This document shows, one piece after another, positions 1-62,754 of a stretch of 62,754 nucleotides of DNA (its first letter is position 1; each line of letters begins with the position of its first letter). A program made the position numbers and the translations under genes. The notes beneath the pieces were generated by a model. The model had not been told where the DNA came from and did not search any database. It worked only from the letters and a program-made list of their open reading frames with translations. The stretch is from Stylophora pistillata (lineage: Eukaryota). The stretch spans positions 362,417 through 425,170 of the forward strand of contig NW_019217814.1 in NCBI RefSeq assembly GCF_002571385.2. The letters are read 5' to 3'.

Positions 1-2146
1 CTTCCATCACCCTCTATAAATGGTAAGTGCCAAAGTATTTAAATGAAACTCACCAACTGCAAATTTGAGAAAATTCTAAGTAAAATGACAAAGAAAATGA
101 ATCAGTTGCTGCTTCAATTCTAGCCTTGGTAACAATTATGCACTTTAGGTCTAAAATCCAAACCATACAAATATTGGAAAACGAAACAGAATGGACTGAT
201 TTTTTTCTAAGAACCAAATTGCTACTTTCAGATACGGCTTCTGGCCCGTAAATAAAAACGGCCGCCGGAATATGGAAAATGGAATGCTTCGGTCTCACTG
301 ATAGGGTTGCCCGGTTTGCACAACCGTGAGCGCTAAAAGCAAGACAAAAAATGTTGATTAATAGTTTAAATATCTACAAGGCTATTCTGCACATGAATAA
401 CGGCCGACTTCCTCGGAGATTATTTTTATCAAGAGATTATTTTTATCATGTAGAACTATCTGCCACTTCTGATGTGAGCCCCTCCCTTCTCTGTGTACAT
501 TTTCACGCCCTATTTAAAAATTTAATTTACCTCCACCTTATATTGTCACAAATCCTTAAATGTTTGCGATCAGTTGCGCTTTTGCTACAGTAGGTTCTGG
601 AGTTTATTACTACAGGAAACTAGATACAGATAAGCAATGGTGACCTATTCGGCTTTCATTTTCATGTAAGATTTAAAAAAACATGATGAGACAAACTTCT
701 TTGTGAAGTCTTTCTGAACAAGTCAATAAATCGATTATTTCTATTTCTAGAAAAATAACATTTCGGGTATTTAAGTTGGTTCCAGAATAAATCATCTTAA
801 TGGATTCGGCGAACGTTGTTGATTTTGATAAACATCCACATAAATGATGTCAAAACAAGCTGATCGAGTGTTTGTAGCTACGGAACCAAAAATAGAAAAA
901 CCACAATTTACTTAAATACGCAAGTATGTTTTAAAGGTATTAGTTCAATGCCGCCCTTCCGATGGAGGAAAATTTTGAGCATGACAGTTAGCTCAGTGGA
1001 AGGAAATCAACGCTGATACACACATTAAGAAAGCACAGCACTTCTTTTAAATCTGGTCTAGTCTAAATCTTGCCAGATAACAGTTTTTCTTTCGGTTAGT
1101 AAGCGACCAGACACAACAGATTAAGCAACAACGTATACGCCCAGACTTTTTTCATCACGAAATGACGCAGATACCCATCGACTTACGTCAGAAAATCTAT
1201 GTTTAACCGGCAAAGCCGGAAAAAAAAAATTGTTTGCACGACTCCTTTACACCTTCAACCGGACATTACCTCTTCTGTTACGTCTTTGATAGCGGCGGAA
1301 AAGCCCAAAAAATAGTCGTAAAATTAGGGATAGGCAGCTAAGCACAGAAGATAATTTAGAGGAAGAATGACATTTAGGGAGAGGCTGGAAACTACCTCAC
1401 AACAAATAATATTTCCCGCTGGATTACACCAGCAAAGTCAATTGTAAGACAGATTCCATGACTAACGTCTAGTAGCAATGTAATCTCGCTCACTTTTAAA
1501 GAACAGCTTCGTTGCGTTAACGCTACAAGTGTCTTTGTTAACTAGATTGTAATTTTTTTTCGTAATTTTCAAGTTGCATGTTGTTTTGAAAGTAAGCCGT
1601 TTAGCCGCACAATCAAAGCCGTGCAACATAAAGATGATAACTCTAACCATAAAAAAACAAAAGCATTACATCAGTCCAAAAATATTCAAACAACAGCCGT
1701 TTTTCATCAAAGGAAGAAAACATGGAGACCATTATCGCTTACTCTATCTTTGAATTTCCCCATGTGGTTTTTTAGGCGTGTCGCCCTCATCACCGGAAAT
1801 TGCTTTCTAACAACCGCTCTTCGTTTGACTTCTAATCAGATGACAGTCTCTCTTCCTATTTCCCAATCCTCGAGCGGACTCACTCATCCCAAAAATTCCC
1901 CTTAGTCACACGTGTGCCAACTGGAATTGTTATGTCTCTGAACAAGATACTTTGCTAGCAATGTATTGTGTCCCTGTTACACCTGGAAGTGAAAACGCTA
2001 CCAGTAACGATCTAGCTCTTCTCTATATAAACCGTGAATGAGTACCAGTAGTTACACGAGGCCTTGGTCTCTACTACCTAATTAACCAGTTTGGAAAATT
2101 CTTTGAGATGAGTGTGTATTGACGTTAACTAATGATATATTAACTC

Positions 2147-4203
2147 TCAGGAAACATCCTTGTAAAGCTTGTGCCATTTTTCGATATGCCTGCTCGGAGA
2201 TTCGATCATTGACTTCCACTGCTCCTGCCCAGACCCGAAGGAATCAAATCCAAGAATAGCCGTTCCTAAACTCCCGCCGCTAGTGTTGATCTCCGAATGA
2301 TTCACTATCTTGAGCACCACGGTTGTAAGCGATATCTGGTCAGCGGAAATATTGAAATTAAATTTTTCGTTGTACACGGGATTGAGGCTCCGTCTCTTCA
2401 CGCGCGTATTGGCCTTAGATAAGCGGACACCGTCACAGTAAAGTACAAGCTTCACGTACGGGTCTGTAGACGAAGAAACGTAAAAGTTAAGGTGGCTCTG
2501 TTTGGTTGCAAACACAACAACTTGAAGTTCATTTCGTATGCGCCGTTTCTTTTTGTTGTGTTATCTCACAAAAATGCATCAGGTGTATTCTATATAATTA
2601 ATATTTTAGGGTTGCTAAAAATAAAAATAAAATGCTTATCGACCATTGATCATTTGTTTTGTTGAAAATTAAATGAGCCTGCAATAACTCACCTGTACGG
2701 TCAGCAATTGCTTTCGGTAATCCCCGGATCTTGGTTACTGTTACGATAAGTCGACCGCTGATCGGTCGAAAACACAACGATACACAGAGTTCTCCAATGT
2801 CAGCGGCTTCCATCTGATCAATAAAAGACAATCGAGAGTAAATCTTGTTTAAGTACGGAGTTTTAATTCATTATCCAGCGAAAAGGTGATGAAAAATAGG
2901 AACAATTCATAGCTGAAGGGTGTTATCTTTATGTTGAACCAAACTCTCTTCATAACATTACAAAGAAATGTATATCAGCTGGAATGGAGAATTGAAATCA
3001 GATCATAGAACTTAAATGGTTGAGAGGAACAGACATAAAAAAAAATCATTAAAGAACACAGTTGTCTGTTTAACTTACCCCGAACGGAGGTAGAGGGGAT
3101 AGGTACAGCCACTTGGTGATCGAAAACGAGGGTCTGTTCTCCATCAACTTTAACTCCGACAAAGGGAATAGTATTTCTCCTATGACGTCATCTGCATATC
3201 GGTCTTTTAATTTGTCGTGAAAGTTCACCACTCTGAACTTCAACTCGTATTCTTTGATCCTATCCTTTGAAAAACCTGAAATAACAAAAGTCTCGTTGAA
3301 AACAGGATCTGGTGTTCCTTCGATGATTTTTGTTCTTTGCCAGCAGAACTGCTGTGGTAGTAGCGATATCTTCACCAGTGGGTTAATTCCTTCCTTGTTA
3401 TCAGTTATAGGAAGGCCCATGGCCTTTATTATGTTCACTTGAAGTTCTGTTTTAGCAACATTGTAGTGAAGGGCAAACCGAACCTTTCCAAGTTTTCCAT
3501 CCACGTTATCAGGCGATGGTGTTTGATCTTCTCCTATGAGACCTATCTCTTTCAAGTTCATCGCATTCGGGTTATTATCTGGCAAATCTAAGTGCCCCTT
3601 TTCTGGTGTGGATGTGGGAATAGAATTCCCTTTCTTTCTCTTCCCAGGACTGTTTTCCTCCCCAGAAAAACCCGAATCCTTGTCCTGTTTAAAACTGCTG
3701 TCTTCCCTTAACACCTCTTCTTCAGTCTTGTCCAAGTTATCTTCAAGTGACGCATGTGTACTAGAATCAGATTCTTGAACATCCGGGGTACATACCGTCA
3801 CTTTCTCACGTGACCTGTGATCAGTCTCGTCTCCAGAGACAGAGCTTTCGTCATTGAATGTAGTCGAATCGCCATTTACAATTTCATTAGAATAGTTACA
3901 CAGTCGATGGTAGTAGTACCTTGTAGGAGGACAGGGAAAACTACGGTTTTTCGTCTCTTGAACGTTCAAAGATACAGTTTTAGGGAAAGAAGAGTCTACA
4001 ATCTTGTCTCCCATGACGAGTTGTATTTTTTGCGAGGCTTCTTTCGCGGTAAGCGCACGTGACTTTTTCCCTGTTATCTTTTTGTAGGCGCTGACTCCTA
4101 GGACTACTAAGAGGTAGCCGATGGCGAAGCCCAAGAGGATTGGCAGGACAAGAATGCCGAAAAGACATAACAATCCCGTGTTGTTGGATGCAAAGCGTGT
4201 CAT
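2147..4203 (-). CDS. Synaptotagmin-like protein (TM + C2A + C2B), paralog 1; exons 4203-3079, 2813-2693, 2463-2147; about 520 aa
   Basis: N-terminal hydrophobic segment (LLCLFGILVLPILLGFAIGYLLVVLGV). C2A motifs GKVRFALHY...DPVFNETF and C2B motifs GELCVSLCF...DPYVKL...LNPVYNEKF...KWHKL. GT/AG introns with matching phases (0 then 1). The frame stays open to an acceptor at 4241, so a short upstream coding exon is possible. Confidence 0.9.
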
Positions 4204-7200
4204 AAAATTAGCTGATTGTGGTTTACTGCGGGGATCAAAGTCTGAAAAACGAAATAAAAATTATGCTTGTTTAACTTAACGGGAAATCCATGGCGTTTAA
4301 AACGCAACTTGCCAAGTGGCATGAAACCATTCCCTTGTTGACAAACATAACAAAGCAACTAAAGCTACTGAAGAGCCATGGTGGAATAATTAAATAACAC
4401 CACTGATCTTAGTGAGAATATAAAATGAGAACAATATTCCCTGCACACTTGCGAGTAAATATTGTTAGCAATAAACTGTAACTGAATCAGTGATTTTCTT
4501 AATTCGTCAGTAAAACGGCAAAATGCTAACTCCAGAGAAGGAGAAAATCATACAAATAAAAGACATCGCGGAATTTGAATTGGTCAAAGAGGCTTAAAAA
4601 TCTGGCCCATCTGTTAGTTTTCCCGTTACTACGGTCTAAAGATAATTTTTACCATTTCAAAGCCTGCAGTTTTCGCGAAAAGATTATTTCGAATTATGAT
4701 CAAAATGATAAATAGCCAAGCTGATGTCAAATTATTTTATCGGCCCATGACTCTATCGAAATCATTTTTTATTTTTGAGCGGGCCGGGTAAAAAGCGGAA
4801 ACTCTCGCATGGAGTTCACGTTTTTCAACAAGGCCCGCATAAGACGGAGGTATTGAAATGCAAACCAAAAGATGAACTGTTATTCACACTGATCTGCGAT
4901 GGGAATCTAACATTGCAATAAATTCGCAATGATGAAGAGTTTTTCTGCCATGGCTATCAACAACTATTGTTGCATTGGGTAAATATCAAAAATTTTATCT
5001 TACATGTATTTCTTATTTATAAAATAGCGAGATAGACATTTCCCAGCTATCTTCATGCCTTCACAAAGATCCACCTTAAAATCCTTATCGGTGATAATTG
5101 TGTAACAGCAAGTGCTCAAACATTCACGATTCTTGGACGAATATTTTGCCCGTATCAAGTCCACTTTGATCCGAAGTCTTCTCATAAAAAAGTAAAAACC
5201 ATTGACAACGATTTGATATCGCAGTTGCAATAAGAAATCTTTTTACAGGGAAGAGAGACGTTATCAATGAATTCATTTGCCATAAAAAACGTCTTACCGC
5301 GTTTAATTCTCTTACTGTCGTTTGTCCTGGACGACTTGTAATGTCGATGTGAAGTTGGAAGAAGTGGCGCCATAATTTACATCTCTTATCCAAGTTACGC
5401 TAAACCAGAATAGATTTACTACGAGTTTCAACTCCACCATCGCCGTGAATTCACTCTCTCTGTCCTCGCTATTTCTCTTAAATTCACTTCTTGTTTAACA
5501 ACTCAGAGATAAAAAGTCACTTTTGTAACGATTCACCAATTTTTCATAGAGTGCGTTATAATTGTACAAACTCGCTCGAGCGCATTTTGAATGTATCATC
5601 ATCAAAATGCATTTGCATATGAAAGGAGAGACGTGTCTGTTTTTATTATGTTTTGGCCGAGCAAGCGGCTCAGCAGTTTACACAGGTGGATCGAATTCGG
5701 TCGTTCAGGGAGACACTGGTATAGTAGACATTATAACAGAGTTGAAAAAAATTTACAAATATTTCACTTCTCCTGAATAGGCACATGGTGCATTACATGG
5801 TTTTGTAGTTGCACAGCAAATGGTGACGGTTCATGTATGCATGCAGTTCAAGTAAGGAGGATAAAATGTGCTAGAAACGCTCAAGTTCGTTGATGGTGTT
5901 CAAGTCTTCTTTAAAAAGATCTCGTTTTCTCTTTGTTTCTTGAGGACAAACCTGACTCTCAACTGTGACGGAAGTAAAAGTTACTATGCCTGGGCATCCA
6001 GAGAGCAAAACAACAGAACACATTTAGTATCAAAATGTGATATCACTACGACAGACAATTATTCTGAATAAGTCCTTCCTCTTTCACTAGATTTTCCCTA
6101 TTTGCGAGTCTGGATCGATTCAAGCTTGGAAGTGATATCATATGGATCCAATCGCCAATTAAGCACCATCTGTATATAAACTGTAACTGCGATACTGCTC
6201 AACAACAAATTCATAACCGCGCCAAAATTAAACAGACTAAACAGTGGTCAGTAATTGGTCATTTGCTAGTGAAATGTCTCACAATTGGCACCAGGTGTGA
6301 CGATTTGATCTTTCACCCCTGTCTAAGTATAAGCCATAGCTGATTTCGAGCAACAAATAATAAAAATATCTATGAATTTAACCACCTTTCAGCATTCAAC
6401 GTTGCATGTCAATAAAGCATCTTGAACTTATTCAGAGCACATTCCAACAAAATCTTAGCGGCGGTATTAGGACCTCTCTTAGCAACGGAATATTCAGTAA
6501 CCAAAAAAGAATTGAAGCATTTGCATGCTCCGAACAGGTGAAATTTAAAACGAGAAGTATCACTTTATTCTGTAAGAATGCAGTTAAGTGTAACACTTTG
6601 AGGTTGTGGCAAATTCATCAAACTTGATCAAACCAACAAAGGATAGAAAAAAACCAAATAGTTATAAAGATGAGAATCCAATTCCAGATCTATCTTTTTT
6701 AATCATCCTTTCGATTGAACTTCAATGATGAATTAGAAAGAGACGACTCTGGTTTTATAGTAAGGATTAAAAAATTCGTTTTGACTTTAGAACAGGATCG
6801 GTCAGGATCCTACAAGCTATTATGATTAAAAATAGAATTTCAGTTGCGCTAAACCAAGTTTCTTTGTCTTGAAATTGGCCACCGCTGCAGTGATCTTTTA
6901 AAAATATCAAGAAAAATAATTGTCATTATTTAATGTCCATTCTAACAATGTTTTTCGTGTGCTAAATCAAGCATTTCTTACCTCTAAAGGTCGGTAGCGT
7001 CATGCTTGACGAATCCTCCGATAGCCGCCATTTCATCATGGCGAAAAACAAAGGCTTCTGCCCAGCCTTCCACAAGTCGTGACGTCATCATGGCCACCGG
7101 CTCTGATCGACGGGTCCTACTGTTTTCCTCTCAAGCGCGGATATTCAACTAAAAACTTGGTCATTGAGTGTTTCACTTATGCTCGGAATAGCATGCATGG

Positions 7201-7781
7201 AAACTCGAAAAATGACATTGAGAAACCTAGTTGATAAATTGCTTGTCAAAATGCAGTGAGTTTTCATTTTCAATTTTTGCTTCCTCTACGCGACACACTG
7301 TCCGATATCTTTAGAGATTCCTTGCGATATTAGTGATTCAGGAGTCTGGAGGACTAAAAAAAAAAAATGCTTCAATTTATGGATCCTTATTTCATTAAAC
7401 CTACGATCAACCTACAAAGCTGTTGGAACATTTCTTTCGCAATGACGGACTTGATTTTCACCAGCTTTTTCTAGGAAAAAGTAATAAAAAGGTTGTTGTC
7501 GCATAGTTTAAAGTCCTGGGAATACAAAATTCTATGCTGGTCAATTAGACAACCAGATAATAAATTATCTGTTAATCTCTGACTAGCCTGGTGTCCCTGT
7601 GTTCCTCTAATGCAGAATACAACGATGATAGCAAAATCTAAAGTTGTGACGTCACTGTTGCCATGACTACGCTCTAATTCACGCCATACCCGACGTCAAC
7701 ACGTGACCAGCAGAGGTGACGTTCAAGTGGAAGATGCTGGAGATGTTGATGGAAATTTTCTTGGGGTTGTTCCCTTAGATT

Positions 7782-10700
7782 ATGGAAATACTGTCAAATG
7801 GAACAATACAGTATGCTTTGAGTAAGTAACACTAAAGCGTGCTTATTTAGGAAACTTTATGGAAATTAGATATAATGATTGATACAAGCGGTGTTTGAAG
7901 GTTTAGTGCACACACAGCATGGACATTCTGCAGGTCACGAGTGCACGTTTGCAACCAATTTTTGTCTGGTAAATTTGATATTTGTTGCAAAGTAAACTTC
8001 TTTAGGTAGCAACTATAGTCCTTACTCTTTAGCTTAGAACGTCCATGCTACAAAACGGGATAACAAATGTAGCAATAGGTTTTCTACTGAGTTAGCTCAG
8101 GGCGCTGCACTTTTGTCAACAACTGGTATTAGCAGTATTTCAGTCTCACCCTTTTTTATGGCTTTCGCTTAACACTGCTGATAAACACCAACACAGGGTT
8201 TGGCGACAAACCCACCAATAACACAACCGTTCATAGATGGTTCGATAAAGTCTATTATAAACGTCAGAACTTTGAAAATTGCAATTTTTGTGTTCGCGGA
8301 GAAAGTTCTTTTAAGCTAGCTACGCCCATCTCTAAAATAGGCATTCCCAAAGGGCGTGAATACAGTTAGTTACACGGAATGACATGGATGTTTACACGAT
8401 AAACTAATAATAATTGAGCAATGTGTGACTTAAAAAGATCATTAAATCTTTTCTTTGAAATGAAGCTGCATTTCTAATCTGATAAAGAAAAAGGAATGTT
8501 ATTGGAAAAAATTTCCTTTTCTAGCTTGGCACGACGGGTGGATTGACGGGTGGCAACAATCATCATTTGTTTTAGGGGAGTGTGATCTTGAATTAAAAGC
8601 ATGTCTTTCTATGTTTCTAATTTCGATTTTGTTCCTCTCACAGAGGAACAAGGGAACGAACCATAGCAAGATATGTTGGAAATCCTGAATAAATGTACAA
8701 AAGTTATTATTATAAGTCCCGTTCCTTCCATGATCTCGACTCCAGAAAAATAGCAAATTTCCTCCAAAAGTGTTTTTTTTAACAAGTTCTACTGTTAGCT
8801 ACAAACGTGAGTTTTAAGTGATTTTGCTGAGAGCTTTAATAATTGTTACACATGTACTTTTTTCTGGAACTTTTCCAAGGAAGGAGAACCCGGTTAGGGT
8901 CATTCAGATAATTCGCGGGTGACCGATTTTCATTTTGTTGTAGAGTTTTTGTGAATAGGGAGATTAGGAATCTATGGGATACATTCTCACTGTGTTCCTA
9001 AGTGGTTTCCTTCTTCGTACTTTGGGTCTCATGAACATAGCCGAAAGAATATAGGTTCAATTATTTTTAAAAGCCTGTTTCATTCCAAGACAGAAATTAT
9101 CATTCCAATTAAAATGAACAACTTTTTCATGAGTGCGGAATTAATTTTAGCCAACCTGTCTACAAATATTGAGCTTCCAAAGAAGTTATTTTTTAGTGTA
9201 TAAATCTAAATTTTGTTCAGCGATCTATATCATTAAAAAAAATCTATCCTTTTATAATTTCAACTTACAACTTCTCTAGAGACTCTGAGTTATTTTCACG
9301 TAACCTATTTACTTTATTTCAGACCTTTCTGACCAGACCAGTGAGGAAACTTACGTCACACCACAGGATAATTCAGCTGATATCAGCGCGTTCTTTTTCC
9401 CCGCCATTGGTGCGTTTCTTATGCTCATGTTTGGCGGTTTACTTTTTTCAAGCGGAAGTGTCCTGTGCAGAAGCAAAAAAATGTCGGAGGATAAGTTCAA
9501 AAGAAAATTTGAACAGCGATATGGGCGACGGATGATTCGTTTTCATAACATACCGGAGAAAATTGCAAAAGAGCCATCTTCTGTGCTGCAGCAAGAAAAC
9601 AACGACGTCGTGGATGCTGTTAGGAAAGATTATCAAGACCTACCACAGTACCAACCAGTCACTGGATTAGTTGGCAATATCGCGGGATTACTTGGGCAGA
9701 CATGCGTCGTCAACATATCCAAGCCGGAAATCAGAGATACAGGTGTAAGTCCGATTCATTTCAACGCAAAAGATCGCGAAAATTCTTCGTATCAAGACAG
9801 AGATGACGGGGTAGAATGTTCTAGCAAAGACGATTGCGCGCGAAGAAACCCCACAGCGTCCAGTGGAATAGGTACAGATTCTCCGGAGAGTTATGAAGTT
9901 GATAGTTTAGAAGAGTATCCTATCAGTGAACATTGTTCTTTAAGTGCTCAAGAAGGAGAAATATATGAGATACCTGGCAGACATCAGACGCCTAAATTTG
10001 ACCGTGGGGTGTATAGTGGTGGACGGTCAAGTGTGCTGCAGTTAGAAAGTGCCCCAAGTACTTTATGCGTTAAAGGCTGTCGTTGTCGCATACACGGCGC
10101 AGGTGCTGACAAAAAGAGAACTAAGGAAGCGAAGCCTCGCGTGAACTAAACACGACTTACTTGGGGTGATATTGCACGAAACTCGAATGAAATTCAGAAT
10201 CATGGGAGTGAAAATGACGCACATGCAACGTTGAGTGAAATGATAAGGCCTCAAACTCCAGGTGCAAGGATATCTGGTTCTCTAACTTCAGAGAATATCA
10301 AAGGAATGAGTCAAAGTCCATTGGGACGCATGGATTTAGAAAAGTGGCTAAACGATGTGGAAGCGTCCCGCAGTGAAGGAGGAAAAGTCTGCACTTCAAC
10401 ATCTGAGTCTCCTGACGAAGAAATTGGGAGGTGTGGGAATGCAACGCATGAGAGAGATTCTTATTCGAGCCGAAGACGAATGCGTGCACCTCTTCAGGAA
10501 AGTTTACAGTTGTTGGAAAAACTGCAGTTAGTTTCAGAAGATGATTTGCCCTTGGCTCAGAACTCAGTCCATCGTGGAGGTCGCACAAGCTGCTTGCAAA
10601 CGGTAAAGGCACCAGGCTCACTGTGTTTGGGTCCAGGTAGTTGCAAAGGACATGGTGAGTTTCAGATGATGTCTAGGCAGTCAAATTTGCCAACTAAGAT

Positions 10701-12033
10701 AACAGCTGATGAGAGTTCTGAATATCTGAATGACGATCGCCAGCTGGTTACATCAAGAACTGAGCGCCTCGCGAAAGGTGGAAGACAAAGTAGTTTAAAT
10801 TTCCTCAGAGCGTCTAGTGAAATATGTATCTATGGACCTTCGTGTAGAGTTCATTGCCAGAAAATGGTAGCGAACTTTCCCTACACACCTAAGAAAGGTT
10901 TTAAAGCGGAATTACATTCTGAGCAAACAGAACTGAGAGGTGCCAGCATTTTTGGTGCATTTCAAAGTGAGGAAGGAGATAGAGGGATCATGAAGACTAC
11001 GGCAAAACAGCGTGAATTTGTGAACACGGAGAACAAAGAGAATGAAATTCGAGGGGCTAGCATCTTTGGTGATTTTTGCGCTGTGAGAGAAATAAACTTG
11101 AGAGGAGCGAGCAGCTTTGCTGAGCAGCCTAAAAGTAAGGTCCATAGTGGTTGCAGTTGTGGTGATGTAGCGAATAATTCTCAATTATACTTGGAAGACA
11201 ATAGGGGTGCAAGTTGCTTTGCACCGATTGATGAAAGTACATTTGGTACATCAAGCGTCACATTAAGCTTCGCAGTGGAATCCGATACAGAAAGTTTTGT
11301 TCTGGATAAAACATTGGGTCAGAGGAAAAGGACCGGGTCTGCTATAGAGAAAGATAGCGTGGTAGATGATAAGTTGACATTTGGAAAGAAATACCAAACT
11401 GTGGATGGTAGCATCCCAATTGTTAAAAGCTCAGAAAAAAAGGATGTTGATCTTGTCCAAAAAGAACATTCAAAACGTTTTGATGAGTGCATTTTAAAAG
11501 TGGGTAAAGACACTGAAATAATGTCTACACTTTTAAGCGCACTTCGCCGAGATGGGGAAAAACGTAAACTGCAAAAGGTCAACCAATGACCTAACTACCT
11601 TACGTGTGACAAGGAAGCTTTAGTAGGAAACCTTAAAGTGTCTGTTTTGTACAAGAAAGGTAATTCTGTCACCCCTTTGCTTTACGTCTCTATTTTGGGT
11701 CTTGAAGTTGCCCTAAATGAAAATATTACGCCAGACTGCGATATTTACGTAAAAGTTTGCCTATTTCCAAACTTCTCAACATGGCAGCGCACAAGGACGC
11801 TAAACATTTCGGAAAGCCGCGTTTTGAGAGACCATTTTGTAATATCTGGAGTAAAAGCAGTGGATTTAGGAGAAGCTATCCTCCGATTTGTGGTTGTTCG
11901 TGTAGAAGAGGACAGAAAACCCGTTGCTCAGTTGGACGTGTCACTAGAGGAACTTAAGTCATGTGATAAATTCAAAAGGACTTATACGCTGCGCGCGCCT
12001 ACCTACAACACTGAGTATGATGGGACTACTTGA
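7782..12033 (+). pseudogene. Synaptotagmin-like paralog 2 (TM + long repeat linker + single C2); exons 7782-7821 and 9323-12033; interrupted by in-frame TAA at 10147 and TGA at 11587
   Basis: ORFs 9421, 10231 and 11638 share one frame, and the sequence between them is open apart from single stops. The C2 start GNLKVSVLY and DIYVKVCLFP...WQRTR follow the TGA. The phase-1 first exon MEILSNGTIQYAL joins the acceptor at 9323 ahead of the TM segment. Confidence 0.7.
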
Positions 12034-13585
12034 AATGGATAAAAATTGATTGAGAAACTACTCTGTATATGACTGAAGGAAGCGGAAACCCACAATAACT
12101 ATCACTTTTAATGGAAAAGTGTTATATATATTTTGTACCGAATAAAGATATTATTGTGACTTTTGTAATATCGGAGAGATTATCAAGAAAACAGGTTTTG
12201 GCTTGCTTGAACATCGTAAAAGATTCAACTCCATTTTTCATGATTAAAAAAAAACCGCCAAACTTCCTCAATTCTAATTATTCTTGAGACTTTTCAAGCA
12301 AAGATTTTGTCTCTTTTAGAGTTTATCTTTTCTGGGAGCTATTATTTTGAGATTTCCTGCCAATTTACGTCTTACTATATTTAACGACCTAAAACAATTC
12401 AATATATCTCGACTGACGTACTCTTTAAGGGTCTACTCATCATGAAACCAAAAACAGATGCTATTTTAGTTTTACTTACATGCACAACAAGAGGATGTTT
12501 ACGCAAGACGAAATGCTTCACTTTCGAGAAACTTGAAATTAGGAATCTTTCAAACTGTTCATAATAGATGGTTAATTAGCTTTCAAAATTTAAATGCATG
12601 GGGTTCATTCGAAAAGGGTTTGATTAATTAACCCTCTAATACCACCTAAATAAATTTATTTCACTTTACACCGAAACGAAACCGAGATTGAAGAAAAAAA
12701 ATCTCTTAAGGCTTTCCTGTTTGTAGCCTCTGGACAAGCAGGCAGTTTAAGCCCAGTGTAACTCAAATATTTTCCTTTTTTTAACCATATTTTCTTTGTT
12801 GCCGAGAAGAATGTACCATTCATTCGAGTCTGTGAAGTGACATAACCTTTATTATGTATTTCTCGCCTTAAAGAGAAAGCTTTAAAAAATCATAGTTAAT
12901 TATGAAAAATCTTATAGCGGCAGGTGCTTTAGAATGGTAATTGCCATTTTGCATGGAATGTTGTTTTCAAAGGTTGAAAATAAAACCAATCAAGGAATTC
13001 ACTGCAAGACGTCAAAAATCGATGAAAATCAAACGGAAAGATAATAAACCAACAAAAAGTAAGCGATAATCGAGAGGTGTTTACATGACATCGACCTTGA
13101 GAGCTTTACATTAATGTATTGTGGTTGAATATGGAACGCGAGAAGGGGGTGAAAAACAGATTGGCGGTCCAAAAACCATCATTTGACATTGATCGAACAG
13201 TAGTTCATTTATTCCAAGAGTAATCTAATTTATTTCAGAGTAAATACTGTTTCTGGAGCATGTATGACGCAAAGAGAACTGAGTGGGTAAGCAGTGTTTT
13301 GCATAACAACAAACCCACGGCCGAATCCATCAACATGTTACGCACGAATGAATACGGAACTTTGAAGGTCTTTATGATGGACAGATACAAAAGGCTCTTT
13401 AATAAGCCTTATTTATATTCACAACTCATTTGTATCAGTAAATGACCTACTCGACCCCGCGAAAAGTCCAGGTAAGCAGAGCCTTCGACACGTTCACGCA
13501 TTAAGAAGTTCCCGTTTGGTTGTGACACGAGAAGGCAAGGTTTTTTTACAGCCGAAAAAGGAGACATGACTTCAGAAACGTTCAA

Positions 13586-14621
13586 ATGACGGTACGTAGG
13601 CAGGGTATAGTTAAAAATACTTAAACTTTGGCATGCTTTTAAATCTACGGTAAGTTTTGAAGAATTCTCTACTTCATTACCATTCATATATTTTGTTTTT
13701 TTCCGACAGGATCCCAGCGTTCTTGGTGTGATTTTGGGATCTGTGCTTGGATTTCTGGCCGGAGTCATCGTAGTCTGTGTTGGATATTTTGTTTATGCAA
13801 AGCGATCGGGAAATTATAGTCCACTTTCGCGGGATGTACGCGCCAAGATCGATTACTATTCCGCCTCAAGTCCCGAAGGCGCGTTCCTCGCCGCACAAAC
13901 TCGACCAGTTCAAGTCCAACCAAATGTATATACGCTAGCAAAGTCTTCCGCAGAATCTTACCCGGAAATAACTGAGTTGAACGATGTTGAACAACAGAGA
14001 ATTCGCATAACGAAGCCTTACGAAGCTGGCGCAATTACTACCATCCAAGAGGACAGCGAGGATGTTGAAGATGGGAGCGCTCGAAGTCTTCAAAGAAGTG
14101 GGTTGAGTGGCTCAGACAAGCCAAAACTATCAAAGCGAATGAGTTTACCTTCCAACCTTAAATCTGATGGATTGTTCAATCCTAACCCAGAAGAATTTTT
14201 AAAAAAGAAATTGTCATCAGAGGAGGAGGAATGTCGGCTTGAATTCTCGTGTTTTTACGATACGGCCAGTCGTGAATTACACATTACCGTCATTCAAGTT
14301 GTTGGGATTTCTACGCCAGACGAAAGTTTCTTGCGCCCGCCTAATTGCAGCGTTAAAATGCGCATATTACCCGAAATGTTGTCGTGGCAGTGGACGCGCA
14401 AAATTTCTCGTACCACGAATCCAGCTTTCAACGAGACTTTCATCGTACCTGGTTTTGTTCATAACAAATTACGAGAGTGCACCGTGCACTTTGTGGTATT
14501 GGATTTTGATCATGTGCAAGACAATGTTTATGTGATTGGGGAAGTATTCATGCCATTGTCAGAACTACGAGCCAACAGACTTGAGAAGATTGTCAAAAGA
14601 GTAAACCCGCTTTCTTTCTAA
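13586..14621 (+). CDS. Synaptotagmin-like paralog 3 (TM + single C2A); exons 13586-13591 and 13710-14621; about 305 aa
   Basis: ATG ACG|gtacgt donor and ttccgacag acceptor in phase 0. TM segment VLGVILGSVLGFLAGVIVVCVGYFVYA. C2 motifs LEFSCFYD, NPAFNETF, VLDFD, VIGEV. Confidence 0.82.
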
Positions 14622-16122
14622 ATTTATCGAATAATTTTTTTTTGTTTTGAATTCCGTAACAAAGACATTGACGATCGGGGGACAATATGGAAATTAAACA
14701 CAAACAGGAAAAAATTCCTTTAAAATTAAGCCCCTCCAGTTTATGCGCATTTAAGCGAAGCGTTTAAGAAAAGTTTTCCAACTTATTTAAAATTAAGTTT
14801 ACAAACGAATCACAGCTGACTTAATAATTTGAAAGAGAGTGACGTAGTGTAAAGATATATATTTGGAATATTGAGATCTTGACCCAAGTAATATTTCGTA
14901 AGTTGTCGAGGGCTGGGAGCCATCTATTTATAGATCATAGTCATTGTAATTTTTTCTCTTCGCCTTCTACATTCAACTGGAAGGATCTACGTTACTAAAG
15001 AGCTTTACCATTTCATCCTCAAATAAGACAACAAAAAATTTTAACTAGTGTTTAAATTGTTCGTAATAAATTTAATAATTTTTTTGTGTGTGTTCAATAC
15101 TGATTTTCTATAATTATTTTAAAAGAATATCGTTCTAGCTTGCATATATTAATTATTGGCGCTTTTTGTTTACTGGGTGGCAGCAAATAAAGTCGTGTTA
15201 AGTAATCTCTGACCTAATGTGGTTTTATGAAATTCCTAATCCTGTTTTTCATCTCTTATAATCCTCTAGGTACAATTGTGGAATTTTCACTGTGAAAATG
15301 AATATGAAATAAGATGAGAAATCCTTGAAAATGGAAGCAGACATACAATCTTCGTCTATAAACTATAAGCTGCTAATATACCGTTGTATTTCACTTGTGG
15401 TCCTTGAGTGGAAACCGGAATTTTTATTGCGGTTTGTGAGAATCCGGACTGACGACTGACTGACTAATTATGATACAGTGTTTACTGCTGTAATAAAAAA
15501 TATTGATCCGAATTCTATTTAAAAATCAGAGAAAATGGAGTTTACCATTAGTTAGAGAGTCCTGCTTTTCTGAGAAAATCTGATCTGTACCGCTCAGGTC
15601 CGATTATTTGTGTGAGGGGAGTCTGGGGAGAGGACAAAGCTACTCTTGGTAGTAGGCTGGGGACATTATGGCTCAACGACTTATTGGCGCGTGAAGGCAT
15701 AATTAACAGCGACTTTTAAAAGTTCTATTAAACCGAAAAAGGTCGATTGATGTTTTGTTAGATTCATTTTATTTTGTTATCCTTCCTCTGCAACTGCAAT
15801 GGCGATATGTGATTTGCATCAGGCCGAAACAGCTTGTGTCATGTTTCGGTGTCAACTCGTATTTGTCCAGAGCCGGCAAGGTCAATTGTGGTTTACATAA
15901 TTCTACTAGCAACTATAAATATAAAGTCATCATCAGAAGATGGAGAGCTAAAATTCCATGTTGTTTCAAAACCTTCGAGTTCGAATTCAAAGGCTAATTT
16001 AATCCATTGCGGAAGAAATCGCACAATTGCTCGAAATTGAGTATAAATTTGGCGGCAAAAACAAGTCAATCGGTCACGCAAGCACGCAATCATCAAAACG
16101 GGCGAAACACATACAAGATTTA

Positions 16123-16415
16123 AAAGGTAAAGTGTTTACGAGCCCAGTGGCCCATTAGGCCGGTGCTTAACTCCGGTTTCTGTAGCATGAAGCGACTAGG
16201 AGTATTTCTACTCCTCCCTGGATGGGATGCCAGTCCATCGCAGGGTTACCCCCAGCATTAAATTGCCGGTACCCATTTATACACCTGGGTGAAGGGAGGC
16301 ACTGTGAGAGTAAAGTGTCTTGCCTAAGGACGCAACACAATGTCCCGGCCGGGGCACGAACCCGTACCACTCGATCCGGAGTCGAGCACACTAACTATGA
16401 GGCCACCGCGCCTCC
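16123..16415 (-). mobile_element. tRNA-derived SINE with 16-bp target-site duplication
   Basis: Minus-strand head GGAGGCGCGGTGGCCTCATAG (A box) and GGTTCGTGCCC (B box-like), with a SINE core TTAGGCAAGACACTTTACTCTCACAGTGCC...CCCAGGTGTATAAATGGGTACC. ACACATACAAGATTTA is repeated at 16107-16122 and 16416-16431. Confidence 0.9.
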
Positions 16416-17741
16416 ACACATACAAGATTTATGTACTAAATAATCATCCCTTGTGTTTAAGGGGGAAATTTTTCATTTCCTTATAAACCCATCAGTAATT
16501 TAAAACTCCACACCGCATCTCTTAATAAATTTCAGATCAAATCAATAGGANNNNNNNNNNNGGTGGGGTGGTGCGGCTCAAAAAGATGAAGAATATTTGA
16601 ACCAATCAGAAATTCATACCGCTTAAAATTTCTCGTCTTCTCCCCAACAACTTAATTGTTCTGTTATAATCATATCCCTCCTTAAGCTATTCATAACTGG
16701 CATAGGGAGGGAGACAAGGAAATCGAACTGAGAGAGCACAAGGTAAGGAGTGTGCTAAGCCGTACATGCAGGCTTTACTTCATACACTCACCCATCGCAA
16801 GCCTTCACATCATTACCCACTAAGATTAGTGATAAATGAAGAATTTTTCATCTTATTAAGTCAGTGAGCTGACAAGAAAACTTACGTGACAAGGATATGC
16901 TAAGCGCGGGAGTGGGTAAATTTAACCATGATTGGTTTGAACGCAATCATCAGTCGAGAGCGTAAACAAATGACCTTTATTTGTTAAAATGCTAACGTCA
17001 CCGGAAAGCTGTTTGGGAGCTCTGTGCATTTTCATTCTCGTCAGTTCCTGCGTAGTCCTAAAAGCCCACTGATTATCACGACTTCGACACCCCTTCGCGT
17101 TAATTTGTGAATTCCAAATTTAATTATGTGAAATTTTAGCTACGTTCTTACAGGTATTTGTATGTTGACTCACGCAATAGTTATAATCTCAACAAAACCA
17201 GGACACACCCCTATTTTCCCTCGTTTAAAATGATTATAATAGAAGCATTAAAAATGTAAGCTTTTTCATTCAGCATTTCTAAAGAAGGTGAAAATTCGAA
17301 AGTGAAATGTATTCCTGACACGGTATAGTCGCGAGTAAACTTCCGGTGATTCCTTACGTGACAAAAAAAAAAACATCATACTCTGAGAGATCCCATTGGT
17401 CACTTGCTCAAACCGGAAGCAAAATAGCCCATAGAACACGTAAAAACGGGAACATAATTTATTTTTCACTGGGTGACTTCGCACTTAGCGCGCGCCAATA
17501 TTGATTTCGAAAATGTGACCGACTACGGTAATTTCGAGACAAATATACTCACCTCAGTTATGAAATATTTCTGTGGGTAAATTCCATGGAGCAGCTTTCG
17601 AGTTACTTTGGGTTTCGATTCACCGATGACCGATGGCCAACCTTGTAGAAGTTTCCTAAATGGTTAATCAAGGTAAACAGCCTCAGTCTAACGTTTTTTG
17701 TTTCCAGTATCAGTGACAATATATTCGATTGATTTCGATAG

Positions 17742-20700
17742 TGCTTTAATCCTCCTGTTTTGACTTTTCTTCTAGTTGTTTTGGCTGTTGGTTTGGGTCT
17801 AGTCGCTGGATTGGTGGTGGTAGTTCTGTATTTACTATTACAGTATTTCCGTCAACGTTCTTCAGCAAATAATTATAAATATACCCAGCTGACATCTGAT
17901 CCTAGACTTCGCTCGCGGACGATAATCAACCAGGACATTCCACCATTCTATATTCCCCAGCCTGTCTCTATTCCACAACAACAGCCCGCGAACGGGGAAA
18001 TTCAACGAACTGGAAGCATTTCCAAAGAAGAGTATCGCCATGGCCATGCTCATTTGTCGGCGACAGTTCACAGTGTCAACGTGCGGCGCAAAGCGGAAGA
18101 TAGTGGTGGCATACAGTTGGATGCGATCAACACTGGAACAATCTCGCCTCCGTCCCTGACACCCAAATTGCCAAGAACCCCTAGGACTCCGCGAAAAATT
18201 TCGCACTCGCAGAAGCAATCCTCGAAAGAAAATCTCTCGATTCCGCTGCATAGGAAAGTCGCGGTTCACAAGAAAAACACGGAGATAAACTTGGGAAAAC
18301 TAGAGTTTTCACTTTATTACGACCAGTCATTTCGTTTACTGCAGATTTAAGCTACCCGTGGGATTAAGATAACGATTCTGGAGAGCGTTCACCCACCTGA
18401 TATACTCATCACTGCATCGATAATTTTAAACAGCAAACAAATTTGGGAACAGAAAACTCGTGTAGTAAAGAAAACAAACAACCCGCAGTTTAATGAAAAA
18501 CTGGAGGCATACGGAATAACTCCTGGAAAACTTTCAGAAAGTATGTTACGCTTTCAGCTGTTTGATACTCAGACGAACACAATTGTTGGAGATGTGGAGT
18601 ATGTTTTAAAAGATCTTCTGCCGAATAAGTTAACCACTAAAACTCTTCCCCTAATTCCAGTGGAAACAGATGAAACAGAATGCACCGATGAGGTATGTGT
18701 TGTGAAACTTGAGCGTAGATAAGTACATAATTAATATTTACTAATATTGCGTGACTATCAAATTCAGTTTTTCATAACATAGATTTGAAGAAAATATATC
18801 ACAATACTCAGAATTTTTGACGTTTGACAAAATCTACAGAATACTGAAGAAAGATTCATTGTTAATCGAGATATCAGAAACAGACAGAAAAAAAAAACGA
18901 GTTTATTTAAATGAGCGGATGTTTAAACAATGCAAAACACCAGAAAGTTCCTCGTTCCAATCTATTGAAATTTTCCCAAAGGATTCTGTCAGTGTCACAG
19001 TTTGACCCGAAGGTCTTCTGTTTTGCTCTTCAATTTTGCCGTGTAATTGAAACAAGCACGAACTAAGTCTGGTTTCTCTTGAAATCTCTAGTTTCCGTTT
19101 TTTTTTTTTTTTGGAAAAACCGACTTTAACTGCGCTCTGGATTTTAATAACAATCAGAAGAGCGGGAATTGTAACGATCGAGGGCGGCGATGACATTACG
19201 TCACTAAGGAGACAAATGTGACACCGTGACGTAAATGTTAAAATTTCCTTCTTCACTTCTTCATACTGACTAAAAACTTTTGAGACTTTTTCTTTCTCTT
19301 GCATCAAAACTTAAGTAGTTCAACACTTCCTTTCTTTTCAGTTCTTTTGATCTCAGCTCTCAGATGGCGATTTATTCTCTTATCTAAATTTTCTCTTCAC
19401 TATCGCTAGCGAATCGATACAACCGCACTGAGGAAAACTGATCGCTAAATATGGGTTGTTTTAAGTTGATTCAAGTGATATAGGTCTGGGGTACGCCTAA
19501 AGAAGTTTTAGAGGCTTGCGCTAAGTGCAAAGGTTGTCGACGTTATGGATACTGACGTAATGCAATAAAAAATCGAGATTTTTTCAACGTAATATTTTAC
19601 AGTGGGGGGTTCTATACCAGCGTCTGAATGAAATATAGGAGCATACCAGAGGGTCAATTACTGCACCTTTCAATCTCCCCCCCCTTCTACAAGGGAGGGG
19701 GGAGATCTACTCTAGCTGAGTCCTTGTTCATATACAGGAGCTTTTTCATTCATATCAGCAACAAAACAAAAGAGAACTTGAGCACAAAACCAGAAGAGGA
19801 ATAAAACTAATTCTGGCGCGTTTTGACGCTCAATGGATCGACTGTACGTGTAAAGTCGTCGTATTAGTATTTTAAGAAGAAATTGCGCGGACCAAAAAGG
19901 TGTAGTGAGAACTTTTAACTTCTGGCTGCGGTCCACGTTTTAAATTTTTTTCGCCTAAGCTCCCTAAAGACAGGTTAGAACTTACTGTCTTAAAAGAACT
20001 TTTTCCTCTACGGAAACCTCATCGCCCGCAGTTGAGCGTTTTGTTTGACTCACTTTCATTTCGGAAACGTAACTGAGATAATCAAAAACCGCCGAATCCA
20101 ACAAGCCACTTAAGGTGCCACTTGCCACTCCTTTGAGCCTAAAAAAGATGAACATTTCTCGGTTAGCTGGTTTTGAGGTCATCTCATCCGCCAGTACTTC
20201 AGCCAAAGACTCGACGCAATGTTTTGAGTTGATGTTGTCTGGCGGAGACAGAGAGGGACTTCATTTCGTTTCACTTTTGAAATCACATGTTGGTAATCGT
20301 CAACGGACAGCAATAGTCTGCGCATGCGTGGCCGACGTAAAAGGGAAATCGAAAGAAGAGTAAGAGCTTCGCGCTTGTAACAATTTTGCCATCTCCNNNN
20401 NNNNNNNNNNNNNNNNNNNNNNNNNNNNNNNNNNNNNNNNNNNNNNNNNNNNNNNNNNNNNNNNNNNNNNNNNNNNNNNNNNNNNNNNNNNNNNNNNNNN
20501 NNNNNNNNNNNNNNNNNNNNNNNNNNNNNNNNNNNNNNNNNNNNNNNNNNNNNNNNNNNNNNNNNNNNNNNNNNNNNNNNNNNNNNNNNNNNNNNNNNNN
20601 NNNNNNNNNNNNNNNNNNNNNNNNNNNNNNNNNNNNNNNNNNNNNNNNNNNNNNNNNNNNNNNNNNNNNNNNNNNNNNNNNNNNNNNNNNNNNNNNNNNN

Positions 20701-22185
20701 NNNNNNNNNNNNNNNNNNNNNNNNNNNNNNNNNNNNNNNNNNNNNNNNNNNNNNNNNNNNNNNNNNNNNNNNNNNNNNNNNNNNNNNNNNNNNNNNNNNN
20801 NNNNNNNNNNNNNNNNNNNNNNNNNNNNNNNNNNNNNNNNNNNNNNNNNNNNNNNNNNNNNNNNNNNNNNNNNNNNNNNNNNNNNNNNNNNNNNNNNNNN
20901 NNNNNNNNNNNNNNNNNNNNNNNNNNNNNNNNNNNNNNNNNNNNNNNNNNNNNNNNNNNNNNNNNNNNNNNNNNNNNNNNNNNNNNNNNNNNNNNNNNNN
21001 NNNNNNNNNNNNNNNNNNNNNNNNNNNNNNNNNNNNNNNNNNNNNNNNNNNNNNNNNNNNNNNNNNNNNNNACGCTAGCCGCGCAGGTTTAAATTTTCAG
21101 AACTCTAACTTTTAATTAATGCAACTGCCGTGTGTAAATCGAGGAGTAACTCTCGCTTGTCCTTTGCTTTTCCTGTGTATAGAACACATGGGAAGGTCGA
21201 CCATTATCGAAATTTCAAAGTCACAAATAACCTTCCATTACTTTTTCTGACATTGTTCGTTTTTTCAGGAGAAAATTGAAGATTTGTCCTCTGAGCTTGG
21301 TGAGCTGTCGATTTCTTTGTGTCACAACCCAACGGATCAAAAACTAATGGTAAAAGTAAACTGCGCCAGGGGCTTACAGCAGATTTCAAAGGACGGGAGA
21401 CTAAGTGAGTAAACCTTTCAGAAAAAAAAGAAGAAAGATATGGAACAAGATAATCTTCTTACATTTAAGGGCAGTGAAAATCTCTCCACAAAAACGACTG
21501 ATTAAAAACGTCTTAGATAGAGTATTTTAATCGATGATATATCGGAGTTTTCCCATATGGCGAAGCACAGCGTATCAAGGGGAATGAATGTACGATAAAA
21601 GAGAGTCAATCGTACAATAAACTGTTTAAATGTTAGATAACTTATTTAACTGTTGTGAAATATCTCTGTGCAGTTTGATTTGTCATTTCGGCTCACCTAA
21701 ACACTGAAACACTCTTGAAAAATGTTTGGTGGTAGCACACAGTTAATTGCATGGCCCAAGCAAAAGAAAACTGAAAAACACTTGGGGTCAAGCTTAAATA
21801 AAAAATCATTACTATTTGCTCTCTCGAAAAAAATTTCCATCGCTAACACCAATTATGTCTTTTTTCAGATCCATTTGTAAAACTAGAGCTCACATTCTGT
21901 GGACGGAAGCTAAGTACCAGGACAACAAAGACCGCTCATAACACTAGAACACCAAACTTCAGTGAAATGTACGTGTTCGATGTGAACTCAGACAAACTGC
22001 CCCAGATTACGCTGTTCTTCAAGGTCAAGCATCGTGGTATGATGCGTGACGTACCCTTGGGCACGGTACACCTTGGGTATTGCGTGAATGTCGAGAGCGA
22101 ATACAAGCACTGGGAACAAGCCATGGAAAAGCCTCACCTCGAAATAGCGCAATGGCACACTCTTCAAGAGTATTTTGTTGAATGA
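17742..22185 (+). pseudogene. Synaptotagmin-like paralog 4 (TM + C2A + C2B); exons about 17742-18692, 21269-21404, 21869-22185; in-frame TAA at 18348 inside C2A; start unresolved
   Basis: TM segment, then LGKLEFSLYYD...RLLQI*ATRG...KTRVVKKTNNPQFNE in one frame up to a GT donor at 18693. C2B exons GELSISLCH and NPFVKL...HWEQAMEKP...QWHTL. Intron positions and phases match paralog 1. Confidence 0.75.
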
Positions 22186-22933
22186 TTACAATTTTTCGTC
22201 CCCTGACAGTAAGATGAATTACACTGAAACAAGTAATGATAGATTTAAATGAATTTATTTGGGGTGAAAAATGCGTGGCCTGCGGTAGAGCTGGGTAGAA
22301 TCTAGATATCACAGGGGAAGATTTCTCATAAAACTGTCAGGTGGTAAAGCTTACAAATGTCATATGTAATTTGACTTTTTTTCAGAGAGAGAGATTTACT
22401 TTCTACGACCCCGATAAAGAATATTTTGTATGATAATCATACACATACGAACGCGAAGCGCGCGTGTCATCGATTTTCTGCGTGCCTGAACAGAAAAGTC
22501 GCCAGAAATGTGAATGTAAAGGACTTTATGCGGGTTGCTTTAAACCCTTTGAGAGGACTTAAAATCATTGTCGTCCTTTTATCTTAATAATATACAGAGT
22601 GATTTGTAAGCTGGACAATGCTAATACTGATGGGATTAATCTCTTTTGGAATATGATCGTTAAAAAGATATCTATTTTGTTGTGTGTGAAGGTTATTCGT
22701 TTGCCTAAAATATTTTACGCAAAAAAAGTTGACCGATGTTTGGATTTTTTATCACAAAAAAAAAAAAGGAAAACAAATCCTTGTAGATATGATATGATAC
22801 TTTTGTTCCCTTCCATTTAAAGAGTCTGAAATTTAGTCGCAAGTTTTATCTAATTTGTTTTTGGCAGGTCTGTTATTGCAGTCATTAAGTCTGTTATTGC
22901 AGTTATGAGTTCAAACAATGACAGTTCGTAACA

Positions 22934-23043
22934 ATTACAAAAGCTGACGTTTCGAGCGTTAGCCCTTCGTCGGAGCGAATTATTTCGTTAACCCCACCGA
23001 CGCAGCCCCAAACAGTTTCTTTAGAAACTATCAGCCTTTATAT
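22934..23043 (-). mobile_element. Short Penelope-like element fragment with a minimal hammerhead-type motif and 11-bp TSD
   Basis: AGTTCGTAACA at 22923-22933 and 23044-23054. Minus-strand TCCGACGAAGGGCTAACGCTCGAAACGTCAG. The rest of the fragment matches 26744-26804. Confidence 0.7.
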
Positions 23044-23860
23044 AGTTCGTAACACACTGTTATGATCAATAAAGTAGTTTAGCAATGTTTCTTCGTCTTC
23101 CTTTTGGTTCAAAGTTTAAAATTCATCTGGCGACAACGGCATTACAATTTAATTTATTTATAGCAGCAAGACGGTGCATTGATGGAAAATCCTTCTGTTA
23201 CGCATTCATTCTTACAAAGTGCTAATGGGTTTTCTACATTTAACTCAATGAACGATTTGAAACAAATATTTTTATAAAATATGCAGTGACCTTTCTCACG
23301 TTTCAGACCGTTTAAACACAGATGAAGTTTCTACCCTCACTTTCTAGCGTAAATTACAAGAAACTTGCAAAAACTCCGGAGAGAGATGTATAACGAAAAC
23401 AATGAATANGCTCTCCTTGCTCGAGGTCTCATACATGAGGATCTCAATGGAGTTACCTGTCAGCCGATAATATTGACAAATTTTAACCGTTAATCGTAAA
23501 AAATTTTAAGAATATTAACCGTTAGCCGTAAAGTGGCCAAGTGTTTCAAATTTCAAAATTTCAAAATTTCAAATTTTTAAAATCCATCACCCCACTGAAA
23601 CCCTCATACTCAGTCTCCCGCTGGCAAAGAAACGTTCGTGCTGAAGCACTATTAACCCTTGTACAGCCTAAGATCATTATGCATATTCTCCATACTGTTC
23701 TTTATACACTTCCTAAGGTGTTGTAAGGGGAATTTGTCTAACAATCAAGAGTTTTTTTAGTTGGTGATCATTTCCTCTATTCTCATAACCTTAAAGTGTG
23801 ATTCAGGAATGACATTGTAGCGAGAAATTAGATGCCAGTTTGCAGGCAGTCTGACACTAA

Positions 23861-24054
23861 TAAACAAATGGTAAACACCACAGCGCACAGTATTGAGTTA
23901 TGGATGCACGCGGGAGGTTGCTAAGCACGAAAGAAGCGTAAGAGTTGCTCGAGGCGATAGCCGAGAGCGACTCTAGCTTTTTGAGTGCTTAACAAACCTC
24001 CCAAGTGCATCCATAACTCAATAGTGTAAGCTGTGGTGTTTACCATTTGTTTTA
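23861..24054. mobile_element. Palindromic MITE-like element
   Basis: Long imperfect inverted repeats AAACAAATGGTAAACACCACAGC...TATTGAGTTATGGATGCAC and GTGCATCCATAACTCAATA...GCTGTGGTGTTTACCATTTGTTT. Confidence 0.75.
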
Positions 24055-24369
24055 TGACATGACATTGATACATTGTGGCTAAAGAGTTCCCTTTTATTTA
24101 ACAAAACAAGCGCGCGCGGAAAAATAGTCTTTGCATTTGCTCACATCAGCAACGTACACCCATGGGCAAATGGGGGACGCTAAATTGACCAATCAGAGCG
24201 CGCGCTTTACTTTGGTTACGTTATAATACTTTTTGCTTGCTTTCACACTTCCTCCTAATTCATGTGTTCCACGTCAGTATATTTACAAGCTCGTTTTACA
24301 GTTATTCACATTGTTCCTTAATCTATTTCCCCCGAGCTACTTAGAAAAGTGAAATTCCGCTCTGGTTTT

Positions 24370-27300
24370 CTAGTGATAAACTGATGTCATGACAGCCTCT
24401 TTCCCGCCAGACTCTTCGCCTTCTGGTCCTTGATAGAACTTCTCTTTTCCAAGGAGTCGCAAGCCTATGGGACGCAAGACTTGTTTAAGGTACCCGTGCA
24501 CGAACGTGCCTCTTGCTCCTAGCATTTGTGGGGCCATATTGTATAAGCTCTTCAGTGGGGACATAAAGGAATCAACCAAATCATGATCCACAATGTCAGC
24601 GTAACACGACACCCAAACACCGTCCACAATCATGGTCCCTTCCCGGGTAACTGGTGCAAAGGCTCCTAATCTTTCAGCTGTCGTAACTGACATAACCCCC
24701 TTTGCAATAGGAGCACGGTACGTTGAAACATGAACGAGGATATAGTCACCTGGTTTGATTTGGGACGCATGCACAGAGCGGAAGGTATTTCCTCCCAACT
24801 TAAGTTGGAACTCGAACACAAGATGAGCCTCACTAAGTGTGAGCTTAATGTTGTCTTCAGTGGTGATGGTGTAATAATGACCTGCACAGGAAGAAAATTT
24901 GCGCTGCATTTATGATTCTTTTTCATAACACCTTTTAATTTCTCTTAAGAGTCTTTTCAAACACAAGTCTCTCAGGACTAAAGTCAGCACCAGAATAGTA
25001 TTGGTTCCTTAGCAAAAGAAAAAAAAAAGCGTAGTCGGTGTTTAAATCGTATCGGTGGAATCAGAAATATTAGTGTTTGGGAGCCAATCAGATACTAAGG
25101 ATAGCCAGTAATTTCCAAACAAATGTAATTACAGCAAACACCTTTTCAAGGAAAACTTAAAAAATGAGGATAAGTTTTAGGACCAAAATTGGAACATGAG
25201 GGGATAAAATGATTCACGGGCACCACCTACCCTTGTAATCAGGCGCTTGATCCAAGAAGGTGACAACAGGACTAAAGATAATCTCGCCACCCTTAGAAAA
25301 GGTCTTGACTGTCTCTCCAATGGCAAGCTCACTGATGGGAATCTTCTTCCCAGATCTGAGCTCTACTTTAGCTTTCGAAGGGAAGCATGATTGCTGAACA
25401 TTGACGTTGATCCCGCAGCCGTCTAAAACAAAAGGGGGAAAAGAGTCATCGAGCTAATTAACTCAGGTGATTGATAAGCTACAAGTCTTCAACCGTGTCA
25501 TGCTCAATGACTGAAAATTTCAAAAGACGCATCTCAGATAGACGGGCTACAATTTTCCTTCAGATTTGTTCACTAGTATGCGTAGTTAGTGAAATGAATG
25601 GAAGTCGTAGCGAAGATGCTTTCGGTAGCAGGGTTCGAAACTGCCAATACTTAAAGGAAATTTCTGTAGCAGATTTGCTCCTGTTATTCCTTTCTCGTAC
25701 TCAAACCACTTACAGCCAACCGAGGTAAGCTTTCAAAGGGAAAGGCTCCTTTGACCAGGTTAGCAAGTATAATCTACATCATAAAATCATTCGGCCCAGG
25801 CGCTCAAATTGGCTAAATTTCCTCCACCCAAAATTTACTCCAATGTGTTTCTTCCACTTACCTGGTCGAGTAGGCCACAACTGAGCAGATAAGAAATTTT
25901 TGTGTTTAAGGACACCTTTAGCTTGATGAAATCCATATCCGTCCCACAGCAGAACGCTACAATCGTTGCTGTCATCTCCATCTTTAATGTCAACGAACAT
26001 TATCCCCTTTTGTCCACGAAAAACCGCTGTCTTGTTAGATACAACGGGCGCCCCATATTCTTCCTTGAGGTACTCTAACAGAGGAGCTCGTTCATAGAAG
26101 TAATGGTAGCCTTTCCGACCCTTCTTGCTTCCACTCCTTTCCGTTGTCACATTTAACACGGCGCTCATTCGCAGTATGCATGTGGCGTTCAATGGGAATT
26201 TAAGAACGCTTCTTTTACCCGGGAAAAGGTACTCTTTAACGTCCGAACCGTTGTAAAGCCCACCATTACGTTGATTGCCAAGATACATTTTTTGAAGGAT
26301 GGAGAAACGTGGCAGCATTTCTGTACACGCAATGAAAGTGCAAATGTTTTGAATCATGAAAGAGGTAAGTGGCAGCCATTACATTAACCTCGGTACGAAA
26401 AGGAAAAAGATCACAGCGAGGCTCCCACTCAAAGTCAAAGCCTTCAAAGAATAATCATGAATGCACGTTACAGCTTTCGCGCGCGGATCTCCTCATCGCA
26501 AAGGGATGCGGGATTCGATTAGCGTTCGTTGGAAGAGTAAAAAGTAAACAGGCACCTTTTCGAAAAAGACCTTGGAGATATTTTAGAAAACTCAGGAGCA
26601 TATCGAAGATTTCTTAAGTTCCTTTAAACAGACTTTTCGATCAAGTTTCCATCGGCCGGCTGCTTTTGTCGCATTTGATACGTCTCACTGGTTTAACTAA
26701 AAGGCGGTAGATTGGTATAAGGAACCAGACACATAATATTTTAAAGGCTGATAGTTTCGAAAGAAACTGTTTGGGGCTGCGTCGGTGGGAGTAACGAAAT
26801 AATTTGGATATATCAACAAAGTTGAAATGGTAAATTAGCCACCGTAATGATTACAAAAGCTGACGTTTCGAGCGTTAGCCCTTCGTCGGAGCGAATAGAG
26901 GAATTGTGGGTTGTGTGTGCTTTTCTGCCTTTAAAAGCACACACAACCCACAATTCCTCTATTCGCTCCAACGAAGGGCTAACGCTTGAAACGTCAGTTT
27001 TTGTAATCATTACGGTGGCTAATTTACCATTTCAACTTTGTTGATATATCCACATAATATTTTAGCTTTAAGTTTTAGTATCATGAGACAATAGACATAA
27101 AAATTTGTTGTTACATCATGGTGGGGATACCAAATTCGGTCTCCTCGCACCGTAAGCACTCAATGAAATTAAAACCATCACGAAAGTAAACAAACTGCGC
27201 ATTTGCAAAAATGAATAGAGCAATGCAGTATGGCACGGTTAAATGCATGTTAAAATGTTTCTCGAGCGCGGAAAGAATGTAGAAACGTTATTGCGATATC

Positions 27301-27666
27301 TATAGATGCGGCGCGGAAGAGCAAAAGTTCTAATTTGTTACCAAATTTAATTTGGTACGTGGTATAAGGTTTCCCGGGCCTAGCTTGAAACGCATGGAAT
27401 AGCAGCTGGCGTCATTATTTTACCAACCAAAACCCTGCGATCACAGTGGTGAATAGCGGGATTACAAGACCTCACGAAAGGCTAAGTCGGACTCAGGAGA
27501 TGTTTACATAAACACCGCTGCGCATAACCAACTTTGCGGCTGCCAACACCCACACTTACGGAGCTGATCGAACCGCCACAAATGGAGCATAAGAACATTT
27601 TAAATACTCACTGGTGAAGGTCACCGGTAGAGTAAACGCAAGGAGTATCGTCACCAACACCTTCAT
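24370..27666 (-). CDS. Secreted Tae4/Dae4-like amidase domain fused to a Hedgehog-type Hog (Hint + SRR) domain; exons 27666-27612, 26320-25862, 25422-25231, 24881-24370; 405 aa
   Basis: All introns are GT/AG phase 1 and the exons sum to 1218 nt. Signal peptide MKVLVTILLAFTLPVTFT. Tae4-like motifs LPRF, CILRMSAVLN, YLKEEYGAP, FRGQKGIMFV, VLLWDG, QLW. Hint motifs QS/CFP, ISELAIGETV, VVTFLD, LTLSEAHL, ASQIKPGD, FAPVTREGTMIVDGVWVSCYA, followed by an SRR-like tail. Confidence 0.9.
26744..27050. mobile_element. Penelope-like inverted insertion forming a 120-bp-arm hairpin in intron 1 of the Dae4-Hint gene, with 14-bp TSD
   Basis: Arms 26805-26924 and 26933-27052 (3 mismatches counted, 8-nt loop). 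CACATAATATTTTA at 26730-26743 and 27051-27064. Each arm carries a hammerhead-like motif. Confidence 0.8.
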
Positions 27667-29243
27667 GTTGGCAGCTTCTCTGTGAAGTCTTTCTTGTCTT
27701 CCTCAGCGGAGAAACGCACGAAAATGCAAACCAACTCTTAAGAGTGTCGAAATGAGCTTTGAACGTTAGCAGCAGTGTAATAACGGAAAACATTTATCAA
27801 TTATTCAGGAAGAATAATACGTTTCGTGCGGTTCCCCTTGGCATTGCAGGTGGCATTATTTATCTATCGGACAAACGGAAAATAAGTTTTGCATTTCGAG
27901 ACTGTTTTAGTCCGTTTTCTGCAAATATGATGCTAGACAACAAATTCGTTGGAATTAGCACCTAAACTGTGCTTATAGAAATTAAGAGAGCTCGAGTCCA
28001 GGCTGAAGGCAAGAAAAATTATATCGTTAAACTGGAGAGAACTGGCAAAGATGGGTTAACAACTGGATGGTGTGAAACAGTGGCAGATCGTTCAACTCTA
28101 CATAAACTATTCACATATCATTGTTACTCAGGGCGTTCTTCTGGCTGAGAGCCATACCACATCTTTATTTTACACAATACACGCACCTCAGCTTCACGAC
28201 GGGATTCTCTGACAAGCCTCGACTGTACGGTTCCCCTCCTCAAACTTTGAGGTAAAGACATCAAAACACATCCAGTAAACTTTTGCAGAGAATAACGTCA
28301 TCCCTGCGCACCGCATTGTCTACACTCGGACACCTCCAGATATTTCCGAGATTACTATTCGGTCGAACAGGTTATGTAACAGCATTTTTTCTCTGTTGAA
28401 GCATCAGTGTATTCAAACTCATCAACTGCCATTTATTCCCCACCCCTGTTACAAGAGTTTAAAGTTTTGCCTTCGTTTTCTCGTAGCAAATGGATGCCAA
28501 AAAAGGCATCAATTCCCATCTAATGTTTTCCACATATCCGTCACCTAGTATGAAAGATATTTCGTTGCGTATACGTGTACCTTTTTCTATTAAGTGTCTC
28601 ATATCTACGACAAGCAAAATCAGGACCCAAGTCTGTACCTATCGATTTTCGAAAACATAATACGAGGTACTTTTCAGTAAAGAATGATATTTTATACTTT
28701 CGCATAAATAAAAATCCGCAAGTTGCTTATTTAACGTCAGTTCTACAGAAGCAAAAACGCCTCGAAATCAAGGTCATTCCGAGAAAAATGGAGTCAAACT
28801 TGATAAACATTTCAATATTAACAATAAAGAAATAAAAATGGCAACAACCTTTGAAATACAGTAAAATATAGCTTAACAAAAAAACTGAAATACACCGGAA
28901 TAACCTCGACCGTAAATTTGATACAATAAATGACAACAGTACAAAATTTCAATCAATCACCATTTCGTACAATAAAAAAATAAGAACTTGTAAAGTATGA
29001 CCGAAAATAATTTGACTTACCAAATATAAATTACTTGTGTATCAAGGCAATTTTCCAGACGCCTTCCCCACATTACAATATTTACAAAGTGGATTTTATC
29101 ACTTACTAGAAGTCAAAGCAAAAAAGAGCATGCAGTAGTCTTTAAGTGATCGTTTGTGGGGTTAGCAGAACCCATTCTACGTGTGTAGCCGCAGAAGCGA
29201 CATTCAGATTACTTCTGCTAAGACTGACTTGCGATGGTTAAGT

Positions 29244-32200
29244 TCATCTCTCAACGACTGCAACCATAAAGCGAATGTCGGCGGGTTCCCATTTACCAGG
29301 GGCGTCTTCCTCGTGAATAAACATTAGCGATTCTTCCTTTAAAGTCCATGGCGAACATTGGCCTGTCTGGCGATGACAAAAACTGTAATACCTCCCGCTC
29401 TGTCGGATTCTTGTTACAACCACATAGTGGTGCTGGCCATGTTTTCTGTTCTCTTTACTTACAATAACAGGGTAACCTTTTTTCAGAAGATCGATGATCA
29501 AGTTTGTCCACGAGTCAGCCTCGCCTTCATGGTATCCTTGGTGCATAACTTTAAGCTCTCGTCCCGGGACTTTCTCAAAGGCTTCCTTGATTCGCACCAT
29601 ATGAGCAGGGGAGGTTACTCCTGCACCATGGTGTGAACAATGCGATCCAAGCTCGAAAAATATCCGTTGCGTCACGTTTTCTACCGATGAGTCCATTGTT
29701 AGTGGTAAGTGAGCAGACCCATCTAGCAAATTACTCAGTGATCTGTAAATGTTACAAAAACTGAAAAGAATTAACTACAGCATCCTTTATTCATTCTCAC
29801 ACTTTGAAAATTCACGATGCCACTTCCGTATGTAGGGAGAAGAATACCTTCGGAGAGAGTGCATTTGGAATAATAAGGACTTGGGNGGGGGGGAGGGAGG
29901 AGGGTTTTAGCTCTTTTAGAATTACCCTGACTATGGCTACACATGCACCACACGATGTAAATGAACGCTACTCGATCAAACAACATCATTTACAACATTT
30001 CTTAACATTTTGCCTTTTTTCTCCCCCGCCTCCCCCCCCCCTCAAATCCAGTATATCCGCACGCCAACTTGGCTGCGTAACATACCGTCTCTGTCCGTTA
30101 TGCTATATCACCACAAATACTTACGAATAACTTGAATTGTAGGTCCTAGCCGCCATATTATCGAAATAGCCGAGTACCTTTGCCCAAGCCACTGGCCCTG
30201 AACCCGTCGTGCACTGGCCATGATGATGCTGACGATACTTTGGGAACAACTCTTCATGTGGTATTCTATGGTGCTTGTTGGAGAAAGCGCGTCGATGCCT
30301 TCTACTCTTCAAAATAATCCCGTAGTTGATAACCATGGTCTGAGTCCCGCGGGTCCGCAGTTCTACTTTAAACCGTATTTCCCTTCCACCGAGGTGTCTT
30401 CGAACAAAATTTTCGTCTGCGTCAACTTTGACTTTAATAAAACGATCACCCTTCTTCGTCAGTTTGAAGAAACGTTTGCTAACCGTAGAGATATCTACAT
30501 TTCCGTCACTATCACACAAATCACCCAAAACGCGACAAAGTCGTTTCTGCCAACGTTTCTTGCCGCTCTTTGCTTTCCTCCAATCACCATCCCGAAGGCC
30601 GACGAACTTGACATGGACCTCACGGAAGCCCTCACCGAGTGGAATCCGAACCGAGTCGCCCGGGTGTAGTCCCAGTTCTGCTTTGAAACCATCGTCCGTT
30701 TCTTCCACTTCGAAGTTATGTTCTGTTTCTAGGTTAACGGATGATTCCTGTGTTGGCGTGGTTGTGAATGGTTGAACTAGTGTGGTTGGTTTTGTGCTAA
30801 CGTCTGAAAGAAAAAAACATTACATTCAAACGGAAGGCAATCACGTCCTGGCCTCTAAGGATAAGTCTTAGCATAAAATAATATAAATTGTGACCAAAAA
30901 GATCCTGTAGACTACATAACTGTTACTGTAAAAGACTGGCCTGGCGACAACCAATCCGGCGACGATCGGGTAACAGAAGGTTGATTGTTGGTCAACTGTC
31001 AGCGAACACTTTCGAGTTTTTAGCTCGGCTGTCTAACCCTCCGCCTGACAATTTCCCACATGAACGACAACAGACCAACCCAATTCTTACACATCATCCG
31101 TAATGTGTTTTTTCCCCAAAGAGAGTCTGTCTCAAGATTAAGGGGGGAGGGGAGATAAATCTGGCGCTTTTCTTTTATTAAAAGCTACTCATTCAATTTC
31201 CGAAAGTTTCGTGAGCCGCTAACTAAAAGTGTAGAGTAAAGTAATGCGGTGAAGTACATGGTGACATCAATCACCACTTACCTGCTATCGCCATGGACAA
31301 CCACTCGAACCTGTTCCACTCTGGCATCTTTTTCAATCGTTCAGCTTGTTCTTGCCATTCTCTCTCCATGTTGGGTAACTCCCGAGTCACTTGTTTGTCC
31401 AGATGTCTCCAATCAATATCCTGTGCAACAGAAACAAATGGGAGCACGTCACTGAGTACATTTCTAACTACAGTCGAACCTCCACTAACGGCCACCTCTC
31501 TACAGTGGCCACCTCTCCACAAGGGCCACTTTTTTCGGCCCCGTCGAGCTATCCATACATTACACCCCTACCTCCCCATAACGGCTACCTCTCCACACCG
31601 GCCAATTTCTTCTGTTCTCAGACTAGCCGTTGTGGTGAGGTTCAACTGAGTTTTTCAGTTTGAATTTGGAATCATATCCAACAGAATACTCTGTCTGATA
31701 TTTCTCTTTCCTCTATCACCTTTTTACACGGCGATGAATTGATATTACGAGGAGATGTAACCCACTGGTCAAGCCTAAAAGCGAGATGATCAAACCATCT
31801 CCTCACTAGCCCTCACAAAGGTTATAGCGTGATTAAATTATCGTTTTCTTTAATTCTTTAAAATTCGGTGCAAACATACCAAATAATCATAGTCTCTAGT
31901 GCGGTTTCTACGAAAGGGACAAATTGTTTCCGGGGTTGTCTACAAATACTATGCACGCCGGGGATGTCTCGCGCCCTAATTACTTCATTTGGTTTATTTT
32001 TTAAAAGTGTTTTTCTGTAGAGAAATTAGCATGAATTACCTAAATTCGGAGATTTCAATATCTGTCATTGATCTGTTTTTTTTTTTTTATGAAGCACCGT
32101 CAGTTTTTAATTTAGCTAAATAGTTTTAACGATAGGGTTGGTGATACTAATCACCGAAATCCTGTGTTAATCCCTAAAAACATACTTACAAATTAAGCAT

Positions 32201-35200
32201 AATCTTCGTTAATAATTTCAAGTATGTCAAAAGTGTTATCGGGTTACTTAATCCACTAATTAAGCGGCTGAGAAAGCATTAGCTTCAATTATCTTGGACT
32301 GTAGTCAACTCTTAAGATTCTCATGTCATAGAAGTCCTTTCTCGGTGAGCCTGTTCAATTTCGAAGGCGTCCTCGATTACGATTTCCGTTTCAGACCTGT
32401 TTGAAAGCTCAGGAAAGCTGTGACCATTGCTTAATAAATACTTGCGCGATGCCTTGTTGTCAATGTCTTTGTCTCCCAAAAGGTTTGATTACTGGTCTTA
32501 TCTGGAAGGCCTTCAAGAGTACCTCGGCACTCGACACAAATGTGAGACACGCGTTTGAAAGTAGAAACGCGCGTGGGACTTCTGTCCCTCGCGTGTGCCG
32601 GTTTGTATTGCCCAACAGCAGTTGCTCGTCGTTTTCATTTAAATCGTGGCTTTCTCATAAATAGGCTCAGAAAACGGGGAATAAATGGTACATACCGTAG
32701 AATCTGTATCAATGTTCCTTGTGATAGCGACTATTTTGTTTACATCAGTATCTTCACATGCCATGAGACCATCCGGTCTCAGTCGATAGACTCTGTGACA
32801 GCCATACCCATTACTGTTGGCTTGGGCTGTTAGTATATCTGAAGGACTTGGCAAAGATCCTTCTTCGGCGAGACGATGATCTCCCGTCTGCCTTGCTGTA
32901 CAAAAAACAAAACTTCATTTATCATTCAGCTCTTCATTTTCATGTTCTTGCCAGCAAAAGTCAAGAGTTCCAATCTAGTGCTATTCCAGCTAGTTTTGTT
33001 TAACCATAACATGCTGGGCCCTTCTGGATGCTGTAGCTGATAAGTACTAAGTCCCAATTTAAAACTTTAAGTCCTATTCTCAGCTTATTTAGAAATGTTT
33101 TGATAACCAGGTCCTCTCACCACACAGCAAGCAAAAGAGCCTATTAACCACACATTCTGCTGTTCTGCTAACTACTTCGTAAAGAAAACCCCCATATGTT
33201 TAGCTTTACAAAATAAAGCTATGTTGGAACCGAAATAGAGGCTTTATCCCCACTGTATTCTGGTATGTGCTCTCTTAGTTTGTCTAAGTACATTTAATCC
33301 AAATAAATAGGATATTGGCACCTTAAATTTATTTATTTATTAAATTTGTTAAAAGTGTTCTTTATCTAAGCTTTTTTAAGCAAAGATTAGCTCTACAACT
33401 TAACAAAGTTGTTCAATAATGTAACCAGAGTTTGTGCCCGCAATATAGAGCTGTCGGCTGATAAGGGGTACCTAAAATCCCTCATTCCAACTAGAAAGTT
33501 ATATATTATGTATGAACACATACCAGCTGAGATGATCACATATTTTTCTCCAGTTTTTCCATTGATTTTTGCTTCCCAGTATGCAACATAATTATGTGGG
33601 AGATCCTTTCTGAAGATGGGCCTTAAACCCATAATGTCATCTTGACTGATAGCATCTGACAAAGTGTAAAATTCCTCCTGAGTTTCCCAAGAAACATCAT
33701 CTGTGCCACACCAAAATGTATTGATGGATTCTGAACTATTTAATACCCTCGGAGGAACTGTAATCTTAATGCCATCTTCACCATATTTCCATTCATTGGG
33801 TCTGTTTTTGTCCCTGTAAATACAGAATAAAATTAAATAAAAACTGAGGGTCAAGATGGATTGACAGTTGCTCCAAATAAATTTGTAAAACAGTTATATA
33901 AATTTTTCTTTTGTTCAATCTTGTTCTTAGTAATTGAATCACTAGTAATTAGATTAATACTGTCCACCAGGATCTTATAATCAAAACAAATTTGCCAGAA
34001 ATTTCCACAATTCTAAATTAAAAGCTCACGTTTTTGTGCCCCTTTATAAACAAAGATGGCATACATTGAGTGAAATGAAAGATTGATTCTCTATTTGTTT
34101 AGAACTCTGTATCTTTCCCCTTTTGATATTGCCTTTTCCCCCCTTTTGAGGCAATGCACTGTAATTCTGCATGGAGGAGTACAAAGCAAGAGAAATCTCC
34201 TGAGACCCTCCCCCCAAGTAGTGGAATGTGACCAGGATCAGAAGGAGATACTTATACTAAAGCTGATGCATGAAGGAGAACCATATGATAACACTGACAT
34301 AACTCTATCAGAATTTTCTTTAAGACATCTGTTTTAACTTACTGGTTATACCACCTTAAGACCTCTTCCTCCAGATACAGGTCTAGTAAGTCTGGTGGGG
34401 TCAGTATCTCAAGATTGCCCCCTTTTGCTCTTTTTTTTTTTTTTGCTGAAGAGCTAACGCTCAAAACATCAGCTTTTTAACTCTTAACGGTGGCCAATTT
34501 ACAATTTCAACTTATTTGATATTACCAAATTACCTGCATTTAACAGAGGCTGGCTAACCCAGTTGCCAAGAGCCCAATTTTTACAAAGTCCACAGCCTTA
34601 CCAAGGTAAGAAAATTCCCCATATACACACCCAACATAGTTACCATGATGACACAAAATGTATTACATACATACATATACTTTATTTCATCTCGAATTTG
34701 GAGTAGCTAAAAGATAAGCTAGTATCTTCGAGTTACAAGTATAATTCTAAATACTACTAAAATATAAAATGTAAAATTGTAACATTCTACAATTTAACTA
34801 TGACAAAGAGTCATACTGTAGAATCTTGTGCTTGAAATCAGAAAAGTCAGACATTCTAAAAGAATCCGGAAGAGATTTCCATAGTTTTGAAGCCATAATA
34901 TGAAAAGGAGTGAAGACCATAAGTAGTAGTTTTTGTAGATGGTAGAGACAAAATATAATTTCCGCGTAGATTAGAGGATACAGACCGGAAACTAAACATA
35001 TTCCTTAGATAGCCTGGATAGCAGTTAAAAAAAAAAGCCCTTGTACAAAATTATATAATTAAGAAAGTCTGAAGGCCTCTTTTATACAGAGATTTGGAGT
35101 TAACTTTGCTAAGTAGAGAGTCATAGGAAGAATTATAATCCTGCAAGATAAATCTAAGAATTCGCTTGTTTAAAGTATCTATCTTCTCAGTAATATGCGC

Positions 35201-37412
35201 ACCACAAAAGTGCCATACAGATGAACAATAGTTAGAATGTGGCATAATAAAAGTCTTATACAATCTTAGTAGAGCATCTTTAGAGATAAGTTTACGAAAT
35301 CTTAGCATTACATTGAACTGGCCACTTATCTTCTTACAAATAGTTGATATATAATTATTAAAATGCAACCTATTGTCAATATTTATTCCAAATATATCTA
35401 AAGAATCTTATTGCAACTTGTTTATCAAAAATTTAGGGGAAATTTCTTATGTCCACAGGATTATACCTGTATTCAGTACCCAGGGTGATACAAAATCAAT
35501 AAAATAAGACTTTCACTTGAACCAAGCTACCCTACTCCCCAGCTCCCATGAGAGGACCCTTTAATATTTCCTCTCATCCTTTGATATTCCTGCTATTGTA
35601 ACATAAACTGGTATGTGCCTCACTATTCAATTACAAACTTATCTTTTGACAGGCCACTGAGTAGATCCATTTGTAGATAATTTTAATCCATAATGAAAGT
35701 CCTATAAAACAATGTCTGACAGGTTTCTTCATTAAATTGTGTTGATTTCATCTTGAGCAGAATAAAAATGCCACTGATACAGACATACAAGAGGCTTAAT
35801 CTGCACAGACAAATTACTTTAAAAGCTAAGTTTACTCTTTTATCTGGTTATGCTTTAGCTTAATTAGAAAGGTAAATAGTATACCTTAATGGGTATGTAA
35901 AGAATTTCCCATTTAAACATTTCTCTGGTTACAATCTTGAGAAAGTTCTGTTTCAAATTTTTATTAAATGTTTAGCATCAGAACAAAAGATCCTTGCTGC
36001 AGAGACAGTTAGATGATAAAATCTATATCCTTAACTTTTTTAAAAGAAGATGTAACATACACTTGAAGGGTCCAAACAAAATGTAGAGAGGGCTTGATTC
36101 AAACCCTTCATGGCACTCGGTTCTGAGTTGAAATGATGTCATCTGATCAACTTCTGGAATTCAAACCCTATATATCCGTAACAACCCCCAAAGCAAAAAT
36201 CCACTTATAGAATCCACTTATGGAATTAAGACTAAGGCTCTTTCAGAAAACCAAAGCCATTTGACTTATGAGTAAAAATCAGCGATGCTAATTCGATTTC
36301 TTTGGTAGCACTAGCTTTAGAAGACAATGACTAGGAACAAAACGAAGCGTTTCTCTTTGAAATTTAAATGCTTTCCGACACAAAGAAATAAAATGCACTT
36401 AATGACTTAATTACGCAGCATCTTCCGTTGTTCGAAATCAAAGAGAACTTCAAGAAGATGCACCAATGAGGTCTCTGAAATTAATCGCAGCCCGGATGAT
36501 CACGGAGGTGTAAACAGAGGGTAGAAAGATCGCAGAGGGTTCAAACCCAAGAAGGTCTGTTAGGCATTGCCCGCTTCAAATTTGAGCGACTCAGAACATT
36601 AACTGCATGCAAGAACAACAGGTCTTTTGTCGTCGTCAACAGAGAAAGGACTCCAGTAATTTGTAGGTTAATTTCGTAGTCAATAAGAGTAATTAGGCGA
36701 CGCATCAAAATGGACATTCATTGGTCGAGTAGTGGTGAAAGTAGTGGGGTTCCATCAGATAACATGAAGTGCTGAAGGCGCTCGCAGTGATCTTTAATAC
36801 GCCGACATATTAAATTTACCTTTTATCTTTAAGAAAATTTCTTCCGCAAAATAAAACATAGGTTTCCACATGCAAGTATGAGCTTGGGATGCATCAGCGG
36901 TCTCCTTTACTTTTATCGCCTCAATGACACCCATGAGACAAGCTAAACAGACCTTTTGTGTTTGAAAAATGACAACCTTCGATAACTAAAATACAGTTCT
37001 CGGCGGGAATTGAGTAAAGCAATCATGCAGCGTGAAATACAGTATTTATGACGCTGCAGGCCAAGGTTACGGGAGAGTGCATACGCTATAAACATAAAAA
37101 TTAAACGTTGCATATTTGATATTGATACTTCACGATCCCCAAAGTGTTTACAAACCCGCTTTACTCAAGAAAGACCACTCACCGGTTTGATTTCTCGATT
37201 GAGTAGACAACCAGAAATCCTACCAGCAACACCACTAAAAGAAGAGTTACGAAAACACACGTCCGCGGAGATCTTCGTCGTTCTCCACTTGTAAATTCTA
37301 CCACGACTGGCTCCTTTGCGACTTCGGCGTTACTTTCGTCGTCCATGTTGACTTGCATCGATTCGCCAGGCGGCGGCTTTTCGGCGACGGGTTTTGTGAC
37401 TGCCTTAACCAT
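29244..37412 (-). CDS. Type II membrane protein with a furin site and a C-terminal papain-fold (C10/C39-like) pseudopeptidase domain; exons 37412-37183, 33813-33524, 32895-32696, 31420-31282, 30803-30125, 29742(or 29760)-29244; about 678 aa
   Basis: Six exons join in frame with GT/AG sites (phases 2,1,0,1,2). Signal-anchor CVFVTLLLVVLLVGFLVVY after RRR. RRHRR site. YRQ...CTTGSGPVAWAKVLGYFD and GYPVIV...HHYVVV motifs. Confidence 0.8.
31471..31648. mobile_element. Tc1/mariner-type MITE
   Basis: TA|CAGTCGAACCTC at the left end and GAGGTTCAACTG at the right end, with internal ACGGCCACCTCTC repeats. Confidence 0.7.
34661..35420 (-). mobile_element. 5'-truncated, degenerate non-LTR retrotransposon (CR1/L2-like) 3' end
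   Basis: ORF 35051-35368 LYKTFIMPHSNYCSSVWHFC resembles the post-RT C-terminus. It is followed by YNLRG-like sequence, AATAAA and an (ATGT)n tail. Confidence 0.85.
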
Positions 37413-39212
37413 TTTAAGTTCCGTTGAATTTACTTGCTATAAAGGTTTCAAAGTACAGCAGACTTAAACGGAGACTCCTCGGGCAATCGTTTGACTGCAC
37501 GTTTACTCTGATACATAATTTATAAAGCCTTTGATATTTGATCTCTACCTCTTGATTGTGAAAGTGTGAAAAATTGACAAGCCAATCAACAGCTCTGGAG
37601 CCGGAACCGGAAATAGAAAAAAAAAACAAGTTCGCAGTCGTGCGCACATCGGGGCTACTCAAGCGCGCGGAGATTTTTCCTTTTTTTTTTTTTAAAGAAG
37701 ATTTATTTCAAATAAAACAGATCTGAAAAATATTTTTTTCAACAATTTTTCTTTGGATACGAAGGAATGTTCATGAGGAAGTTTCATAAAAGCTATGAAC
37801 ATGTCAATGAGCAGATTCTAGTAACTTGCGAAGCAGATCATGTGCAGCAGGAGTCAATGGTATAATCATATTCACTGTTTTAAAGATAATTTAGTAGTAA
37901 AAGTTAAACCAAATCAAATACGAACCTTTTTCGTTGTAGTTCTTGTCTTTGTACTATTTTGCTGTAATGTTTGTTTGTTTGTTTTTTACTAAAAGGAAAT
38001 TTTTTAATAAAAAAATGCTGTCCAACTCGTTGAAAGGTCTACTAAGTTTGTATTTGCATTTGCTTTTCAAAGAATAAGACTTCCGTTGATCACTTATTGT
38101 AGATAACATTCCTTTCCCCAGGGCAAAATCTGTGGTAAGAATTAGCTGATCAGTTTAGTTAGAAAGGTGAAAAACAGGAAACCCACGTAAGCTGAAAACA
38201 AAGAGTTTTATCGTCAAAGAAGAAAAGTGAGTCCCATTAGAATTATCTTTAACTACAAGATATCCCAATCATTTAGAATGAACATACGTGCCAGTTCATT
38301 TGAGTTTCGATCCGTATTATCTTGAAGGTTCAATGAAAAGTAGCTTCCTTTTGGCTAAGTTCTGTTTCAAACATTTCAGAGGGGAAGACCGAAAGAAAAG
38401 GAAAACAAACAACAACAAAACCACTTATAGGAAGTGGTCGACTCAACTGAAGTCAGTGATTTCCGCCATTCCGGATATATATTTTTCAGAATATACTTCA
38501 TAGATACCTCAATTGAAACTATATTTTGAACAATGTTGATATTAACAGTTTAGGGGCACGAGTTAGAACTGATCGAGCAGAGAATTATTTTAGAGATTAA
38601 AAAAATAATTTTGACAAATATACCAGAGTTGTAGTTTAGAAAAGTAGCACGTAAAGAGGGTGTCTCCTAATTAAGTACTACATAATAGTGTCAATGGCAT
38701 ACGCCTCTCTTATTGCACTAATCAGTTCGTGTAGTGTTAGCTGTATGGAAAACATTTGCTTTATGCGTTAAAAATAATTGTCAGATTTTGGCTTCCATTC
38801 ATTCACATAACGAGTTCCACGTGTGTAAATTGAAAGTTGGTTCACCGCGGGAAAGCACGCTTCTACTGCACATACGGAACATCTTAGCTTTCCTTTTACG
38901 TCCTTTTATCAAAATATGATGCTTTCAAGTCTTAAAAATGTCGTACTGTACATTGAGTCATATCAGAGTGAATCCTTCTGATCTCCAGAGTGGTCAATCT
39001 TTTGATTACTAGTCAGTAATAAACCTTCCATAAGCTTTTCTCTCGCGGCTCTACTTAAAAAGTTGGCTGCAATGTATTTCAATCATAAACAAATTAATCG
39101 CCAGGTAATTAATAATTGCAAGCACTAGACGATCAGACGATGATAAAAACGGAACGGAATGCCGCAGGAATATAATAGAACAGGTGAAAGTGACTGTTGT
39201 CGGTGGTGCTGA

Positions 39213-39250
39213 CTGACGTTTCGACCATCTGTGCGGAAGTCATCATCAGA
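39213..39250 (-). ncRNA. Minimal hammerhead ribozyme motif (Penelope-associated type)
   Basis: Minus strand TCTGATGATGACTTCCGCACAGATGGTCGAAACGTCAG: CUGAUGA core, GAC/GTC stem II, GAAAC, then GTC. Confidence 0.6.
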
Positions 39251-42200
39251 GTCAAGTGAATAGTTGTTGTCAGTAGAATAGAACAGGCAAGGCTTTTAAA
39301 TCATCTGCTGATGTTGATGAAATCGACTGAGTGAACTAAACGATGGGCGAAGTGGACGGTGCATGCCTTACAAAGAAAACAAAAACCGGTGTTATCGTCG
39401 CAGATTAAAAGGGATACTGCCAGTTCACAACTGAGGTAAGGTCAGTGACGAGTGATGGTAGAAGCTCCCATATTCCATGCAAACGGCTGGAACAATTAAT
39501 AACAGCGTCAACCAGACGCCTGCGAGTTTCATCGTGTCATGGATCTCTCTATTAAGGTACAATAGAGGTTTAAGCAACTTTCATCCGTTTTAAATCATTT
39601 ACATATGATGGTCCTGGAAGGTTCTGTATTTTACTGATAGCTAGGAGGAAAATTGCTGTAATCTATTAAAGGATCAGGGGTAAGGTCCAGACGTACCAAG
39701 GCATTGAATGACTTCTCCTCCTAATTTCATTGCAGTTGATTGGAGTTTGATAAAGGTTCTTGTAAAGTTCCCGGCTGTCGCGTGCTTCCCCACTGCCGAT
39801 AGAACCTTGCTTTTGAGAGGGTTTACAGAGTTTCTGTCGTCATGGTGACCCTCCACAGCATTCTGAAATCAATGAGTAAAAAGTAGGAAAATGATCTGCA
39901 CAGGATTAGGAAAATTGGAAATTACATCAGTGGCTGCAGTTTCACAAATAACTGCTTTTACAGCCTACGACTAACCAGAACACTCACGTGTTTGCCATAA
40001 TAGGTGGCTCGATCTTTGTTTCAAACGTTAACGGCCCTTCCTTTGTTTCCCGCATGCGCGAGGAAGTTGAAGCAATAACCGATACTCCAGCAGCGTTTGT
40101 TTTCAGGAGATCCACGATACGTTCCCAGATGAAAAAGATGTTCTAAGCAATCATTCGAGACAACGAAAATATCATACAGTTTGCACTTTCGGATACTATA
40201 TGGATCTCGTTGCGTTGGGCACTCAGCTGAAACCTCGATTAAAGGTGGTAAGTTCCAAGAGAAACTGTAGGGCTGCGTGGACGGGGGTTTTTACAAGATA
40301 ATTTGGTTTTTCATGACTCTACTGAGTTAATAATGTGAATCGGCCACCGTAAAGGGATTTTAGATATGACTTTTGAGCATTACTGAGTCCTTCAACAGAG
40401 CGAATCGAAAGACGAAGACGAAGACGAAGACAAAAATGAAGACAAAGACTAACAGCTAACGCTCGAAACGTCACCTTTAGAATCTGAGTCCTTTACGGTA
40501 GCCAGTTCATATTATCAAGTCAGTTGATAAGACCAGATTATCTGGTAAAAACCCCGAATACAATGTTCCTTCCAAGTAGAACTATCATAAGCACAAGAAC
40601 AAGTTAAAAAGCTCTCACTTTTGAAGCAAAGCTGTTGATTTTCAAACAGGGTGGGAACCTTTGTTCAAATTTCTCTGAAGTACGATTCTTGATCATAAAT
40701 CCTTCCCTCGGGAAAAAAACCAGATTGTCAAATACCTCAAAAGAGTAGACACGAGAGGGAGGAAGGAGTCAGGGTTTCCTAACACAGAGTTTTAATTCTC
40801 GCTTCTGTCATTCTAATGTTTGTGGTAGCAAGCCTTTGAGACGTTTAGCTGAGTCATCAATTTGCTTATCAGTTAAAATGCAAACTGCATTTTGGTAACT
40901 GGAAGCATGAGATCAGTGTTTCCTCACGCAACCTTTTCATAACTCAATGATTTGGCTGATTTAGCTGCACTTGCATCCGTACACAAGAGAACAGTGCCCT
41001 TGCGTTTTCATACATCTCATGTTGAGTATTTGTTTTGTTATAATCATTTCATCAACAATTAACAATCCTAATGGGCTCATTCAAAATGGTGATGAAGGCA
41101 TTTAACGTAAAAAACTTGCACCCCTCTACGAATCCTTCAAATCTTGCGTAAGTTTCATTTTAGAAGTAGTATCCCACAGATATTTACTGATGGGCACTCT
41201 CTGGGGTCTTAAACAAGGAGTTTAAAATAATGGCTATCGATTGCCAAGCCTTTCGTGGTACAATTATCCAATTTTTCCAAATTTATACCCATGGGGAAGC
41301 GAGCCTCGTTGTAAATTGCAAGAGTCTTTGTATAATACTCCTTTCCTTTAATCGATCACTTTAAACCGATGGTTTGCTAATTATTCAAAAAAAGGTGGGG
41401 TGCAAATGGTAGAAATAGACACATGATAGGTTTTTTGTAACAAAACAAAATTGTATTTACATCTAACTTATTGTTGTTGTCGACCACGAGACAAATCAAC
41501 AATACCCAGCTAAGCAATGATGAGTAACACATCATCATTATGCAATGTGTACAAACAAGTTTTTCGTAGTCATTACAAAAATGAAAACGAATTTCAAATA
41601 TTCAATTGTACCTCGCGTTCCCTTGAAGGACCCTATAAATTTTTCACGACTTTTTGCATGATTGATATTCATGATATTTCACCTGTCGGAGATAATCTTC
41701 TGGCGGCATAACTCTTCCGCTCTCTCGAGATACTAATAATAATTACTGTAAGGGGCCGAGTCACGATTGAGGATATTCCTTTATCTGTTTGGTAAGTGTT
41801 TTGATTTAAAATTCAATTTAACTTCATCCATTTTTTTTTCACAAAAGTTTGATCATGATTTACCAGTGTATTTTATATCGCGTGCGCGTCGAACTCGCTA
41901 AATACGGATTCGACGAAAGATCATGATTGTTTTTTATGTGTTCCAAACGATTTTGCTTGGAATTGATTCCTTGCGGTCAGTTGTGACCCTGAGTGGAGAC
42001 AAATTAGCCAGCATGACTACAAAAATGCTGAATTCGAGTAAAACTTCTTAGAACGTGGAGAGTAAACAAAAACAGTTATTTGTCACGACCAGGTTTAACT
42101 TGTAATTGCGAAGTTCGTTTCGATACATATCAAGCATTAGATATGATTAAAGATTAATAATTAATTTCGAAAATACTGTAAAATATATGTATGTATACAT

Positions 42201-44019
42201 ACATATACCTATACCATAGGGAGCTTTTAGATTTTCATTCCAACTTATCCTTCTCTGTGTTCCTGGTATTTGTAACTCTATACGCGTTTACTTCACTGGT
42301 GCAAGTTAAAACAATCAGCGTAGCCTCTTTGTAGTTTTGTACGTATCATAACAACACCTTGATAATGGAAAGTCACTTTATATCAACGACACATGATATT
42401 GCAGAAAAGTGTAAAGGTTGCAATTTTTCGGGTAGTGTGTGTGCAATAAAAAAGGTCATTAAAACAGCCTCGTTTAACTTGCAGAACCTATCAGATGATG
42501 TGGTTTTCTTTTTCTGTATTTGAAAGACCTTAACGAAATGTTAGGAAAACAGTTACTATGGGTAACATGAAATCGTTTTTGGAATGGCCCGAGAGTATTT
42601 CTCTGCTAAGCCTCGAGCCAGAAATTGGCGAGGTTTACAGTCTTTCACCTTAGTTGTATGATGCGCTTTTTTAACTTCACACTTAGTTAACCAAAGAAAA
42701 TTCCTGTGGCAAAACTGCGCAAACTTTGCGTGATTACAATGAAGTTTAACGCGGGTGCAAACAAAAGATTCTTCAAAATATCTTCCTGAACTGATAAAAT
42801 GTAATGTTAAGCTTTTATCAAAATGATTTCCTCTTGCCTTCATCTGCAATAAAAATAAGAAGATTTTTTCAAGACGATGAAATAAACCAACAGCAACATT
42901 TTGAGTCTTATTCTTAAAATTCTCCAGGCGAACTCGAACTAATTGATTGCAACCCTTTTAATTTTGATAAAGAAAGAAATGCTAATATAGATAGCTTTAC
43001 TAATTAAGGATGACAGGTGAGTGTTTTATTTTGATCTATCAATTTTTTAACAAACCATGCTTTTACAGAAATATTTTAGCCCTGAGTGTATTGAAATTAA
43101 GTTTTTAGCTATTTTTGCCTATCGATGTCACTTATTGCTATTACTCTTATTTATCGAACGCGGATGAACGAGGATAAACACCCTTACTGTACGCATATTC
43201 AAATGAATCCTTGAAATGTTTTTAAGACGAATTTTTTATGAGAATTTCTCGCTCCTTAGTGATTATCCTTCCCGAATTTTATATGACTTTGCGCCGATTA
43301 AAAGCAAAGGTTGTTTTCAGACGCTAAATTTTAATACGCTGTTCAAGGTTTTAATTTAGGCATCGGACGCTTTGACGACTTCTCCATACGCATTGGGCTA
43401 TATAATTGAGCAACACTGCCCGAGGAAGTTGGAATAGTCATTTAGCAGTTTGATATGATAAACTGTTTCGTTTAGCATATATTGACAATGACAGCTGCCG
43501 GAACCTTTCGCTCCTCCACTAAAATTTAGAGGATATTATTACGCGCACTACTGAGCAAGTCGCCAGTCAGCATAGGTATGCAGAACGAGAAATTCGCGCT
43601 CCGCATGGGTAGAGGAGAAACAGGGTAAGTATTCAAGTACGGTGTTAAGAAGAAGCCATAGGTTTAGTAAAGAGATATTAAACAGGTATGCTGCTACATG
43701 CTGTTCGGAGGGGGACTGGGTAAATGAGCCGTAACAAATTTACATTAGTTGTAGTTTTAATACAAAATGAAATATTATACAGTTGCTTATACATTATTTC
43801 ATGAATCTATGCTGAATACTCACACCTCAGCTGACGGTTGATCTCAATTTAAGCCTCTTCTTATATATACGACCGTGTATCTTTAATAGATCCTTAGTTG
43901 GGTTTCATATGGGGTTATAGGCTTCCCCTACCCTGTCACCTTGAAAATTAAGTTTCCCGGAAGACCACGTCTCCGATCACGTAAATCACATCTTCGATTG
44001 CCGTGTTGCCAGCATGGTT

Positions 44020-44091
44020 GTCCTGATAGTGTAGTGGTCATCACACCCGACTAGTAACAGGGGGACGAGGGTTCAAATCCCGCTCAGGGCA
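44020..44091 (+). tRNA. tRNA-like gene or pseudogene, anticodon AGT (Thr)
   Basis: Acceptor stem GTCCTGA/TCAGGGC, A box TAGTGTAGTGG, loop CTAGTAA, B box GGTTCAAATCC, downstream TTTT. Mismatches in the anticodon and T stems. Confidence 0.6.
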
Positions 44092-47000
44092 AATTTTATT
44101 TTCAAACATTTATTCTATTTATATATATATAACACTGGGCGAGCTTCGTTGACCAAAGTAATGAGCTGGCCAATTATGTGGAAATTGAATGAAAACGTAG
44201 GGTTATTATCACAATTTTTCGCACACGTGTAAACCGGCTTAAAAAGGTTCATCCATTTATCTTGTAACAAAATTTGTCGGAGCATCTCGTGTAACAATAT
44301 CTCCAAGGGCTTACTACGCTCGTTGTGTCAGAACACTTTCTTAGTAAAGGAACTCGGTCCGTCGGAATACATTTTAGAGAAAGAACGGCAAATTGAGCGT
44401 TTTTCTAGCAATTATTGCACAGTTTTCGTCTGTAGCGTTTAATACCAAAACAAAGGCTTCCTGATTGATGGATTTCGGTCAAAGCAAGGGGGAGGTAGTA
44501 GCCCGGTTCGCGTCGGAAAAAACGTCTGTTTAGCTTCAGCGAACCTCTATTACAGTTACCATGAGGGCGCGTGTTCACAACTTACTAACTCAAAAACTCA
44601 AGAGACTACGTAGATTTGCACGTGGCTGTAGCATTTCCTGTGCCTTTTTATTTTGATAATGATTACGTTTGCCGTTTCAAGTAGCGAGTGAGAACAGCCA
44701 AAGTTATCCGGCGTTAAGAAAGCTCACTGAGTTTTCGAGTCGAGCAGCTGCTGTTTCCAAACAGGGAAACAGTAGGTCAAATGAAGTCGTAATGGGCTTT
44801 TTACCGTTTGGGTTAAGCCCTCAGCAGTAACTTTACTGGATAACAATTATCTGATTTGATGTTTAGGAGCCAAACATGATAAGATTTTCAATAGCTATAG
44901 CGTGCCAGTTAAACCACAAATTATTTGTTTCTGAAGCCTTTCACGGTTTCCTCCGAGCAATATCATGGAAAAATTGACCGACAAAAGAACCCGGCTGAGT
45001 TAGTATATTTACCAGCGCCAAGTATGAAGTGACTCCGAGCTGCCTCGGGCAAGTTCAATAATGTTTAATTGCTCTCAGAGTTTTACCTTAACAATGAATT
45101 GAGTAATAGTGTTTTTGTGGCTAAAAAGCACAGTATGGTGCGATGCCGAAAAATGTTTGATGGGTTCATAACACACAGATGCGAATACTTAAAAATAACC
45201 TCTATAGACAATTTTTTTACTGTGGACGTTAAAAATCGTAGAAATTTCACAAGTTGTTCTTGTGCCACCAGCAAAAGCGCGCGGAGAATTATTACTTATT
45301 CCGTTTTAAGCTTTTGAAATATGACTGTCCTCAGTGACTCCAGAGTAATTGTACACTCCATTATTGGTCCGCCTTACAGAAAAAAGTTCTCTTCTGTTTT
45401 TTTTTTTTAGAAGACTTTTAGAAAATGTCTTCCAAATAAGATTAATAATGAGCTGGTGAAATCAAAGACTGGCACCAAATCGATGTCAGTACTCAATCAC
45501 TTTAATACATTATGTCGTTGTCAATCTCCTCATGGCCAATAAGCTGACAAAATACTCAGGTAGATTGTCGAGAATTTCAAAAATATTCTCGAGATTCTTT
45601 CAGCTTATCCCTTATTTTCAAAACAGCTTTTCAGGTGGTACTAAGGCCTAGCTGCTGCTTTTATCAACCTGCTGACAACATGACACACAACAAAAGAAGT
45701 TTTTATATTGATAAATTTGAATGATTTTTTTCCGTGGTACATGCAACCTAAGAAATTCGCTGAGTTAAAGTTTAAAGTTTTCAGGTTTATTTGTAGGGAA
45801 CTCGAAGAAGATACCTCTTATGATGGTCTGCAAAAGATATTTTCATTGTTCGTTCATATCATAAAGGAAAACGTTGAAATACAATAAACCGAGCTGAGTG
45901 TGAAAGAGGATCCCTATTATGGCTGGAAAAACTGCTTATTTGTTTCTTTGCTATTTTGTCTCATCATGATTAATAATACAGGATATCTAATGGCCTAACA
46001 GGTGTAGATATCTATTACGGCTGGTGCCTTTTTGAAAAGAACGCGACTCATACGGGCCTTGCGCGGCAACCTGTCCGTAGAGATTATTTTGCCTATTCAC
46101 TTACACCCACGTGTCCTAAAAAGACCACTTGTTCAATACCATACTTTGCAATCGATCTGCTCTGACCGCTGTTGCGCGCGCGCGTGTGAGGGGACCTCCA
46201 CCAGTCTCAGTCCTGATTTCGATTGCTTTGGATGTATGTGGTGCTGACAGTGTTGGACGGTAAGAACCTTGCCATTAGATTTCAGGTATTAGTGAAAATA
46301 GCCCATATAACCAAAACGTAAATGCAGTGTAAATACCACCGTAATTCGTATATAGCGCGCGTTCTTTAAGGACGTTAGCAACAGCATCTGTAGGTAGGGC
46401 TTAATTATATACTAGGTTATTCATGGCTGCCGAAAAGAGAACAATTAATTAATAACCTTACTCATGACAGAAAGAGTAAAATGACATTAATCCTAAAAAG
46501 CCACGAGTTTAGCTCAGCTGTAAAAGTCTGAACTCTCAGTACATTTTTTTTCCCAGTGGGTATGTATAAATGAAATGTTTTACATCAGCTTGACCCTATA
46601 GCGTTGATTTCCTCCGTTCGATTGGTTAGCACGCGTCGCATTTCTAGGTGAAAGGCGCGCCGCCGCCAGTCAGTAGCTGCTATGAGCCTGGCCGACACCA
46701 ACCAAATCAAATGTTTTTTTTATTACGGGGAGGTACTATCGTTAACATTTAGTTTCGCGGTATTTCTAATTAAACTCCAGTTGTGTTTCTTAATGTTTAG
46801 ATGGCTCAGATTGATAATCTGCTAATTTTTCCATTGCCCCTAAAAGCATTCAATGACTGTAGTTTCTTCAAACGGGGATAAATGACATCCTGTACAAGCC
46901 TTGAAGACCATTAGCCGGCAGAACATGTCAAAAAACTCGACTATTATTTTCCATTTATCAGAATGTTAACCCGCAGGTTCTCATTTGTCGAATTAAATGG

Positions 47001-49941
47001 TTCTTTCAAGCAGGTTCACTTATTACGAATTCATTAGCAAATGGCGAGATTCTAAAAGGAATATAAGCTTTATTAATTTTCGCGCGGAACGGATGACGTC
47101 ACGATGTTATTTTTACTGGAGAAAATTGGATTATTATATATCTTCGCCTGTCAATATCATATATTTCGCTCAAAGAACACGTCCTTTCTGATATTCGTTT
47201 TCTTTAATTCCGAAACTTTCTTACTCACTGTTTTCGAAATCTTTTCAGCTTGGTACGCTTGTTTGTTATCACGGGGGACATATTTCAGTTATGAAACCAT
47301 CCATTCCGTGAATAAAGTAAATTCATTATTTTATAGATTACATTACTAACTAGATACGGCATTTTATCCCGTAACCCACAGGCTACAATCAACGTATTTA
47401 ACACCTTTGAAAGGCCATGCTTTGTGCACATGGCCTTTCGCCATTGGCACACTGATGAGTACAATACAAATGATCGAGTTACCCGGCCCGGCTTTTTCTA
47501 AGTCAAACTAGCGTAACAGGTAATGGGCCGATTTGATTTAAATGTGTTTCTCAGTCCCTTTGTAAATAATGCCACACCTGGCCTGTTTTTAATTTGCGGC
47601 GAGAATTGATATAAAAATTTTTTATATATATAAAGCCGCGCGCATGTACCGCTTGACAAATTAATTTTGATCTTTCTCTCTAGTCATCAAATTATGACCG
47701 AGATGTTCGGCTCGAAAGATGACTTCAGTTGCCCGAAATTTGCGACGGCTGAGAGTTACATTGGAATTTTGTCAACTTATCGCGGAAGGATACATCACTC
47801 CAAACTTGCCCGTAAAGGCCCGGATTCAACGGTGAGTTTGACCAAGGGAGTGAGAGCCGCAATTTTATTTCACTGCCGCTTATGTAAACACTATTGAATG
47901 CACACACCCTGTTGGTATTGTATGGCGATTAGAGATGTCAAATTGTGCCATTTTATACCTCAGAATCCCTCTTTGTCATGTGCGACATGAACTAACGCAG
48001 TGGTGGAGCTCGGAGGGGACCGATGGAATTGGCCTTAATGTAAATTTTTATCCTGAAAGTTTTTTAACTTGTAGAGAACAGATTAATGCTGGTCTTACTG
48101 TTATCATTTTGGGTGAACTCCACTGAGATCCAACGAGAAATATGCGCTCGCGTTCACGAAAAATTATTTCTCGCGCGGTTGATTTCTGAGACCGTTCCAA
48201 ATATTTTGGAAAAAAAATTATAAGAATTAAGGAAAACTGGCCGTGATTAATTAAAGCTGTGATCATTAGGAAAATGTTGGCCATGGTTATTAAGTTTGCT
48301 TATCCAAGCTGCGTTAGTAAGGAGCTCATCAAACTAAATTGTTTTGACGGCGCAAATTGAAATGTATCTTATATGGATTTTAGGCCGCAGTGAATGCCAT
48401 GGAAAATTATTAATTTGATTGGACACAACTTGAGCTAAACTACACTCTAATATTTGGCATTTCCTTTCCCCGTGGCTTTTTTAATATCAGTCACAGGCTG
48501 ACAAACATAAGTGCTTCCGATGTTTACAAAAGAATATCATACTTTATTTTTTCAAAGTTGTTGCATTTAATATGTAGATTTCCCTGGTAACAATAAATTC
48601 GCCGATTGCAATGTAACGTACAAATTGTCAAATCCCTTTCGAAGACGACTTTCTGTTAGCATATTGACATTTATAAAGGGTATATAGATTCGAGCATTGA
48701 AGAGAGCTTGACTAATCTTCATAGCCAAGAGATTAACATTTTTGTCGCTGTTTATCTGACAGGAAAAAACAAGACAAATAAAAGATCGTTTCACCAAAAT
48801 AGATACAGGGTCTAGCTTTGTATTCTAATTGGAGCATTCTGGCGTAACAAGTATTAATAGGAAAGAAGTTTTCTTATCGCACGGGTGGAAGCTTTCATTA
48901 TTATTAGCGCGCGAAAACAGTCAGAGATAAGGATAGAGAAGTATTACTTGATTAATTATCGCCAAGCTCTTGCATTTATAATTCGCAGCTGCTTTCAATA
49001 ATTCTATTCTTGTTTGAGGACAGAGAAAAAAAAACACAGTTACGCTTTCTGAATTAATCGAACTTCGAAGATTTCAACGAAAGAAAAAAATAAAGTTACG
49101 ATTTCATTTCTAAATTTGTGATCAGTGGACTGGTGGCGATGTTCGAATAGAGACGAATGCGTTTTCTTTTGCAACCACACAAAGCCACCCATATCGCAAA
49201 AACAAAGATGATTAATTTTTTTTCTTTTCTAAAGGCTGAGAAGCTGAAAATTAATAATACGGAAAGAACAACAACAATTTTACAATTTTGGGACAAAATA
49301 AACCGAGATCCAGGGGAGACAAACCTTTTCAATTTCTTTTGTTGACAATTTTTGAATGCATAACAAATAGAAATGCTTGAAGATGGTTGATTGAAAGACG
49401 ATCCTTTATTAGTTCGGGAAAGAATTAATTGTAATCTCCAAAAAACATTAATAAATACAATGATTAATTCCACTGGCGCGTCGAGTTTTATGGTCACGTG
49501 GCCTAACTTAATTGGTGATAATTAATTACAGTGAGAAATCGAATCTGCTTGGCGGACATTGCGCATGTCATAATTGTTGATTTCAATGGAATGCCCCATC
49601 AAAGATGTGTCATTCGATGTTTGAACTCCAACTGGTCGAGTTATGTCTTCGGAAATTTTGTCGGCCAATACGGATCACTTCCAGGAAATAGGCTTTTTAT
49701 GAAACCCCCGTGATTATTAAAATTAAATTTTTGTAGAGCGGAACGTTGGAGCCATGGAAAAGGGGTCAACTGAATCACAACAGAAGCGTAGCGTTGTAAG
49801 TCCGTGTTTTGTCGTCCCCTGATTTGCATTTTCATTTGATAGCTAATCTATTGATTAATTAAAATGGAAAGTGTTTATGATCTCGTAGCCTGAGGTCGCG
49901 TTTCTTTCATTCATCTCTTCCTGTGTTTGTAAAGTTGTAAC

Positions 49942-52900
49942 ATGCTTTTGCAGTCCTCCGCCGATCGAGATGGACTGCGGACGGACCGTGACATCAAGCG
50001 GGAATCATCCTCTCCGCAGACATTCAAGCATCATCGCTCGTCGTTGTCGAGCGGTTCCGTGGAAAGCCGGATGGCGGAACTTGATGATATTCAACGGTCA
50101 ATGGAAGTGGAGGAAACGGAGGAGGAAAGCTTTGAGGAGGAGAGGTTTAAATCGCGAGAACATTACGATACGGACTCCGATAGTGTCTCTAGTGGGCGCG
50201 AAGCCGCATCATATCAACAAGGAGCTCGCGTGCAGACTCAACAGCCCCCTTCCCCGGTAGAAACTTACATCAACAACAGTGTCAGCGGGGTAGACAGAAT
50301 TCCTACTCACGAATGGACCTTTGAGGAACAGTTCAAGCAAGTAAGTGCTGCATGTTTCATTTAAACCCTCTGATGGTTTGATTTTCTCTAGCAGAAATCT
50401 AAGCCGCAAACATTTTTTGGTTTTACATCTCGAGGACCATCATTAATCAACTTTGCTTCGTAAAAAGTTGACACATCTCAAGCGAATATTAATAATTATT
50501 GTTCCAAACAATTCCAGCTTTCGCAGCTTTAATCGATTTATTCATTCCCGTGTTGTATTCAAGTGAATTCCAGCGTTCAATGTCTCCGCGAGCACCATTT
50601 GAGCTTATACATTTAGCGTCTTTGTCGACGGACGCTAATCTCTCTTTCTAAATCGTTCTTTAATAGAAGGTGAGTTATGGGTAGCGGTGCATATTTTGCC
50701 GGCGTGTTTGACACGACGATTTTGTTTCTTTATGACATTTTGACAACGAGCGTTTTTAATTTTCTACCTTCGGGGGCCGCTCCGCGCGATCTTTGCCGTA
50801 TTCTCGAAGAACATAATAACAAGACTTAGAATGAAACGTAGGATTATAAGGGTGTGTAGAAGTTATGATACTGGCCTTGATAAAACGGTGATTTGGGAGT
50901 TTGACGCGCGAATATCGGCTTTATTGAATTAGTGGGTCATAGAATGTGTAGTTTTAATTAACCTATGATACAAATTTGCATACCTGGCTTATCACCTGGG
51001 CGAAATGAAATATTGTATTTGTCATAAGAAATTGAAGGCAGAAGAATATTTAGCTCGGTTTTATTTAATAGCAGATAAGTTCTTAGTTACTTGTACCAGA
51101 AAGGGGAATAATTTTTTTCTTGACTTTTACCTTGGATTATGCTGTAACTTGTTATTATCTGTAACCTACAAAGATACATGTAAGCTACACAACAATACTG
51201 CCTTCAATTAATATTTAATAATAAGCCAGAGTTAATATAGGCCCTTGGCAATTGCAAAGTTGGATTACAGCTCTTTTTAGGTGGCAGGTTGACCCGCCAC
51301 CTGTCACTCATACAGCTTGTCATTTTTAGTCTCACTGTATTTTTTTGGCAAATACTGATTGGCCACCAAACTTTGGATATTGTGTGGTGTGTCACAGCTT
51401 AGGAATCATTCATGACCTTTATAAAGTCTATTTGACACGAGATATCTACAGCAGATGGATAAGTTAATGGCCGTCTTGGCGGAAAATATACTGGCAGTCA
51501 TTAGATGTGGGCTCACTGAATAGGCAAGGATATTTACCTCCATTTTAATAGATATTGTAAATTATTGTCAGATACAACATCCTGTTTCTTTTCACGAACA
51601 AACAAGCCCCAGCTTCAATTTGACACTGTAATTAAAACTCTCAATGCTGCATGGAGTGTAAGAACTTTCTTGGAGGTAATATGCCTGCTGTTTTTCTGTG
51701 TTCAGTGATTGTAATTTGACATCTATCCAGTGAAATTTGAGGTGCTCGTATTCGTGAATGCATTACTTTTATTTCAACATAATCCTCAAGTCATCTTTAA
51801 TAAAGCTTTTAATCTTCTTAAGTATTTCTAAGATATTCTTTGTAGTTCTTCTTTGATAAAATCAATAGGTATATCTTTCAAATGGAAGCTATGGCATATT
51901 GCTCCTACTCTTTCATTTGCTGAAAGCCGTTACATTATTTTAGAACTGGCAAGAAAAAATGATGGAGTTCCACCTTTCCTGGTAATTAATCTTTAAGCAC
52001 TTCTCAATTTCACTTCTTTGAATCCCTCTCAAAAAGAGTATTTAAGGTGAAAAATTATTTCTGTGAGAATTGTTTATTAGTTTTGATCTCCAACACTAGG
52101 AAGTGTAATGTTTTATCTCTAGTGTGCTGCATGATTGAATTTAACTGCCATATGTGTTTCGTGATTTCTTAAAATAAGTTACTTTTTTGGGTTTACCTGT
52201 TACTAATTTTTGCACCATTTATCAAAACTTCATTAGTCAAGCTGCTGGATTTCTGGATATAATGCTAGCAACACATGTTGATTCAATCAAATGATATTTT
52301 TAGAGAGCTATCATTCATGTATGTTTCATTGATCTTGCATGGTTAATTTATCGGAGACTTCAAAACTTCTTGGGATTTCATTGAAAAACCCTTCAATGGT
52401 ATCTGTGAGAAAGAAAATAGAACAAAATAACCCTTAGTTTCAGTACTTGTGCAAAGTTGATAGAATGCATTTGTGAATATTAAATGTTGCGTTTGAGAAG
52501 AAGTTTAAGCAATAAGAAGACAATATTACAATTCAGTTTTGTTATGATCAGATGGCTGCAATATTGCTTTTGCAGTCTAACTTGTTAGTAATGAAAACAA
52601 ACTAAGTGGTGTTTAGGTTAAACATGCGTTTTCATCCAAGTTCAAAATGCAAAATTTCCGTAAAGATTAGTTTTAGAGAGAGTTTGGAAAGGCGATATGT
52701 TTTTGTAACACAAATGCATGCATTAGGTGTATGTAGAATAATGATTAATCATTTCCTAGTATATTAGCATGAATGGCTTGTAACCTGAAAGAAGGAGTGA
52801 ATGATGTTCTAACATGCTCAGATGATGAATCAATATCAATTGAGAATGCAAAGAACCCGAAGAATCTGATTTAAGTATTGTCACCTGCATGGTTCTGCTG

Positions 52901-55900
52901 TCTGCATATTAAGTTTGTTTTGATTTTAATCAGTTCATTTGGCTGTAGATATTTGTTAAATACCCCATTTGTGATTATAGTTGTCAAGGTTGGTTTTCTG
53001 GGATAGTGATGAAGATTTTCTTTACAAAGCTCTTAACTTAGTAGGACAAGAACATGCAGCAAATAAGAATGGTGAAGGAGATCACATCTTCATGAATAAA
53101 TGTTAGGACCCATCTATCTTCTAGCATAGCAAAGCAAATTGATACAGTCCCACAGATCTGCCAACTTCCAAACAGGAAGACATTAGTGTATAAGGGTGGT
53201 TCTAACTTGTCTGTAAAGTAAGTTGTCAGTATCAGTTTGCAAAAATGTGTATTGTTTGCATCTACTTTCAGTCCACCGAGTAAGATTGGAACTTAAAGAA
53301 GTAAAAGAATGCACATTCCCTCATAGTTAATATATTAACGTTCCTTTATTTAATTTTTTTTTTGTGGTTTAATTCTCCTAAATTGACCTTTGGGGTTGTT
53401 ATTGTTGACAGCTAGCCAAATAGTTCGAATTAGCACTAAGTTACTAGCACACTCATATCCTAATACATAGCATGGTTACAAATATTAGCACAACTTTTTG
53501 GCTACAATTTCAAAAGAGCCGCTCGTGACTAGTTGAATTTACGACCTACTTCAAAGTACTTAAGGATAGTTTTCTGCCAAGTTTGTGGTGAAACTGATAA
53601 CCATCCTGTGTGAATTGATCTGTATCAGTCAAAAGGTCATAATACATTTCTAAACTTGTATGGTTAAGAAATTTAAGGGCCAGATTAACCCTGGGAGAAA
53701 TTGTATTTTGTATCCTCTAATGTCATTATTATATTGGACTTCAGCATTTTTGAAAAGTTTTAATTTTGTTATAGAAAACTTGCAGGGCTTATTTTACAGT
53801 TAATCCGCTGATTAGCTTTGTGATGCAAGTTGATGTCTGTGTTCAACTGACCATTAACTACGATCATACTGGTTCGTGTCTATCAAGGTCCATTAGCGTG
53901 CTCAATGGTGTGACTGATTATATACCTAACAATAAAGCTTGTCTTTTCCCCTATATAGGTATATAACTGTCTGGAAGTACCTTTGTTGCATTAATACACT
54001 TGAATAAAAATAGTTTTGTAGACTGAGGTCAGAAGACACTATAATGCAAGTCATTTATTCACTCGATAGCACTCATGAAAGGCAGTCAATAGAGGGGCAC
54101 AACAATGCGAGAAAGCTAAATAGCTGTCCTTCTATAGTGTGCACTTTAAGATGCACATGTATTTGGCACTTGATCATACATGATGAAATTAATTTTTTGC
54201 ATAGAGAACATAATCAGCTGGCCTAAATAGCACAAAAGTTAGTGAAATATTTCATATATTTCTCTGTTTTAATTTCTTGTCAAAGAACTTGCATTGGACT
54301 TAAATTAGTTACAAGGGATAATAAAGTTCCTGTCTTTTTGGTATAGTGTAGGGCCATTTGTATTTCCAGCTTCATAATGATGCTAACCAACCAGCCAAAA
54401 GCTTCTAAAAGCTAATATTTTGTTAATTTCATTTGATATGATTGAACCTTGGAGCATTTCGTTATAGTTAGTCAGGATTTCCTATCATGATTGTTGCACA
54501 TTAAGCATGCTGAGCAACACAATTGAACAGTTAACTGGCATAAATCTGCCAGAATAAATTTTTATGATTGACTGACTGAGTCATTGAGTATATTGATGAA
54601 ATAAACAAAATTTTTTGAATTTTTCATTTTTGATCTGACTATGGTTAACAGTTTTGTAATTCTAAGAATTTGCTAACAAAAGATGACATTGAAGTTTTTG
54701 TTTTGAGGAAAGATTGTTGGTGGACCTTTCAGTTCTTGAGTCTTCAGAGTAGATCTTAGATTTCAGTGAATTGAAATGAAAACTTGTCATAAATTTGAAT
54801 GTAAATCATTATTTTATGATGCTGGTAAAATTCCCCAAGCTAGATCAAATCAGTGTAAACACTTGGACAAGTTAATTAAGGATTACTACCACTTGAAAAT
54901 CCAATTTGATTGTCTGAGAATTCCTTGTTAGGAATGGAACAGCATACATATTCCATTTGAGTTTACCAGAAAACCCAAAAATGGAAAATAATCATGGCGC
55001 CAGGCACATTATAAGTATCAACAAAGTCAACAAGGGTTAACATCTCCATTTGGAACTCAGCTGTTGCTTGATATATTTTTGATAATTTTTTTTCGAAAAA
55101 GTACACTATTTTTTGAAAAAATGAATGCAAACATACTTATATTGCAGCTACTCTAGCTGGTTTGTAGGTATTCCACTCAAATAGTGATAGATAATCATTC
55201 AGATTAAACATGAAATCATATAAAACTGTCTCTGGCAGGGGTCAATATCAGAATATTACAAAAAAGCATTGTTGAAAAGTGAAACTCAAACCTATTGATT
55301 ACCAAAATAAAGAACCAAATTTAGCCAGTAACCAGAGCTGTATTTAAACAAGGGACCTCTGTGTTGTGAGTACAGTGTGATACCATGCAAAGTTATAGTT
55401 ATAAAAAAGGGTGCTCCAGATTGGACAGAATACTCGAACAGGGATCATACAAGAAACCTACATTGCGTGTGAGACTTCGATGTTTTTTTAGATGCACTTT
55501 TAAAGGCAATATGCCTCAGATATGGATGTAGATGTGACTGTATATTACTCACTTTACTATTTTTGAACTTGAAATTGCCAGCACATTACCAAATAAATAG
55601 CAATTAAGGAACCTTGAATAGCATTGCCCTTCAAAATGCACATATATGCTTGACTGTTCTGTCTTTCCACACTAAATGCTGTATACATTCAATATACTAG
55701 GAAAAAGTACCCACATTTTTTATGTGAAGTGCATATGAGCTACCAAATATCACCCATTAGCCTAATGGAACTGATCTCTTCCCAAGTTGATGTGTTTTTC
55801 TTTACTCTGATTACCTGCTGTGACTTGTGAGTTAAAAGAACGGTGGTTTTCTTAATAGGAAATTTGCACATTTCATAACATTATTTGATAGCCCACTCTT

Positions 55901-57489
55901 GTTGTCATTCGACTTCTACACTTATGGTGATTACCATAAACATTCCTGATATTACAACTGTATGTATGTCAGAGTATCAAAGCAATACCTTGTTGTTATT
56001 ATATTTAATGATTTGATATCAAAATTTAGAGATGATCGGGTCAGTATCATAAATATTAGGTATGAGAAATGAAGCTTTGTAATCTTTAATAAGTAGAGGG
56101 TGGATTTCTCTATATTGTGAGGAGCAAACAAAAGCAACAAGAATACATATTTAATTTGACAAAATAAAGATCACACAGGGTCAGGAATAATGATGGATCA
56201 AACTTAAATCACATGTTGGGCTGTTTTAATTTCATTTTTAGTTGTTGTTGAGTAAAATGAGATGAAGCATTTATTGGAATACAGTTTTTAAAATTTAGGT
56301 ATAATTTAAATAATTTGAACACTCATATTACCTGTTGCATGTAAAATTTGTGTTGTGGAATCCTTATCATATATGAGTTTATTTTTGCCCAAGTTAGAGC
56401 TGTAAAACGTGATACAAGGACTATGTTACACCACAGTATTTTAAATGCAACATAGCCGTGTATCCCATGAAAAGGGGCTATTAATTAGAGATCTTCCTGT
56501 TGGCAAGAAGAAGTCTATATTAATTAAATTTTCCTGTACTTTATATTTGAAAATACAAGTGTCAGTTTTCAGTTCATGATACTTTTATTATAACCTAAGG
56601 ATTGCTAAATGATTATGTCTGTGGCGTACTTCTAACCGACTTATGGATAGCGAAACGCTTTGGCTCTGTTTATCATATCATTAATTTGGTTTTATCAACT
56701 GACTTGATAAATGTAAAATTGCCACCATATAGAGTTTCTAAACTGACGTTTCAAACTTTAGCCCTTCGTCAGAGCGATGAACAAAGAGCTAACTCTCGAA
56801 ACATCAGCTTAAAAACTCTTCGGTGGCCATTTTATATTATCAAACTCATTTGATAAAACCAACTATCTTGTTATACTCTCCCACAGACGTAGCACCACTG
56901 TTACATAAGAAACTTACCCCTTTATTCATGTATCTTATCGTTCGTTTTGTTTCTATTTTTTAAGCTGTACGAGTTGGGTACTGAGCCAGAAAGGAAAGAA
57001 TTTTTGGATGATTTGTTTACGTTTATGCAGAAAAGAGGTAAGATAGTCTGAAACTTTCCATCTAGAGGTCAGATGATGCCAGGAAATTCGTCATTATTTC
57101 TATTTTGTAAATGGTTGCAGGAGTTCTTCCCTGGCCGTTAAAATGTTGCATATTTCATAAAGCTTAAGTGAGCTTATNTCTATAATATCAAGAAATGGAT
57201 AGACATTCTAGTCTTCTCGGATAAGGACGAATAAACCGTAGGTCCCGTCTCCTGCATCTATTAATTAGTTAATTTGGTTAGGCAGGGGACGTTAAAGAAC
57301 CCACTCACGAGACTACTGTGATGTGGTCTGGCCTGTTTACTCGGAATTGGGGGGGGAGTGGGCATCTTCAAATAATTTTCCTTCGATTGTTTGTAAACTG
57401 CTGATGCAGTCCGGCCAAAGTCCCCCGAAAAGTGTTGTGATGCGCATTTGATCATATCCACATGTTAATTTGCGAAATATAAATATTAA

Positions 57490-57537
<48 letters not shown>

Positions 57538-60500
57538 AAATTGAAAGTCCCGCACAGTTGAGCATGATTTTGATACATAAATTTAAATGATGAAGATGCC
57601 AACCTACCTGGTTGTCTTTTAACAACCTGGAGTCACATCGAAAGATCATAAAACGTTTGAATTTTTTTTTTGCTTTAACATTACCATTTTATGGTGGTAA
57701 AAAAATTCATGACTACCATACTAAAACCTAAAAATTCTAATCCTAACAAGTTTGTTTACCGAGTCCCTCAGAGAATAGTTTGATTCATTTCGCTTTATAA
57801 ATTTAGACTTGAGATATTCGGGAACCAGCCCGTTTAAAGACTTGAAAACCATTAAGGCGGTCTGAATTTGACGTTGAGATTTCAAGTCTTTCCAGCTAAG
57901 TTTGTGAAACAAAGAATCAACATCTACGTCATAGTTTGATGAAGTTAATACACGCACTGTAGCACGGTTTTGTAGTTTTTGTAGCTTGTTAGATAAAGTT
58001 TTGCCACAATTACCCCAGACTAGGCTGCAGTGATCAAAAGGAGAAGTGAGCTGTATATACTGAGCAGGGTGGACTGAGGCACAAATGGCTTAACTCGCTT
58101 TATGGCTCCAATTGCAGAAGCGAACTTTTTACTCAGCTTTTACTCAGCTGTGGGAATGCCACATTAGATTTTCATCGATATATATTCCAAGTGATTTCAA
58201 AAAGGAAACTTGTTCAATCAGAACGTTATCAACGCAGTGTCTCAGATAGAGTACTTTAAAATCTTTGCCTGGAGCCGATCAATATAAATTCAGTTTTTGT
58301 AGCGTTCACGGTAAGTCACTAAGACACAAGCCATTTGCTTAGCTTTTCAAGGTCGTGAGATTTTTTGTGGTTAGCGGCGGTGGAAGAATTTGATAGGAAA
58401 CCTTGTACTTGTGACAGGGTAAAAATTTTTATTTTTGTTTTAATGACATACTTTTTGATTTTTTTAAATAGGTACTCCAGTAAACAGAGTTCCCATAATG
58501 GCTAAGCAAACATTAGATCTCTTCAAACTGTTCAAACTTGTCGTTGAAAAGGGAGGGCTTGTCGAGGTGAGCGACGCTGGAAATTTTCGTTTCAGTATTT
58601 GATACTTTATACCTTCGTGCTTTCTATATTCTGTCTACGATTCATCATTGAATTCGGTGTTGCTTAATCTTATTTTCTAGGTAATAAACAAGAAAATCTG
58701 GCGTGAGATTATTAAAGGACTAAGTCTTCCAGCATCAGTTACGAGTGCAGCTTTCACGCTTCGAACACAGTGAGTAAAGTTCCATAAGTATGAGCTTTTT
58801 ATTTTTGTTATTCTATTTTGAATTGTTGAAAAGTGTGATTAAATAGACCGTCACATACAATATGATTTCAAAGAAATTTTGATAGTCTTGGATGCAAAGT
58901 GGTGTTGGATTGGTTTTGCTGTGCTTCGCTCTTTGATTGAGCACGAAAACTCGCATCTCCCTCTCAGCCAATCAGATTCAAAACTATATGACTATGTGTG
59001 ATAGTTTGATGAGTTTTCCCGTGCTTAAGATACTTGATTAGTCTTCAATTTGAATCCTCATCACTTCACTGTGATGGACTTTGACAAGAGCCTCAAATGA
59101 ATTGCGCTTTGTTACCTTACATAGACATGTACACGAAATTTTCAAACAATTTTCCCAATTCTTTCATTTACATTTGTAACACTATTTATTAATTAAGACT
59201 TTTTACGCTAGATACATGAAATATCTATATCCATATGAATGCTCAAAGAAGAAGCTATCCTCTCCAGCCGAACTTCAAGCAGCTATTGACGGAAACCGTC
59301 GTGATAGCCGAAGATCATTTGGCTCGTTTCTGTCCCAAGCCGTGCCATCGGACGGCCCACATCCATACAACAGTCCAAGTCCAACAACAACACCGCCTGC
59401 CTTTACGTCCAGCAACACCTCTCCAGGGCTTCCTCATAGGTCAAGTCCAGGCCCTTCAGCTTCCAACCATGACGTGAGTTATCCCTCCAAATTCAGTTTA
59501 TTGTTTATAACCAAGTACTTCTGGTGAACAATATAAGGCTGGTAATAACTGAAGATAAATTTGCTAGTTTTTATAAAACAGTAGTTGCTTATTTCAAGGA
59601 GCTTTTGTTAAAAAAGAATTGTTGAGAGCAACTTTTTTCGTTTTGGTTGTTTTGCTTTTAACAAGAACTTGTTCGCAAAGTTATGATAGTTGTACGTTAA
59701 AGGTGCCGTCCCAAATATGATAATCATCTTCTTTTAAAGGTGCATGTACCTCCATCAGTCCATGGCAACAATGGCGTTGCTATGCTTCACTCTCCGGGCG
59801 TTGTTCAATACAGCCCAAAGCGTTCGTCGAGCGTGACCGAGGTGACGTCACGAGGGGTTTCCTCGTCACCATCCGATGCGTCACCATGCGGTTCACCAGT
59901 CAAGAAGTTTGCTGCGGTTAATGAACGAAGCAATAAACCAACACCGACTCAGCTTCCCTGGACACATATTAAAATACAAACTCAACCCAAAGGTAAAAAT
60001 TCCTTTTTATCGCCTGGATTTATGTTTTCATTCCTGTTCTTCTCATACTTACTTGTAAGTGTTGAAATGCTTTTAACTTCTTCAAGGCAGAAGAGGGTAT
60101 TACACCTAGTACTTATTCAAATTTAAGGCTCAGCCTCGAGATTCTAAATGTGCGTTTCCATAAGGTAGGTTCTTTTTGTACTCCAAAATTTCGCAAAGGG
60201 CATTATCACTAGAAATACAGCAAAATCTTCACTGAGCGTATATTTGGATAAAGACCAGAACATACGTGGCATCGTGTAGCGTAAAAACGACTAGGAGTGG
60301 GTGACTGCAAATCGATTAAAATCATTTCTCTTTCTCTTGCTCAGGTATGTCACAAGGCGGCCAGTTCCAGTTTCCAGATCCCGAACGATCATCACGCGGT
60401 CGCGAGCCGAGGCAGTTACCGCTGACTCTTCTGGACCAAGTGAGCGACAACTCATTGCTTGTGTCTGTAGAGCTCAATGGTGTGGTTTACCAAGGGGTTT

Positions 60501-60553
60501 TGTTTGCTCGGCAAAATCGACCGGACTCGCCGAGAAGTAACGAAGACTACTAA
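49942..60553 (+). CDS. ARID3: ARID3/dead ringer family transcription factor; exons 49942-50340, 56965-57037, 58472-58566, 58681-58769, 59212-59473, 59740-59992, 60345-60553
   Basis: Extended ARID WTFEEQFKQLYEL...RKEFLDDLFTFMQKRGTPVNRVPIMAKQTLDLF...GGLVEVINKKIWREI...TSAAFTLRTQYMKYLYPYEC...ELQAAIDGNRR, and REKLES-beta-like VSVELNGVVYQGVLFA. All phases are consistent. The start codon is uncertain because TTTTGCAG near 49953 may be an acceptor. Confidence 0.95.
56690..56925. mobile_element. Degenerate Penelope-like inverted fragment with hammerhead motif
   Basis: Minus-strand TCTGACGAAGGGCTAAAGTTTGAAACGTCAG at 56743-56773 faces a plus-strand GAGCTAACTCTCGAAACATCAGC. The tail resembles the 22.9 and 26.8 kb elements. 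Confidence 0.6.
57490..57537. repeat. (ATT)n microsatellite
   Basis: About 16 perfect ATT units. Confidence 0.95.
57745..58340 (-). mobile_element. Degenerate non-LTR retrotransposon fragment (CR1/L2-like) in an ARID3 intron
   Basis: LTVNATKTEFILIG, SLGIYIDENL, DHCSLVWGNCGKTLSNKLQKLQNRA, ALMVFKSLNGLVPEYL, YSLR, with frameshifts. Confidence 0.85.
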
Positions 60554-62754
60554 CTCAAGTATGATGTTCCTACTCCTCAAATATATGGGCATTAGTGTAG
60601 GATTTAGAGCGGTTTTAGACTGACTTTTATAAAATTGAATTGCCATGTGAATGTAATTTGAGTCTTGCACGGTAAAACATGCGATTAGTGGAAGAAAGGT
60701 TAATAGCGCGAAAGACTGGCCATGCCTCACTCACATCTCACTGACTGTAGGGTCCAAGTGGCAGAACTTACATCTCAATGAAATCATAAAAACCATGACA
60801 TGGTAGCCAGGAGCCGCTTTGTGTTAAATGCCTGTTAGTAAGTAGTGTGTAGAAAAAGGGTACTTCAAGTGACCACGTCCGCTTGACGTCACTAGACGGG
60901 CGAAGTCATTTCACTCTACCCTTTCACTGAGTTTTTAAGCCGCATATTCTTCAATAATTATCACCGTTAAGACTCACCTACATTTTTGTAAGTCAGTGTA
61001 GTTCGTAAGTCCTACCGGCCTCTTGATATCATCAGTTTATGATATTTCACGCAAGACGAGTATTATTCTAAAATTCGGTTACTTTTCAAATTTTTTTTTT
61101 TTCGTATTGTATATTTATCTTCTTCATACCTAAGCTCTTCTGAAATGTTGACTTGTTCAGGAAATCCACCCCTAAACGAGAATTAGGGTAAATTTAACGT
61201 ACAATGTAGCAATTTTATCATTGTCTTGTGAATGAGAAGCAAGATCAAACAAGTTTGAGTGTTTTGAGACAAAACGTTGGATTGTGATATCTGGTTCAGA
61301 TTATTTTTTCTGCGAGTGCATTACATAAACCTGGTATATGATTTCAAATAAATCGGAAAAATGTTTGTCATATTTTGACTTTTTTGTACTTTGATATGAA
61401 ATGTCGAGGAGAATGCCTCTTACTGAATATACTATAATGTTAATGTTTAAACCTAATTGTAAATCATTTCTCCTGTCGTATCTTTATATAGGGCTCCTTC
61501 GGAGACCTACTCAGTCTTGACTCTCTACCTTTAAAGAATACATGCACCCACTGTAAATACTTGACTTCCGGTTATAATCTTATTTTTCCTCTCCTGGTCA
61601 TAGCTGGTAATATCTAAATTCTATTCGTGAATCTATACTGTTGTTACTATAATTTGGAGCGAAAAAGACATTCCTTTGCTGTAAAATAATTTCTATTACT
61701 ACTTCGAGGGTGTTACTGCTGTTGCACCAGTTTTAAAACAAAAGAAAAAACCTGTACTTCTTCTCCCTTTTTTACGAATGCTGATCCCCATGCAGTTTTC
61801 TACGGCATTTCTATCGTAAAATTGTTTTGGGTTTTCTATTCACTTTGAATTTTCTTTTTGATCAATTCAAACGATTAATGGTAACACCCTCGACTTTGTA
61901 TCTTTCGAGCTGTCCTATCGAAACTGTATTTGGAGAAGGGTGTACATTTAAAGGATAAACTTAATTTACTTATACGGAATTACTCTAGACTTGTTCTGTT
62001 ACTGGCTCTTAGGTATTTGAATGCGTGTTAACATCCACACTATTATCATTATTGTAATAATGGTACGTAGAATATAGGTTGGTTAGTGTTTTTTTTTTTT
62101 TTGTTATTATTGCGCCATATATTTAGCAGTGGCGTCAACTTACTTATTCCTCTGCGCTCTTTGGTGTGCTGTTTTAAAATGTTATTAATGCTGAGATTTT
62201 AATTTATCTTTTATTGTTTAATGCTAGAAAAACTACCCAAGAGATAAATCTTCGTATCTGTGATGATGATAATAAGATTCGTTTACCTTGTAGGTAGGAA
62301 TATACTCGTCCATATATTCTAGTTAACTAGTTTTGTTCAAAACACTTTGTGGGGATTTTTATCGTCACCACCATCATCATCATCATCATCATTATCATCA
62401 TAATTATTATTATTTTTATTATTATCATTACTTTAATATATACCGAATTCCGCTGAACGCATCGATCCTATGTGAATATTTTTATAACTGAATCAATAAT
62501 GAAGGATTGCGTATGTACACATGTACAAATAAAAGTAACAGACCTTAGACTGTTTTGTTATTTACTGTAAGCTTTAATTCTCTACCTTGTGTTCCAAATC
62601 TCCTTCTCCACCTTGGAGTCCCTTTGGATGAAAAGGTCTTTTCATTTATCTCGCGTGCTCATCTAAAAAGAAGGGCCCGACTGCGTTAAAAGATTAAAAC
62701 TAGGATTTGGGAATCACGGATCAGACAGGAAAAGAATGAGAAGGCTGGTAAAAA

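What the first reader, a model, noticed from the sequence alone, without database searches (positions are those of the whole stretch)
25862..26320. The Tae4-like domain keeps the catalytic Cys but has Ser at the catalytic His position
Cys is retained in NATCILRMS (26180-26178). The Tae4 GHVTLWNG motif reads DCSVLLWDG (AGC at 25958-25956). This is a multi-base change, so a base-call error is unlikely. It suggests a pseudo-amidase repurposed as a peptidoglycan binder or as a signalling ligand analogous to Hh-N, itself a pseudo-peptidase with a bacterial cell-wall-enzyme fold. The adjacent new Cys could form a disulfide with the active-site Cys or with C174.
Basis: partly seen in the sequence, partly recalled or inferred. 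Interest (0 to 1): 0.7.

Follow-up and report, generated by a model that had tools for sequence, protein, structure and literature searches.

The report
Coral Hedgehog-like protein carries dead amidase
A coral gene joins a bacterial cell-wall-amidase fold, which lacks its catalytic histidine in nearly all relatives found, to a Hedgehog-type self-cleaving tail, so it likely yields a sterol-anchored surface protein that would bind bacterial wall fragments rather than cut them.

Summary
The stretch is exon 2 of a four-exon coral gene spliced in RNA contigs (405 aa): signal peptide, Tae4-fold domain, Hog (Hint+SRR). Its model matches only Tae4 strongly (Z 16.3, TM 0.77). Cys66 is kept; Ser140 sits on Tae4 His126; Tae4's Asp137 and Cys135/Cys139 pair are also gone. 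Among 23 clade rows the His column is S14, G5, R2, D1, H1, while Cys66 and three-cysteine anatomy hold; dN/dS against orthologues is about 0.1-0.4. The gene is the orthologue of the published 'Y hog'/NvHint3 (Gly at this column), whose N-domain was described in 2008 as resembling nothing. New here: that domain is a Dae4-type pseudo-amidase, with the His most likely lost before anemones and stony corals split. Likely mechanism: Hog autoprocessing releases a sterol-tethered, non-hydrolytic NlpC/P60 domain that binds peptidoglycan; a signalling ligand is the main rival. Inactivity, binding and disulfide pairing are inferred, not shown.

The parts
27612..27666 (-). Exon 1 coding part: signal peptide (MKVLVTILLAFTLPVTFT)
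   Evidence: joint 26320-27612 in 3 of 4 runs; mean hydropathy 2.6 over residues 3-15
25862..26320 (-). Exon 2: Tae4/Dae4-like NlpC/P60-fold domain (residues 19-172)
26181..26189 (-). N63-x-T65 N-glycosylation sequon directly before the nucleophile
   Evidence: 19 of 19 clade rows with the motif intact (of 23 rows); glycosylation itself is inferred
26178..26180 (-). Cys66, equivalent of Tae4 nucleophile Cys44
25959..25961 (-). Cys139, replaces the Gly before the catalytic His; marks the Hog-fused clade
25956..25958 (-). Ser140 at the position of Tae4 catalytic His126
25923..25928 (-). His150-Gln151; Gln151 lies at Trp+7, where Tae4 has the third catalytic residue Asp137
25231..25422 (-). Exon 3: Cys174 (25417-25415), predicted cleavage site Ser183/Cys184 (Cys at 25387-25385), first Hint part with Asp229 (Hint D46)
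24370..24881 (-). Exon 4: rest of Hint (S252-x-x-H255, VSCY with Cys328) and sterol-recognition-like tail, stop codon
   Evidence: (PF01079 E 3.5e-25)

Best explanation
The gene encodes a secreted precursor in which a Tae4-fold domain lacking the catalytic His is fused to a Hog domain; the Hog likely cleaves before Cys184 and attaches a sterol, leaving an 18.5 kDa basic, likely non-hydrolytic domain on the cell surface or in mucus that would bind peptidoglycan stem peptides as a microbe sensor or tether. SHOWN: gene structure and splicing, fold, loss of His/Asp/Cys-pair, family-wide conservation, Hint catalytic residues. INFERRED: no amidase activity (about 0.75), autoprocessing with sterol (about 0.75), Cys66 kept for a disulfide, most simply with the newly gained neighbour Cys139 (about 0.5), peptidoglycan as ligand (about 0.45).
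For: Fold: Foldseek E 4e-7, TM 0.73-0.77; VIA Z 16.3, rmsd 2.6 over 142 residues; the nine listed Tae4-family entries score Z 14.6-16.3, the next row 4.7. In Salmonella Tae4, His126Ala, Asp137 and Cys135/Cys139 mutants each abolished toxicity (PMC3695027, passages); all four positions differ here. His column free: S14 G5 R2 D1 H1 of 23 rows, N in one more protein, G in NvHint3. A catalytic base cannot vary like this. Exactly three Cys in the N-product of 12 of 12 full-length sequences (several are near-copies), none of them Tae4's own pair, which fits structural use of Cys66. Purifying selection: dN/dS 0.11-0.35 for window versus 8 of 9 loci (ninth saturated), 0.15-0.44 among moderately diverged pairs. 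Hint C1, D46, H72 at exact spacing, SCY kept (roles from PMC9163320 passages). Precedent: RipD, a non-catalytic NlpC/P60 domain that still binds peptidoglycan (PMC12067865 passages). Anemone dae4 genes, including a Cys-less one, are immune-induced (PMC8713801 passages and SI).
Against: No activity or binding data exist. One fragment of the clade (P0017) has Cys-His at this spot, so the His is not lost everywhere; its nucleophile region does not align. His150-Gln151 are strictly kept in 23 of 23 database rows. An invariant sequon next to Cys66 and a possible Cys66-Cys139 bond could block the cleft and so argue against peptidoglycan binding. NvHint3 rose about twofold under Wnt activation in embryos (not significant by t-test), which leans developmental. 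Within the species exon 2 carries 5 amino-acid-changing versus 2 silent variants (one worked out by hand), more than tight constraint predicts. The residue before Hint Cys1 is Ser, not the Gly of Hedgehog, and TxxH reads SxxH. The full-length model was too poor to place Cys174 (pLDDT 53).
Confidence: 0.45

Rival explanations
1. The released domain is a sterol-linked signalling ligand or cell-surface cue for a host receptor, parallel to Hh-N; the old cleft no longer sees peptidoglycan.
For: Same architecture and processing module as Hedgehog; Hh-N has a bacterial wall-peptidase fold with a 'pseudo active' site (PMC6027127 passages; that review argues it may still be a peptidase). One copy found in this genome, conserved synteny in L018 and L020, as for a developmental gene. 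NvHint3 is expressed in embryos and listed among Wnt-responsive genes. Sequon and extra cysteines could close the cleft.
Against: No receptor is known; no N-terminal Cys for palmitoylation; loops and His column evolve fast (45-80% identity among orthologues); nearest non-fused relatives in anemone are immune genes.
Confidence: 0.25
2. The domain is still an enzyme or a single-turnover trap: Cys66 stays reactive, helped by His150 or the helix dipole, and acylates or cuts peptidoglycan or another substrate.
For: Cys66 in 19 of 19 rows with the motif, His150 and Gln151 in 23 of 23. With three cysteines, Cys139-Cys174 pairing would leave Cys66 free. P0017 keeps His at the dyad column.
Against: NvHint3 has Phe at His150 and Gly at the dyad column. 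His-Gln is also in a mollusc protein with the normal His and in a clade with Asp instead of Cys, so it did not arise as compensation. Tae4's Asn two residues before Cys, which contacts the catalytic water in Ssp1 (PMC3852654 passages), is A/D/G/T in coral rows.
Confidence: 0.18
3. The N-domain is a structural passenger (mucus or matrix protein, oligomerised through the odd cysteine) with no specific ligand.
For: Odd number of cysteines; Hog genes readily take on unrelated N-termini (PMC2362128 passages).
Against: Residues around the former active site (Y31, G38, Y41, N63, C66, W144, H150, Q151) are invariant in the clade, more than a passenger needs.
Confidence: 0.1
4. This copy is a decaying pseudogene or the Ser is a sequencing error.
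For: Several amino-acid polymorphisms within the species.
Against: Open 405-codon frame, three spliced introns in RNA contigs, Ser or another non-His residue in 22 of 23 clade rows, dN/dS well under 1.
Confidence: 0.02

Closest known systems
Cnidarian 'Y hog' = Nematostella 120428 / NvHint3 and Acropora millepora EST DY579185 (Burglin 2008, PMC2362128; name link in PMC3531958)
   Same: Same gene family: signal peptide, N-domain with three conserved Cys, Hog. The printed sequences carry the same motifs, read by eye (TCALR/TCVLR, CGAVLWDG/CSILLWDG, Cys at Trp+7); database protein P0063 matches the Acropora EST closely and its near-copy P0010 groups with the window.
   Different: That paper found no similarity for the N-domain outside Cnidaria; here it is assigned to the Tae4/Dae4 fold and shown to lack the catalytic His. 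NvHint3 has Gly where this coral has Ser, and Phe where it has His150.
Bacterial Tae4 T6SS amidase effectors (PF14113; PDB 4HFF, 4J30, 4HFK, 6IJF, Ssp1 4BI3)
   Same: Fold (Z 14.6-16.3) and nucleophile Cys motif.
   Different: His126, Asp137 and Cys135/Cys139 absent; Gly125 replaced by Cys; signal peptide, introns and Hog fusion; no immunity gene seen.
Domesticated amidase effector nvDae4 and Cys-less Dae4-like of Nematostella (PMC8713801)
   Same: Secreted cnidarian Tae4 homologues; one of the two is already a predicted pseudo-enzyme.
   Different: nvDae4 is an active, bactericidal amidase annotated as an uncharacterized protein, with no Hog mentioned; its qPCR primers do not translate to anything in the visible NvHint3 sequence (compared by eye), so it is likely a different gene. 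The known pseudo-Dae4 lost the Cys; this one lost the His.
Hedgehog (Hedge + Hog)
   Same: Signal peptide, Hint with C1/D46/H72/SCY, sterol-recognition-like tail, N-domain derived from a bacterial wall-peptidase fold.
   Different: N-domain is papain-like NlpC/P60, not the Zn LAS fold; no N-terminal Cys; Ser before Cys1.
RipD (Rv1566c), non-catalytic NlpC/P60 peptidoglycan binder
   Same: Same superfamily (Z 4.7, weak); catalytic residues lost, protein kept.
   Different: Bacterial, triad reads Ala-Ser-Glu (no Cys), no Hog; binding shown for RipD, untested here.

Membership tests
Tae4/Dae4 amidases | Tae4-type NlpC/P60 papain-like fold | tested here: met
Tae4/Dae4 amidases | Pfam PF14113 at gathering score 27 | tested here: not met
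   17.5 bits; 16 of 19 family members hit the model at E<=1
Tae4/Dae4 amidases | Nucleophile Cys at the start of the active-site helix | tested here: met
   Cys66
Tae4/Dae4 amidases | Catalytic His in Gly-His-Val-x-Leu-Trp | tested here: not met
   Cys139-Ser140
Tae4/Dae4 amidases | Third residue Asp (Trp+7) and CxxxC pair around it | tested here: not met
   F-H-Q-A-K versus C-S-D-H-C by count from the Trp; MAFFT gaps this stretch differently
Tae4/Dae4 amidases | Hydrolysis of the D-Glu-mDAP bond | not testable with these tools
   needs enzyme assay
Domesticated amidase effectors (dae4) | Host gene with introns and secretion signal | tested here: met
   same intron positions in L015 and L018
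Domesticated amidase effectors (dae4) | Nests within animal dae4 genes derived from bacterial tae4 | tested here: inconclusive
   tree has no bacterial rows or nvDae4 and is midpoint-rooted; shares the Trp..His-Gln motif and Trp+7 Cys with a Dreissena protein
Hog proteins | Hint domain above Pfam cut-off behind a secreted N-domain | tested here: met
   89.3 and 47.2 bits, cut-off 29.7
Hog proteins | Cys1, Asp46, TxxH, SCY | tested here: met
   C184, D229, S252-x-x-H255 (Ser for Thr), VSCY
Hog proteins | Self-cleavage with sterol transfer | not testable with these tools
   needs in vitro cholesterolysis
Hedgehog proper | Hedge (HH_signal) N-domain | tested here: not met
   no such Pfam hit on exon 2; fold is Tae4
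Y hog / NvHint3 orthologue group | Conserved N-domain with three Cys in front of a Hog domain | tested here: met
   Cys139 rows form one side of a branch, 96/92

The most novel reading that the evidence does not exclude
Y hog/NvHint3 is a second, independent case of a bacterial cell-wall peptidase fold being disarmed and hung on a Hog domain: a horizontally acquired T6SS amidase turned into a sterol-anchored peptidoglycan sensor or ligand before anemones and stony corals split, a living model of how Hedgehog itself may have arisen.
Probability: 0.35. Interest if true: 0.82.

Novelty: new variant of a known kind. Interest (0 to 1): 0.57.

Why it matters
It gives a fold and a testable function to a Hedgehog-related cnidarian gene whose N-domain has been unexplained since 2008, and links two literatures: domesticated bacterial amidases (innate immunity) and Hog autoprocessing (signalling). 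If it binds peptidoglycan, it is a conserved candidate microbe-recognition molecule of reef corals with an unusual lipid anchor; if it signals, it parallels the origin of Hedgehog. The orthologue is in a tractable model (Nematostella), and assays for nvDae4 already exist.

Tried and rejected
Full-length AlphaFold model of the Oculina orthologue: N-domain confident, linker and Hint under pLDDT 50, so no placement of Cys174. Homodimer prediction of the N-product: no answer, score 0.04, not evidence either way. Model coordinates are not returned, so Cys66-Cys139 and Cys66-His150 distances could not be measured. ESM Atlas gave no result. Search for a second, canonical dae4 in this genome: four queries found only this locus (one weak hit with stops, E 0.27); two found nothing at all and are uninformative; not found with these queries, not shown absent. 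No Tae4-like stretch within 1.5 kb of the 9 other Hint loci. NCBIfam: no hits. Word-index protein searches with single sequences found only Oculina. Chou 2015 and Matus 2008 are not held, so whether Chou et al. listed this gene among dae4, and the NvHint3 expression pattern, are unseen. Literature searches for the Tae4-Hog link (listings only) showed no paper with it in the rows listed (1 of 1, 20 of 1,273, 20 of 118, 15 of 25); precomputed PF14113 hits exist for some exon-only relatives. Could not map Nematostella gene 5501378 to NvHint3. Rejected: base-call error, pseudogene, bacterial contamination (introns, synteny), identity of nvDae4 with NvHint3 (likely not). Earlier-findings look-ups were empty.

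Full report
Observation. The flagged stretch is one exon on the minus strand. Cys66 (TGC, 26180-26178), Cys139 (25961-25959) and Ser140 (AGC, 25958-25956) are as described. Alignments to Salmonella and Enterobacter Tae4 place Ser140 on the catalytic His, as does a profile comparison with a plasmid Tae4. Four public runs show no other letter in these codons (two appear to be one data set).

Gene. Four coding exons give a 405-residue frame with AG/GT ends. All three introns are skipped in contigs of 3 of the 4 runs laid (one recorded as RNA, two guessed RNA), and one contig spans all four exons. The product is signal peptide, Tae4-like domain, linker with Cys174, then Hint (Pfam 89 and 47 bits) and a sterol-recognition-like tail. 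Hint Cys1, Asp46 and His72 fall at the Drosophila spacing, with Ser for Thr69 and the SCY motif kept (roles from passages of PMC9163320). Run labels and the Oculina hit indicate a coral.

Fold. An AlphaFold2 model of exon 2 from a 52-row alignment has pLDDT 87.8. Foldseek's eleven top rows are all Tae4-family chains (best E 3.7e-7, TM up to 0.77). VIA-align gives Z 16.3, rmsd 2.6 over 142 residues; after nine Tae4-family entries the next scores 4.7. The single sequence is under the Pfam cut-off, which explains why Oculina orthologues are annotated only as hedgehog-like.

Family. Searches gave 23 and 31 hits, three of the first set unrelated. From cluster representatives I aligned 45 domain rows including the window. 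Twenty-three have Cys at 139; 21 of them long enough for the tree form one side of a branch (96/92; four short rows left out; midpoint root). Cys139 defines the group, so its count is circular; the other columns are not. The His column is S14, G5, R2, D1, H1. Cys66 is in all 19 rows with the motif intact; His150 and Gln151 in 23 of 23. The exception with His (P0017) is a fragment whose nucleophile region does not align. Twelve of twelve full-length sequences have the Hog fusion and exactly three Cys in the N-product, the last at Trp+7 (several are near-copies). An N-x-T sequon precedes Cys66 in 19 of 19. dN/dS on exon 2 is 0.11-0.35 for the window against 8 of 9 loci (synonymous sites near saturation) and 0.15-0.44 among moderately diverged pairs. 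Intron positions and both neighbours are conserved in L018, the upstream one also in L020. So the His loss is old and the gene is maintained.

Prior knowledge. The supplement of Burglin 2008 (PMC2362128; section 8, passages and file S9 seen) lists 'Y hog' genes Nv 120428 and Acm DY579185 with a 'novel' N-domain of three conserved Cys and no similarity outside Cnidaria. Their sequences carry the same motifs. Nv 120428 is NvHint3 (PMC3531958, passages and supplements). It has the Cys, Gly at the His column and Phe at His150. An Actinostola fragment has Ser. The simplest reading is loss of the His before anemones and stony corals split. Margolis 2021 (PMC8713801; section, passages, supplements) count two tae4 homologues in Nematostella, one active (C63A dead), one without Cys; both are 'uncharacterized' proteins and the nvDae4 primers do not translate into the visible NvHint3 sequence (compared by eye; 17 residues hidden), so NvHint3 seems not to be among them. 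Chou 2015 and Matus 2008 could not be read and may bear on novelty. Four searches listed no paper linking Tae4 to Hog genes.

Is it dead? In Salmonella Tae4, loss of His126, Asp137 or either of Cys135/Cys139 abolishes toxicity (PMC3695027 passages). All are absent here. His150 is the only candidate base. It is Phe in NvHint3, and the same His-Gln occurs in a Dreissena protein that keeps the normal His but has Ser for Cys, and in a 16-row clade with Asp for Cys; it is an inherited motif. I put inactivity at about 0.75; geometry could not be measured.

Why keep Cys66? Cys139 is gained in the clade that lost the His and sits next to the dyad position, so a Cys66-Cys139 bond is the simplest account (inference). 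The Dreissena mature protein has only two Cys, at Trp+7 and just after LWD, which suggests the Trp+7 Cys lies at the other end of that strand; Cys174 would then be left free for an intermolecular bond. Cys139-Cys174 with a free Cys66 is not excluded.

Mechanism. Likely: ER entry, self-cleavage at Ser183/Cys184 with sterol transfer, and display of a 164-residue, pI 9.5 domain that binds but does not cut peptidoglycan, as RipD does (PMC12067865 passages). Confidence 0.45. Rivals: host signalling ligand 0.25, residual or single-turnover catalysis 0.18, structural passenger 0.10, decay 0.02. Against the favoured reading: possible occlusion of the cleft by glycan or disulfide, embryonic expression of NvHint3, the His-bearing fragment, and 5 replacement versus 2 silent variants within the species.

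Verdict. It works like a Hog precursor with a Dae4-derived pseudo-enzyme cargo. It is a member of the Y hog/NvHint3 group and of the Hog proteins; it fails the catalytic test for Tae4/Dae4 amidases and is not a Hedgehog. The gene is known and pseudo-Dae4s are known; the fold assignment, the family-wide His loss and the link between the two are new as far as my searches reach. New variant of a known kind; interest 0.57.

Noticed in passing
window 29247-30819 and 31274-31567, minus strand: Upstream neighbour with weak Peptidase_C10/C39-like hits; the nucleophile motif reads TTGSGPVAW, with Ser where such peptidases have Cys (family motif recalled), and SGSGPVAW in L020. Syntenic in L018 and L020. 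Possibly a second papain-fold pseudo-enzyme or Ser variant next door.
   Followed up: partly
P0015, P0016, P0018, P0022, P0026 and others (unnamed ENA/JGI contigs): A 16-row sister clade of Tae4-like domains with Asp at the nucleophile and mostly Ser at the His column; host and downstream exons unknown.
   Followed up: partly
PMC8713801 dataset, gene 5501378: A Nematostella gene named 'desert hedgehog protein B' is cGAMP-induced (log2 3.3 in polyps) and NF-kB-dependent along with both dae4 genes; not mapped to a Hint gene.
   Followed up: partly
P0011, P0067, P0055, P0099, L014-L019 (Hint position 46): Hint general base varies among orthologues: Asp, Glu or His; His here is described as a working variant in Hedgehog.
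   Followed up: no
P0019, P0072, P0074, P0075 (Branchiostoma): Tandem canonical Cys-His Tae4 domains, in P0074 behind a domain that looks C-type-lectin-like by eye.
   Followed up: no
window 2150-4260 (-), 13611-14621 (+), 21847-22185 (+): C2-domain exons of synaptotagmin-like genes; the last is syntenic in L018.
   Followed up: no
window 26742-27040 and 24005-24235: High-copy repeats in intron 1 (palindromic) and beyond the stop codon.
   Followed up: no
window about 20400-21070: Run of N (assembly gap or withheld stretch).
   Followed up: no
G000 C326 and C267 (L005-L011): Clusters of further Hint-domain genes and fragments, one with a stop codon.
   Followed up: no

What the first reader, a model, noticed from the sequence alone, without database searches (positions are those of the whole stretch)
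24370..27666. Hedgehog-type autoprocessing domain fused to a domesticated bacterial T6SS amidase (Tae4/Dae4-Hog protein)
Seen in sequence: an intact 4-exon, 405-aa ORF made of a signal peptide, a domain of about 165 aa, and a Hog domain starting at S183/C184-F-P (codon 25387-25385). It retains the block-B SxxH, the FLD aspartate, the SCYA end and an SRR-like tail. Established knowledge: Hedgehog Hog domains self-cleave at this Cys and ligate cholesterol to the N-fragment, and Tae4 enzymes are NlpC/P60-fold peptidoglycan amidases horizontally acquired by some animals as dae4. The N-domain follows the Tae4 pattern (PxF, CxxRMSxxLN, YL..xGxP, FxGxKGI, VxLWxG, terminal LW) and has no Hedge signalling domain. 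Inference: the product is a secreted, self-cleaving, sterol-anchored peptidoglycan-targeting protein that couples Hedgehog chemistry to antibacterial defence or microbiome sensing. Cnidarian Hint-only genes are known, but I do not know of this N-domain being described for them.
Basis: partly seen in the sequence, partly recalled or inferred. Interest (0 to 1): 0.93.

Follow-up and report, generated by a model that had tools for sequence, protein, structure and literature searches.

The report
Coral bacterial-amidase fold fused to Hedgehog autoprocessor
An expressed, spliced coral gene joins a cell-wall-cutting enzyme fold that animals once acquired from bacteria to the self-cleaving, sterol-attaching half of Hedgehog. 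This identifies the long-unexplained front half of a known cnidarian 'Hint-only' gene family, although one key catalytic histidine is missing.

Summary
Window 24370-27666 (minus strand) holds a 4-exon, 405-codon gene with GT-AG introns: a signal peptide, one exon encoding a Tae4-fold domain, and a Hedgehog-type Hog domain.

Poly(A) RNA from four studies joins exon 2 to exon 3 and exon 3 to exon 4.

Four lines of evidence place the N-domain in the Tae4 family:
- an ortholog profile against PDB (E=4e-9);
- Foldseek (top 11 hits all Tae4);
- Pfam on the orthologs;
- ESM Atlas.

The Hog domain keeps Cys1, Asp46, Ser69/His72 and SCYA, collinear with Drosophila Hh-C.

The fusion is conserved in other corals and in anemones, and all three coding parts are under purifying selection (dN/dS about 0.25).

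- The family is not new. It is Burglin's 2008 'Y-hog' (Nv 120428 = NvHint3, Acropora EST DY579185), whose N-domain was then called novel and Cnidaria-only. I found no paper linking it to Tae4/Dae4.
- The canonical Cys-His dyad is broken. The His position is Ser here and varies among relatives, and the third residue is Gln. Amidase activity is therefore uncertain.

Autocleavage, the sterol adduct and peptidoglycan targeting remain inferences. The experimentally bactericidal Nematostella nvDae4 may be the same family; this is unresolved.

The parts
27612..27666 (-). Exon 1 (coding part): start codon and 18 codons of a hydrophobic signal peptide, ending in phase 1. The 5' UTR reaches at least 27735.
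   Evidence: Sequence. An RNA contig covers 27612-27735 and starts exactly at the donor. Full-length orthologs P0069/P0074/P0075 have the same 'MK..hydrophobic..|MLPxF' layout.
26321..27611 (-). Intron 1 (GT..AG). It contains a palindromic high-copy repeat at 26799-27058.
   Evidence: The direct RNA joint was not displayed.
25862..26320 (-). Exon 2, a symmetrical phase 1-1 exon that encodes the whole Tae4-fold domain (protein residues about 20-172).
   Evidence: Pfam Tae4 is the top hit. Profile against Tae4 PDB chains gives E=4.4e-9. 13 of 14 orthologs hit PF14113. The Foldseek top 11 are all Tae4, TM 0.60-0.68. 22 of 30 ESM Atlas hits are Tae4 clusters. dN/dS is 0.25.
26178..26180 (-). Codon of Cys66 (residue 47 of the exon-2 reference). 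It aligns to the catalytic Cys44 of Salmonella Tae4.
   Evidence: Alignments. It is invariant in all Hog-type sequences.
25956..25958 (-). Codon of Ser140 (exon-2 residue 121), at the position of the Tae4 catalytic His126. The canonical general base is absent.
   Evidence: The position is S/G/D/N in the 20 Hog-type rows of the tree.
25423..25861 (-). Intron 2 (GT..AG). It is spliced in most runs and retained in some poly(A) RNA contigs. If translated, the retained form stops 31 codons after exon 2, giving a Hog-less product.
   Evidence: The joint 25422|25862 is seen in X1, X3 and X24. Intron-spanning contigs are seen in X1, X3 and X4. The read-through ORF is 25779-26357.
25231..25422 (-). Exon 3: a linker with conserved Cys174, the cleavage site Ser183|Cys184 (Cys codon 25387-25385), and the first 52 Hog residues, including Asp229 (= Hog Asp46).
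   Evidence: Pfam Hint E=2.5e-12. The alignment to Drosophila Hh-C 1AT0 starts at its Cys1 and pairs D with D46.
24882..25230 (-). Intron 3 (GT..AG).
   Evidence: The joint is present in RNA contigs of X1, X3 and X4 and in raw reads of X24. A synonymous variant lies at 24880.
24370..24881 (-). Exon 4 (coding part and stop): the rest of the Hint module, with Ser252..His255 (= Hog Thr69/His72) and SCYA at 327-330, followed by an SRR-like tail of about 75 residues. The 3' UTR continues beyond 24300.
   Evidence: Pfam Hint E=8.6e-25, covering profile positions up to 187 of 213. Alignments to Drosophila Hh and human SHH. dN/dS is 0.26.

Best explanation
The gene encodes a secreted two-part precursor.

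1. A signal peptide takes the precursor into the ER.
2. The C-terminal Hog domain (Cys184 to the end) then does what Hedgehog's Hog domain does. An N-to-S acyl shift at Ser183-Cys184 forms a thioester, helped by His255 and Ser252.
3. A nucleophile resolves the thioester. Most likely this is the 3-beta-OH of a sterol, activated by Asp229.
4. This releases an N-fragment of about 165 residues carrying a C-terminal lipid ester.

That N-fragment is a Tae4-fold domain. It belongs to the lineage that animals acquired from bacterial type VI amidase effectors (Dae4). In this gene it is encoded by a single phase 1-1 exon placed between a signal-peptide exon and the Hog exons.

I take the fragment to be tethered to the secreting epithelial surface, where it engages bacterial peptidoglycan. 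It keeps the nucleophile Cys66 and the surrounding active-site motif, but it lacks the canonical general-base His. It is therefore either an atypical hydrolase or a non-catalytic peptidoglycan binder, and I give these about even odds.

Shown here: the gene structure, its transcription and splicing, the two domain identities, the residue inventory, and conservation under purifying selection.

Inferred: cleavage (about 0.8), a sterol as the adduct (about 0.5), and peptidoglycan as the target (about 0.55).
For: Gene model and expression:
- GT-AG model of 405 codons.
- RNA joints for introns 2 and 3 in poly(A) RNA of four studies. Strand bias in the raw reads is consistent with a minus-strand transcript.

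Tae4 homology of the N-domain:
-.
- Catalytic Cys44, His126 and Asp137 of Tae4 are defined in PMC3695027.

Hog domain:
- The residues are collinear with Drosophila Hh-C: Cys1, Asp46, position 69 Ser, His72 and SCYA.

Conservation of the fusion:
- Loci L002 and L012.
- Full-length proteins P0016/P0069/P0074/P0075 and P0076, an NCBI 'uncharacterized protein' of Montipora capricornis.
- Actinostola P0019.
- Nematostella Nv 120428 and Acropora EST DY579185.

Selection and copy number:
- dN/dS is 0.25 (exon 2), 0.29 (exon 3) and 0.26 (exon 4) against L012.
- There is a single Tae4-like locus in this genome.

Literature: a Nematostella Dae4 cleaves peptidoglycan and kills Bacillus in a Cys-dependent way, and is induced by cGAMP, NF-kB and Pseudomonas infection (PMC8713801).
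Against: - The His126 position is Ser here and S/G/D/N in the 20 Hog-type rows of the tree. Partial hits outside the tree show R (P0018, P0047) and His (P0027). This looks unconstrained.
- Asp137 aligns to Gln, and the Cys135/Cys139 pair is missing. In Salmonella Tae4, H126A and D137A abolish toxicity.
- This sequence's own Pfam Tae4 score is below the curated cut-off, and the structure model is only moderate (pLDDT 66).
- The residue before the cleavage Cys is Ser (Thr or Leu in relatives), not the Gly of Hedgehog.
- The sterol-activating Asp46 is His in P0016 and Gln in Nematostella, so sterol transfer may not be a family-wide property.
- The Nematostella ortholog NvHint3 was picked up as a Wnt/beta-catenin-responsive embryonic gene, which points to development rather than immunity.
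- No biochemical data exist for this protein.
Confidence: 0.55

Rival explanations
1. The N-fragment is a fully competent bactericidal amidase, a true Dae4 effector. It uses Cys66 with a non-canonical base, and Hog only adds a membrane or lipid anchor. On this reading, the experimentally active Nematostella nvDae4 is the N-domain of the same family (NvHint3).
For: - Cys66 and the flanking motif are invariant, and dN/dS is 0.25.
- In a search of 1.8 billion representatives, the only eukaryote-type Tae4 relatives that keep the Cys are the Hog-type clade.
- The paper says that only one of the two Nematostella tae4 homologs keeps the Cys and that C63A kills activity. In Burglin's Nv 120428 model the Cys is residue 64.
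- Burglin notes that the gene predictions of the time covered only the Hog part. The N-domain may therefore have had a separate gene ID.
Against: - No His lies at or near the dyad position.
- The invariant His150 aligns beside, not at, the third-residue column, and it is Phe in Nematostella.
- All characterised NlpC/P60 enzymes need the His.
- The identity of nvDae4 with NvHint3 is unverified: the numbering is off by one, and the paper mentions no Hint domain.
Confidence: 0.3
2. The N-fragment is a catalytically dead pseudo-amidase that only binds peptidoglycan or muropeptides. It would act as a lipid-tethered sensor or opsonin, as non-catalytic PGRPs relate to amidase PGRPs.
For: - The broken dyad and the variable residue at the His position.
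- Each of the three eukaryote-type clades lacks Cys, His or both. Molluscs lost the Cys, a second clade lost both, and the Hog clade lost the His.
- Purifying selection shows the fold is still used.
Against: A pure binder has no obvious need for an invariant nucleophile Cys. Binding has not been tested.
Confidence: 0.3
3. It is a developmental or cell-cell signalling ligand of the Hedgehog-related kind. The Tae4 fold would be reused as a receptor-binding module with no role towards bacteria.
For: - NvHint3 (JGI 120428) is listed among genes up-regulated by ectopic canonical Wnt activation in Nematostella embryos, with an embryonic expression pattern reported by Matus et al. 2008.
- Other Hog proteins, such as Hh and the nematode Warthog and Groundhog, are signalling or cuticle-related.
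Against: - The active-site Cys and motif are conserved, which a mere scaffold would not require.
- The nearest characterised relative of the N-domain is an immune effector.
- No receptor is known.
Confidence: 0.1
4. Hog acts only as a self-removing pro-domain. The thioester is resolved by water or another small nucleophile, so the N-fragment is released soluble and without a sterol.
For: - The Asp46 position is not conserved across the family: it is His in P0016 and Gln in Nematostella.
- The SRR-like tail matches Hedgehog only partly (Pfam Hint profile up to 187 of 213).
- Burglin proposed 'a sterol or similar moiety' only as a postulate.
Against: This coral keeps Asp46, Ser69, His72 and a tail of about 75 residues that aligns to the start of the Drosophila SRR.
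Confidence: 0.25
5. The gene model is an artefact: two adjacent genes, a stand-alone dae4 and a Hint-only gene, read as one.
For: - Intron 2 is retained in some poly(A) contigs, and read-through would end a Hog-less ORF.
- Prokaryote-style gene callers list the Tae4 exon as its own ORF.
Against: - Spliced joints occur in four RNA data sets.
- Acropora EST DY579185 and Actinostola P0019 run from the Tae4 domain into the Hog domain.
- Full-length ORFs of 407-474 residues exist in other species.
- The read-through tails are not conserved.
Confidence: 0.02

Closest known systems
Cnidarian Hog / Hint-only family 'Y-hog': Nematostella Nv 120428 = NvHint3 (ABX89901.1) and Acropora millepora EST DY579185 (Burglin 2008, PMC2362128; Matus et al. 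2008; Rottinger et al. 2012, PMC3531958)
   Same: It has the same architecture and the same motifs: xTCxLRxS, GIM, CxxLLWDG, a linker Cys, CFPS at the cleavage site, SCYAD, and a KFY tail. The published sequences align block by block with the window's exons. This gene is the scleractinian ortholog.
   Different: In 2008 the N-domain was described as a new upstream motif with three conserved cysteines and no similarity outside Cnidaria. It was argued to have arisen by divergence rather than by domain acquisition. Here it is identified as a Tae4-family fold, which means an acquired domain. Nematostella has Gly at the His position, Phe for His150 and Gln for Hog Asp46.
Dae4 (domesticated amidase effector 4), including Nematostella nvDae4 (Chou et al. 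2015; Margolis et al. 2021, PMC8713801)
   Same: It is a eukaryotic, signal-peptide-bearing Tae4 homolog. It keeps the catalytic Cys at almost the same residue number (66 here, 63 in nvDae4, 64 in Nv 120428). The cnidarian homolog is induced by immune stimuli and kills bacteria.
   Different: No Hog or Hint domain is mentioned for nvDae4. I could not establish whether nvDae4 is the same family. The coral domain lacks the canonical His and Asp.
Bacterial Tae4 (Salmonella Typhimurium STM0277, Enterobacter cloacae; PDB 4HFF, 4J30, 4JUR, 4HFK)
   Same: It has the same fold (TM 0.65-0.68, 22-26% identity) and the same blocks around the nucleophile Cys, the YL..GxP helix, GxKGI, the LWxG strand and the terminal LW.
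   Different: Bacterial Tae4 is cytoplasmic, T6SS-delivered and paired with the immunity protein Tai4, with a Cys-His-Asp triad and a Cys135/Cys139 pair. The coral domain is ER-secreted, Hog-fused, His to Ser and Asp to Gln, and has no Cys pair. It forms a separate eukaryote-type clade (99% SH-aLRT).
Hedgehog C-terminal autoprocessing domain (Drosophila Hh-C17, 1AT0; SHH-C) and other Hog proteins (nematode Warthog/Groundhog/Quahog, choanoflagellate Hoglet, Lophohog)
   Same: It shares the Hint module, with Cys1, Asp46, His72 and SCYA at collinear positions, and a C-terminal tail that aligns to the start of the SRR. The secreted N-terminal cargo differs between families.
   Different: The cargo is not a Hedge domain but a horizontally acquired bacterial enzyme fold. 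The residue at -1 is Ser, not Gly. Position 69 is Ser, not Thr. There is no N-terminal Cys for palmitoylation.

Membership tests
Tae4 / Dae4 (Pfam PF14113, NlpC/P60 papain-like clan) | Sequence profile match | tested here: met
   The window's own exon scores 17.5 bits, below the cut-off of 27. However, 13 of 14 orthologs match (best E=7.9e-7). P0016, P0014 and others exceed the cut-off. The ortholog profile hits only Tae4 chains in the PDB at E=4.4e-9.
Tae4 / Dae4 (Pfam PF14113, NlpC/P60 papain-like clan) | Tae4 three-dimensional fold | tested here: met
   On the AF2 model (pLDDT 66, pTM 0.66), Foldseek ranks 1-11 are all Tae4/Ssp structures, with probability 1.00 and TM 0.60-0.68. The next hits have E>0.8.
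Tae4 / Dae4 (Pfam PF14113, NlpC/P60 papain-like clan) | Catalytic Cys (Cys44 of Salmonella Tae4) | tested here: met
   Cys66 aligns to it and is invariant in the clade.
Tae4 / Dae4 (Pfam PF14113, NlpC/P60 papain-like clan) | Catalytic His (His126) | tested here: not met
   It aligns to Ser140. The position is S/G/D/N in the 20 Hog-type rows of the tree. Partial hits outside the tree show R (P0018, P0047) and His (P0027).
Tae4 / Dae4 (Pfam PF14113, NlpC/P60 papain-like clan) | Third triad residue (Asp137, or His in other NlpC/P60 enzymes) and the flanking Cys135/Cys139 | tested here: not met
   The column holds Gln151, which is invariant in the eukaryote-type clade. The flanking cysteines are absent. 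The model's confidence in this loop is low.
Tae4 / Dae4 (Pfam PF14113, NlpC/P60 papain-like clan) | gamma-D-Glu-mDAP endopeptidase activity on peptidoglycan | not testable with these tools
   It is known only for bacterial Tae4 and for nvDae4.
Hedgehog-type Hog domain (Pfam PF01079 Hint + SRR/ARR) | Hint module profile match | tested here: met
   Exon 3 gives E=2.5e-12 and exon 4 gives E=8.6e-25, together covering profile positions 10-187 of 213. The PDB hits are only Hh/SHH.
Hedgehog-type Hog domain (Pfam PF01079 Hint + SRR/ARR) | Nucleophile Cys1 at the cleavage site | tested here: met
   Cys184 aligns to residue 1 of 1AT0. The -1 residue is Ser instead of Gly.
Hedgehog-type Hog domain (Pfam PF01079 Hint + SRR/ARR) | Asp46 (sterol activation), Thr69 and His72 (block B), and the SCYA block | tested here: met
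   Asp229 = Hog 46, Ser252 = Hog 69 (a conservative Thr to Ser change), His255 = Hog 72, and SCYA at 327-330.
Hedgehog-type Hog domain (Pfam PF01079 Hint + SRR/ARR) | Sterol-recognition region | tested here: inconclusive
   A tail of about 75 residues follows SCYA. Its first ~25 residues align to Drosophila Hh 400-423. The rest has no scored match.
Hedgehog-type Hog domain (Pfam PF01079 Hint + SRR/ARR) | Autocleavage with sterol transfer | not testable with these tools
   This needs biochemistry.
Cnidarian 'Y-hog' / NvHint3 family | Conserved upstream motif with three cysteines directly N-terminal of a Hog domain, with a signal peptide | tested here: met
   Cys66, Cys139 and Cys174 and the flanking blocks match the published Nv 120428 and Acm DY579185 sequences. 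JGI 120428 = NvHint3.

The most novel reading that the evidence does not exclude
Hedgehog-type cholesterolysis is used here to lipid-anchor an immune effector, not a morphogen. A bacterial T6SS amidase gene, captured by horizontal transfer as a single phase 1-1 exon, was spliced between a signal peptide and a Hog domain in an early anthozoan. The product is a sterol-tethered, Cys-dependent peptidoglycan hydrolase on the coral surface. On this reading, the bactericidal nvDae4 of Nematostella is in fact the N-fragment of NvHint3 and works without the canonical His.
Probability: 0.25. Interest if true: 0.88.

Novelty: new variant of a known kind. Interest (0 to 1): 0.7.

Why it matters
Burglin (2008) left the N-termini of the cnidarian Hog proteins unexplained. 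He argued that they arose by divergence and had no relatives outside Cnidaria. For one of the three families, the answer now appears to be domain acquisition: the cargo is a Tae4-family fold of bacterial origin.

This links two literatures that do not cite each other, Hedgehog-related 'Hint-only' genes and domesticated T6SS amidases. It also gives a concrete, testable case of a Hog domain processing a non-signalling, possibly antibacterial cargo.

It bears on three questions:
- How Hog domains pick up new cargoes, here through a single symmetrical exon.
- How corals manage surface bacteria.
- Whether an NlpC/P60 fold can work, or be repurposed, without its histidine.

It also flags a possible mis-annotation: nvDae4 may have been studied as a stand-alone protein when it could be part of a Hog precursor.

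Tried and rejected
Searches that gave nothing:
- NCBIfam gave no hit for any exon.
- A Pfam-family search of the window's own genome for PF14113 rang nowhere, not even in the control genomes, so it is uninformative.
- The third word-index protein search, with Actinostola P0019, found only itself. I therefore could not fetch any Nematostella protein to compare with nvDae4.
- Chou et al. 2015 and Matus et al. 2008 are not held in the library.
- Searches for Tae4 or Dae4 together with Hint or hedgehog found no relevant paper.

Ideas rejected:
- His150 as a substitute general base. It aligns one column before the third-triad residue, not at the dyad position, and it is Phe in Nematostella. I could not measure distances because the model's coordinates are not exposed.
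- The miRNA and snoRNA Rfam matches in intron 1. They are all below the gathering score and fall on a palindromic repeat with more than 1800 first-look candidates in the genome.
- The two-gene artefact reading.

Limits:
Whole-protein statements rest on natural full-length orthologs.
- The tree is a quick search with SH-aLRT support only, rooted at the midpoint. It does not establish the direction or the number of transfers.


Full report
**1. What is in the sequence**

- Read on the minus strand, window 24300-27750 contains four coding segments that join in frame through canonical GT..AG introns.
- The segments are 27666-27612, 26320-25862, 25422-25231 and 24881-24370.
- The three split codons read Lys, Asp and Gly, and the sum is 405 codons.
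- Exon 2 is a symmetrical phase 1-1 exon of 459 bases and encodes the whole N-terminal domain.
- As the operators required, I treated the model exon by exon, by reference (window:25863-26318:-, 25232-25420:-, 24373-24879:-). I never built, searched or folded the joined protein.

**2. Is it transcribed and spliced that way?**

The stretch is held by RNA runs labelled coral or coral metagenome, from eleven studies. I laid three poly(A) contig sets and one raw-read run on it.
- The joint 25422|25862 (exon 2 to exon 3, CT..AC on the plus strand, which is GT..AG on the minus strand) is present in X1, X3 and X24.
- The joint of exon 3 to exon 4 is present in all four runs. The tool prints it as 24879|25230 with one letter between. 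This is the predicted 24881|25231 joint carrying a synonymous variant at 24880.
- Raw reads are strongly biased to 'first mate on +', as expected for a minus-strand RNA in a standard stranded library.

Two caveats apply.
- Intron 2 is also covered by contigs in X1, X3 and X4. In X3 a single contig runs unspliced from exon 3 into exon 2, so retention is not negligible in some libraries.
- The exon 1-exon 2 joint was not among the joints displayed. It has indirect support only. An RNA contig begins exactly at 27612. Full-length orthologs start with the same kind of signal peptide directly followed by MLPxF.

**3. The N-domain**

- On its own, the exon-2 product has Pfam Tae4 (PF14113) as its top hit, but below the curated threshold (E=0.0044, 17.5 against 27 bits). 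Its only PDB hits are three Salmonella Tae4 chains, at E=0.03.
- A word-index search gave 13 orthologous exon-sized ORFs at 51-81% identity.
- Their profile hits Tae4 structures at E=4.4e-9 (Salmonella) and 5.7e-4 (Enterobacter), and nothing else of note. Thirteen of the 14 sequences match PF14113.
- An AlphaFold model built on that alignment (pLDDT 66, pTM 0.66) retrieves Tae4/Ssp structures as Foldseek ranks 1-11 (probability 1.00, TM 0.60-0.68). After these there is a gap to E>0.8.
- The ESM Atlas feature search independently returns Tae4 clusters for 22 of 30 hits.
- Homology to Tae4 is therefore established.

**4. The catalytic inventory of the N-domain**

Benz et al. (PMC3695027) define Cys44, His126 and Asp137 of Salmonella Tae4. 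Each is required for toxicity, and Asp137 is flanked by Cys135 and Cys139.
- In the HMMER and MAFFT alignments, Cys44 pairs with Cys66 of the coral protein.
- His126 pairs with Ser140.
- Asp137 pairs with Gln151.
- The two flanking cysteines have no counterpart.
- Across the 20 sequences of the Hog-type clade in the tree, the Cys is invariant, but the His position is S, G, D or N. Partial hits outside the tree show R (P0018, P0047), and one of unknown origin (P0027) has His.
- The invariant His150 sits one column before the third-residue column, and it is Phe in Nematostella. I do not regard it as a credible replacement base.
- The fold is nevertheless under purifying selection. dN/dS against the closest species (L012) is 0.25 for exon 2, the same as for the Hog exons (0.29 and 0.26).

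**5. The Hog half**

- Exons 3 and 4 match Pfam Hint at E=2.5e-12 and 8.6e-25, covering profile positions 10-187 of 213. In the PDB they hit only Drosophila Hedgehog and human SHH.
- The alignment to Hh-C17 (1AT0) starts at its Cys1 and is collinear. Cys184 = Hog 1, Asp229 = Hog 46, Ser252 = Hog 69 (Thr in Hh), His255 = Hog 72, and SCYA lies at 327-330.
- About 75 more residues follow. The first ~25 of them align to the beginning of the Drosophila sterol-recognition region.
- All residues known to drive the N-to-S shift and cholesterol transfer are therefore present.
- The -1 residue is Ser rather than Gly.
- In relatives, the Asp46 position is His (P0016) or Gln (Nematostella). This tempers the sterol claim for the family as a whole.

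**6. Conservation of the fusion**

- The same exon order is found on contigs of two other species: L002 (exon positions) and L012.
- Full-length ORFs of 407-474 residues with both domains exist: P0016/P0069, P0074, P0075 and P0076. P0076 is an NCBI 'uncharacterized protein' of Montipora capricornis.
- A partial Actinostola protein runs from the Tae4 domain into CFPS.
- In this coral's own 398-Mb assembly there is one Tae4-like locus and about ten Hog-domain loci.

**7. Where it sits among Tae4 relatives**

- A scan of 1.8 billion representatives with the profile found 57 proteins.
- A quick maximum-likelihood tree of 50 domain sequences separates a bacterial-type group, which has Cys and His and includes Rhs-associated toxins, from a eukaryote-type group, with 99% SH-aLRT.
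- The eukaryote-type group has three clades:
  - molluscan proteins (Dreissena, Sepia), which keep the His but have Ser, Thr or Ala at the Cys position;
  - a clade of unknown origin that lacks both residues;
  - the cnidarian Hog-type clade (99%), which keeps only the Cys.
- The Gln at the third position is shared by most of the eukaryote-type group.
- The tree is short, quick and midpoint-rooted. It is compatible with one ancient transfer but does not prove it.

**8. What is already known**

- Burglin (2008, PMC2362128) listed a Nematostella gene (Nv 120428) and an Acropora millepora EST (DY579185) as Hog proteins. He described them as sharing 'a new upstream motif' with three conserved cysteines.
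- He stated that no similarity to these N-termini exists outside Cnidaria, and he favoured divergence over domain acquisition.
- The sequences in his Additional file match the window's protein block by block in both halves.
- Rottinger et al. (PMC3531958) equate JGI 120428 with NvHint3 of Matus et al. 2008, and list it as Wnt-responsive in embryos.
- Separately, Margolis et al. (PMC8713801) report two Nematostella tae4 homologs, first found by Chou et al. 2015.
- Only one of the two keeps the catalytic Cys. This one, nvDae4, has a signal peptide, cleaves peptidoglycan, kills Bacillus, and is inactivated by C63A. The paper mentions no Hint domain.
- In Burglin's model of Nv 120428 the Cys is residue 64, and he notes that the gene predictions of the time covered only the Hog part.
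- In my searches, the only eukaryote-type Tae4 relatives with the Cys are the Hog-type ones.
- I therefore think it possible, at roughly even odds, that nvDae4 is the N-domain of NvHint3. I could not retrieve either sequence to test this.
- No paper in the searchable library links Tae4 or Dae4 with Hog, Hint or hedgehog.

**9. How it most likely works**

- Shown: a secreted precursor whose single-exon Tae4-fold cargo is followed by an intact Hog domain. It is expressed, conserved across Hexacorallia and under constraint.
- Inferred from established Hedgehog chemistry: autocleavage at Ser183|Cys184 through a thioester (I put this at about 0.8), resolved by a sterol activated by Asp229 (about 0.5). 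This would leave a lipid-tethered N-fragment of about 165 residues.
- Inferred from family membership and the Nematostella data: the fragment targets peptidoglycan (about 0.55).
- Whether it cuts or only binds is open. The broken dyad argues for a pseudo-enzyme. The invariant Cys and the nvDae4 result argue for activity.
- A developmental signalling role cannot be excluded.

**10. Verdict**

- The gene family is known, but the identity of its cargo domain seems not to have been recognised in print.
- I class it as a new variant of a known kind: a Hog protein whose cargo is a horizontally acquired bacterial enzyme fold.
- I score interest at 0.70. The family and cnidarian Dae4 are both already described. 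The catalytic His is missing. All functional steps remain untested.

Noticed in passing
window 26799-27058 (intron 1; wider repeat about 26742-27083): A near-perfect palindrome with 126-nt arms, 96% complementary and 8 nt apart. It belongs to a high-copy repeat of the genome: 1815 first-look candidates, many of them 99-100% identical half-copies. It draws enormous RNA-seq depth (10^5) and gives sub-threshold Rfam miRNA-hairpin matches. It looks like a MITE.
   Followed up: partly
window 25423-25861 (intron 2): The intron is retained in some poly(A) RNA contigs (X1 at low depth, X3 in one long contig, X4). If translated, the retained form ends 31 codons after exon 2 and would give a Hog-less, soluble Tae4-like protein. 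The read-through tails are not conserved between species.
   Followed up: partly
window 24880; also 25313, 25920 and others: The RNA data sets carry variants relative to the assembly. One is a synonymous A>G (plus strand) in the split Gly codon at the exon 3/4 joint, seen in three runs. These are probably population polymorphisms.
   Followed up: no
G000: C322:211241-211579, C225:66678-66992, C67:300464-300850, C326 (four places, 272773-350237), C267:10627-17141: About nine further Hog-domain loci lie in the same coral genome, including two small clusters on C326 and C267. One has an in-frame TAG. None has a Tae4-like exon detectable with the queries used.
   Followed up: no
P0016/P0069 (residue about 227) and Nematostella Nv 120428: In orthologs, the sterol-activating Asp46 of the Hog domain is replaced by His (P0016) or Gln (Nematostella). 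This coral, Acropora, P0074 and P0075 keep the Asp. The adduct chemistry may differ within the family.
   Followed up: partly
P0023 (Dreissena polymorpha XP_052269735.1), P0079 (Sepia pharaonis), P0031, P0059: Molluscan Tae4-like secreted proteins form a sister clade. They keep the catalytic His but have Ser, Thr or Ala at the nucleophile position. A third eukaryote-type clade (P0021, P0022, P0024, P0028, P0036) lacks both. In this sample, no eukaryote-type clade retains the full dyad.
   Followed up: partly
P0017 (92 aa, from the representative library): This is a copy of the Tae4-like exon in which many Ala, Thr and Arg codons read as Val, Ile and Cys, which means C-to-T changes throughout. 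It is probably assembled from a bisulfite-converted or otherwise deaminated library and is not a real paralog.
   Followed up: no
L002 9079-9507 and 12301-12507: In another species, C2-domain ORFs lie downstream of the orthologous gene on the opposite strand. I did not check whether the window shows the same neighbourhood.
   Followed up: no
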